Shown piece by piece: positions 1 to 64,000 of a stretch of 64,000 bases of DNA (position 1 is the stretch's first letter; the number at the start of each line of letters is the position of its first letter). Made by a program: the position numbers and the translations under genes. Origin of the DNA: Selaginella moellendorffii (Eukaryota > Plantae > Lycopodiophyta); the NCBI RefSeq assembly GCF_000143415.4, contig NW_003314268.1, positions 3,790,559 through 3,854,558 of the forward strand, in the 5' to 3' direction. The notes under the pieces were generated by a model. That model ran no database searches and was not told the origin of the DNA. It was given only the letters and a program-made list of their open reading frames with translations.

Positions 1-571
1 TTTTCTTTCTTCACGTGAAGCTTGGCAACGTAAAACGTCAGCTCACGAGGCACATACCAAAACCATGTCAATGCTCTCGACGATTGAAAAAAGCCAGGCT
101 TAGGATGAAGTAGAATAGAAATGAGAAAGGAATCTTACATGGGCGGCTGGGATTGGCGGCCAGAGAAAATCTAATGGTCAGGTCCCACAGCCATGGGCGG
201 ACCATACAAACGGCGGCAGGACATCAGGTCCACGTGCCGGTGGCGGTCGCGTGGTAGCCACCGGTTTGGCCGGTCCCCAGAGTTTCCAATTTATTGAGGC
301 CCTGCTGCCTTACATGAAATTAGGGCTTCCTCCATGGTTTGTTTGCGGGAAGGAGCTTTGTCTGCTGCGCTGCGCCTAGGGTTTGGATCGTTGCGGCTGC
401 CTGTGCTTGCATCCGCCCCGCCCGGATCTCCTCTTGCATGCTCGGCAGCAGTCCGGGTGTAATCGCGCGCTGGAGGTCTGTGGGAAGAATCGAGAGAGAG
501 AGAGGGAAATTTCTCTCGGTTTTGGCGGTGAAATGCAGCAGGAGTCGCCCCGATTGTGAGGCGCACGAGTC

Positions 572-1557
572 ATGAATCTCACCGCGGAGGAACCGGAGGC
601 CCATGGCAGCAGCAAGATGGAGGGCGGCAGCTATTTCGGAGGGGGGGGCTCGCTCGAGGTCAAGGTTCTCTATGTGCGAGTGAGCTACTGCCCGCTGGAT
701 GGGAATCCCGACTCCCTGGTGGTGCGCTTCCCCTCGCGGACGATCGACAAGTACCTGGAGGTGAATGGAGCCCGGATTCCTCCCTCCGAGGAGATTTCTC
801 TGGCTCTCCGGAGGGACAGGATGGACACCGAGTCCGTGGAGGTGACTTACGTCGGCACGGACCACTTGCATGTTGTGGGGTCTGTTGGTTTTGAGGTTGT
901 CGATAAGGAGGAAGTTCTTCTCAGTGGAGTGCTCCAGAAGGTGGAGAAGAAGTCCTCGTCCACCAACAAGGCCGGAAGCGTTGTATGGAATATGGAGTGC
1001 AACTGTGCTTTGGGATCAGCTGGATGTGTTTTCACTCGTGGCCGCCACGAGTACTTCCTCACACCACCGACAATGGAGATCTGCGTCGTGGGCTCCCACT
1101 CTGGATCGCCGATAATCTTGACTCGGACTGTTCATCTCATGGCCCGGCGGAGAGTGACCCGGTGTGGAATGCTTGATGCCATTCCAGAGGACGAGGAGTG
1201 TCATCGCTCACAGAACAGAGCTGCTACGGACTCTGAGGTTGGTAGACCAGACTTTTCTTCGCTTTCTATTCTAAAAGTTTGCTTTTTTTGTCCCTTTTGC
1301 GGTGGCTCCAGGTTGATGCGAGTGACACGATTCAAGCAAGTAATGAGAACCAAGAACTTGGGCTGAGCAAGTTCTTCCTGCCCGAGGCAACCGGGTATGG
1401 GGAGAACGAGGACGGGGAGATGTCCTGGTTTAACGCGGGTGTCAGGGTAGGCGTTGGTATCGGCCTGGGGATGTGCCTGGGCGTTGGCATAGGTGTTGGC
1501 CTCATGGTCCGGACGTACCAGGCCACAACCAGGAGCTTCAGGAGAAGGCTGTTTTGA
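572..1557 (+). CDS. Plant-specific uncharacterised protein, At1g01500-like; 2 exons (572-1237, 1312-1557)
   Basis: Recognisable LEVKVLYVRVS...LRRDR...TYVGTD N-terminus and C-terminal EDGEMSWFNAGVRVGVGIGLGMCLGVGIGVGLMVRTYQATTRSFRRRLF. A 74-bp GT-AG intron (1238-1311) joins the two ORFs in frame. Confidence 0.9.
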
Positions 1558-1940
1558 GGGACTTCCATCTTTTGAAAGAGCTCGCAGGAGAAGGGAAAAA
1601 AAAAGAGTGTGTTGGATAACGGTTCGAGTTCCCAGGTGTGTTCCAAAGTTTTAGCAGCTATATAGTTGTGGTGGTGCTACAGTCTCCTCCACAATTGCGG
1701 ATCAGAGTCTAGTCCTTGTGCTCTGTAAAATTCCAAATTTTCTTCTTCTACTAGGCTACTATTTCTCGTGGAACAGCTGTGTCGCGCTGTGGCTTTCGAA
1801 GCTTGTGAACAGACATTTTCTCGCGTCAAGACAAAAAAAAAAGTTTATTCGACTTCTATAGGTAACAAAGTTCTGTTCTTCATTTTATGCTCTTAACTCT
1901 TTTTTGCTAATCAGACTATCGATCTATCTCGTTCGATGCT

Positions 1941-3251
1941 TTAGTACGGGGGCGGTGAAGCTCGAGCAATCGGTGCTGGAGAGGAGTAAACTGGCGGTGG
2001 CGCGGGTCTTACTGTTGGAGCCGGTGAACCATACAGTGGTGGTGGCGATGGTCGAGCGGTTGGAGCTGGAGATGAGTAGAGTGGAGGCGGGGGTCCCCGA
2101 ACAATTGGACCAGGCGAGCCATAGAGGGGCGGCGGAGACGAGCGGACAGTCGGAGCCGGGGAAGAGTACAAAGGTGGCGGTGAAGCACGAGTCGTGGGAG
2201 CTGGAGAGAAATAGAGCGGGGGCGGGGAGGAGCGGACTATAGGAGCGGGAGAAGAGTACAGTGGCGGCGATGGTGGTCGGCTTATAGGTGCTGGGGAGGA
2301 GTAAGCCGGCGGTGCTGAGGATGAGTAAGGTGGTGGCGACGGTGGCCGACTGACTGGTGCTGGAGACGAGTAAGGTGGTGGCGACGGTGGCCGACTGACT
2401 GGTGCTGGGGAAGAGTACGGTGGTGGCGATGGTGGTCGACTTATCGGCGCTGGAGAAGCATACGGAGGTGGCGATGGCGGTCGACTTATCGGTGCTGGAG
2501 AGGTGTACGCTGGAGGGGGTGATGGCGGTCGACTTACAGGTGCTGGAGAAGAGTACGCTGGAGGTGGCGATGGTGGTCGGCTTATCGATGGTGGTCGGCT
2601 TATCGGTGCTGGAGAGGAGTACGCTGGAGGTGGTGAAGGCGGTCGACTTACAGGTGCTGGAGAAGAGTATGCCGGTGGTGCGTAGCAGTACTCGGGTGGC
2701 GGCGGCGGCGAAGCGTAGTAAGCTCTTTGGGAACAGATGGGAAGCGGCTCCTCGGGCCGGAAGCTGAGAAGGCCGACGTAGATAACGTTGTCCTTGGTGC
2801 GCATGTTGGCGTTGAGCGTCTGTGCGTGCTTGGCCGCGATGTTGCACTGCGGAGTGGGAGTGCTCAGCAGCTTCACGGCGCACGAAGAGCCGGGCTCGTC
2901 CACCGGAATGGCGAACGCTCCGGCCGAGTCCGTCAATGCCTCGACGACGTGAATCCCCCCGTCTTGCTGCGTGCATTCGAGTGCGACTTTGGCACCTGGA
3001 ACGCGATCAAACCATCGCCAGTGGTAAGTTCTATTGAGCAAGAGTTCTCACAAGATCATCCAGGACTACGACTTACCTTTGACGAAGATTGCGTACTCGG
3101 AGAAGCGGCCCTCGATGCATCGATCGCAGAAAACCCGTCCGACGACGAGATCATTGTCGCCCACCGTCGCCGGATCATCGATCGCGAAGCAAGAAGCCAT
3201 GAGAAGCAGCAGTAGCAGCAGCCGAAGCTCAGAGATGTTTGCAAGCTCCAT
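1941..3251 (-). CDS. Chimeric extensin: signal peptide + pollen Ole e 1-type domain + SP3-4/Tyr extensin repeats; 2 exons (3251-3077, 2995-1941)
   Basis: Hydrophobic leader, VVGRVFCDRC...GAKVALEC...TDSAGAF...CAVKLLSTPTPQC Ole e 1 motif, then about 15 repeats of SPPPP(A/L)YSSPAP(I/V)SRPP. 81-bp GT-AG intron 3076-2996, phase 1. Confidence 0.9.
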
Positions 3252-3373
3252 GGAGCAAAGTAAACCAGCGAGAAAAATAGAGAACCAAGAAAAAAAAAAG
3301 TGGCCAGTTTTTATCGACGCAGGCTGTTGGAGCTCCTAACTTTCGTTAACGGAACTCTGGGTTATTTACTCCG

Positions 3374-3405
3374 CCATTACCATTACCATAACCATAACCA
3401 TTACC
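3374..3405. repeat. (CCATTA/CCATAA)n hexamer microsatellite in a divergent promoter
   Basis: ccattaccattaccataaccataaccattacc. Confidence 0.7.
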
Positions 3406-3441
3406 TTTATCGCGGAGATTATTCGCCGAATATCTTTGTGC

Positions 3442-3450
3442 TGACGTGGC
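3442..3450 (+). promoter_or_regulatory. bZIP-type element TGACGTGGC (ABRE/hex-like) in the 385-bp divergent promoter between the extensin and LRR-RLK genes
   Basis: Exact TGACGTGGC motif. Function is inferred only. Confidence 0.4.
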
Positions 3451-3636
3451 GGGACATAGGGTTCTAAGGGTCAGAGGAGAGTTTTTTCTTCAAAGTGGGT
3501 TTGCGCCCGTCCGCGTTGACGAAATTTTTTCATTCTATCGCTTTCCTGTGCCGCCTTCCAATAGTTTAATCGTCAGCGATGGGCAGGACGATGATATTCG
3601 CCTATCGTAGCCGTGGTACCAGCGACCCTGGGAGCA

Positions 3637-6600
3637 ATGCGGATGTCTCGTCGAGGGCAATCCAGGTATTCTTCTTGGATCGAAATCTTTGTAGCCCTAG
3701 CCCTGGCGGCAGCGGCAGCGCTGGCATTGCTGCCAGGGCTCGCGGCGGCGCTGTCGAGCGATCTCCAGGTGCTGCTCGAGGTGAAAGCTGCGATTATCGA
3801 CAGGAATGGCAGCCTGGCGAGCTGGAATGAGTCCCGGCCCTGCTCCCAGTGGATCGGCGTGACCTGCGCCAGCGATGGCCGAAGCCGCGACAACGATGCG
3901 GTGCTCAACGTGACGATCCAGGGGTTGAATCTTGCGGGAAGCATCTCTCCGGCGCTGGGCAGGCTCAGGAGCTTGCGCTTCCTCAACATGTCATACAATT
4001 GGCTCGAGGGTGAGATTCCCGGCGAGATTGGGCAGTGCGCCAGCCTCGAGCAGCTCGATCTCAGCAACAACACTCACATCACCGGGAGGATCCCTCCGGA
4101 GCTCGGGGACTGCGCAAACATGACGTTCATCGACTTGAGTGTCAACCAGCTCGAGGGGGGCATCCCTTCCTCGATCACAAGGATGGTGAAGCTGGAGATT
4201 CTCGTGCTCTACCAGAACAATCTCACTGGAGAGATCCCCCCGGACATTGGCAGGCTCACGATGCTCCAGAACTTGCATCTCTATAGCAACAAGATGAACG
4301 GGGAGATCCCCGCTGGGATCGGCAGCCTGATCCATCTCGACGTGCTCATCCTCCAGGAGAACCAGTTCACCGGCGGCATTCCTCCCAGCCTTGGAAGGTG
4401 TGCCAACCTCTCGACTTTGCTCCTCGGGACGAACAACTTGTCCGGGATCATACCGCGAGAGCTCGGGAACTTAACCAGGCTCCAGTCGCTCCAGCTCTTT
4501 GATAATGGCTTCTCGGGAGAGCTCCCCGCCGAGCTTGCAAACTGCACCCGACTGGAACATATCGACGTCAACACAAACCAGCTCGAGGGCCGGATTCCTC
4601 CGGAGCTTGGAAAGCTGGCCAGCTTGTCGGTTCTACAGCTCGCGGACAATGGTTTCTCTGGCAGCATTCCAGCCGAGCTCGGTGACTGCAAGAACTTGAC
4701 CGCCCTCGTACTCAACATGAATCACTTGTCTGGAGAAATCCCTCGGAGTTTGTCGGGGCTGGAGAAGCTAGTGTACGTGGACATCTCGGAGAATGGTCTT
4801 GGTGGTGGGATCCCCAGAGAATTCGGGCAGCTGACGAGCTTAGAAACCTTCCAAGCGAGAACCAACCAGCTCAGTGGAAGCATCCCCGAGGAGTTGGGCA
4901 ACTGCTCTCAGCTGTCCGTCATGGACTTGTCGGAGAACTACTTGACCGGAGGAATTCCTTCGCGATTCGGGGACATGGCTTGGCAGCGCCTCTACTTGCA
5001 AAGCAACGATCTCAGTGGACCACTTCCGCAAAGACTCGGAGATAACGGGATGCTGACAATCGTACACTCTGCAAACAACAGCCTCGAAGGAACCATTCCT
5101 CCCGGACTTTGCTCGAGCGGGTCCCTGTCCGCGATCAGCCTCGAGAGAAACAGGTTGACCGGGGGGATCCCTGTGGGCCTGGCGGGTTGCAAGAGCTTGC
5201 GGCGGATTTTCCTCGGGACGAACCGCCTCTCGGGAGCTATCCCCCGCGAGTTTGGCGACAATACCAACTTGACTTACATGGACGTCTCGGACAATAGTTT
5301 CAACGGATCCATCCCGGAGGAGCTCGGCAAGTGCTTCATGCTGACGGCGCTTCTGGTGCATGACAACCAGCTCTCTGGCTCCATTCCAGACTCTCTCCAG
5401 CACCTCGAGGAGCTCACGCTTTTCAACGCGTCGGGGAACCATCTCACTGGCCCCATCTTTCCTACCGTCGGTCGGCTCTCGGAGCTCATCCAGCTAGATC
5501 TCAGCCGCAACAATCTCAGTGGAGCGATACCGACAGGCATCAGCAACATTACCGGGCTGATGGACCTCATCCTTCACGGAAACGCGCTCGAGGGGGAGCT
5601 GCCAACTTTCTGGATGGAACTGCGGAACTTGATAACTTTGGACGTGGCGAAGAACAGGTTACAGGGTCGGATTCCCGTCCAGGTTGGCTCGTTAGAGTCT
5701 CTGAGCGTTTTGGATCTTCACGGAAATGAGCTCGCCGGCACGATTCCACCTCAGTTGGCTGCGTTGACGAGGCTGCAAACGCTGGATCTGTCCTACAACA
5801 TGCTCACCGGAGTGATACCGTCCCAGCTCGACCAGCTGAGAAGCTTGGAGGTTCTTAACGTTTCTTTCAACCAGTTGAGCGGACCTCTCCCGGATGGATG
5901 GCGATCGCAGCAAAGATTCAACAGCTCCTTTCTGGGAAACAGTGGCTTGTGCGGCTCGCAAGCTTTGAGTCCTTGCGTCAGTGACGGGAGCGGTAGCGGG
6001 ACGACGAGGAGAATACCGACGGCAGGACTTGTGGGAATCATCGTCGGCAGCGCGCTCATAGCCTCGGTGGCGATCGTGGCATGCTGCTACGCGTGGAAGA
6101 GAGCGTCGGCGCACAGGCAGACAAGCCTCGTCTTCGGCGATCGTAGGAGAGGGATCACGTACGAGGCTTTGGTCGCCGCGACGGACAACTTCCACTCGCG
6201 CTTCGTCATCGGACAGGGTGCCTATGGGACGGTCTACAAAGCAAAGCTGCCATCCGGACTGGAGTTTGCTGTGAAGAAGCTCCAGCTCGTACAGGGTGAA
6301 AGAAGCGCGGTGGACGACCGAAGCTCCCTGCGCGAGCTTAAGACCGCTGGCCAGGTGAAGCACCGGAACATCGTCAAGCTCCACGCCTTCTTCAAGCTCG
6401 ACGACTGCGACCTCCTGGTTTACGAGTTCATGGCGAACGGGAGCCTGGGAGACATGCTCTACAGGCGGCCGAGCGAGAGCCTCTCGTGGCAAACGCGCTA
6501 CGAGATCGCTCTCGGGACGGCGCAGGGCCTGGCGTACTTGCACCACGACTGCTCGCCGGCAATCATCCACAGGGACATCAAGTCCAACAACATCCTCCTC

Positions 6601-7162
6601 GACATCGAGGTGAAAGCCAGGATCGCGGACTTTGGCCTCGCCAAGCTCGTGGAGAAGCAAGTGGAGACGGGCTCCATGTCGTCCATTGCCGGATCATACG
6701 GCTACATTGCTCCTGGTACGTGTTTTGCGTGTTTTCGCACGTTTCTCAGGCTGGCTTTGCGCAGAGTATGCCTACACGCTGCGAGTAAACGAGAAGAGCG
6801 ACGTCTACAGCTTTGGCGTCGTCATTCTGGAGCTTTTGCTAGGAAAGTCGCCGGTGGACCCGCTGTTCTTGGAAAAGGGCGAGAATATAGTGTCTTGGGC
6901 GAAGAAATGCGGCAGCATAGAGGTGCTGGCGGATCCCTCGGTGTGGGAATTCGCGAGCGAGGGTGACAGGAGCGAGATGTCACTGCTGCTGCGAGTGGCG
7001 CTCTTCTGCACCAGGGAAAGGCCGGGCGATCGCCCGACGATGAAAGAGGCGGTGGAGATGCTGAGGCAGGCCAGAGCCACGGGGGCGAGCTCCAAAAGCA
7101 GTCGGCGCGGGGCCCCATCGCCAGCAAAATTGGATTCGGACGACTCCAGAGTGCTGCTGTGA
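3637..7162 (+). CDS. Leucine-rich-repeat receptor-like kinase, LRR-XI type; 2 exons (3637-6715, 6765-7162)
   Basis: Signal peptide, LRRNT (SWN..PCSQWIGVTC), more than 25 LxxLxLxxNxLxGxIP repeats, GNSGLCG cap, TM segment, RD kinase (HRDIKSNNILLD, DFG, GSYGYIAP/EYAY). The intron falls at the conserved APE position (6716-6764, 49 bp). Confidence 0.95.
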
Positions 7163-7243
7163 TGAGATCGGTGTCCTGTCCCCTTGAACTTTTCAAACAA
7201 AAGTTGACGGGGATGATTTGGATTGGATTAGTTTTGGAAGAGT

Positions 7244-7747
7244 TTACAACACAACTTCTTGTTGCTCTAGCGGCGCGGAGTTTGTCCGCATCGTCGCGGC
7301 CCACGATCCACTCTTGGGGCGTCGCCTCCTCATCGCATCGACCTGCGCTCGCCATGACACGCTGCTGGATGATCGCCGCTGGAACGATCCCGATCCGCGC
7401 ACCAGCGCCAGATCGTAGCCCGCGCGCTGCTCCGGGTCGCACAGCACCTGGTACGCCTCCTGGACGCGCATGAACATCCGGGAGCATTGCTCGCGGTCGC
7501 CAGCCGGGCAGACGTCGGGGTGGTAGCGCAGCGCGAGCTTGCGGTAGCTGCTCTTGATCTCCGAGGCGTCGGCGCCGGAGCTCACGCCAAGCAGCGCGTA
7601 CAGATCCGCCGTCGCGCCGCTCGTGTAGGAGGAGAAGGAGCAGCGCGCGACCCCAGCCTTGCAGTTCCTCCTCCTCTCAGCTTCTTGCAGCGCTCCGGGA
7701 TTTGCAGCGAGACGAAAAGGGAGAGATCGTCGCAAAAAACTAGACAT
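7244..7747 (-). CDS. Small J-domain (DnaJ type III) protein, probably plastid-targeted (ATJ11/J20-like)
   Basis: DLYALLGV...EIKSSYRKLALRYHPD...FMRVQEAYQVLCDPEQRAGYD with an intact HPD motif. Ser/Arg-rich N-terminus and C-terminal SWAATMR motif. Intronless. Confidence 0.9.
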   Translation of the reverse strand: MSSFLRRSLPFRLAANPGALQEAERRRNCKAGVARCSFSSYTSGATADLYALLGVSSGADASEIKSSYRKLALRYHPDVCPAGDREQCSRMFMRVQEAYQVLCDPEQRAGYDLALVRGSGSFQRRSSSSVSWRAQVDAMRRRRPKSGSWAATMRTNSAPLEQQEVVL

Positions 7748-10322
7748 CCTTTTTCCGCAGCTCTGCTTTCTTTAGGTATATAAACACCTCCGAAAGTATC
7801 CACGAATATACCTATGGTTATCTAAATAAAATCGCACATTGAAGAGTACTAAAGGCGTGGAAATATCGGGTTTATATTATCGGATTTCACAGTGGACTTG
7901 GATAAGCGTTGGACAGCAACACGTGATCTCGAGTGTCCACGGCGAAGAGATTCCTGGCCGCGCCGCTGGCCCGCCCGACGTCTGCATGGAGCCGCCAGCA
8001 GCGCGCCCCACGTCTTGGCGTGCGGTACGTAGGGCATGATCTCCACCAGCTCCTCCGCTCGCTCCAGATGCCCGGCCTTTCCCAGCAAGTCCACCACACA
8101 CAGGAAGTGCTCCGCCAGCGGCGCCACCCCGAAGTCCTGTTGCATGGAGCGGAAGAAGGCGCAGCACTGCGGGACGCGGCCGATGTGGGTTTGAGGACGA
8201 GCCCGCTCAGGCAAGCCCCCTGGTCTGCGGAGAATCCCTCTGCCGCCATTGCCGAAAACATCCGGACACCTGACTCCCCGTGGCCCGTCTGCGCGTAGCA
8301 AGACTATGGCGCTCCACGAGACTCCGTTGGATTCTGGCATGGCGTCGAACACCCGACGCGCGCGATCCAGATACCCCTTCTGGGCAAGTGCTGCCATTAG
8401 CGCATTCCAGGTCTTGGCGTCTCTGTGCGGCATTGCGTAGACAAGAGATATCCCTTCGCCTATGTTTCCGTTTTGCGCGTAAGATTGGACCATGGCCGTG
8501 TAGGAGATTTGGTCTCGATCGGGCATGTCGTCGAACGTTTCCTTGGCGTCTTCCAGATGCCCAAAAATGGTATATGCTGCCGCCAGTGCGTTCCACGCTG
8601 CCTGCGTGTGCTCCGGCATGGAATCAAAACAGCATCTTGCATTCTCCAAGTTACCATTCTCCGCGAACCCGGATATCATCGTTGACCACGACACCAGGTT
8701 CCGCTCTGGCATATGCTCAAAGAGATTCTCCGCCTGAGGCATCTGCCCGGCCTGGGCATATGCAGACATGAGCGAGCTCCACGTCAGCACGTTTTTCTCT
8801 TCCATGGAATCGAAAGCCTCCTGGGCGTGGGTAGACCTTCCCGCCTGGGAATACACGGTGATCATGGCCGTCCCCGCCACCACATTCTTGTCCGTAATCG
8901 AATCGTAGACGTCCCTTGCTGCAGTGATGTGGCCACGGTCAGAAAGGGCCTGGAGCATCACCGTGCACGAAGCAGCACTCCAGTCCGGCATGGAATCAAA
9001 CACAGCTTCCGGGTCGCTGTTTTGGTAGTTCGCAAGGAGAATTGCGATCCAGCATATCACGTCATGCTCCGGCATGGACCGGAACACCGCCCAAGCGTCG
9101 GAGAGGTGCCCCATTGTCGTCCAGGTAGCGAGATTCCAATCCGGAATATTGACTTTGCGGCCTACAACTGCCCTTCTTGGGCAAATGCAGTGATCATCGT
9201 GTTCCACGTAAATACGTTTCTCTCCTGCATGGAATCGAGCAGATCAAGAACACATTTTAGATCATGATCAATGGTGTAAGAAACCAACATGATGTTACAC
9301 GAGATCAACGTCCAGTGTGGCATTCGATCAAAGAGATTCTTTTCTTCTTCCAGATGCCCTGCCTTGGCATATGTTGTGATCATCGCGTTCCATGTCACGG
9401 CGTTCTTTTCGGGCATTTTGTCAAAGATGCATTTGGCGCCGCCTGCCTGGGCGTAGGCGCCAATCATGGCCGTCCACGTGTAGACGTCCTTGTGGGGGAT
9501 GCCATCGAAGACCCTGCATGCCTCGTCCAGGCAGCCGCATTTGCCGTAGAGGCGGAGGAGATGATCGTTGAGGAGCTTGTCGCGGGAGAAATCGCTGTGG
9601 AGGATTGGATGCTCCGGAGCTTGGGCAGATCCGAGAAGGAAGACGAGCGCGGAATGCGATGGCGATGGAGCTGCTGGAATTGATCGGAGAGGTGCCGCTC
9701 TCATGAATCCTCACGATGCCGAAAACATCGAGAGAAGAAAAAATCGCGTCTTTTCGAAAGATCCAATCCGGTTTGGATTAGTGGAACAATCCGGATAAGA
9801 ACGAACGAGTGACAAAACGGAATATTTGGTCTCCTCTCTCCCTCTCCGACGGCTATGGATATAAAAGGAGGCCTCCGGCCCCGTTCTGTTGGTCCATCGC
9901 AATCTTGCAACTTGCAAAAAGGTAGTGCTCTACGGTTCTTCGCTCCTCTCCGACACCTTGTTTGATTGATTTGCTCGGCGAATTATTTCGCTTGGCTCCC
10001 CAGTTTCTGTGATTTTGAGCGGGGCGACGTTAGATTTGATTTGGGAAGTGCAGTGATCCATCCATTAGCTCGCTATATATACTTGTAGCTCAAAAGAGAG
10101 GAGAACAAATATTCCGTCCAACGATTCCATCACGTGGGTCACAATCCATCCCTTCCGTACCATCATTTCAGCCTATACGGCCGCTTGACGTTGTGTTCAT
10201 GGGGCCTACCGACGCTGTTGTTTCCATCAGCTTAGCTCACTAATCAAATACTTTTTAACTAGTCCTTCTGTCAACTTAGCGATTGTGTCCCCTGTTGCGT
10301 TTTGTCCCTGCATCCCATTGGC
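7432..10322 (+). repeat. Left copy of a ~3 kb direct segmental duplication (partner ~44878-48227)
   Basis: J-protein 5' part, PPR, upstream region and RTFL promoter align with the right copy. The left copy has an internal deletion plus inversion at 9817-10117. Confidence 0.9.
7887..9704 (-). pseudogene. Degenerate duplicate of the PLS-class PPR gene at 45244-47151
   Basis: Colinear and highly similar to the intact copy, but broken by many small deletions and frameshifts into several ORFs (9162-9704, 7849-9207, 7887-8261). Confidence 0.9.
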
Positions 10323-10514
10323 TTTGTGTAGATCGTCTGGTTTTGCCACTGCCGCAGCATAAACTTCTATGTTGCAATCTCATGGCATTGCAAAAACAAA
10401 AAAAAGTTAGAGAAACCATAAAGAAAACTGTAGAGAACATAAAGGTCGAAGCCTCTAGCCCTCCTAGTTGTTCTCAGGTGTTGTCCAATTAGAACAGACA
10501 CTCCTCAAACCTGA

Positions 10515-11330
10515 TGTTAGCAGCAGAGAGATGCACACGAGGAGGAAGAACTTATATATGGATGGTACATATGTATAAAACTACTGCCATATAGGCATAA
10601 TTACATGCCACATCATTTCTACCTCTAACACTTCCACTCATGATCAAGCAGTTGATCCAAGCCTGAATCTAAGCCTGAATCCTGTTTAGATCGTTTGAAA
10701 TGATGAGCATGAAAAGTTAATGAGAAAAGCATACTAAAAATTCATCAATCAACTATATAAAACTTAGTTTTTGGTCTTGGACTTACTTGCACACTCTTTG
10801 CTCCTTGCTATGGCTTCAATCTTGCCACTAACATGTGGTCTTGGCTATGAACTGCTAAGCTATTATTACCAAGCACTTGAATCTCCTTAAGCATTTTTCT
10901 TAATTGCTAGAAATTCTTGCAAAGAATTGTTATGAAATGTTCTTGAATCTTGCTTGATCCAATTTTTTATATGGTTGCTAAAATATCTCAATCTCCCATT
11001 GGCTTTATGCTCTACTTGCTACTCTTTGCTATTGAGCACCTCTGCACGGCCTAATGCCTTGATGCAACACCTCAAGCATCTAGTGCATCTAACAAAAGCT
11101 TTAAGCATTGCAAAAAGAATTGCAATCAGGAAGCTCATTCTCTTCATCACTAGCCTCCTGGCCAGCAAGCACCATGCCGAAGATTAAAGAGCCAATTGTT
11201 AGCAGCGGAAAGACACACACAAAGGAGGAAGAACTTTCTCTCTGTATTCAATTATATATAGATGGTACATATATATGAAACTACTACCACGTAGGCATAA
11301 CTACATGCCACATCATCTCTACCTCTAACA
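10515..11330 (-). mobile_element. TRIM-like internally deleted LTR retroelement, probably Ty1/copia-derived
   Basis: Direct repeats TGTTAG...CTCTAACA at 10515-10630 and 11197-11330. Degenerate 5-bp TSD (cctga/tctaa). Purine tract TGAGTGGAAG (minus strand) next to the left LTR, and a TGG-starting PBS-like sequence next to the right LTR. Confidence 0.7.
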
Positions 11331-11819
11331 TCTAATGTCCATTTCATTGAACAGCAAACAGACAAACAGAATACAAGTTGATCTGAGCATCTTTTCTTGT
11401 AAATTCATGCTATTATCACTGTGCTTCTTATAGCCATTGAGAAGCACACACATTCCTTTGCCTTTGGAGTTTTCACAATCATTGAGGTTGGACCATTGTC
11501 ATGCACGTCTTCAGCTGGATTGAGGTTCTGAAGATCACAGGCAACGTTGTTTCTTAGCTCTCAGGTCTTGCATTGAGCGCAGCAACAACATAACTCAAAG
11601 CATTGACAATCAATCACGTTGACACAAAATCTCTCCAATCTCGTAGCATTTTTCTTCTTGGCACGCTGTGACACAGCGTTTTCCAGTTCTTATCATCGTT
11701 GAGCAGGTCACTTGGCTTTTTCATGACAAGAAATTAGAACCAATTGAAACACATGCAAACTTGAAGCCACGTCTCGTCAGCTTTCAATGATCGTTCGAGT
11801 TGCCCATATCCTCAAGCTC

Positions 11820-12437
11820 TTGCTGCTGATGTATGCCAGTCTTGGATAGTGGGACCCCTCTTCACTTGTCAAACCTCTTGTCAACCTCGGCCTTTGGATG
11901 CTTGAAAACCAGATCGTTGGATTTATTCGCAAGAGCACGTCAGAACGAAAAGCCTGATTACATCGTCTCCTTTGAAGAAGTGGTGGTGATTCTGCCGGCC
12001 AGGCGAGGTGGCCATAACAACCTTGCAAGGCAGGCTCCAGTAGTGCTTATCGATCTTCCAGTCCACCAGGTACCACACCTTGCCTTCCTCTTCATCCTCC
12101 ACCCAATTCACGGCAACAGCAGGGTTGATAGTGGATGAAACTTTGCTGTCCTTGTCAAAGGCGTAGTACCTGTCGGATTCCTTGAACTTGAGGAGGATGA
12201 GGTTCCAGCAACACTTGTGAAGGAGTGCCCACAACAGGACGAAGACAAAGCCGGACTTGCCGATCCCGGGCGTGCCCAGCACAACCACGGAAGCTACCTC
12301 TGACGTCTCACTATGCGCCCAGATCAAGTTGAGGATTTTGCCGTAGCAGCTCCTCACGTACACCAGCAGCTCGTGCTTTCTTGAGTATTGCCAGAGCCCC
12401 GCGAGCACTCTTGGCAGCTGCAGAAACTTACCCCAGC
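11820..12437 (-). pseudogene. Truncated Crinkler/RHS-type NTPase fragment (copy 1)
   Basis: VYVRSCY...GTPGIGKS...WYLVD...ATSPG. Aligns with 38095-39699 but is deleted at both ends. Confidence 0.85.
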
Positions 12438-14941
12438 TTTCGGGAATATCTATAGAATATGTTTTCCCTAATTAATTAAACATTAACTAGCTAGGATCCC
12501 AGAGATAAAGAATAATAGATTATTTATCTAGTTACAAATGAATAGTTTTGAGCTATAGTTTTATGGTGAAAAAATGAGTATCCTTTATTGGTTGGTTAGT
12601 TCTGCAACTTTAGTTGTGTATTAGCAACAAGTTTCACAAAGACAAGGGCAAAATGTACCTCATACTCAAAAACCAAGCGGAAGCTTCTTTTTTGGTCGGG
12701 GATCTGCAGATCCTCCACCACTCGTTGCTTTTGACTTCGCCACCCTACTCTTCCAAGAAGAACCCTAAAAAGATATGTTTTTCTATATTGAGGACCCTTA
12801 CTATGTACAGGTCTTACAATGTCAATCTATACATACTTGAGCTAGAAGGTAATCAGTATAAAAGTTGATTCTCTCCCTAGGTGAGTAGTTTAAATAAAAA
12901 AAAAGATATCATAAATTCTTTTTGAGAATCATTAGGATTAGCCATTATGTTACACCTGTATAAAAACTTTTTCTCCTAACATGGTTATCATGAAAAGAGC
13001 ATGCTAATAGGATATCATTGATATACTTGCTCTAGTGGAGAATAAAGGGGTTATCCCATCAGTCAAACTAAATTCCTAAGGCAATAGTGTGTCTCAACTA
13101 AATCAATGGTACTCATACAACTTGGTTATACCCCAGCAATTGGTTCGTAGGCTGGTTGACTAAAAACTTCATGGATCTTGCTCTTGGCCAATGGGAGAGT
13201 AGTATGGCTTGGATGCTCATTGGCTGAGTGAGGTAAGACAACATATCTAGTGGCAGCTTATTGAGTTTATGCTTGAGTTTAGTTGGCTAAAGATGGCCAC
13301 ATTATAAAAGAACATGTAAGGTGTTGTTAGCACTTATCTTTCTCTCTTGATAGTAATGAGCATACTTTCTCATAACTAGTGGTATGATCCAAGGGCTTCT
13401 CTCTCTAGAGCATTGCCAAGTTCTCTGTTGCACCATGATGATGAGCCAAAGCAATCACACCCTATCCCATGCTCCAAAAAATTGAAATGCTGACATTGTA
13501 GGAGCTTGGCAATAGACAGCATTTCTTTCTATGCACTACAAAGAAAATCATGTCATGGATGGGCCTTAAAAATTAGGGTTATTGGGTTTGAATTTTTAAG
13601 GTGCAAAACAAATCATGTTAAAGACTAGATTTCACTGGTTATTATAATTAAGATAAAGAAAGTAAGTCAAACATTTAACACATTGATTTTCTTATTCCTT
13701 TTTCAGCTAGGATAGTGTGTTGTGCCCACTGTTGGTCTTGACCATGTTTGGCCAGGATGCTAATTGCCACTGAACGCAATCAAAGAGGGCTGTCCCTAAA
13801 AATGCTTTGCTTTTTTTTTTTTCCCAAAAAACTCTAATTTGTATCTTAAAATGCGATTCTAACAATTCCAACAATTAGATTCTAGTGTCTTAGCAATTGA
13901 TTTTTACATAATTGGAGCAATGGCACCTAATTAGGCATGGTTCTATATTATCAAGCTTTTTTCTTGTTCTTTTGGCAAAGGAGCTAAGTGTAACTATTCT
14001 GGAAAAATGTATAGTGGTCCACCAAAATGAATTAAAGTGCATCTTGCTATAGTTTTTAAGTATGACATTAAAGTATATATTCCTCTCCATGTTTAGAAAT
14101 AAGCTCGCTGGATGTTTATGAAGCAAATAATAAATGCCCCTTCAGCTTTACCTTCTATAGCAAATTAGCATTTTGATGGGGCATTTACTTCTAGAGTTGG
14201 GACACAAAGTGCTAGTCAATCTTAATCTATAAATGTTTTTTTAGGCCATGAAATATCATCTGTTAATTGAAAGTAAATATGAGATGGCAACTTTAGGGAA
14301 ATGCTTGAAGATGTAAGAAACATGAATATAAATGATGTAATATCAAAATTCATCTTCTTAAATGCTATAACATTTAATATTCAAAAGCTTATACTTTTTC
14401 ACCAATCACTTGTAGTGTTAGATTTGGTGTTGTATCAAGGATTCTTAGTTACAAAAATTTTTGTACTCAGCTCACTTGTCATTATACTCTAATCAAAGAG
14501 AAGTTAGCTCCCTTTTGTGTTGGATGGGCTCAATTTAATGTATAATAGTAACTAATGGATGGTCTCAAGTACTTCATAATTATCTCCATCCATGACTTGG
14601 TATTTTGGTAGGGTGTTGATACCAAAGGAGAGGAGAAAACTAATCTTTGGCATTGGGGGCAGTTTAAACCAATCATTTTGGATGTTGGTGTTAAACATGT
14701 TGTTTAAGTCATTATTGATAATGCTTCAAATTGTGTATTGATGGAGGAACATATGAGAGAAAGATTCCTCTTTATCTTACACAATCAATATATGTACTAT
14801 GTTTTGGACTTTTTATTGGAGGATATTGAAAGGTTTGATTGGGTGTCTAAAATTATAAATGACTGTGAGAAGATAGTAAGATTTATAATTGACAAACTAA
14901 TATTATTTGCTTTATATCATAAATTTTACTCTAAAGAAACA

Positions 14942-15690
14942 TGTATGTACATTCCCCAAGTCCTAATGGGACTAAATTAGGCATTTTTCCCTCTTAACAA
15001 ACTATTTTATATGATGCTCTTACATCTCAACTAGACTTAATCCTAAAGTAAAAGTGGATGTGGTTGTATCTTTCAAATCATATCAATATCCAAGTTTCCC
15101 CTTGAGCTGAACATAGGATAGAGTTGGGGGAGGGGGGCACCACTTCTAGTAGATATAGGTATCTACCACTTTGTTGAAATATAAGAGCCATTTATTCCAT
15201 AGTTAACTAGGTTTCACCCACTCTTTCAGAATGGTGTAGTGAAGGCATATTGTTGTAAGAGAAAGTCTTCACCACGAGGCCATTACTATAGATATCCTCA
15301 CTTGTTATTTATTGAAATGAAAGTGGTTATGTGCTTCCTAAAGTGCTTGCACTCCTATCACTCTCTAGATAGACTAGTGCTTATACCCCATTGCCTCCCA
15401 AATTAACATGCCAACTTCAATTCCTATCACATCCTACTAGACAAGCATATTCTATTTGTGCTGTCCTCAACACCAAATACATTTCCAAGCTGGACTAGTG
15501 GCTAAACTTCTTACTCCTTCAAACCAATGAAGAACATCTCCACTCCTAGCCTAAAGCTCTACCATCCCATGCTTCCTTAACTTCAAATAAGAGGAACCTC
15601 CTCACTCCCTATTTTCATACTATAGGATCCAAATTTAAATCTTCAATGAACTATTGTCACCACCACTTGAGTATGCCATCCCCCCTTAAG
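14942..15690 (-). mobile_element. Possible 3' LTR plus PPT of a minus-strand LTR retrotransposon remnant
   Basis: TG...CA-bounded segment 14942-15678 followed by tcccccctt (AAGGGGGGA on the minus strand). No partner LTR in the window. Confidence 0.35.
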
Positions 15691-16288
15691 TGTGGCCGTT
15701 GATTGAATGTCGCACATGTGACTTCGGGTATCGAAAGTTACCTGTCGGCTAGTCCTTACGGACACTCTTACCTTACTGCCACGATGGCAGGAGGTCGGTA
15801 TTGCTGGACCCGTTATCAGTTTCCGCCTAAGCTAGTTGAGAAACTGGTCATCACATGTGCACTTAGACCGGAAGGGCACTAAGGAAGGAAATCCTAAGTT
15901 GTCATTTAGTCAAGCAGACTTGACACGGTGATGAGAAACTCATGATGTTGGCTTGCACTTGCTAGTGTTAGGAACCCCCGCGATATTGAGATTGGTCCCT
16001 CAATATTCGCTAGATGATAGCTTACCGTGTCTGCCAAACACCCTCGCTATCATGCCCTTTGTGTTAGTCTCATTTCAGTCCCAAATGCTATTTATGGAAA
16101 GTGTCCAGATTTGCTCATTTGGCATATCTACAGAATGTAGAGATCGGCCTGAACACAATGGTGTTCGTCCCATGTCCAAATTCGCAAACTAAGGACATTC
16201 CATATTTAGTAAGTTTCGAGCTTGTCCCAGAGACTAACTCCTGATACTAAGGGAGGCTTGGGGTGAAAGCCCAAGGCATGTGTTCCTC

Positions 16289-17027
16289 AAGGGGGGGGGG
16301 CTGTGGGGGGTTCCAAATGTATAGTAGGGATAGTGGGTAGGTCGGGCATGGCCGACCAACCTGAGGCATAGTCTAGCTCCCGCTTGCGTGCCTGTCCTTG
16401 TTCTGCGTCCGGCTTGGGTCTAAGCCCAAGTTCCATTCCATGCTAGCTGGTGGAGTACCCAAACTCTCACGTTAGGCCACCGGTATGCCAAAATAGCGCC
16501 AGACTCCGTTTGGCTCCGTTTTGCGTGCTAGTCCTGGCATTGGGATGCTGGTTGCTCTAGGACTGTTCCAAGTCGCTCTAGGCCCCTGTTCCTTCGCTCC
16601 TTGGGCTATATGCTCGGGAGTTGCTCCGTGGTCCGGTTCCATCACTCCTTGGCGTCACGCTTGGGAGTTTGGCACCGTTCCTTCATTCGGTGGCCCAAGG
16701 CCCTGAACCTCGGGTTCCTGTGGACATGTGGCATGGACACGTGGCATGTGACATGTGGCATCTGTCACGTGGCACAAAGAGGGTTTAGGTTCCGCTTCGT
16801 GGTGTTATCCTATGGTAAATCACCATAGGATAAAGGGTCAAAACCACGTGCGCTACATTGAACCATTACCAATTGCTTCAGGGTTTATTGTATTACTTAA
16901 ATCTTCCTCTTGACTTCATTGTTCATCACTATCGGTATAGCTTACTTGTTACTTATTGGTAGCAATATATTGCCTCTCACCACTCGAAGGGATGATCAAT
17001 ATTTTACTTTAGAGACAAAAACCCACA
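16289..17027 (+). mobile_element. PPT plus 3' LTR (16302-17027) of a truncated LTR retrotransposon
   Basis: AAG10 polypurine tract, one base, then TGTGGG...CCCACA terminal inverted repeat. hAT sequence resumes immediately after. Confidence 0.65.
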
Positions 17028-18266
17028 TCGGAAGTTTTGCTCTAGAAAACTCATGAAGCATGCAAAGACTTGATTCATTTACATCTTTTTTATGGTCAGC
17101 CAGCTTTAGCATGAAGATGTTTTGCCATGTTTTTAACAATTCATAATGAGTGGAATTTGAATCATTGAAGTGGTATAACATAAAGGATGCCAAAGATGTT
17201 TGCACAACAATTCTTAATGATGAATTTTAGAAGAATATTTCTACTTTTTAAGTTATGATAATGCATATTTTGAACGTGTTATATTAGAGCTTCCAGCTCA
17301 ATATAGATAAAATTGATGCAATTAAATGTGTGGTTGAAAACCAATATAGATGGAAAGCTCTATGGTTATGATACATAGCTATATGCACAACACTACATAT
17401 GCTTTAAATTTTTCATACCTTAAGCAAGACTTAGATGTCGAAGTAAGAAAAGGTTAAATGGACTATTTATCATTCTATTGCCATGAGGATACTTGGGTAA
17501 AAGAAATGTTAAATGAGCTATTCAATATGTTTCAATAAAGAATTAGAAGAACTATCAAAACTTGTTGAAGAGTAAAACAAAAAGGAAATTAGTCTTATAG
17601 ATATGAGATGCTTGAGTTGAGGAAGTTAACACTTCATGTATTGAGCTAAGAAGTGTGCTCTTTTCTATATGAGTGAAATTAAAATATTAAAATTTAATCC
17701 AAACCAATCATTTACATCCCAAAAACTTAAAAAAGTTGGTTATGTACATAGCAACACCAAAATGGAACAATCATATTTAAAGAAGTTTTTAGATTGATTT
17801 TGACACAATTGTAATTGAACCACAATAGATGAAAATTGTAGATATGTAAACTAAGCTTAAGTCTCTGTCAAGACCCCCAACAAGATCAAGACTAGAAAAT
17901 GCAAAAGACAAAGAGAAAAGCTAGTGAATAACAAAGAAAAGGCCTTAGACTGGTGTTGATTCAAATTGTGGAGAAATGGAACAAAACTAACCTATATATA
18001 CTATAGGTTGATGAAGCTCCACCACTCTTAGATCGAAGATGGCCTAAATATAGCTGAAGTCGAGGAGGCGCCACATCATCATCATGAATCTAGCTCGAGA
18101 CTCAAGAATCGTACAAGAAATCAGAGAGTCAGGAATAGGGAAGAGTCTCTCAAGAGTCAAGAATAGGGAAGTGTCTCGAGAGTCAGGAATGTGGTCTGCA
18201 GGTCAGGAATCCGGTGAGAGTCAGGAATGTGGCAAGAATTGGGGGATTCCTGACAGCACCCCCTCC

Positions 18267-21200
18267 TCAAGAACAAGAGGAACGAGGACATGAACGTGAA
18301 CGAAGAGGAGGATGAGATGAGCGGCGAGGGATGGGAGATGGAGAAAAAGAATGGGGACTGGGACGAGAAGGATAGCGGCGGTGGAAGTCCTGAACAAGGT
18401 CAGAAGAATGAATCAGGTTGTCCGCAGGTTCCCAAGTGCGTTCCTCAGGTCCATAACCCTTCCAATCGACTAGATAGTAGAGTTTAGACCGTGAAATCTT
18501 GGAATCAAGGATGTCTTGAACCTCGTACTCAGACCCATCCTCGAGCTGCACTGGTGGAGGCGGAGGAATGACCCGATTTGGAATAGAACTGGGAATATAA
18601 GGCTTAAGGAGAGAGGAGTGAAAAACGGGGTGAATTTGATATAAGGAAGGAAGTGCAAGGCGATAAGTGACAGGATTAATGATGGCAATGATAGGGAATG
18701 GACCAAGGCGTTTGAAATCGAGTTTTGGACAGGGCCTGGTGATGGAGATATTTCTCCTGAGGAGCCAGACTTTATCCCCGATATTGTAAGGGGGACAATC
18801 CTGACGATGGATATTGGCAAATGTTTTGTGAGATTCCTGAGCACGATGAAGATGGAAGGAGATGGAGTTGTGGATTTCCTGGAGGTTGGAGACAAATGCC
18901 TCAGAACGGGGATTTGAACAAGAGGAGTCGGATGGAGAAGGAAGTGAGAGATTAAATCGAGGATTTCGACCAGAGTTCGCAAAGAAGGGGGAAACTCGAA
19001 GAGAGGAGTGAATAGAGTTGTTATAGGTGAACTCAGCAAGGGGAGGGATATCGAACCAGTTATCCTGATGATAGTTGATGAAGCACCTCAAGAATTGTTC
19101 CAACGTCTGAATCGTTCGCTCGGACTATCTATCAATTTGAGGATGATACGCTGAGGAGAGGTTGGCCTTCACTCCTAGCAGTTGCAAAAACCGTTGCCAG
19201 AAATGAGAGATGAACTGAGGTCCCCGATCCGAAACCACATCTACAGGAATCCCATGAAGTCGGAAAATTTCCCTGAATACCAGTTTTGCCATGTCCTCGC
19301 CCGAAAACTCCTTGGTACATGGCAGGAAGTGTGCCATCTTTGTGAAGCGATCCACCACAACTAAAATGCTGTTGAAGCCTCTAGAACTGGGAAGATCACT
19401 CAAGAAATCCATGGAGATGGATTCCCAAGGACCTGAAGGGACCGGGAGGGATCGAAGCAAACCTGAAGGAAGGTGGCGAGGTACCTTATTCCGAGCGCAA
19501 GTGTCATAGGAGGTAACAAAGGCTTTGATGAAGTCGTCCATGTGAGGCCACCAAAAATCCCGTGTAACCAGCTTATAGGTTTTTGCAATGCTGAAGTGAC
19601 CAGCAGTCGGGCTATCGTGGCACGCCATTGAAACCAACCTTCGAGCATCACCTTCAGGAACGTAAAGCTGCTCCCCACGGTACAATAAGCCATCTAAGAA
19701 CTCAAACTCGTCAAATCGCCGGCAGTCGGGAGTCACTGGGTGTCCAGCTTGAAGATGGGGGAAAATGTTGTTGGCGAGATCATCGGATTGAAGATCGTTT
19801 CTGATCACATCCATCAAGGAGGAGTCCTGAGGGGCCAGGGAAATTGCCATAACTTGAAGCCGATCAGGACCGAGGATAACTTGATCTTGTTGATCGAAGG
19901 CAAGATTACCAGGCTTGAGACTGAGATAGGAGCGCCTTGAAAGAGCATCAGGAAGGCCTTGAAGCTTTCCAGGTCTGTACTTGATAACAAAGTCAAACCG
20001 ACTTAGGAATTGTGCCCACCTTGCTTGACGACGGCTCAAAACTCAGGAAGTGGCAAAGTACTCGAGATTTTTGTGATCCGTCCAGACCGTTGTTTGATGG
20101 CCTGCCCCCTCCAAGAAACGACGCCACTCTCCAAAGGAATCCACAATAGCAAGGAGCTCCTTGTTGTGGATTTCATAATTGATCTCCGCCGGCTGGAATT
20201 TCCAAGAATGGAAAACGGCCGGATGAAGTTCTTGATCTGCTCCGAGTTGAGACAGCACAACACCAATGGCAAAGTCGGAGGCGTCAGCCTCGATGAAAAA
20301 AGGTTGTGAGGGATCAGCGTGGATCAAGACGGGAGCAGAACTGAAGGCCGCCTTGAGTGTGTCGAAGGCCTGCTGGGCAGCAGCAGACCAAGAGAAGGGA
20401 ACATCCTTGCGAGTGAGATGCGTGAGAGGAAGGACAATGTCAGAGTAGTGATTAATGAATTTGCGATAGAAGTTGGCGAAGCCAAGGAAAACCTGAACGT
20501 CCGACATTGATTGGGGAAACTCCCATTGGAGAATAGTCTTGACTTTGGCAGGATCTATCGTGATACCCTCAGGAGTGACAATGTACCCAAGGAACTCCAC
20601 AGACTGCTGATCGAAGGAACATTTCTCAAGCTTCGCGTATAGGCTGTGTTCTTGCAACTTTGCGAACACCTTATGTACATGTTCGTCGTGCTCCTCCTGA
20701 GTTTTTGAGTAGATGAGGATGTCATCGAGGTAGACGATCACCATCTGATCAAGAAACTCCTGAAAGATGTCATTTGCCATGTGTTGAAAAACTGCTGGAG
20801 CATTTGTCAAGCCAAATGGCATGACAGTGTACTCGAAGTGGCCATAGCGGGTTCGGAACGCAGTCTTCCATTCATCACCAGGCCGGATCCGGATCAGGTT
20901 GTATGCTCCACGGAGGTCAATCTTGGTGAAGAAGTGGGCACCACCGAGGCGTTCCAACAGGTCCGAGATCAGGGGTAGCGGATAACGGTTCCGAACAGTC
21001 ACCTTGTTCAAACCTCAATAGTTGATGACTAGCCATAAACTCCCGTCCTTCTTCTTGACAAAGAAGACAGGTGCTCCAGCCGGGGACTGTGAATGCTGAA
21101 TGTACCATGAGGCAAGGTTCTGATCCACGTACTCTTTGAGGGCCTGAAGCTCGGACGGGGATAACCCGTAGATAGGCCCCCATGGAGGTGACGCTCCTTC

Positions 21201-22040
21201 CTGTAAATCAATGGGATAGTCATAAGGCCGATGAACAGGCAAGACACTAGCTTTTTTCTTGTCAAACACATCCCCAAAATCATGATACTTCTCAGGAAGA
21301 CTGACAGGAGAAACATGCAAAGCAAAAAGGAAAAGAGGTTCTTCATGAAGGAGTTCTTTCATAGTGATTGTGGAGATAGGAGAAGGCATACGACTAAATG
21401 GAATGATGAGACGAGGATATTGTCCAGTGTAAGATGGAAGAGAGGAAAAAGAAGAGGGTGAAAACTTCGTAGAGTCAGGAATAGATCCCCGATTTGAGTT
21501 TAGGGAACTTTTTCTGATTCGAACTCCATGAACAGCAGGAGAAGCCATGGAAGATGGTGATGTGGGAGAGACGAGCTTTAATTCCTTCCAACAGATCTGA
21601 GGCTGATGTAGTTGGAACCAAGGGAGGCCAAGCACCACAGAGGAGGACTTGCTGTTGATGATGTTGAAGGTGATATCGGTGACGGTGGAGCCGATGTGTA
21701 CTCGAACGGGCAACGTTTCCCTAAGTCCAGAAGAGGGAGACACAAAATGCCCGCCAATACCTTCAACCCGCAGATCCCGTATGGTAGGAGAAAGAGGAAC
21801 GTGATGTCGGACAGCAAAGTCTGTGTCCATGAAGCAGGAATTTGCACCCGAGTCTAGTAGTGCCAAAGCCTTGAGTCCTGATTGTCTAGTGAAAGAAAGG
21901 AGACATGGGATGCAGAAGTTGTGGGAATTGGTGGTGGCTTTGATGAAAGGTGGTGAGGAGCTTGATAAAGAAGAGAAGTGATTTTTATTCGGGGAGTCCA
22001 AACAAACAGCTCCTACTCTGTTTGGACAGGGTCGTTTCCC
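18267..22040 (-). pseudogene. pol of the chromovirus (PR-RT-RH-IN-chromodomain) in the -1 frame, with three in-frame stops
   Basis: ORF pieces 21015-22106, 20043-21011, 19125-20039 and 18267-19103 are all in one frame, separated by single stop codons. Confidence 0.9.
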
Positions 22041-22984
22041 GACTGCAACAGAGGTGGACTTTGAGGCAGAGTGAACTCGAGCAGTCGGGGAGGCTTCTTG
22101 GGACACACAGCTGCTTTGTGATTAGGATCAGCACAGTAGAGGCAAAGATTATGAGATATTCGACGTTGCTTCTCAGCAGGACTCAACTTCCCTCTAATGA
22201 GTCGGGGAGTACCAGAAATATCCATCGGGATCGAAGCAGTAGGTTCAGGAGTATGCCTTGAAGACTCAACCTGGGATTCCTGAGTCTGAGACGGGAAAAC
22301 GGCGGCACGGCGACTTTCCTGACGACGTTCAAAGAGACGATTGTCGCATCGAACAGCTTTGTTGATGGTGTCCGACAAGTCCGTGGGATCCTCCATGGTG
22401 AGCAACAAATCCTTGACACCGTTGTTGAGGCCGAAACGAAATTGATCAATCAGGGCCCGCTCATCCCACTGAGTGTCCAAGGCAAGGAGTTGGAACTCTG
22501 CAGCATAGATCGAGGCAGGACGAGACCCTTGAGAAAGACGTCTCATCTTTGTGGTGGCAGCCCGAACCCGATCCGTCTCGCCAAAACATGCTTCGAGCTT
22601 CTCTTTGAACAATTGAAGATCCATCAGCTTCGGAACCACGACCCCTTTCATGCTCTTCTCCAGGAGAGGAGAAAACCATGACAAAGCTGCACCTTCGAGC
22701 AACGTCCCAATCGCACCGATTTGAGACTCGGGAGTGGGGTACCGCCGATGTTGAAGTGCGAAGATCAGCTCCATCTAGTTCAGGAATCCGCGAAGCTCCG
22801 AATGCTTCCCTGAAAATTTCGCCGGGAAACTCACCTTTGGTTCAGGAACTTTGCTAGATCCTTGAGCCGAAAGTGAAGCAAGCTCCTGCTGCATGCAAAG
22901 AAGGGTCGCCTTCAGCTCGGTATTCTCAGACTGGATTTTTGCAAGGACTTCAGCAAAGAAATCAGGATGGCGTGGAGACTCCAT
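22013..22984 (-). pseudogene. gag of the chromovirus (in-frame TAG at 22775-77)
   Basis: MESPRHPDFF...PEPKVSFPAKFSG...RGFLN*MELIF...CCHC. Confidence 0.85.
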
Positions 22985-24123
22985 TGGAAAAGAAGAAAGA
23001 AAAAAATAGGGAAAAAAGGCAAAGGCAATCAAACAATCAAAACGAGCTAAAGCAAAAAAAGAAAAAGCACAATCTGAATCAAACTGTCAAGACCCCCAAC
23101 AAAATCAAGACTAGAAAATGCAAAAGACAAAGAGAAAAGCTAGTGAATAACAAAGAAAAGGCCTTAGATTAGTGTTGATTCAGATTGTGGAGAAATGGAA
23201 CAAAGCTAACCTATATATACTATAGGTTGATGAAGCTCCACCACTCTTAGATCGAGGACGGCCTAAATATAGCTGAAGTCGAGGAGGCACCACATCATCA
23301 TCAGGAATCTGGCTCGAGACTCAAGAATCGTACAGGAAATTAGAGAGTCAGGAATAGGGAAGAGTCTCAAGAGTCAGGAATAAGGAAGTGTCTCGAGAGT
23401 CAGGAATGTGGTCTGCAGGTCAGGAATCTGGTGAGAGTCAGGAATGTGGCAAGAATTAGGGGATTCCTGATAGTCTCTTGGTATAAAAGATTTATTAAGG
23501 AAAATCTTCCAAATGAAAATGTAAAAATTGTTAAAGAAGATGTCATAGATATTGAAAGATGTTAAAAAATATGAATAATAGTTAAATTCTAATAGTTTTG
23601 TTTTTGTACTTTTATTAGTTTGGTTTTACTAAAAAAAAATTTTAATCAAGAAAAGTTTATAAACCAATCAACTATTTTAGTCGATAACTACAGTTGGCAA
23701 TCACTATTTAGAAGGGTCGAGACCAACCTTGGATGTTTTGGGTTTGAATTTTTTTTATTAGTGTTGCATCTATATTTTGTTTTCCAACACAACTCTTAAT
23801 AGAATTAAACAAGATTAAAATCTGGTAAATGGGCAATGAACTAGCTTCCTATAGCTAATGCATATTTTTGCACAAATTTATAATAAAAAAGGCAATTAGG
23901 GTACTAATATAGATTAGAGCTTGTGAGGTGGTATAGCTACAACACATGTAGAGGAGATTCTAAGGTCTCTAAAATCTTGAGTATAAGAATAGGGAGTAAT
24001 GGGGACTGAAGGTTAAACCAAACCTCACCTCATCCTCAAGGATTTTGTGTTTAATAACATTTATTGAAGTGTGCATAGCTATTTGATGTATTTCTATTAA
24101 TGTAATGAATACTTTGGATTGAT

Positions 24124-24126
<3 letters not shown>

Positions 24127-24167
<41 letters not shown>
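24127..24167. repeat. (AT)n microsatellite of about 20 units (much shorter in the paralogous unit at ~37528)
   Basis: Seen directly. Confidence 0.9.
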
Positions 24168-24170
<3 letters not shown>

Positions 24171-24717
24171 TCATCAATATCCCATAAAGACTAAGACAAC
24201 ATCAAAAGCACATTCTCATAAAGAAAAATGAGCAAAATTACAAACACAAACAGTTGATGATACTTTTGGGCCATTTGCCTCCCATTTGACTTCACTACAA
24301 TACTTGAAGCCACCTACTATGCTTCATTACATGTGAGATTTATTATGGAGCACTCCACTAATTTTAAGCATTCTTATTCTTCGCTTTATTCAAAAGGTGC
24401 TAAACCTTGTACCCCAAAACAAATGCTTATAAAAGATTTATAGTATGACAATCAAGATAGAGATTGTGGCAATCAAGGAGTTAAAAAAGAAATAGACTTT
24501 TTCAATAGATTTCTATTCCAATTCAGTGTTCTTCAAACCTGACAAATTTAGATCTCTTACACAGTCAACTAATTCTACAGGTGAACAGGTTTACAGCAAA
24601 TAGTCACCTTTGACATTTATGTATAAAATTAAAAAAACTATAATCACTTTTATGACTTTTCTGTACCATTATATCCTTTAGAGTGACTGAATAATGTTTG
24701 ATAATGACCATGTCGTT

Positions 24718-26339
24718 CTACGAAAAAGAAGAGAAATTGTAGTTCTCCTCTCTGCCTCCCAAATAGCAGCTGACCTTCTTTACCTCGATTCCAGCGGCTG
24801 CATAGTCGTTCATGATCCTCAACCTTGCGTCGCCCAAAGTTTCCCCATGGACAGTGATGCTGAATGTGCTGAATTTGACCAGTGGAACCACAAACACAAG
24901 CTCCAAGCTGCCGTCCTTGTACACACTCCAGAGGAAATCAAATGCTTTGGTCCAGCCAGGCCTTTGGCCATACGGGAAGAGCCCCTCGTCTCTTCTCTTG
25001 TCAGATACCATCAGCTGGAGAACTCTTCTGCCGCAGATGATGTCCCAGTCCGTGTTGTCGCGATCCTTCAGCTTGATGACAGTGTGATCAAGCTGTTCCG
25101 GAGTCATATCTTTCGGAAACTCCGTCTCAATAATCATCAGATCCATAGCCTTGATGAAAGACTTTGCCCGCTCCTCTGGCCCAGACGGGCCTTTCTTGTT
25201 CATCATCACAGAGAGCGCGCAGCAGCCATGCAGCAGCAGCAGGTGGAACTTCCTGTCAAAGAACTCAGCGTACAACCGTTCTCGGAATCTGCTGTGGCTC
25301 GATCGTAGTTCAGAACTCTGTCCAGAACGTCAATGTTAAGAAACGCCACTAGCTTCTCTATGACATACGACGTGGCCAGCTTCTTGGTGGCAACGGCGTA
25401 AGCATCGTCGTCCTTGACTGTTATGTGGTAGACAAGATCTGAGGCATAGCCATCCTGACCAGCATTGGCCACAAAGAGCCTCTTTCTATCACACACGGTG
25501 CAAGCAATGCTGTGAATCGCGTCCTCAAGCTCTTTCCCCTGATGTATGTTAGTCTTGGATAGCACATGCCTCGGGACGCCTCCCCACTTGTCAAACCTGT
25601 CATCTACCTCAGCCTTTGGATGCTTGAACACCTGATCATTGAGTGTGTGGATTTCTTCACGAGACCACATCGGGACAAAAAGCCTGATCACATCATCTCC
25701 TTTGAAGAAGTGGTGGTGATTTTACCAACCTGGTGAGGTGGCTATAACGACCTTGCAAGGCCGACTCCAGTAGTTCTTATCAATCTTCCAGTCTGCCAGG
25801 TACCACACCTTGCCTTCCTCTTCGGAATACACCCAAGTTGCAGCAACGACGGGGTCCATAGTTGATGAAACTTTGCCGTCCTTGTCAAAGGCATAGTACA
25901 TCTCGGATTCCCTGAACTTGAGGACAATGCGGTTCCAGCAACACTTGTGAAGGAGCTCCCACAACACAATGAAGAGAAAGCTGGACTTGCCGATCCCGAG
26001 CGTGCCCAGCACAACCACGGAAGCTAGCCTTGACGTCTCACTGTGCGCCCAGATCAAGTCAAGGATTTTGCCATAGCAGCTCCTCACGTACACCAGCGGC
26101 TCATGCTTGCTTGAGTATCGCCAGAGTTCCGCGAGCACTATTGGCAGCTGCAGAAACTTACCCCCGGGCTTGTCGAGCAGCGGCGTCTGTGAGAAGGCTT
26201 CCAGCTGCTTGTGCTGGGCGTCAGTGATCGCCGCTGCTTTCTCTCACAGATCTTGGAGATCCTGGAGACCTCACGACCAGCCCGGGATGGGGGCACGCTG
26301 AGCCGCTGGGATGCACGCCGCCAGGAGCCTCGCCGTCAT
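24718..26339 (-). pseudogene. Crinkler/RHS-type NTPase+REase pseudogene (copy 2)
   Basis: Full-length paralog of 38095-39699 with CGA>TGA at ~26244-46, TAA at 25722-24 and a 1-bp frameshift at ~25274. Confidence 0.9.
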
Positions 26340-27630
26340 CCTCAAAATAATATTCTTAGGTTAAGTTTATGTTTATTTATGACACTTTCACTATGAATAT
26401 AGAATATGTTTTCCCAGATTATTTATATAGTTACAAATTTTATTACATGAATAGTTGCAAGTGAGTGTGGAAAAAGTGAGTTTCCTTTATTGATTGGTTA
26501 ATTCTACAACTTTGGTTGTGTATGTATGTAAAACTTATACATAGTAAGGGTCCTTTGTGGCCAACCCAGAAAGAATATTTATACATACTTGAGTTAGAAA
26601 GTAATCAGTATAAAATTAGGTGAGTAGATTAAATAAACACTTGGTTTATTTTCATAAAAAAAAGATATCAGAAATGCTTTTTGAGAACCATGTGTTTTTT
26701 TTAAGATTGGCCATTACGTTACACTTCTATTTTCTCCTAACATGGCTTTCATGAAAAGAGCATGCCAATAGGGATTCTAATGCCATGAAATGTTCTATTT
26801 TCAAACTATATTAAAAGCATTTGACTTTGTGAATTTGGGGATTTATTATATCAATCACAGATTTAGAGCATCTAATAAAATTAATATTGGAAAAAATTTA
26901 TTTAGGGTTTTCATTTTAATAAGCCAGTTTTCTTTTCATTATTTTTCTACTTTGCTAGCAATAATTTTTTTTTCCTTCAAGATTTTATTTTCCCACTAAA
27001 CAGTATTAAAGAAATTGAAGTAAAAAGCTTAAAGATCTTTTATTGTAACTTTTATGAGTGATTTGATTAATTGATTAAAAAAATCTCTGTTATTTTCCTA
27101 ATAAATTTTCAAGTTTTTGCAAAAAAATATATTTCTGGTTAAAATAATAAAATAATAAAGTATACTTTAAATTTAAAAAATAATTAAAAATTAATATCAC
27201 AAATAGTCTTTTATTTTATTAGTAGTCCAAGACTACCCATACCATAGTCCCATCTCTCAAAAATTAGGCCAGCTATCCATGAGTGGTCATCCCATTATTG
27301 TGAATGTAATTATTTTTATGTTGTGGAAGGCTTAGTAAAGATATTTATTGAAAATAAAATTTTGTAAAACATAAAGTTTTGAAAATATATTATAATGTTC
27401 TCTATCTTTTAAATTAGCAAGCTATTTGAGTGCATGGAATATGGAAAGGGAATACAGAAATGTGCATATCCATTAACCCAAAAACCCTAGCTTATATATA
27501 GGAGCGAGCGGTCCGGATTGAAACCAATCCGACGGCTACCAAAATCCACTACGCTAATATTAGTATACAGCATCGTAGCCGTACACTTGGCCCTCACATC
27601 ATCCCCTCCTCTCGGAATAATGGAAGGCCG

Positions 27631-30600
27631 TCAGGGTTCTCTTGTAGATGGGCCGGGATCTAGAGGAACATCAGGAGGAGGCATCGGTGGATCTGTAGAC
27701 GGTATTAACTGCTCCTGATCCCTTTGTATGAAGCGTTTTAACCGCTGCACATGCACAATCTCCGGAGGATCGACCTGCTGAACGTCATGCCGAACCTCAT
27801 AAACCTGTGGTCCAACTTGCCGCAACACCCGATACGGTCCTTTCCACTGCGCAAGGAGCCCCTTAGATAAACCACGTACCGTAAGATGGGGAAAACGGAC
27901 TAACACCAAATCATCCACTTTGTACTCCGCTGGTGGACGATGATGGGAATTGTAGCGCCGTTGTTGTCCCACTTGTACGCGGCCTAAGTGTTCAGCAGAC
28001 TCTGCTCGGACAAGTGGAAGAATGCTTGTCAAATATTGATCCCATGACCTAGCATCAGGAGCTCGTGGCAATCGTGAAGGTAAACCCAGCTCTGTTGGTA
28101 ATATTGGATCATGACCATATAGAAGTTTATATGGTGAAGCACCAACAGAACTCTGCACCCCTGTGACATATGCATACCAAAGAGACGGTAAATAACCATC
28201 CCAATCCGAATGTTGAAAGTTCACATACTTCGCAATCATCCCTTTGAATGTCCGAACGAGCCGTTCCACCAGACCGTCTGATTGTGGATGATAAGCACTC
28301 GTAAAAGTGTGGCGTATCCCCAACCGAGATGTCAAAACATGAAATACCTCAGCCATAAATGCAGGACCATTATCCGAAAGAATCCGTTCTGGACAAGAAT
28401 GCTGGAACACCACTCGATTGAGGAGGAAGTATCCAACAGCAGTTGCAGAGGCACTAGCAAGAGCACCAACTTCCACCCAACGAGTCAAGTAGTCAGAAGC
28501 AATAATAACATATTCATTGCCAGCAGTCGACCGCGGAAAAGGTCCCATAAGATCAAACGCCACCAACTCAAACGGACGAGAAACTGTAATTGACTCCAAC
28601 CGTCCTTCCACAGCACAAGGGGGAGTATTACGAGCTTGGCACCAAACGCAGCTACGCACATACCGGATAATATCACATCGCATCTCTGGCTAATAGAAAG
28701 ATCTGCGCAGCTTCTCGGTGACACGACGGTGTCCCATATGCCCACCTAGAATAGGAGAATCATGGTAGGCATGGAGAAACCGTGGAACAAACACCGAAGG
28801 CACCACCAGCCGTAAATGAGCATCAGGATCCGTCCCCACAAAATAAAGAAGGCCATCTTCAAGGCGATATTGAGAATGTAAATGCCGAAAAGGCAAGTCA
28901 TCAGCAAGTGATGCAGGATTCTCAAACCCATCTCGAAGCCTTCGAATCCACGGCTCAATCTTTTGAGCCTCGCGAACCTCATCCAGAGAAGGTAGATCTT
29001 GCTCTACACCCTGTGGACACTGAACGTCAAGGACAGCAACTGCCGACGGCATAGAATCCTCATCTAGAAAATCCACAGATGCTGGAACAACAGGTTCGTC
29101 AGAAACATGAGAAGTGAGTGGAGAAGGAAGAGGAGCTCGAGAAAGGGCATCAGCATCAGCCAAAGAACTCCCTGGGCGATGAACAACATCGAAATCATAT
29201 ATCTGAAGCTTCAAAGCCCATCGAGCCGTACGACCAACCAGGTTCTTCCGCTTCAATAATGAAGTAACAACAGCATGGTCACCTTCAAGTAACGTCCGAG
29301 AACCATGTAGATAGGCATGAAGTTTCTCGAAACCCCAGACTGCTGCTAAACACTCCTTCTCCGTCGTGGAGTAGTTCATCTCCGCTGGTTGTAATGTACG
29401 GCTTATGTATGCAATGGGATGGCGCTGACCAGGCACACTCGAGCTCTCTTGCATCAACACACCTCCAAGACCAATGTCAGAAGCATCCACGCGTAAAATA
29501 AAAGGTTGAGTGTAGTCAGGATATGCCAAAACCGGAGGAGTCGTCAATAGCTCTTTGAGATTCACGAACGCCCACTCACAATCGGGAGACCAGATGAAAG
29601 ATGACGTTGATGACCTCAGCAACGCTCGCAATGGTAAAGTGCGATCAGAAAGATGATCCACAAAACGACCGAGATACTGCACCTTACCCAAAAAACGCTG
29701 CACATCATTCACACACTTTGGAGTAGGGAACTTTAGAACAGCCACAAGTTTGTCAGGATCAACTTGCAAACCCTCACGAGAAATATGGTACCCAAGATAA
29801 GTTGTGTCCTTGGACCCAAACACGCACTTCGACCGCTTCAACTTTAAACCAACGTCGCGTAGCCGATCCAACACTTTACAAACATCACGAACATGCTCCT
29901 CCCACGTCCCCTCCGAGTGGATCAAGACATCATCAATGAAGTCAGCCGTCACCTCCGGCATATCGCAAAGAACCTCGTCCATCATCCGCTGAAAAGTTGC
30001 TGGAGCATTGTTCAAACCAAATGGCATCACCAAAAACTCGTACAAACCAAATGGTGTACGAAAAGCAGTCTTAGGAATATCGTCTTCAGCCATCGGTACT
30101 TGCCAATACCCAGAAGCAAGATCTAGCTTGGTGAACCAACGACTTCGCCCCAGACGATCCAAGAGATCAGCAGTGTGAGGAAGAGGGTACACGTCCGGGA
30201 TCGTCACTTCATTTAACGGATGATAGTCGATGCAAAAACGAATACTCCCATCAGGCTTCGTCACAAGATGAGGTTCACATGCCCAAGGACTCCGCGACTT
30301 CCGAATAACACCCTTCTCCAACATCTCCTTGACGTTTGCACGTAAAATCTTGATCTCCTTGGGTGACTGACCACGAACAGGAACCTTGATTGGACGAGCA
30401 TCCCCGGTTGGAATGGGATGACATGTGGCAATCTTGGCCCCAGACGATAGGTCAAATTCAAAGAGATCAAAATACTCCTTCATGAGCTGGTCAACAGCTG
30501 CAACACAAAGATCATCGGAGGGATCGAAAAAGGGAAGAGCAGAACAAGATGGAAACACAAGAGGAAATAATGGGGGAACAAAAGTAATGGAAGCAGAGGT

Positions 30601-31119
30601 AGAAGTAGAGGGACGAAGAGGTACGGAAGTGAGAGGAATGGATGAAACATAAGGAAGTATGAGATAAGGGGGAAAAGCCTCAAAGTCACACTTGGCATGA
30701 TTGTGCTGCAACCAATCCATACCAAGAATGAGGTCAAAAGCTTGACTCGGCACCACCCGCAACGACTGCAACTCAAGCTCGAGATCGCCCACACACACAA
30801 CCAGGTCCGCCTCATCTCGTGCACATGCATGTGTACGGCCGTTGCCATAAAGAATGAAAACTGGATCCGCCGCACGACGCAAGTGTAGACGACAACGTGT
30901 GGCAACAGGTCGAGCAATAGAAGATAAACTCGAACCTGTATCAACCAACACGGAGAGAAGAATAGGAGACCTCTTGTTATAAAAACGAGCTTGGAAAGTA
31001 AACACTGGATGAACCGGTGCCGAGTGAACCCCTTGATGATACTCCTGAAAGAAAGATGGAGGGGTCACTAACTTATTCGCGCAAGGTCCCTCCATTACTC
31101 GCGCGACTCCTCGTTTCCC
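27631..31119 (-). pseudogene. pol of the Selgy-like Ty3 element; -1 frame, one TGG>TAG stop at 28690-92
   Basis: PR-RT-RH ORF 28690-31230 and integrase ORF 27631-28683 are in the same frame (RRSFY*PEMRCD, cf. FYWP). Confidence 0.9.
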
Positions 31120-32027
31120 GAATGCACCTCGGTATCCAAACCTTCCACCGCAGCAGCACCAACGGGACGTTGCTGACGCCAAGGTCTCCACCCAGGAAAT
31201 GGAGGTCGCCAATCCGGAAAGCGCCGACAATGCCGATAAGTATGACCAACTTCATCACACGCCCAGCAACGAATGTCACGGCCACGACCACGTCCTCGCC
31301 CTTGTCCTTGGACTCGAGTAGCAGCAGCATCAACCTCCATGGGAACAGGACCATCACTCATAGGAAGTGGAGCTGAAGGACGTGTAGCAAGAAGTGGAAG
31401 AGGCGACGTCTCATAACGTTGTGCCAAGCGAAGAGCATCGTCAAGAGTGGCAGGAGCAAGTGCATGCACAAGTCCGACAAGATCTTGACGAAGTGCTGGC
31501 CACAGCATTCCTAGCTTGATCCGCTCCGACATATTTGGCTCCGCACGAAGCAAAAGACTTCGGAAACGAACGCCAAATTGCATCACCGACTCAGATGGCC
31601 CTTGGCGAAGACGATGCAATTGTTGGAAGGCATCATCACAATTGTCGGCGTGTCCGAAGGCGCGTTTGAAGACGTCCGGAAGAACACTCCAATCGCCACG
31701 AGTAGCTGCGCTCAATCCATTGTACCACTGCAATGCCGTCCCTTGAAGACATGTGGGGAACTCACGCAAACGTCGAGCATCATCCCAAGAATGATATGTG
31801 GCAATCACCGTGAAGTGATCGAACCAATGGTACACATCATCCCCAGGATTCCCACGAAAGAACTCTGGCCGAACGCGAGGATTGGCACCAAAAGCAAGAG
31901 GAGTTGTACCATGTGCCGTGAACGCCGCCATCAACTGAGTTTGGTTGTTCAATTGCAAGCGCATAGCATCAAGCAATTGAACCAACTGCTGCTCTAGAGT
32001 CAAAGGAGGAGATTGCGGATCGGCCAT
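31095..32027 (-). CDS. gag of the Selgy-like Ty3 element
   Basis: Open 310-aa ORF with retrotransposon gag capsid motifs, PVPMEVD and a CCHC knuckle. Confidence 0.85.
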   Translation of the reverse strand: MADPQSPPLTLEQQLVQLLDAMRLQLNNQTQLMAAFTAHGTTPLAFGANPRVRPEFFRGNPGDDVYHWFDHFTVIATYHSWDDARRLREFPTCLQGTALQWYNGLSAATRGDWSVLPDVFKRAFGHADNCDDAFQQLHRLRQGPSESVMQFGVRFRSLLLRAEPNMSERIKLGMLWPALRQDLVGLVHALAPATLDDALRLAQRYETSPLPLLATRPSAPLPMSDGPVPMEVDAAATRVQGQGRGRGRGRDIRCWACDEVGHTYRHCRRFPDWRPPFPGWRPWRQQRPVGAAAVEGLDTEVHSGNEESRE

Positions 32028-32821
32028 GAAAATGAATGAGAAAGAAAGAGCAAAAGAAGAGAAATGACAAAAAGCTGGAAAGAAATGGTAGATCTAGACA
32101 ATGCAAAAAGCTAGATCTAAACCAAAATCCTGAAAGGAAAGAACAAAATAAAGGAAATGGAAAAAGCTAGATCTAGACAATGCAAAAGCTAGATCTAAAC
32201 CGAAATCCCAAATCCAAGCACTCCCTAGGGACAATCAAAGGTGCCCCTCATCTCCACCAATGTGAGTGCATGGAATATGGAAAGGGAATACAAAAATGTG
32301 CATATCCATTAACCCAAAAACCCTAGATTATATATAGGAGCGAGTGGTCCGGATTGAAACCAATCCGACGGCTACCAAAATCCACTACCCTAATATTAGT
32401 ATACGGCATCGTAGCCGTACACTTGGCCCTCACAGCTAAAATTTCTTTATAATAACTACATTTGTTTTTATTATAATTTACTATAATTATTTTCTTGATT
32501 AATATCAAATATCTCAAAATTTCAGGAAAAATAAAAAATCAGATTCTAATTTAAGAGATTAATTAAAATAATACAAAAGTGAATATTTCAAAACATTTTA
32601 AAGAAAATTTAAAACTTTAAAAATTTACTTAATAAAATTCTCAAGAAATTCTAAATAATAAAATTATATAAGAATTTATTGCTCTATAATTTGGAACCAT
32701 TACTTTTGTTATAAGTATAAAAATTAAATTTCTTGCAATCTTTATAGATATCATATATATATACACACATGTACATATATATACATATATACATATATTT
32801 AAAATATATTTAAGCTTGTAA

Positions 32822-34070
32822 TATGAGTGTATGGAACATGGAAATGGTATACAAAAATGTGTATATTAATTAGCCCAAAAACCCTAGCTTATGAATTGAA
32901 ACCAATTTGATGGCTACTAAAAACCCACTATGCTAATATTAGTATACAGCATTGTAGTTGTACATTTGAACCTCACATCATCCCCTCCTCTTGGAATGAT
33001 GGAAGACTGTCAAAGTTCTTTTGTGGATAGGCCGAAATCTAGAGGAACATGAGGAAGAGACATTAGTGGATCTGTATGTGATATCAATTATTCCTAATCC
33101 CTTTGTATGAAGTGTTTCAATTGTTGTATATGCATAATTTTTGAAGGATCGACTTGCTAAACATCATGCCAAACCTCATAAATTTGTAGTCCCACTTGTC
33201 GTAACACTTGATACAGTCTTTTCCACTAAACAAAGAGCCCTTTAGATAAATCACGTACTGTAAGATTGGGGAAATAGACTAACACCAAGTTATCCATTTT
33301 GTACTTTGTTAGTGGATGATAATAGAAGTTATAGTGTCATTGTTATCCCACTTGTATGTGGCCCAAGTGTTTGGCAAAATTTTCATGGACAAGTGAAAGA
33401 CTATTAGTTAAATATTAATCCCAAGACTTAGCATTGGCAGCTTATGGTAATTGTAAAGGTAAACTTTACTTTGTTGTTAAAATTGAATTATAACCATATA
33501 GAAGTTTATATGGTGAAACATTAATAAAATCTTGCACCCCTATAACATACATATACTGAAGAGACAATAAATAACCTCAATCAAAATAATACATCAATAT
33601 TCAATCAAATACTAATGTTCTTTTTCAAACTCCTCTTCTTTTTTCTCTCTCTTCTCATATTTTTAACGAACATGTTATTCTAGCACTATTGCATAGGATT
33701 GAGCAATTCCACTAATTACTGCTCCAGAGTCAAAGGGGGAGAAAGTTGCTATTTTGCCATTAAGAGGAAAGAGCGAAAGAGAAGAAGGTGAGAAAAACTA
33801 TAAGAAAAAGGGAGATCTAGACAATGCAAAAGTTAAAATTAAATTAAAATCCCAAATCCAAACACTCCTTGAGGATAATCAAAACTACCCTTCAACTCCA
33901 CTAATGTGAGTGCATGGAATATAGAAAGAAAATATAGTATCAATTAGCCCAAAGAGCCTAGTTTATATACAAAAGTGAGTGATTCAAATTGAAACCAATC
34001 TAATAGCTACCAAAATCCCACTATACTAATATTAATATATGGCATTATAGCCATACACTTGGACCTCATA
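32822..34070 (-). mobile_element. Old, internally deleted non-autonomous relative of the Selgy-like element
   Basis: LTRs 32822-32977 and 33905-34070 are homologous to the 174-bp LTRs. Decayed PBS, gag 5' end and integrase 3' end are retained. 4-bp TSD gtaa/gcaa. Confidence 0.85.
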
Positions 34071-36443
34071 GCAAGAAATTTATTTTGGATTTAGATTATA
34101 TGCATAGCTACTAATTTAAAACTTAAGCATTACATTAACAAATCCTTCATGAAGTCTTTTTTTTTTGGAAACTCTATGTATATATTATAAATTTTATAAC
34201 CATTTTTAAATGAATTTTGGTTTCTTATGATTTTTTCTCAAGATTTTAAATCCATTTATTTCCAAATGAACATCTTTTAGAAGCTAATTTACCACTAATG
34301 TTTAAAAAAATAATATTAAATATATAATATTATTTTGATAAATATTAGTCTGTAAATTTGATTTCTGTGAGTGTTATATCCAAAGCTCAATCTAGCATTG
34401 ATTCAAATGTAATAAAAAAAATAAATGGAATAAAATTATGTAGAAATAGAGATTAATATTCATTTACAACCATTCAGTGTTGCTTTCCTAGAGGCTAGAT
34501 TGTGCTATTTTACTTGTGTGAAAGCTCCTCTTCAAAAGAGTCCAGAGTCTCTATTTATTACTTATATAGAAGTTTCAATTTTGCAATATTATAAATCATG
34601 TCAACTGAAGTATTGTTCATTGCAAAAGTAACATGTGTAATTGAGAAAAATGAAACATATGATAAGAAACTTATATTCATGTATAGCAATTTCTACTATA
34701 TCTCTAGCCATTCCTCTAGTTTGTGATTGTCTACAATGCATATTAATTTTTTCAATTTTAAAGACTTTGCATGTTAAATTTTGTGCTTGATTTGTACAAG
34801 CTCAATGGAGAGCTCTTCATGACTCATCCACTTAAATGATCCACCAAGATAACCACAACCACTTCTCTTACACAAAACTTGTAAAGTCCTTTTTGTATAG
34901 TGCACTTGTTTTATCCAATATTTGCACTTGAACTTTTCCTTTCTAAGCATACCACAGCTTGCAAAACTTGTATTCCGGAAGAGTTTGTTCCACCCTTTCT
35001 ACAGCATTTGTATAAATTTCCCTATATTGCTTATTGAAAATCCAAATGCTAGAATCCTCAATTCTAAATTATGAGCACTTGCCTATTGATGCCTTTAGCT
35101 CTTCCAAACATTACATTGCTCTTGCTTCCAACTCAAGTTTATTCTTTGGTATTGATGATCTTGTATTTTGTTCCTTTTACAAGATCCTCAAGCAGTACCT
35201 TATGACCCTAGGATCATATTTGGCATGAGATTCAATTTTACACCAAGAGTTGTTGAGCACACAAGATCATCTTTTTTTTGCATGTGCTTGACAGCTCTTT
35301 CATTGTGTTAGATCATCCCAGTTAGTTTAAAAATTTCGAAGTACAAAGCTAGGAAAATAGAAATACATACACATCATGTATTGATGGTAGTTGATAGCTA
35401 GTGAGTAGAGATGTCAATGGTTGGCAGTTGCTTGTGTTTTATTTTTACAACATTATGATTCTTGAATTCTTCTAGCCCAAGTTCTTCATTTAAATGCAAT
35501 TGGCTCCTTCATGGATGCCAGGAATGTCACCACTTTGGATCAATCACCTCAAATTTGCAAAGGATAAGGAACTCCTTTCAAAGGATCATGCTGAGCAATA
35601 TGTCTATGCTAAGAGGCAACTTTTTCTTTTCATTGTTCTAGCATATTTATATGATGCTAATGCTGAGATCTGCACCTAGAGCATGGCAGTATGGGGAATT
35701 GCCTAACCTAGCTGAGCTTGGAAGCATTCTAGTTAGGATTTGAACTACTGTAAATTTATATTAAACCTTGCCAACCATATTTCAAAAAGTTGTATAACTT
35801 TCACATTTGTAAAAACTGGTTCAAAAGAATTTAGTTATGAGGTATTATTTTGTGCTGTATCATACATTCACCCAAAGGTGCTAAACCTTGTACCCCAAAA
35901 ACCGAGACTACTCTATGTTCTAGACGTTTTTGAAAGATCTATAGCCACAATGACCAAGATAGATATTGTGGCAATCAAGGAGCTAAAAAAGCAATGTAGA
36001 GACAAGATTTTTGCAATAGATTTCTATTCCAATTCATTCAAAGTTGACGAATCTAGATCTCTTGCACGGTCACTAGTTCTACAGGTGAACAAGTGAGCAG
36101 CAAGTAGTCATCTTTGACATTTGTGTAATATTTGTGTACAGATGATTTTCATTAAAATTAAAAAAATCTAATCATATTTATGGCTTATTATATCCTTTAG
36201 AGTTAATGTGTGCACCTCAGTCGGCTTCACACCTTGGAGATCCATCTCCTGTTAGAGCAGCAGCGCTTGATTGCTGTGGCCATGTGAGTTCGCTCTTTTC
36301 TCTGATTCTCATCTCGAGCACTAACACTTGCTCCTTGTTTCAGAGAAAACAGATCCAGAATGAAAACCAAAACCAAAAAAATGGAATGGTGCAACGGATG
36401 ATAATTCGGTAAAACATGATAATGACCATGTGGTTCTAAATAT

Positions 36444-36749
36444 CTAACAACGAAAAATAAGAGAAATCATCCTACAACATGCTGAGTTGCTAGATGAAGT
36501 TCTCGTCTTTGCCTCCCAAATAGCAGCTGGTATGCCTCGAGCATTGCTCACAGTCACCGGCCAGGCAGACATATGCGGTAGATGCTCCGAGGCATCAGCG
36601 CCAGAGCTCACACCCAGCAGCGCATAGAGATCTGCTGTTGCACCACATGCGTAGGAGGAGGAGCAGTGCGTGACCCCAGCCTTGCAGTTCCTCCTCCTCT
36701 CAGCTTCTGGAAGACGAAAAGGGAGAGATCCTTGCAAAAAACTAGACAT
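36444..36749 (-). pseudogene. Chimeric fragment: J-protein 5' half (HPD lost) fused to the CRN-like 3' tail
   Basis: 36530-36749 matches the 7244-7747 gene. 36444-36530 and the downstream flank match the CRN 3' end and flank (gcctcccaaatagcagctg). Confidence 0.8.
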
Positions 36750-38094
36750 CCTTTTTCTGCAGCTCTACTTTATAAAGGCCGAAAGATTCCACGAATATAC
36801 TTATGGTTAATCTAAATAAAATCGCACATTTTATATTATCAGATTTCATGGATAAGCACACATGTTGGACACCAACACGTGAGATCCGGAATCTCGAGTG
36901 CCCATGGCGAAGAGATTCCTGGCTGCACTGCTGGCCCGCCCGACGTCTGCATGAACCAATCAATTGTTCTACACTTTTACGACTAGTCAATAACTATAGT
37001 TGGCTAATCGGCCAATCGCTGTTTGGAAGGGTTGAAACCAACCTTGAGTATACTACAATGAGGAAGGGATGTTTTGGGTTTAAATTTTTTTTATTAGTGT
37101 TGCATCTATATTTTTTTTTCCAGCACAACTCGTAATAGAATTAAACAAGATAAAAATCACAAGATTAAAATCTGGTCAATGGGCAATGAAATAGCTTCCT
37201 AGAGAGCATTTTTGGGGCCATAGCTAATGCATATTTTGCACAAACTTATAATCAAAAAGGCAATTAAGGCACTAATATAGATTAGAGCTAGCTACAACAT
37301 ATGTAGAGGAGATTCTAAGGTCTCTAAAATCTTGAGTATAAGAGTAGGGAGTAATGGGGACCGTGGCAGAGATGTTCCTCAGGTATGATTCGTTCGAGAT
37401 CACCAACGATTCGTTCATCACCTCATCCTCAAGGATTTTGTGTTTAATAACATTTATTAAAGTGTGCTTAACTATTTGACCTACAATTGTATTTTTTTAT
37501 CAATGTAATGAGTACTTTGGAATGCTAATATATATATATACATTCCTCAATATCCCATAAGGACTAAAACAATATCAAGAGCACATTCTCATAAAGAAAA
37601 ATGAGTGAAATTACAAGCACAAACAGATGGTAATACTTTTGGGCTATTTGCCTCCCATGTGACTCCACTACAAGACTTGAAACCACCTGCTATGCTTCAT
37701 TACATGTGAGACTTATTATAGAGTGCTCCACTAATTTGAAGCACTCTAGTTACTTTTATTCTATCACTTTATTCAAAAGGTGCTAAACCTTGTACCAAAA
37801 CAAATGCTTATAAAAGATTTATAGCATGACGACCAAGATAGAGATTGTGGCAATCGAGTTAAAAAAGAAATAGACTTTTTCAATAGATTTCTATTCCAAT
37901 TCAGTGTTCTTCAAAGTTGACGAATTTAGATCTCTGACACAGTCAACTAATTTTACAGGTGAACAGGTTTACAGCAAATAGTCACCTTTGACATTTATGT
38001 ATAAAATTTTAAAAATCTAATCACTTTTATGACTTTTCTGTACCATTATATCCTTTAGAGTGACTGAATAATGTTTGATAATGACCATGTCGTT

Positions 38095-39699
38095 CTACGA
38101 AAAAGAAGAGAAATTGTAGTTCTCCTCTCTGCCTCCCAAATAGCAGCTGACCTTCTTTACCTCGATTCCAGCGGCTGCATAGTCGTTCATGATCCTCAGC
38201 CTTGCGTCGCCCAAAGTTTCCCCATGGACAGTGACGCTGAACGTGCTGAATTTGACCAGTGGAACCACAAACACAAGCTCCAAGCTGCCGTCCTTGTACA
38301 CACTCCGGAGGAAATCAAATGCTTTGGTCCAGCCAGGCCTTTGGCCATACGGGAAGAGCCCCTCGTCTCTTCTCTTGTCAGATACCATCAGCTGGAGAAC
38401 TCTTCTGCTGCAGATGATGTCCCAGTCCGTGTTGTCGCGATCCTTTGGCTTGATGACGGTGTGATCAAGCTGTTCCGGAGTTATATCTTTCGGAAACTCC
38501 GTCTCAATAAGCATCAGATCCATAGCCTTGATGAAAGACTTTGCCTGCTCCTCCGGCCCAGACGGGCCTTTCTTGTTCATCATCACAGAGAGCATGTAGC
38601 AGCCATGCAGCAGCAGCAGGTGGAACTTCCTGTCAAAGAACTCAGCATACACACCGTTCTCGGAATCTGCTGTGGCTCGATCATAGTTCAGAACTCTGTC
38701 CAGAACGTCAATGTTAAGAAACGCCGCCAACTTGTCTGTGACATACAATGTGGCCAGCTTCTTGGTGGCGATGGCGTAAGCATCATCGTCCTTGACTGTT
38801 ATGTGGTAGACAAGATCTGAAGCATAGCCAGCATTGGCCACAAAGAGCCTCTTCCTATCACACACGGTGCAAGCAATGCTGTGAATCGCGTCCTCAAGCT
38901 CTTGCCGCTGATGTATGCTAGTCTTGGATAGCACATGCCTCGGGACGCCTCCCCACTTGTCAAACCTGTCGTCTACCTCGGCCTTTGGATGCTTGAACAC
39001 CCGATCGTTGAGCGTGTGGATTTCCTCGCGAGACCAAGTTGGGACAAAAAGCCTGATCACATCGTCTCGGTGGTGCTTCTGCTCGCGCTCTGACAAGGTT
39101 GTTATAACGGTCTTGCAAGGCAGGCTCCGGTGGTTTTCATTGAACTTCCAGTCTGCCAGGTACCACACCGTGCCTTTCTCTTCAGCATGCACCCAAGTCG
39201 TGGCAACGACGGGGTCAATAGTGGATGAAACTTTGCCGTCCTTGTCAAAGGCGTAGTACCTGTCGGATTCCCTGAACTTGAGAATGATGAGATTCCAGCA
39301 ACGCTTGTGAAGGAGCTCCCACAACAGAACGAAGAGAAAGCCGGACTTGCCGATCCCGGGCGTGCCCAGTGCAACCACGGAAGCTACCTCTGACGTCTCA
39401 CTATGCGCCCAGATCAAGTCGAGGATTTTGCCGTAGCAGCTCCTCATGTACACCAGCGGCTCGTGCTTTCCTGAGTATCGCCAGAGCCCCGTGAGTACTC
39501 TTGGCAGCTGCAGGAACTTACCCCCGGGCTCGTCGAGTAGCAGCGTCTGTGAGAAGGCTTCCAGCTGCTTGTGCTGGGCGTCAGCGATCGCTGCTGCTTT
39601 CTCTCGCAGATCTTGGAGATCCTGGAGACCTCGCGACCAGCCCGGGATGGGGGCACGCTGAGCCGCTGGGATGCACGCCGCCAGGAGCCTCGCTGTCAT
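38095..39699 (-). CDS. Crinkler/RHS-family (CR) protein: P-loop NTPase + restriction-endonuclease-fold domain, intronless, 534 aa from ATG (copy 3)
   Basis: VYMRSCY, Walker A GTPGIGKS, Walker B WYLAD, PTWSREE, FDKWGGVPRHVL, SDLVYH, LATLYV, then REase-like PKDRDNTDWDII...LQLMVS...LELVFVVP. This is the motif order of oomycete/fungal CRN and trypanosome RHS proteins. Confidence 0.85.
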   Translation of the reverse strand: MTARLLAACIPAAQRAPIPGWSRGLQDLQDLREKAAAIADAQHKQLEAFSQTLLLDEPGGKFLQLPRVLTGLWRYSGKHEPLVYMRSCYGKILDLIWAHSETSEVASVVALGTPGIGKSGFLFVLLWELLHKRCWNLIILKFRESDRYYAFDKDGKVSSTIDPVVATTWVHAEEKGTVWYLADWKFNENHRSLPCKTVITTLSEREQKHHRDDVIRLFVPTWSREEIHTLNDRVFKHPKAEVDDRFDKWGGVPRHVLSKTSIHQRQELEDAIHSIACTVCDRKRLFVANAGYASDLVYHITVKDDDAYAIATKKLATLYVTDKLAAFLNIDVLDRVLNYDRATADSENGVYAEFFDRKFHLLLLHGCYMLSVMMNKKGPSGPEEQAKSFIKAMDLMLIETEFPKDITPEQLDHTVIKPKDRDNTDWDIICSRRVLQLMVSDKRRDEGLFPYGQRPGWTKAFDFLRSVYKDGSLELVFVVPLVKFSTFSVTVHGETLGDARLRIMNDYAAAGIEVKKVSCYLGGREENYNFSSFS

Positions 39700-40952
39700 C
39701 CTCAAAATAATATTCTTAGGTTAAGTTTATGTTTATTTATGACACTTTCACTATGAATATAGAATATGTTTTCCCAGATTATTTATATAGTTACAAATTT
39801 TATTACATGAATAGTTGCAAGTGAGTGTGGAAAAAGTGAGTTTCCTTTATTGATTGGTTAATTCTACAACTTTGGTTGTGTATGTATGTAAAACTTATAC
39901 ATAGTAAGGGTCCTTTGTGGCCAACCCAGAAAGAATATTTATACATACTTGAGTTAGAAAGTAATCAGTATAAAATTAGGTGAGTAGATTAAATAAACAC
40001 TTGGTTTATTTTCATAAAAAAAAGATATCAGAAATGCTTTTTGAGAACCCTGTGTTTAGCCATTAGGTTACACTTCTATAAAAAGTTTTTCTCCTAACAT
40101 GGCTTTCATGAAAAGAGCATGCCAATTGCCATGAAATGTTCTATTTTCAAACTACATTAAAAGCATTTGACTTTGTGAATTTGGGGAGTTATTATGTCAA
40201 TCACAGATTTAGAGCATCTAATAAAATTAATATTGGAAAAACTTTATTTAGGGTTTTTATTTAATAAGCCAGTTTTCTTTTCATTATTTTTGACTTTGCT
40301 AGCAATAATTTTTATTTCCTTCAAGATTTTATTCTCCCACTAAACAGTATTAAAGAAATTGAAGTAAGAAAGCTTAAAGATCTTTTATTGTATCTTTTGT
40401 GAGTGATTTGATTAATTGATAAAAAAAAGCTCTGTTATTTTCCTAATAAATTTTCAAGTTTTTTCAAAAATAATTATTTCTTTTTAAAATAATAAAATAT
40501 GAAATTATACTTTAAATTTAAAAAATAATTAAAAATTAATATAAAAAATAGTCCTTTTTTTTATTAGTAATCCAAAACCACCCATACCATAATCCCCATC
40601 TCTCAAAAATTGGGCCATCTGTCCATAAGTGGTCATCCCATCATTGTGAATGTAATTATTTTGATGTTGTGGAAGGCTTAGTAAAGATATTTATTGAAAA
40701 CATAAAGTTTGAAAACAAAATTTTGCAAAACATAAATATTATGATGTTTTACTTCTTTTAAATTAGCAAGCTAAAATTTCTTTATAATAACTATATTTGT
40801 TTTTATTATAATTTACTATAATTATTTTCTTGATTAATATCAAATATCTCAAAATTTCAGGAAAAATAAAAAATCAGATTCTAATTTAATAGATTAATTA
40901 AAATAATACAAAAGTGAGAATTTCAAAATATTTTTTAAAAAAAAATACACTT

Positions 40953-41115
40953 TGTAAGGATCAAGTGTAAGGCTACAATACCGTATACTAATATTAGCAT
41001 AGTAATAACCACAGGTAACAACCACAAGTAAAAACCATAAAAGCCAAGTCAAAATACATTGTAAAGTATGTGAACTCCCTATGTACGAAGTACTAGCAGT
41101 CTCTATGCACTCACA
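40953..41115 (+). mobile_element. Solo LTR related to the Selgy-like family, in the opposite orientation
   Basis: TGT...TCACA ends match the reverse complement of the 174-bp LTR termini. 4-bp TSD ACTT (40949-52, 41116-19). Absent from unit 1 (~32614). Confidence 0.8.
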
Positions 41116-41322
41116 ACTTTAAAAATTTACTTAATACAATTCTCAAGACATTCTAAATAACAAAATTATTTAAGAATTTATTTCTTTATAATTGGAATTA
41201 TTACTTTTGTTATAAGTATAAAAATTAAATTTCTTGCAAGCTTTATGGACATCATATATATACACATACACATACATATATATACATATATACATATATT
41301 TAAAATAAATTTAAACTTGTAA

Positions 41323-42657
41323 TATGAGTGTATGGAACATGGAAATGGTATACAGAAATGTGTATATCAATAAGCCCAAAAACCCTAACTTATAAATTAA
41401 AACAAATCCAAGGGCTACTAAAATCCCACTATGCTAATATTAGTATATGATATTGTAGTTGTACACTTGGACCTCACATCATCCCTTCTTCTTAAAATGA
41501 TGGAAGATTGTTAAGGTTCTTTCGTGGATGGGCTGGGATCTAGAGGAACATCAGAAGGAGGCATTAATGGATCTATATGTGATGCCAATTATTCCTAATC
41601 CTTTTGTACGAAGTGTTTTAACCGCTGCACATGCACAATTTCTGAAAGATCAACTTGCTGAACATCATGTTGAACCTCATAAACTTGTGGTCCCACTTGT
41701 CGCAACACTTGATACAGCCCTTTCCACTAAGCAAGGAGCCCTTTAGATAAACTACATATCGTAAAATTGGGAAAATAAACTAACATGAAGTCATCTATTT
41801 TATACTCCTTTGATGGATGATAATGGGAGTTGTAGTGCCATTGTTATCCCACTTGTATGTGGCCTAAGTGTTTGGCAAAATTTACTTGGACAAGTGGAAG
41901 AATGCTAATCAAATACTAATCCCAAGATTTAGCATCGGAAGCTCATGGTAATTGTAAAGGTAAACTTTACTCTATTGGTAGAATTGGATTATAACCATAT
42001 AGGAGTTTATATGGTGGAACACTAATAGAACTTTGCACCCCTGTGACATATATATACTAAAGAGACAACAAATAACCTCAATCAAAATGATACATCAGTA
42101 TTCAATCAAATATTAATGTTCTTTTTCAAGCTTCTCTTCCTTTTTATCTCTCTTCTCATATTTCTAATGAACATGTTATTCTAGCACAATTGCATAGCAT
42201 CAAGTAATTGCACTAATTGCTACTCTAGAGTTAAAGGGGGAGGAGGTTATTACTTTGCCATTAAGAGGAAAGAGCGAAAGAGAAGAAGGTGAGAAAAGTT
42301 ATATGAAAAGGGAGATCTAAACAATGCAAAGGCTAGATTTAAATTAGAATCCCAAATCTAAACATTCCTTGGGGATAATCAAAGTTACCCCTCAACTCCA
42401 CTAATGTGAGTATATAAGACCTATCTATCGCAAATGTGATTACAGGTATTAAAAGTTACATATTAATTCTTTATTTACTGCCACGATTGTAAAAGATTGA
42501 TATTGTTGGGGTTCTCACTTTAGCTATTGGTAGCTGTATTAATTAGCCTAAAGACCCTAGAGTGAGTGGTTCAAATTGAAATCAATCTGATAACTACCAA
42601 AATCCCACTACACTAATATTAACATATGGCATTATAGTTGTACACTTAGACCTCATA
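41323..42657 (-). mobile_element. Paralogous copy of the deleted Selgy-like derivative
   Basis: Aligns with 32822-34070. The 5' LTR (from 42405) carries an unrelated replacement/insertion of about 120 bp. Confidence 0.85.
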
Positions 42658-44799
42658 GCAAGAAATTTATTTTAGATTTAGATTATATGCATAGCTACAA
42701 ATTTAAAACTTAAGCAATGCATTAACAAATCCTTCATGAAGTCTTTATTTTTAGAAACTCTATGTATATATTATAAATTTTATAGTCTTCTTTAAATGAA
42801 TTTTGGTTTCTTCAAATCTATTTATTTCCAAATGAACATCTTTTAGAAGCTAATTTACCACTAATGTTAAAAATAATAATAATAATAAATATATAATATT
42901 ATTTTGATAAATACTAGGCTGTAAATTTGATTTATGTGAGTGTTATATCCAAAGCTCAATCTAGCATTGATCTCATTTAGCTGATTCAAATGTAATTAAA
43001 AAATAAATGGAATACAATTATATAGAAATAGAGATTAATATTCATTTACAACCATTCAATGTTGCTTTCCTGGAGGCTAGGTTGTGCTATTTTACTTGTG
43101 TGCAAACTCATCTTTGAAAGAGTCTAGAGTCTCTATTTATTACTTATATGGAAGTCTTAATTATATCTCTAGCCATTCCTCTAGTTTATGATTGTCTGCA
43201 ATGTATATTAATTTTTTCAATTTTAAAGACTTTGCATGTTAAATTTTGTGCTTGATTTGTACAAGCTCAATGGAGAGCTCTTCATGACTCATCCACTTAA
43301 ATGATCCACCTAGATAACCACAACCACTTCTCCTACACAAAACTTGCAAACTCCTTTTTGTATAATGCACTTGTTTTATCCAACTCGACCATAATATTTG
43401 CACTTGAACTTTTCCTTTCTAAGTATACCACAGCTTGCAAAACTTGTATTCCGGAAGAGTTTGTTCCACCCTTTCTACAGCATTTGTATAAATTTCCCTA
43501 TATTGCTTATTGAAAATCCAAATGCTAGAATCCTCAATTCTAAATTATGAGCACTTGCCTATTGATGCCTTTAGCTCTTCCAAACATTACATTGCTCTTG
43601 CTTCCAACTCAAGTTGATTCTTTGGTATTGATGATCTTGTATTTTGTTCCTTTTACAAGATCCTCAAGCAGTACCTTATGACCCTAGGATCATATTTGGC
43701 ATGAGATTCAATTTTACACCAAGAGTTGTTGAGCACACAAGATCATCTTTTTTTTGCATGTGCTTGACAGCTCTTTCATTGTGTTAGATCATCCCAGTTA
43801 GTTTAAAAATTTCGAAGTACAAAGCTAGGAAAATAGAAATACATACACATCATGTATTGATGGTAGTTGATAGCTAGTGAGTAGAGATGTCAATGGTTGG
43901 CAGTTGCTTGTGTTTTATTTTTACAACATTATGATTCTTGAATTCTTCTAGCCCAAGTTCTTCATTTAAATGCAATTGGCTCCTTCATGGATGCCAGGAA
44001 TGTCACCACTTTGGATCAATCACCCCTCAAATTTGCAAAGGATAAGGAACTCCTTTCAAAGGATCATGCTGAGCAATATGTCTATGCTAAGAGGCAACTT
44101 TTTCTTTTCATTGTTCTAGCATATTTATATGATGCTAATGCTGAGATCTGCACCTAGAGCATGGCAGTATGGGGAATTGCCTAACCTAGCTGAGCTTGGT
44201 AGGATTTGAACTACTGTAAATTTATATTAAACCTTGCCAACCATATTTCAAAAAGTTGTATAACTTTCACATTTGTAAAAACTGGTTCAAAAGAATTTAG
44301 TTATGAGGTATTATTTTGTGCTGTATCATACATTCACCCAAAGGTGCTAAACCTTGTACCCCAAAACCGAGACTACTCTATGTTCTAGACGTTTTTGCGA
44401 AGTAGAGTAATTCCAGATGCATCATGTGACTGTGCTTTCTTTTCTTGTGAATGTGTAGGTCCTTATGAAAGATCTATAGCCACAATGACCAAGATAGATA
44501 TTGTGGCAATCAAGGAGCTAAAAAAGCAAAATTTTTGCAAAGCAAGTAGAGACAAGATTTTTGCAATAGATTTCTAATCCAATTCAGTGCAAGTTATTCT
44601 TCAAAGTTGACGAATCTAGATCTCTTGCACAGTCACTAGTTCTACAGGTGAACAAGTGAGCAGCAAGTAGTCACCTATGACATTTATGTAATATTTGTGT
44701 ACAAAATTAAAAAAATCTAATCATATTTATGACTTATTATATCCTTTAGAGTTAATGTGTGCAATAAAACATGATAATGACCATGTGGTTTTAAATATC

Positions 44800-45147
44800 T
44801 AACAACAAAAAAGAAGAGAAATCATTCTACGACAACTGAGTTGCTAAATGAAGTTCTCGTCTTTGCCTCCCAAATAGCCGGGTAACAGCAGCTGGTATGC
44901 CTCCTGGACACACGAGCATTGCTCGCAGTCACCGGCCAGGCAAGACATCGGTGCGATGCGGTAGATGCTCCAAGGCATCAGCACCAGAGCTCACACCCAG
45001 TAGCGCATAGAGATCTGCTGTCACACTACATGCGTAGGAGGAGAAGGAGCAGCACGTGACCCCAGCCTTGCAGTTCCTCCTCCTCTCAGCTTCTTGCAGT
45101 GCTCTGGGAAGACGAAAAGGGAGAGATCCTTGCAAAAAACTAGAGAT
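44800..45147 (-). pseudogene. Second J-protein/CRN-tail chimeric fragment (start codon lost)
   Basis: 44878-45147 matches J-protein 7432-7747 with deletions. The ATG position reads ATC. Joined to the CRN 3' tail. Confidence 0.8.
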
Positions 45148-45243
45148 CCTTTTTCCGCAGCTCTACTTTATAAAGGCCGAAAGATTCCGTGAATATACCT
45201 ATGGGTAATCTAAATAAAATCGCACATTTTATATTATCGGATT

Positions 45244-47151
45244 TCACGGATAAGCACACATGTTGGACACCAACACGTGAGATCCGGAATCTCGAGTGTC
45301 CACGGCGAAGAGATTCCTGGCCGCGCCGCTGGCCCGCCCGACGTCTGCATGGAGCCGGCAAGCGCCCAGCAGCGCGCCCCACGTCTTGGCGTGCGGTTCG
45401 TAGGGCATGGTCTCCACCAGCTCCTCCGCTCGCTCCAGATGCCCGGCCTTTCCCAGCAAGTCCACCACGCACAGGAAGTGCTCCGCCAGCGGCGCCACCC
45501 CGAAGTCCTGTTGCATGGAGCGGAAGAAGGCGCAGCACTGCGGGACGCGGCCGATGTGGGTTTGAGCGACGAGCCCGCTCAGGCAAGCCACCTGGTCTGC
45601 GGGGAATCCCTCTGCCGCCATTGCCGCAAACATCCGGACACCTGACTCCCCGCGGCCCGTCTGCGCGTAGCAGGAGACTATGGCGCTCCACGAGACTCCG
45701 TTGGATTCTGGCATGGCGTCGAACACCCGACGCGCGCGATTCAGATACCCCTTCTGGGCAAGTGCTGCCATTAGCGCATTCCAGGTCTTGGCGTCTCTGT
45801 GCGGCATTGCGTAGACGAGCGATATCCCTTCGCCTATGTTTCCGTTTTGCGCGTAAGATTGGACCATGGCCGTGTAGGAGATTTGGTCTCGATCGGGCAT
45901 GTCGTCGAACGCTTCCCTGGCGTCTTCCAGATGCCCGCAAATGGTATATGCTGCCGCCATTGCGTTCCACGCTGCCTGCGTGTGCTCCGGCATGGAATCA
46001 AAACAGCATCTTGCATTCTCCAAGTTGCCATTCTCCGCGAACCCGGATATCATCGTTGACCACGACACCAGGTTCCGCTCTGGCATATGCTCAAAGAGAT
46101 TCTCCGCCTGAGGCATCTGCCTGGCCTGGGCATATGCAGACATGAGCGAGCTCCACGTCAGCACGTTTTTCTCTTCCATGAAATCGAAAACCTCCTGGGC
46201 GTGGGTGGGCATTCCCGCCTGGGAATACGCGGTGATCATGGCCGTCCCCGCCACCACATTCTTGTCCGTAATCGAATCGTAGACGTCCCTTGCTGCAGTG
46301 ATGTGGCCACGGTCAGAAAGGGCCTGGAGCATCACCGTGCACGAAGCAGCACTCCAGTCCGGCATGGAATCAAACACAGCTATCGTGCTCGCGAGGTCGC
46401 TGTTTTGGTAGTTCGCAAGGAGAATTGCGATCCAGCTTATCACGTCATGCTCTGGCATGGACCGGAACACCACCCAAGCGTCGGAGAGGTGCCCCATTTG
46501 GGCATAGGCCTGCAGCATTGTCGTCCAGGTAGCAAGATTCCAATCCGGCATGGATTGGAATATCGACTTTGCGGCCTCCAATTGCCCTTCTTGAGCAAAT
46601 GCGGTGATCACCGTGTTCCACGTAAATACGTTTCTCTCCTGCATGGAATCGAGCACATCAAGTACACCTTTTAGATCATGATCAGTGGCGTAAGCAACCA
46701 ACATAATGTTCCACGAGATCAACGTCCAGTGTGGCATTCGATTGAAGAGATTCTTTGCTTCTTCCATATGCCCTGCTTTGGCATATGCTGTGATCATCGC
46801 GTTCCATGTCACGGCGTTCCTCTCGGGCATTTGGTCGAAGAGGCATTTTGCACCGTCGATGCTGCCTGCCTGGGCGTAAGCGCCAATCATGGCCGTCCAC
46901 GTGTAGACGTCCTTGTGGGCGATGCCATCGAAGACCCTGCATGCCTCGTCCAGGCAGCCGCATTTGCCGTAGAGGCGGAGGAGATGATCGTTGAGGAGCT
47001 TGTCGCGGGAGAAATCGCTGTGGAGGATTTGGGCGTGGATGCTCCGGAGCTTGGGCAGATCCCCGGCGCCGCACGAGCTGAGAAGGAAGACGAGGGCGGA
47101 ATGCGATGGCGGTGGAGCTGCTGGAATTGATCGGAGAGACGCCGCTCTCAT
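45244..47151 (-). CDS. PLS-class pentatricopeptide-repeat protein (S/SS-rich, E1/E2-type end, no DYW); organellar RNA-editing factor type
   Basis: 635-aa intronless ORF with repeated W(N/T)AMIxAYAQxG...A..LFD.MPE motifs, ending HFLCVVDLLGKAGHL...WGALLGACRLH...HVLVSN. Confidence 0.92.
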   Translation of the reverse strand: MRAASLRSIPAAPPPSHSALVFLLSSCGAGDLPKLRSIHAQILHSDFSRDKLLNDHLLRLYGKCGCLDEACRVFDGIAHKDVYTWTAMIGAYAQAGSIDGAKCLFDQMPERNAVTWNAMITAYAKAGHMEEAKNLFNRMPHWTLISWNIMLVAYATDHDLKGVLDVLDSMQERNVFTWNTVITAFAQEGQLEAAKSIFQSMPDWNLATWTTMLQAYAQMGHLSDAWVVFRSMPEHDVISWIAILLANYQNSDLASTIAVFDSMPDWSAASCTVMLQALSDRGHITAARDVYDSITDKNVVAGTAMITAYSQAGMPTHAQEVFDFMEEKNVLTWSSLMSAYAQARQMPQAENLFEHMPERNLVSWSTMISGFAENGNLENARCCFDSMPEHTQAAWNAMAAAYTICGHLEDAREAFDDMPDRDQISYTAMVQSYAQNGNIGEGISLVYAMPHRDAKTWNALMAALAQKGYLNRARRVFDAMPESNGVSWSAIVSCYAQTGRGESGVRMFAAMAAEGFPADQVACLSGLVAQTHIGRVPQCCAFFRSMQQDFGVAPLAEHFLCVVDLLGKAGHLERAEELVETMPYEPHAKTWGALLGACRLHADVGRASGAARNLFAVDTRDSGSHVLVSNMCAYP

Positions 47152-47523
47152 GAATCCTCACGATGCCGAAAACATCGAGAGAAGAAAAAATCGCGTCTTT
47201 TCGAAAGATCCAATCCGGTTTGGATTAGCGGAAAAATCCGGATAAGAACGAACGAGTGACAAAACAGATTTTCTATGGATTGGAACTCATTGATTGATCA
47301 ATTGACTCAAAAGGGACTGTACATTTTTTGGCGGACGGACCCGGGAAAAGCAAGCGATGCGGTCGGAAAAATCTCACTTCCTTCTCAGCGATGGATTTGT
47401 TCTTGCTTCTTTTCGCAGTGATCTCTGTGCCGCTCCTCCCTCACAAAGCACAATTTGTACAAAAGAAAAAGTAGCAAAGAAAAAATTCCAGCTTCTGGTG
47501 GATGAATCGATCGAGCTCCAGCT

Positions 47524-47694
47524 TCAGGATTTGACGAGCATGACGATGCAGCGGCGGAAGATGTAGAACCTCGACCTTTGCTCCTTCAAGAGCGAGTAGA
47601 GTCGGCCGCATTTCAAGCCACCGCCGCCGCTCGACGAGCGCGGCTCGCCCAGTCGCCTCACGGCATGGCCCGGCTTGTTGAGGCACTGACCCAT
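47524..47694 (-). CDS. RTFL: ROTUNDIFOLIA4-like/DEVIL small peptide, 56 aa (MGQCLNKPGHAVRRLGEPRSSSGGGGLKCGRLYSLLKEQRSRFYIFRRCIVMLVKS)
   Basis: Hand translation. KEQRSRFYIFRRCIVML matches the RTF domain signature KEQR(A/S)RxYIxRRCxxML. Upstream TATA-like motifs at ~47733-40 and ~47948-55. Below the ORF-track size cut-off. Confidence 0.9.
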   Translation of the reverse strand: MGQCLNKPGHAVRRLGEPRSSSGGGGLKCGRLYSLLKEQRSRFYIFRRCIVMLVKS

Positions 47695-49242
47695 GATCTC
47701 GATCGACGATCGAATTGCTTGTGAGCTACAAGTATATATAGCGAGCTAATGGATGGATCACTGCACTTCCCAAATCAAATCTAACCTCGCCCCGCTCAAA
47801 ATCACAGAAAATGGGGAGCCAAGCGAAATAATTCGCCGAGCAAACCAATCAAACAAGGTGTCGGAGAGGAGCGAAGAACCGTAGAGCACTACTTTTTTGC
47901 AAGTTGCAAGATTGCGATGGACCAACAGAACGGGGCCGGAGGCCTCCTTTTATATCCATAGCCGTCGGAGAGGTAGAGAGGAGAACAAATATTCCGTCCA
48001 ACGATTCCGTCAAGTGGGTCACAACCCACCTCTTCCGTACCAGCATTTCGGCCCATACGGCCGCGTGACGTTGTGTTCATGTGGCCTGCCGACGCTGTTG
48101 TTTCCATCAGCTTAGCTCACTAATCAAATAATTTTTAACTAATCCTTTTGTCAACCCAGCGATCGTGTCTCCTGTTTCGTTTTGTCCCTGCATCGCATGC
48201 CGCGTTACGTGTGGAGGTCCCATTGGCGGTGAGCCGTATTTTATACGGGGCATTCATACGCCTGGCCTCCAAAGACAAAACAAAGCCAAAGCGCCCAAAG
48301 CGCAATTGCCAAAGAGAACCCGTCATCATTCCCTGGCCAAGGTTGTCAAGATATAAAACCATTCATTCCCATCTCTCGATCATAGCTAGCGTTGTTTGTT
48401 TCCTTCGCACTGATATATTATAATATTTGTTATGGTTTTACATTGCGCTAGCTTCCATAAAGGAATCTTTTTTCTAATAAAATCAATGTCTCTCTCACTT
48501 TGATCTGTGCATTTTGTGTGATGATATCACACACACATACATGGTACGCACAAGGGGTGCGTTTCCATTCCACGCCACATGCAAGCCACCAAAGCGCGAG
48601 AGAACCATCCAACGCTCTCTTTTGTTTAAATCCCAGGCGAAAGAAAGCACGGGCCAAATCTCATACGATCCTGTCCGCTGGTGGCTAGCGGCGAGTATAG
48701 TATACTACTCGTACTCGTATAAAACTAACTCGTAGGAACTTTCATTCCGCTTCGTCATAGATTTGTTTTGTGCCGCTTGTTCTAGAGCTTGTCAGCCGTT
48801 ATTTCCAGAAGAGTTCAAGGAACTCGGACCACTTCCATTGCTATCTTTCCTCGGATGATCCTTGGATCGCTGTCCTGTTCTTATGCTTTTTTAAAGCTTG
48901 CCACTCGAGAGAGCTCACGGATCGATGAAAGGGAGCTTATTAGCGAGGCAACATCGCAACTTCGTTGCCCCAGATCTCGGTGATGTTAACTTAAACGCAA
49001 AAAAAACGTTTGCTTATTTTACTCGGAGGTACAATGCGGTGGCTTGCCACCATTGGTCTCCAGTCACGGCTGCGAGAAAAGAAGTGGTGAACTGGTACAA
49101 TGTCTCGCGAGATTGTGTGATAAACCTCGGAGTTCTCAACGATGCGTCGGCTAAGTGCAGTGTTGCGGCTGATTCGGATCTGCGAACGAAATCATTCGTC
49201 TGTATGCTAAAGATGACTTTGAAACCCAAAACCACACCTCTA

Positions 49243-52514
<3,272 letters not shown>

Positions 52515-53118
52515 GTCCTGCGCCCGCGAAATACCTGAAGAACCCTAGATTCCCGAGCCCGGCATGTCAGCCTCTCCCTGTTTCTCCCATTGATGAATAA
52601 CAAAACTGAAGAACATCCATTATAAACCTTGGCCGTTGGGGCAATCAAATCCAACGGTGGCACGGGCGCGATCGGACGACCAGGATCTCGTCATCGCTAT
52701 ACATTGGATTGTGAGGTGGCAGCGTTTCACGGGTTATGGGAGACACACATGCAAGCAAATCGCAGCCGTTGGGTTTTCGGGTTACTTACATCATAGCCGC
52801 TGATCTTGTGGCCCGTGCTCTTCATCCTCCTGGAACAATACACCGCAAACCTGTCCATTTGGAAATGGATCTTCGCCATAGCCATCTCTCCCATGGACAT
52901 CTCCATTTTAGGTTTAGCTCCCAGATCTCTTTTATAGGCTTTGGTTCGTTTAGTAGAGTACACTCGAGCAATTGGGGATATCCCAGAATTGCGTTGTGGG
53001 CGTATCGGCATATTCTACCTCCATTTGAAACAGACGGCGGGGATTGTCCCATTTTGAGGGTTTAAGGCAGAGGATATTCTTTTTCATCTCCTTGCATTTT
53101 TAGGGTTCTTTTGAGGCT

Positions 53119-54103
53119 ATGGAGGCAGTCCAGGAGCGCCTGGGGAAGCTGGACGCGGGATTCAAGCAATGGTTGAGGCAGCAATCTGCGCCCGTGGAGG
53201 TGGCAATCGTCACAGCCGGTGGCGCCGCGCAGGGCGGTGCGATTGGGGGGCTCATGGGGCGATTGACCGCGGATGCTGCCGCCGGCGCTCCACCGATGGG
53301 CAACCAGCTGCCGCAGACGAATCCACAGATGATGGTATGCAATCTTGTAGCGAATTTCGAAGGGAAACTTTTCGAGAGAATTTTCAGGCTTTTGCTGGCG
53401 GACCTTGGGCTCAAGCTCGGAATTTTGCCGTCATGTCTGGAGTGAATTCTGGGCTGACTTGCGTCATGAAACGCTTGCGTGGTGGTGTTGAGGATGCTCA
53501 AACCAGGTAAGCTTTTAGATGATTCTTTGTATAAGCTTGATACGAATGTTTCCCTGTTCTCCTGGCAGTATGGTGGCGGGATTTGGATCTGGTGCGTGCC
53601 TTTCGATCGCGAGCGGCATTGGAGGCGAGAATCCAGTGGCGTCTGCTGTCACTACTGGCTTATCTTTCGGCCTTATTCAAGCAGCGATGTTCAAGGTCTG
53701 TAAATTCTGCCGATTGGGAGTTTGTCATCCGTTCCTCTTTCCAGGTGACGCAAAAGTTTTACCAACCTCCGGGAGATGACATTCAATACCTGCGATCCAA
53801 GAACATGCTACGAGTACTTGGACTGGAAAAGTACGAGAAGAACTTTAAGAAGGGCTATCTTACCGATGAAACTCTTCCCTTGCTCACGGACAGGTCCGTC
53901 GCTACTCTGCCTATTATTTCTTGTTTCTGTGCTCATATCTCTTATATGCCTTTCAGTGCACTCAGGGACGTGAAGATTCCACCGGGACCAAGGCTTTTAA
54001 TCCTGCACCACATCGAAAGGTCCGGCCGAGGTCATATAGTTTAAAATTCATTCTTCTCACGATCGCCCACTGCAGAAATCTAGACGTCGCGAGGAGGGAA
54101 TAA
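53119..54103 (+). CDS. Tim17/22/23 (PRAT) family protein with a C-terminal SAM domain (HP30/Tric-like), 6 exons
   Basis: QGGAIGGLMG, AQARNFAVMSGVNSG, MVAGFGSG and SAM-like LGLEKYEKNFKKGYLTDETLPLLTDSALRDVKIPPGPRLLIL. GT-AG introns join the pieces. Confidence 0.9.
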
Positions 54104-55403
54104 AGGGAATACATTCTTGTACAATCACGATTTGTGCTGTGACGAGAGAAGTTTGAGGAACGCAAAGTTTTGATTTGGAGGAGGATAATTGTTTGTGGCT
54201 GGTTGGCTGATACACGAGCAAAAAAACTTATTTCACGGAGAAGCAAACAACGAAGCAAAGGATTTTCACGCCACGAATCACGATGGGCGATTAATTTGGA
54301 GGAGATCAATCGAAATCCTTCCTCCATCCATCGCTTGCATCGCATCAAAGAAGCAACAAAAACAACACGGAAAAACCTGAGAGTGAAAGACAGGCTCCAT
54401 GAATGCGCTCCGCACGGCCCTCGAAGCGTGGCATTGAATGGCCAAGGCTGGAATTATTACCACATCAAGTTGTCAACTTTTAAAACGAGCTAGAGCTCGG
54501 ATCAATGGCTGGATGGATGGATGGATGGAACCCTCCAATGAGGTAGCGTTTTACCTTTTTATACCTTACCCGGGGGTAAAAACGGGCAGGGATTTCCGCA
54601 ACGGAATGCGCGATTCCCGGGCGGGAATGTGTCTAAGGTTTAGGGTTTATCAGATCTGTGCGCTTGTTTTTAGTCGCGTGTTTCAGCTGATTCGGTGCCA
54701 AATGCGAGGAATCTAGCAGCGGCGGCAGCAGCAAACGATTCTTCCGCCTCAGCAGATGCCAGTTCCACGATTCGCAGTAGCGGCGCCAGATAATCTTCGT
54801 GTTTCTCCGCATTTCTCAAGGTAATCTTCCCATTCGCGAATCGCGACGCCGAGAGCTGTGGTTGCGGGCATTGATTCTCGCTCTCTAGATTCACAAGGGC
54901 CCGGGCTAGATTGGTAAATCGTCCTCCAGGTACCGGACAGTGGTGGGAAAAAGAATTAAGAACAGGGAGATAGGGCTTGCTTGCGCTGGAGGCATCTGGT
55001 AGAATATAAGGCAGGGCAGGTGCTCACAGGATTCTTTCCTCTTCTTTTTTCTCCTTTTTTCTTTCTCTTGGGGGCTTGCTTTATGAATGTAGCCAGAGCT
55101 ATTCCCGCTGTTAGTTCCTTGCTGCAGTACTACCGCGAGATTCAATGGGATTGAGTAGCGGCCTTTGTGGACGAATGGCAAGGCCACCAAGTTTTACTGC
55201 TGCTGCTGCTGCTATTACCATCTTCTCCAAAGAGGCAAGATCTGCGGCGACGTTACTACACTCTCCTGGGATCTCTCTCGGCTATGCTGGGAGGTCTGGC
55301 TCTACTGCTAGAAGCTGCTGGTAATGACGAAGATCAAGTAGAGCGGGATGGTGGTGGCGATGGAGCTTGGTGCGTAAAGCACCATCATGGCGACCCGAGA
55401 ATC

Positions 55404-57633
55404 ATGGACGAAGTGCAAAGAGGAACAAGATGGAGGAGGATATTTCTCTCATTGGTGGTGTCTGCCGGGGCGGGCATCGTTTTGCTCTTCATTGCCTTCG
55501 GCATTATAGTCTCTGCCGCGGGACAGAGACGACACCAGCGCAGTAGCAGTGGACAAGGCAGGCTTTCTCTTCTCGAGGAGAAGCAAAACTGTGAGTAACA
55601 TCAGCTCTTTTGTTTTGAGTTTCGAGTCACACTCTACTGAAAGCTCTCCTCTTGTTTGTTAGCGTTTGTAGCAACTTGTCCGGATGGATGGCTACGAGGA
55701 CCGGCTGATCGATGCTTTATGCTCGTCAACGCGAGCAGCACTTGGGAGGAATCCGAGACGAGTTGCCGGAACAGGAGTGGTCATCTGGCCTCTATAACTT
55801 CAGATGCCGAGGTCGCGTTTGTCAAAAGCCACTGTACCGGTGTCTTTGATCCGTGCTGGGTCGGGGCTGTGATATCCAACACCAGCCGGGGAGTTTTGTG
55901 GAGGTGGAGTGACTGTCACGTACGCTGGAATTTTTCCTTCGCTTCCAGCAATTGCTCCAGCTCGGGTTGCGTTAACTTGGGAGAATACTGCTTGTCTGTG
56001 TCAAGCATGCACGGGCTTGTACGTGAGAACTGTGGAGACAGGCATAGATTCGTCTGTGTTCTTGCTACGAAAGGTAACTCGGCAAGTTTGTATCGATTCC
56101 TTGTCTCTAAGCTTTTTTCTCTTGACTTGGCTTTAGAGGGCGAATGTATACGAGCTACAAACCGCAAAGCGTACCTCATCGTACTTATAGCCGTAAGCTG
56201 TTTGATACTTGTCACGGCATTAGCGATTGTCATCTGGCTTCTAGTCTATAGAAGGAAGAGGAGGAGGAGGAGATCGAGAAGAGCGCCGTCGTCTTCCATG
56301 GTGCCGCTCTCCTCGCTCAGACTATTTACTCTGGACGAGCTTAGGATCGCCACCAACAATTTTGGGATGGAGAACAGGCTCCGGGGTAGCACTTTCAAGG
56401 GGATTCTCTCCGATGGCGTTTTGGTGGCTGTTAAGAAGCTGGAACGATCGAGCTTCCAAAGCCGGAAAGAGTTTCTAGCGGAGATGAACCGGATAGCGCG
56501 GCTGCGGCATCCAAGTCTGGTGGCGGTCATTGGATGCTGCTACGATCACGGCGAGCGATACATAGCCTACGAGTACATCGCGAATGGGCCGCTCGACCTC
56601 TGGCTGCACGACCCCGTCAGGAGAGGAACGCTGGACTGGAGAACGAGGATGCAAATTGCGGTCACCGCTGCTCAAGGCATAGCGTAAGTAGTAACCTGGT
56701 TAGTTTCTCGTTTTCTTCGTTCTTTTTACGATTCAAGCGTTGCATGTAGGATAGTATTTCATCATATGCATCCGTTCTTTGACGATTCAATGTAGGATCC
56801 TTCATTCTTTGGTTTACTTGAGTATTGTAGCATCTGGTTTGACTGTTTTTCCGATTCGGTGATTGATCTTTGTTCATTTCTTTTTTCAGTACAAACCGCT
56901 GAGCGTGCCATGCTTGGCATCTAGAAAACTCCGGCTGGTTTCACTGATATGCTTGCGTTACTTCATTCCTTTTTCTCCCGTGTGGCACTAAGGACTTCGC
57001 TCTGGCAGATACTTGCACGACCAAGTGAAGCCTCATGTCATCCACAGGGACATCAAGGCGAGCAGCATTCTCCTCGACGACAAGTTCCACGGCCGCGTCA
57101 TGGGAGTGGGCCTGGCCAGCGTCGTGCCGTGGGAGGCCGCCTACGAGCGCACGGTGGTGGCAGGGACGCACGGCTACCTTGCCCCGGAGTTCGTCTACCG
57201 CAACGAGCTCACCACCAAGAGCGACGTCTACAGCTTCGGCGTGCTCATGCTGGAGCTCATCAGCGGCCGCAAGCCGGCCATGCCAGTGGACGTGGTGGAC
57301 TGGCAGACCATCTTCGAGTGGGCGACGCCACTGGTTCAGTCGCAGCAGCTGCAGGAGATCATTGATCCGTCGCTCACGTCGATTCCCGCCCCCGCACACA
57401 TCCAGATGCTCGTGGATCTCATCTACAGCTGCACGCAGCACGTCGCGTCCATGAGGCCTCGGATGTCTTACGTTGTTCATCAGCTCGATCAGCTCAAGGA
57501 CGTGGAGAGCTTGCAGCCCAGGCAGCAGCAGCAGCAGCAAATACAAGAGGTGGTTTATCCCGCGAGAGATGCTCGCTCCAAAGAGCCGGCTCTCATCACA
57601 GTCCAGTCGGAGATCATGGAGTCTCTCTTCTAG
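55404..57633 (+). CDS. C-type lectin receptor-like kinase (At1g52310-like); exons ~55404-55590, 55663-56073, 56137-56683, 57009-57633; alternative in-frame ATG at 55284
   Basis: CPDGW...CFML...TWEESETSC...HLASI...CWVG C-type lectin domain, TM segment, and kinase with the family-typical MGVGL in place of DFG and GYLAPEFVYRNELTTKSDVYSFG. Confidence 0.9.
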
Positions 57634-57792
57634 GCTCTCAAGGTTCCATTGGAAGAAAGAACTCGTTATGGTAGAAAGGAGAAACTTTGTGCTTGACTTT
57701 ATCCATTAACGCCAGAATTGTCATTGTTTCCTCTCAAATACTTTTCTCTTTTTCTTTCCTGTGATTATTTACTTTGCAGTAACTCTAGTCCG

Positions 57793-57852
57793 CATGCAAG
57801 CTATGTGGCCAAGAACTTTACCATGCAGACTTCCGGTTAACCCTCTATAAAT
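57793..57852 (+). promoter_or_regulatory. Promoter with two RY boxes (CATGCA at 57793-98 and 57822-27), an ABRE-like ATGTGGC between them and TATAAAT at 57846-52
   Basis: Motifs seen directly, about 95-155 bp upstream of the ATG at 57948. Confidence 0.65.
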
Positions 57853-57947
57853 TCACCGCGCTCGCTCCAGCTCTCCATCAAGCTCACGAGTTTCATCTCA
57901 TTCGCTCTGTTGTTTTCTCTTTGGTTTCGATTCTCTAACTCCTCCAA

Positions 57948-58367
57948 ATGGCGTCGATCAAGTTCGTGGCTGCTGTCTTGGTGCTCATGGTGGTGGCCGC
58001 GGCGGCCATGCGCGACTGGAACGATTCCCCTCGCGACCGCCGCCGCGAGCGGGAGTGCCGCCAACTGCGCGGGCAGCTGCAGCAGTGCTCGCGCGACAGT
58101 CCCTCGCCCCAGTGCTGCAGTGTGGCGCGCCAGTACGTGGAGAGCAAAGGTTGCCGCCCTCGCGACATTGGAGCCGACCTCCTCCAGCACTGCCAGCAGC
58201 AGCAGCAGCAGCGAGGCGATGACGATGACGATCAGGAGCGCCGCCGCTACTACAACGACGACGATGATCGAGGTAAAGCCAGCTATAAACTTTCTTGGTC
58301 TTGATTTCTTCTTCATTGCTTTTGTTTTCCAGAGGTTCTCGACTTCATCCGTGGAGCATGGTTCTAG
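57948..58367 (+). CDS. Secreted Cys-rich prolamin-superfamily (2S albumin-like) protein, 119 aa; exons 57948-58272 and 58333-58367
   Basis: 20-aa signal peptide, C-X9-C-X8-CC-X11-C-X12-C, Arg/Gln/Asp-rich. A 60-bp GT-AG intron gives the C-terminus EVLDFIRGAWF*. Confidence 0.75.
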
Positions 58368-58805
58368 ATCGTAGAGACTGTGGAGAGCATGAAAATGGAT
58401 GGGAGCTGATCGCTCTAAATAAATGCTCAGACTTGGAGTAATAATAAGAATTTGTTTGTGTGACAGCTTTTTACATGAAATATATCTAGAAAAATTAGTC
58501 GAATAAACAAAAAAATGTGTGATAGAATAGAAGCTTTCACAAACAAGTAAAGATGCTTCGAAAAAAGCTATGTGATCATTTATGCAGACCATCTGAAGAG
58601 CATGAAAATGCAATTGCACGATAACTAACTGTAAGGGATGGTGGCACAGATGGTCAGCACGTATATTTCATCGCTGGTGCAAACTTGAGGTCGAGACATT
58701 GCTTTTTCAAAAGAGGTTTCTTGATTAGTGCTATATATTTCGATCAAGCAACATATTTCAGTTTAGGTTGTAGATGAAAACAATTCCCTCTCCTCTCGTT
58801 TTAAA

Positions 58806-59685
58806 GGAGCTCCTGAGTTTTAAAAACTCTCTTGTAGGAAACCAGGGTCTTATCTTCTGCAGGGACAGTATCAGTTCTTTGAATGAACTCTACAGGTTGA
58901 TTCTGCGGATGGATTGTAGGTTAGCTTTAACGAAAAAGAGTAAGCATCAGGAAATCTGGGTGAGCAAACACAATTAAACACAATTATCATCGTTCAGATG
59001 GATGCCACACTAAGATGGAAACTTGGTTATTAAGGAATGGGAATGCAGCTGGAGTGTATTGTGAGCCCCAGCCAGAATGTAGATCACCATCACTTTCATG
59101 CGTAACAATTGCTGACAAGCTCCATCAATCACTGAAGAATTCCTAAAATATAGCTGATTGTCAATCACAGATAAATTCCTTGCATATAAAGTCCTACCAT
59201 TAGTCACTAATGAGTTCCTTGCATAGAATCTGCTATGATTGTTGACAACAAGCTGATAAAGTTCAAGTACTCAGTACATATGCCTCCACAAAATGTCAAT
59301 CTATTCGAATTGCTGGCAGCATCCACGGAAATTCGTCCAACAATTTCAGTGAGTGAGTCCCATACGTATGTGGGATGAAAATTGAAGGGGATAGAGGGAT
59401 CAGGATCACAGATTAGAAACTGATTGCTTATAACTAAAGGCGCATTCACGGACAAAATGAACTTCAGCCGTTGTTAAACTCTAAATTTAAAACTGACCTT
59501 CCTACTGAAATTAGATTATATTCATTATACGATTAATATGCCCAACAAGGTGTAAAATACTAATTTGGAACTGTGACAGATTTCTGCGAAAGATGGTAAG
59601 AGGTTGAAGATGGTATGAGGGGGTTGACAAGCAACCCACAATAAAAGTAACACCAAAATAGTTGATACATCACAGTATAACATTT
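58806..59685 (-). pseudogene. Pseudogene paralog of the bulb-lectin gene at 62919-63968, with its 3' (lectin) part inverted (58806-59079 on +)
   Basis: 59120-59685 aligns in the same orientation as the intact gene. 58806-59079 encodes ISSLNELYRLILRMDCRLAL...EIWVSKHN...DGNLVIK on the opposite strand. Confidence 0.85.
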
Positions 59686-60183
59686 TGATTGGCTTAGTTT
59701 CATAATTCTAGAGATTTCTGGAAAACTATTTGGGTTAAAGCCTTTTCGTTTGCTTAAGGGCTATAGTATTACCCTTTTTTGTTAAAAGTAGGATTTAAAA
59801 TCAAAATTTTTAGTTAATTAAAAATGGTTTAAAATACAGCATTAATCCATTTTAATTTGAGTTTAGTATGAATTTTATATTTTTTGGTTTGTTTAAGCAA
59901 CCCTAAAATATGACAATATTCTACCATCTAACGGTTGTTATTCTTTTAGATTAATCTTCTATTTATTATTTATAATATAAACTTTCTTAAACACTTCTGA
60001 TTAATCTTGCGTTTATAAATTATAGCTAAAGGTTTGAATAAGATTATTAGATTTAAATAATTTGTTGTCCGCTACATGCACGTTTAATAGTATTGCTATT
60101 CATTTTTAGTATTATTTATTAATCGAATTGATCAATCAGAATTTTATAACTAAACAGAATAAAAGTAAATGTGGTAATTAAAA

Positions 60184-60774
60184 TCAAATATTTATTCTCT
60201 CTGGGCGTTGATTGACACGAACAACCCAAGGTTTCCCACTTGCACTCTGAACTTGAATTCTCCCAATCTTCTGGAGCGCAGCTGGAACATCCACCTCTCC
60301 ACAGTTGGCAGCAATGGCGTCCAAGTGTGGCCGCAAATCTTCAAACAAGCTGTCCTTTCCATCGCTCATCTCAACCATGAAATTGGGAACCACCAGCCCG
60401 TTCCCCGGCTGCTTGTCAAAAGCCGTCTCAGTGTCATCAAGCCACACCACCCTCGCTAAATCGCGTCCGAATGCTTGGGCGCTCAGATCTTTGCTCCTGG
60501 TAGGGCACGATTCCCTGCTAAGCCTCTGGGAGATCAAAGTTCCCGTGGGATCCAGCTTGTCCGCTATGCCATTCACATAAGGCTCGTAGTTGTAGGAAAA
60601 GATGACAATCTCATACAGCTTTGCCATGTCTCGCAGGAATTTGTCAAGGCCCGGACGTTTGTAGACGGCATAGCCCTCAACTACCATGTCAGCTCCCATA
60701 CCTGAGGAGTTTTTGAGCCTACGAGCGCAAATCAGCGTTCCATCGAGATCCAGCACCAGAGTTGGCTTGCCCAT
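60184..60774 (-). CDS. SCP/FCP1-like (NIF, HAD-family) CTD-type phosphatase, intronless
   Basis: KPTLVLDLDGTL (DxDxT), YKRPGLDKFL, YEIVIFS, KDLS...GRDLARVVWLDD, PGNGLVV. Confidence 0.85.
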   Translation of the reverse strand: MGKPTLVLDLDGTLICARRLKNSSGMGADMVVEGYAVYKRPGLDKFLRDMAKLYEIVIFSYNYEPYVNGIADKLDPTGTLISQRLSRESCPTRSKDLSAQAFGRDLARVVWLDDTETAFDKQPGNGLVVPNFMVEMSDGKDSLFEDLRPHLDAIAANCGEVDVPAALQKIGRIQVQSASGKPWVVRVNQRPERINI

Positions 60775-60840
60775 TGTTAGGTTTCTACCCAATAGAGCTT
60801 TGTAATTTATAAGGAAGTAAACCTTTTCTAATCCCTTTTG

Positions 60841-61411
60841 TTATTTGTTCTTCGCTGAGGCTTGCCTTCTTTCTCTGGCTCTTTTCTGCAAGCAAACGAA
60901 AGATTGGAAGATTTTGACATTGTAGCGGAGCTTACCCTGCAGTCTGCGACCATCTGCGGCATTCTCTGCATAATCTCGGCAGTGGTCTTCCTCCTGAAAT
61001 CGCGAATCAAGCAAAGCATTTGGAAGAGTTTGATGCAAACCTCTCGGCAGAGATCCTGTCGCCCTTGTGACCCTTCATCACGTTCCTCATCTCCTTGCGT
61101 GGCTTATCGTAAGGCCAGTCTCTACACGAGCAAAAGTCCCAATGGGGAAAAGGAAGGGCGAAGAACAAAAGAAGAACTGAGAAAGAGTAGAGAAATGTGA
61201 GAAAATCTTACCCTCCCGCGAGCAGCACTTCCCTCTTGATCTTGGCCCTCTGGCGAGCGCTGATCTGCAGCGGCTTCCAGCGGTGATCCTCCCAGTAGCC
61301 CCACACGCCCTTCTTGAGCTCCTCGCCCCATCGCTTGAGCTTCTCCACGGGCATCTGTGGCGCCGGCATTGACGCTATGCGCTTCATCCACTCCGCTCGC
61401 CCGCCCCCCAT
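60841..61411 (-). CDS. Mitochondrial ribosomal protein mL59/MRP-L25-like; 4 exons (61411-61212, 61121-61041, 60993-60936, 60885-60841)
   Basis: RWKPLQISARQRAKIKREVLLAGGDWPYDKPRKEMRNVMKGHKGDR...IMQRMPQMVADCRKR, assembled through three GT-AG introns. Telo-box TTAGGGTTT just upstream (~61428). Confidence 0.8.
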
Positions 61412-62312
61412 TCTCTCTTACCAAGAATTAGGGTTTATCAGTTGTATGAAGGCAATGGCTGCTGCAGCAAGAAAGAACTCCAAACGCCATGTTTTTGTTC
61501 TTCTTTTCTCTTATCGTTTTTATCCAGGCCCAAAGAGGACTGTTTAATCAGATGTGTACGGTTTAACGAGCTCCCGAGCGCGTCCAGTTCTGGAGCTAGA
61601 TTCCCTGGCCTCAAGCCGAGCAATTGTGAACTGGTTTGATCAAAACAATCTTGAGTACAAGATCGCCAAACTTTTGTCTTGAGTTGACGGCCTACAGTTG
61701 TTCCAGTCACCGAGTGATCCACTCTGTCTCGGTGGCCGCTGGGACGGGGCCCCATCGTCCCCATCGCCCGCCCCAATCGCCAGCGGATTGTGAAAGTTGT
61801 TGTGGACTGTGTCTTATTTGGGATCTGGGTGCTGCATGACTTACGCTCTTTCTCCTGCCTTGAGTTTTCTTTCCAGAATTTTTAAACATGGTTTCCCTAG
61901 CAATGGCTGTGATGGCATTGGCGTAAAGCTGTCTTGTAATTTGAAAAATGTTGTTAGGCTAGATCAACGGGAGTGTGATCACTTTGGGCTCCATTCTGGC
62001 TTATGTTGTACTGGGCATTGGGCCTCACAAGACGGTGGATCATCCTGGACGTTGAGTAGATTGCGATCTAGAGCTGGAGCAAAGTTTCACACCAAAAGCA
62101 GGGTGAGCTTGCTAGATTGTGAGCTTTGCCAGCTGTAAAAGGTCAAAGCGGCTATTATAGTGCGGCTATTTGCACCTCATTCAAATTTGAGAACCCAGCG
62201 GTGGGAAAGAAAGTTTTGGCTTTAATTTGATCTTAAATTAATAGTTAAAATCAGTATTCTTTGATGTTGATTTCCTGTATAAATAAATTGTTACATGTTG
62301 CATGTAGCACGC

Positions 62313-62575
62313 TTGGTTTGCTTAATAGTAGATCAAATAAAATTTATGTTTGTAATTTATAAACACAAGATTAATCTTATTGTATATCAACCATTAGATA
62401 ATAAAATAAAAAAGAATATACTAGAAAGCGTTTAAGAAAGTTTATAAATTATAAATATAAAATTAATCTAAATGAATCACAACCATTAGATGTAGAATAT
62501 CCTAGAATATTTAAGCATATTCTAGATATATCCACTCCAATCTCTTTACAGGTTTGCTTAACTTAAGCAAACCAA
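62313..62575. repeat. MITE-like AT-rich element with a 13-bp terminal inverted repeat TTGGTTTGCTTAA; diverged inverted relative at ~59878-60081
   Basis: ttggtttgcttaa ... ttaagcaaaccaa. Shared blocks with the reverse complement of 59878-60081. Confidence 0.5.
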
Positions 62576-62918
62576 AAATAGGGAAAAGATAGTTTGTGAA
62601 TTTAAGTTTTATATTTCTTACTTTTTTCCTCGCAGGCTTTGCTTTGCCAATAGCATTGTGGAAGCTCAAACAGATTTAGCAAGTTGGTTTGATCTTAAAG
62701 CAATAGTCTTGGCTCAAGGATTGATCACTCCCCTTGGACTTGGGATCTTGTGAAGTAAGATGCAGCTCCTGAGCCTGGTTGCAAGGAAGTTTAATAATGA
62801 GGTTCAAGCCTCTCTCATCTTATTCAAACAATTGAATACCTTTAGAGGCATTAATCTTATTATACATATGGTGGCAAAAGTTAAACATCAAAACCTAGCC
62901 TCTTCAAGAAACTGTGAT

Positions 62919-63968
62919 TCAACTTAGTGCTTGCCACCAGATTTCATGAGTATCCAAGTTATAGATGAAAACATTTCCGTCTCCTCTAACAACAACACTA
63001 GTAGGCATAATGCAATTTGGTTGGGGCTTACAATACACTCCAGCTGCCCAAAAAACATTCCCATTGATGTCCTTAATAACCAAGTTTCCATCATGTTGTT
63101 GTATAGCATAGCATCCATCAGAAGGATGATAATTATGTTTGCTTACCCAAATTTCCTGATATTTCCTCTTTGTCATTAAGGCTAATTTACAGTCCATACG
63201 CAAAATCAACCTGTAAAGCCCATTCAATGAACTGATACCATTTCCTTGTAGAAGGTAAGATCCAGGTTCCTTGACTTGGCTCCCTATAAGAGAGTTTTCA
63301 AAACTCCAGCAGCTCCCTTGATCACTATCACTTTCATGGGTAACAATCATTGAGGAACCGTTTGCATATACATTGCGACCATCAATCACTGATGAATTTT
63401 TTACATAAGGTGAAATTCTTGCATATGAAGTGCTACCATTTATCACTGATGAATTCATGGCATGCAAACTACGATTATTGTAGACATTAACCTGATAGCT
63501 GATTGCAAAGTTCAAAAACTCAGTGCGTATGCCTCCATGAAATGTCAATCTAGTTGCATCGATAGCGGCATCCACAGAAATCCGTGCAGCAATTCGAATG
63601 AATGAGTTCTGTACATGTGTGGGATGAAAATTTACCAGGATTAAGGGATCAGTAACACAGATTATATACTGATTATTTACAACTAAAGGGGCATTCACAT
63701 ACAAATAAAAACTCACCCTGGTGTTACCAAACCACAAATCTAAAATTGACCCTCTTACTGAAATTTGAGGATTGCCACTGTATACACGATTAATATGCTC
63801 AACAAGCTGTCGCATACTAGTTCTAAACTGTGACAATGATAATGTATGGAGATTTCTACGAAAGATTGTAAAAGGCTGAAGTTGGTATGGGTGAGGTGGG
63901 GGTGATTTAACGCAAGTAACCTGTAACAGAAGTAACATCAAGAGAGTTGCAATGCTGTGGTATAACAT
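62919..63968 (-). CDS. Secreted protein with an unknown N-terminal domain and a C-terminal bulb-type (GNA/B) lectin domain, intronless
   Basis: Signal peptide. C-terminal SYLLQGNGISSLNGLYRLILRMDCKLAL...IWVS...QQHDGNLVI...VFWAA...GDGNVFIY...IWW B-lectin subdomains. Confidence 0.8.
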   Translation of the reverse strand: MLYHSIATLLMLLLLQVTCVKSPPPHPYQLQPFTIFRRNLHTLSLSQFRTSMRQLVEHINRVYSGNPQISVRGSILDLWFGNTRVSFYLYVNAPLVVNNQYIICVTDPLILVNFHPTHVQNSFIRIAARISVDAAIDATRLTFHGGIRTEFLNFAISYQVNVYNNRSLHAMNSSVINGSTSYARISPYVKNSSVIDGRNVYANGSSMIVTHESDSDQGSCWSFENSLIGSQVKEPGSYLLQGNGISSLNGLYRLILRMDCKLALMTKRKYQEIWVSKHNYHPSDGCYAIQQHDGNLVIKDINGNVFWAAGVYCKPQPNCIMPTSVVVRGDGNVFIYNLDTHEIWWQALS

Positions 63969-64000
63969 ATTGATTAAGAAAATCTATGCTTTATTATTTA

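Follow-up and report, generated by a model that had tools for sequence, protein, structure and literature searches.

SELMODRAFT_439725 of Selaginella moellendorffii: a lineage-restricted candidate secretory pro-protein with six cysteines and a pair of RY boxes in its proximal promoter

SELMODRAFT_439725, located in the window (the whole 64-kb stretch of Selaginella moellendorffii DNA analysed in this study), is a genuine and previously annotated but unstudied gene, which is single-copy and has one allele on each haplotype. We propose, as a tentative reading that comes close to an even chance without reaching it, that its product is a lineage-restricted small secretory and possibly vacuolar pro-protein that works in the manner of the 2S-albumin, thionin and class II defensin type. 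The gene had been described, in an original prediction made from the letters of the DNA, as a 2S-albumin-like gene in an apparently seedless plant. The seedless source is correct, as S. moellendorffii is a lycophyte. The likeness to 2S albumins stands in part: the pro-protein architecture is coherent, but the eight-cysteine motif, the Pfam profile, the relatives and the fold matches expected of a 2S albumin are missing.

A word-index protein search and a cluster look-up identified the gene product as D8R5D2 (SELMODRAFT_439725, XP_002966439.1, EFJ32466.1), a protein of 119 residues encoded by two exons. With exon 1 as the query, the word-index search returned this one protein, at 100% identity. 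RefSeq labels it ‘uncharacterized protein LOC9652647’, and it also appears as ‘hypothetical protein SELMODRAFT_439725 [Selaginella moellendorffii]’, while UniRef has given D8R5D2 the automatic name ‘Bifunctional inhibitor/plant lipid transfer protein/seed storage helical ...’. Literature searches by gene, locus, UniProt and RefSeq identifiers found no mention of the gene, and it is absent from the available portion of the supplement of the S. moellendorffii expression-atlas preprint. The features of the locus are as follows.

57793-57798, + strand: distal RY box CATGCA, 53 bp upstream of the TATA box
57803-57809, + strand: ATGTGGC, an ABRE/G-box look-alike without the ACGT core
57822-57827, + strand: proximal RY box CATGCA, 24 bp upstream of the TATA box and present in both haplotypes
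57846-57851, + strand: TATAAA box; the putative transcription start is some 30 bp further downstream, and between it and the ATG there would be a CT-rich leader of roughly 70 nt
57948-58272, + strand: coding part of exon 1, with the ATG at 57948, codons 1-108 and the first base of codon 109, ending in phase 1
57948-58007, + strand: signal peptide, residues 1-20, consisting of MASIK and a 15-residue hydrophobic run that ends in AAAA, with a putative cleavage site
58056-58193, + strand: six-cysteine core, residues 37-82, net charge +3, predicted to be helical
58212-58271, + strand: residues 89-108, an acidic extension of low complexity that has a net charge of -5 and includes N103-D104
58273-58332, + strand: the single intron, 60 nt, GT..AG, phase 1, 35% GC, 26 codons past the last cysteine codon
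58333-58367, + strand: coding part of exon 2, which encodes (E)VLDFIRGAWF, a tail that may act as a C-terminal vacuolar sorting determinant, and ends in the TAG stop (58365-58367)
58418-58423, + strand: poly(A) signal AATAAA, 51 nt beyond the stop

When exon 1 and exon 2 are joined and translated, the product is exactly the public 119-residue protein, so that the splice model proposed earlier agrees with the public record (XP_002966439). The same spliced protein is given by two independent annotations, from JGI and from RefSeq. The GC content changes sharply where exon and flank meet, being 67% in exon 1 and 35-42% in the promoter, the intron and the 3' flank; over the whole coding sequence, GC3 amounts to 81%. 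The start codon lies in the context AAATGGC. An exact look-up of the spliced and the intron-retained products matched two NCBI genome scaffolds only, a result that is uninformative about transcripts. Two other open frames run over the same block, one of 154 residues on the + strand and one of 260 residues on the - strand, and neither matches any family. A tblastn search of the 64-kb window with exon 1 revealed no paralogue.

The protein cluster has a second member, P0002 (SELMODRAFT_438955), which differs from SELMODRAFT_439725 by V12M and by nothing else. As the copies on GL377572.1 and GL377569.1 share their neighbours, they are two haplotypes of one locus. Comparison of the haplotypes shows that 2 of 360 nt differ in the coding sequence against 12 of 486 nt in the non-coding flank (Fisher p = 0.03). 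Of the two coding differences, one is synonymous and the other falls within the signal peptide. The intergenic region has eight differences, three of which lie in the 60-bp RY module and five in the remaining 254 bp. One of the three is a SNP at 57797 that turns the distal RY box into CATGTA on the other haplotype, while the proximal CATGCA is kept on both. With three of eight differences inside the module and the distal box altered, there is no sign of special constraint on the module.

The protein features that the original prediction had singled out are borne out by the translated sequence: a signal peptide at residues 1-20, a body rich in Arg, Gln and Asp, a six-cysteine skeleton without CXC, Asn-Asp sites flanking the cysteine core, and a separate mini-exon for the tail EVLDFIRGAWF. 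The mature part (residues 21-119) contains 18 Arg, 16 Asp and 14 Gln among its 99 residues (48% in all), has a GRAVY of -1.70 and carries 1.76 nitrogen atoms per residue. The six cysteines, at positions 37, 47, 56, 57, 69 and 82, are arranged as C-X9-C-X8-CC-X11-C-X12-C and span 46 residues from first to last; the spacer between the second cysteine and the CC doublet is an eight-residue loop (SRDSPSPQ). The core is mildly basic, with a pI of 8.7, and its hydrophobic residues (10 of 46) and GRAVY of -0.81 make it a poor basis for a lipid cavity. The only two Asn residues, N25 and N103, precede and follow the core, respectively, and both have Asp as their next residue. Apart from the core and the acidic extension, residues 25-36 carry a net charge of +1 and the last 16 residues one of -4. 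The coding sequence also contains low-complexity (CAG)6 and GAY runs, and the resulting Q and D runs could be neutral microsatellite-like expansions.

A design of signal peptide, cysteine core and propeptide is common to storage 2S albumins, thionins and class II defensins, and a route of maturation can be suggested for SELMODRAFT_439725 along the same lines. The protein would enter the ER co-translationally, and three disulfides (C37-C69, C47-C56 and C57-C82, as the geometry suggests) would staple a three-helix bundle. Such a pairing would be the C1-C5 / C2-C3 / C4-C7 prolamin pattern minus the fourth bridge; bridges C1-C5, C2-C3 and C4-C7 are found in type II 8CM proteins (PMC9832785). The free hydrophobic C-terminus, RGAWF, could then be read by VSR/RMR-type receptors that take the protein to the vacuole, and a legumain/VPE-type protease would cut after N25 and N103. 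Cleavage at N25 would free a short N-terminal piece, and cleavage at N103 a 16-residue acidic-hydrophobic C-terminal propeptide, leaving a disulfide-stabilised, Arg/Gln-rich product of 78 residues and about 9.3 kDa. We infer the pairing of the cysteines, the transport to the vacuole and the cuts after Asn from sequence.

That the tail may be a sorting determinant is suggested by the rules drawn from the complex of VSR1-PA with the cruciferin peptide RVAAA, in which a free carboxylate and two hydrophobic residues at the end are needed, Pro is excluded, basic residues are favoured and acidic residues are disfavoured (PMC8740768). In FIRGAWF, the last two residues are hydrophobic, Arg is found at -5, and the last seven residues contain neither Pro nor an acidic residue. 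The tail is thus compatible with the qualitative rules of VSR1 recognition, a compatibility that is weak evidence because C-terminal vacuolar sorting determinants (ctVSDs) have no consensus (PMC8740768). A GPI anchor and ER retention were considered for the tail as well and were ruled out, as it has 11 residues, no long hydrophobic stretch and no K/HDEL.

Single-sequence AlphaFold2 models of the full-length and the mature protein have mean pLDDT values of 69.9 and 66.3, respectively, with 75-86 in the core. Both models agree on helices at residues 28-50, 54-67 and 71-98. Neither model had a match at E ≤ 0.001 when searched against the PDB with Foldseek. In the VIA search, which is independent of Foldseek, BAG, C-Ala and TPR-like bundles came out best, with Z scores of 6.3-6.8. 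Scores of this size are below what the search itself rates as noise for helical proteins, and its top 50 matches included neither an LTP nor a 2S albumin structure. The models are single-sequence ones of middling confidence. A shape search of the atlas returned generic helical bundles, to which the VIA search against the PDB added nothing. The models thus show three main helices in a bundle of a generic kind, but their confidence is too low to rule out the right-handed superhelix of four to five helices that is typical of the prolamin superfamily.

Sequence searches were no more successful in placing the protein in a family. The eight-cysteine motif C-Xn-C-Xn-CC-Xn-CXC-Xn-C-Xn-C is not present, as the protein has six cysteines and lacks both the CXC and the eighth cysteine. 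The profile search against 2S albumins and nsLTPs that had been proposed as a check of the original prediction turned out negative: no Pfam match to PF00234, PF14368, PF05617 or PF14547 was found at E ≤ 10 with exon 1, the full protein, the mature part or the core. What Pfam did return was sub-threshold noise, namely Conotoxin (E = 0.035), CX9C (E = 0.14-0.23) and Importin. As a separate observation, the Conotoxin family has a C-C-CC-C-C framework, as does SELMODRAFT_439725. The UniRef name implies some InterPro signature match, and the Pfam search did not reproduce one.

An exhaustive phmmer search of 1.84 billion representative proteins matched SELMODRAFT_439725 to itself only. Two word-index searches, the second with residues 27-100 at E ≤ 10, returned self or haplotype matches only, and a phmmer search of the PDB found nothing relevant, its best match being a de novo designed protein (E = 0.016). 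As no homologue was found, conservation is unable to support a function for the protein. The ESM-Atlas neighbours that carry names all belong to LTP, 2S or prolamin-like clusters, with scores of 0.76-0.80 that are below the meaningful level and make them leads; in one such lead, with a score of 0.77, 84% of the cluster is PF05617. The pointers to the prolamin superfamily are the automatic UniRef name and these weak language-model neighbours only, and descent of SELMODRAFT_439725 from the superfamily is possible, with the balance tilted against it. Taken together, the motif, profile, homology, fold, intron and composition results lead us not to file the protein under either 2S albumins or nsLTPs.

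The promoter arrangement that the original prediction reported, CATGCA-ATGTGGC-CATGCA-TATA within 60 bp, is there: the two CATGCA boxes, ATGTGGC and TATAAA are all on the + strand within 59 bp, and both copies of the RY element fall inside the roughly 250 bp next to the start site. Of the ‘RY plus ABRE’ signature that was read into this arrangement, the two RY boxes hold and the ABRE does not. No ACGT core occurs in the whole 314-bp intergenic region (57634-57947), and ATGTGGC, lacking that core, is no ABRE; in addition, the distal RY box is lost on the other haplotype.

The RY pair is unusual for its position only. The window contains 49 CATGCA hexamers against 46.8 expected. Non-overlapping pairs with a distance of 6-40 bp number exactly one, where simulated sequence yields 1.1, so that a CATGCA pair is not enriched per se. 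For any one 100-bp proximal promoter, the probability of containing at least two CATGCA is about 0.003, and even at this rate tens of genes per genome would be expected to have them. In ABI3 targets, RY-like and G-box-like motifs were found enriched close to the start site, yet they are common in non-targets too (Mönke et al. 2012, PMC3458547), and an RY motif alone is not diagnostic. Control by a B3 factor of the ABI3/LEC2 type through the proximal RY box is possible but unproven.

If the protein is a pro-protein of the proposed type, sequence alone cannot separate a storage role from a defence role. A single copy and the lack of detectable relatives are no less to be expected of a defence or signalling peptide that evolves fast than of a protein for bulk reserves. 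In a defence setting, the disulfide-rich core would be a basic antimicrobial domain, and the acidic C-terminal propeptide would neutralise the core and carry it to the vacuole, as is the case in thionins and class II defensins. The distribution of charges fits, from the positive core and residues 25-36 to the negative acidic stretch and propeptide, and so do the signal peptide and the hydrophobic C-terminus. The lineage-restricted sequence is in keeping with this reading as well, since fast evolution and restriction to a lineage are typical of defence peptides. Against it, no Pfam match to thionin, defensin, hairpinin or snakin was obtained, the weak Conotoxin and CX9C matches are far below the cut-offs, and the core is mildly basic only. 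We consider a defence pro-peptide unlikely.

Another reading would dispense with the vacuole. SELMODRAFT_439725 could be an apoplastic six-cysteine ‘prolamin-like’ signalling peptide of the EC1/ECA1 kind, or another small secreted protein, whose tail is not a sorting signal. EC1-type prolamin-like domains have a C..C..CC..C..C skeleton with C-X9-C at the start, and the cysteine arrangement found here is alike; the ESM-Atlas cluster dominated by PF05617 is a lead in the same direction. The profile PF05617 itself was not matched, the loop lengths differ, no relatives were found, and the extremely hydrophilic and charged composition of SELMODRAFT_439725 is unlike that of EC1 proteins, so we hold this reading to be improbable.

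In the reading of the original prediction, SELMODRAFT_439725 would be a storage protein of the spore, megagametophyte or embryo, homologous to 2S albumins. It would belong to a maturation regulon that predates seeds, and B3 factors of the ABI3/LEC2 type would switch it on by way of the RY boxes. Its nitrogen-rich mature part (18% Arg, 14% Gln), the position of both RY boxes no more than 55 bp upstream of the TATA box, the ctVSD-compatible tail and the Asn on either flank of the core would all suit such a protein. Storage proteins normally form multigene families, whereas neither relatives nor paralogues were found for SELMODRAFT_439725. It has six cysteines and not eight, matches none of PF00234, PF14368 and PF05617, and its AlphaFold2 models gave no fold match in the structure searches.

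Two findings from the literature speak for the storage reading. SmoLEC1 and the LEC2-type genes SmoAFLB and SmoAFLC have their highest expression in Selaginella strobili (PMC3680378, PMC5379062), and an interplay of RY and ABI3 is reported for ferns and mosses, for which the idea of an RY/B3 maturation programme older than seeds has already been published (PMC3458547). The promoter speaks against it: ABRE and G-box are lacking in 57634-57947, the distal RY box is destroyed on the other haplotype, the 60-bp module contains three of the eight intergenic differences, and many promoters outside the set of ABI3 targets have RY motifs too (PMC3458547). Moreover, a genome paper surveying 2S albumin genes reported none outside seed plants (PMC10006428). 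The storage reading as a whole is quite improbable on this evidence. We give just as little credence to a version confined to lycophytes, in which a six-cysteine, VPE-processed vacuolar reserve in megaspores, bulbils or embryos would be under LEC2/ABI3-type B3-RY control and would correspond to 2S albumins either by convergence or after extreme divergence. A protein of this kind would be the first definite target among storage proteins for the maturation programme of a lycophyte.

The view that the gene exists in annotation only, or is a young orphan with hardly any function, its open frame being rich in GC and in repeats and its N-terminus resembling a signal by chance, could draw on the lack of a homologue among 1.84 billion proteins, on the (CAG)6 and GAY runs and on the two other frames open over the same block, but it is very improbable given the even number of cysteines in a helical core, the canonical intron, the TATA box, the good start context and the poly(A) signal, the coding sequence that is more conserved between haplotypes than its flanks, the concurrence of two annotations and the want of any family for the alternative frames.

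As it stands, SELMODRAFT_439725 is one more uncharacterised, lineage-restricted, cysteine-rich secretory protein, a six-cysteine orphan variant. We would like to point out that RY/B3 control and 2S-like spore proteins in seedless plants have already been published for ferns and mosses, so that a validated lycophyte storage protein would fill a gap and not overturn the concept. Among lycophytes, LEC1 and LEC2-type genes that are expressed in strobili are known from S. moellendorffii alone. Should the reading as a storage protein of the maturation programme hold true, the gene would offer a handle on the targets of the LEC1/AFL network in spores and propagules before seeds. It would also mean that the 2S-albumin design is possible with three disulfides.

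In comparison with known systems, SELMODRAFT_439725 has much in common with 2S albumins such as napin, Ber e 1 and SFA-8 (PF00234). These likewise have a signal peptide, a small Arg/Gln-rich helical disulfide core with a CC doublet, Asn-bounded propeptides, a hydrophobic C-terminal end and RY boxes near the TATA box. SELMODRAFT_439725 differs from them in having six cysteines instead of eight, neither CXC nor C8, a cysteine span of 46 residues, no internal linker for two-chain processing, a single copy and an intron, and it shows no profile or sequence similarity and no fold match to them. A precedent for a 2S-type protein in a seedless plant is matteuccin, the 2.2S protein of ostrich fern spores (Rodin and Rask 1990, cited in PMC4973428).

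Like SELMODRAFT_439725, nsLTPs are small and secreted, begin with C-X9-C, have a CC doublet and carry a single intron downstream of the cysteine domain, and their superfamily label is the one found in the UniRef name of D8R5D2. SELMODRAFT_439725 departs from nsLTPs in lacking the eight-cysteine motif and any match to PF14368 or PF00234, and in having few hydrophobic residues in its core (10 of 46). In nsLTP types, both the spacing from the second cysteine to the CC doublet and the cysteine span are longer than the 8 and 46 residues of SELMODRAFT_439725. The position of the intron also differs: in nsLTP types with a fixed intron it directly follows the C8 codon, or lies four nucleotides downstream in type D (PMC9832785), while in SELMODRAFT_439725 it is 26 codons past the last cysteine codon. 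The same paper gives a count of 43 nsLTP genes in S. moellendorffii (PMC9832785, citing Edstam 2011).

For the promoter, the closest known system is the RY/G complex of the napin napA and legumin-box promoters, which are targets of ABI3, FUS3 and LEC2. As in that complex, two CATGCA boxes surround a G-box-like heptamer, and the RY module of SELMODRAFT_439725 lies within about 85 bp of the probable start of transcription. The module differs from that complex in having ATGT in place of ACGT, no other ABRE and a polymorphic distal RY box.

Thionins, class II defensins (NaD1), barley lectin and tobacco chitinase A are vacuolar pro-proteins with acidic C-terminal propeptides. The cysteine framework of SELMODRAFT_439725 is unrelated to theirs, its predicted fold is all-helical, and it matches none of their families. 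What it shares with these pro-proteins is the layout, in which a signal peptide is followed by a basic cysteine-rich domain, an acidic extension and a hydrophobic end that is a possible ctVSD.

The six-Cys gene (SELMODRAFT_439725) lies close behind a receptor-like kinase gene, and the following features were located in and around it (window coordinates).

About 55050-57633 (L001:105-2687), plus strand: receptor-like kinase gene, the 5' neighbour
57648-57652: ATTGG (minus-strand CCAAT), roughly 200 bp 5' of the TATA box
57837-58619, minus strand: 260-aa antisense open frame
58194-58271, plus strand: microsatellite-like tract in the C-terminal third of exon 1
About 59790-61020 (L001:4845-6072), minus strand: the next two genes on the 3' side

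The upstream kinase (629/630 aa) combines a C-type lectin domain (PF00059) with a kinase domain. Its stop codon and the start codon of the six-Cys gene are just 314 bp apart, which confines the entire promoter of the latter to a very short intergenic space. The single ATTGG upstream of the gene is a possible NF-Y/LEC1-type site, but a lone 5-mer of this kind is expected by chance.

The tract in exon 1 consists of (CAG)6 followed by GAT/GAC runs. Its sequence is the same in both haplotypes, so the two available alleles do not differ in its length. The antisense frame spans the six-Cys gene from end to end, together with the AT-rich sequence on its 3' side. None of the frame's family matches rises above noise, the best (Pox_A11, E=0.006) falling below the cut-off, and the frame is probably a side effect of codon-repeat composition.

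Downstream, one neighbour encodes a 196-aa NIF-domain protein (PF03031, CTD-phosphatase-like) and the other a 127-aa protein with no Pfam match. The surroundings of the six-Cys gene are gene-dense compared with the middle of the window, which the original prediction described as transposon-rich.
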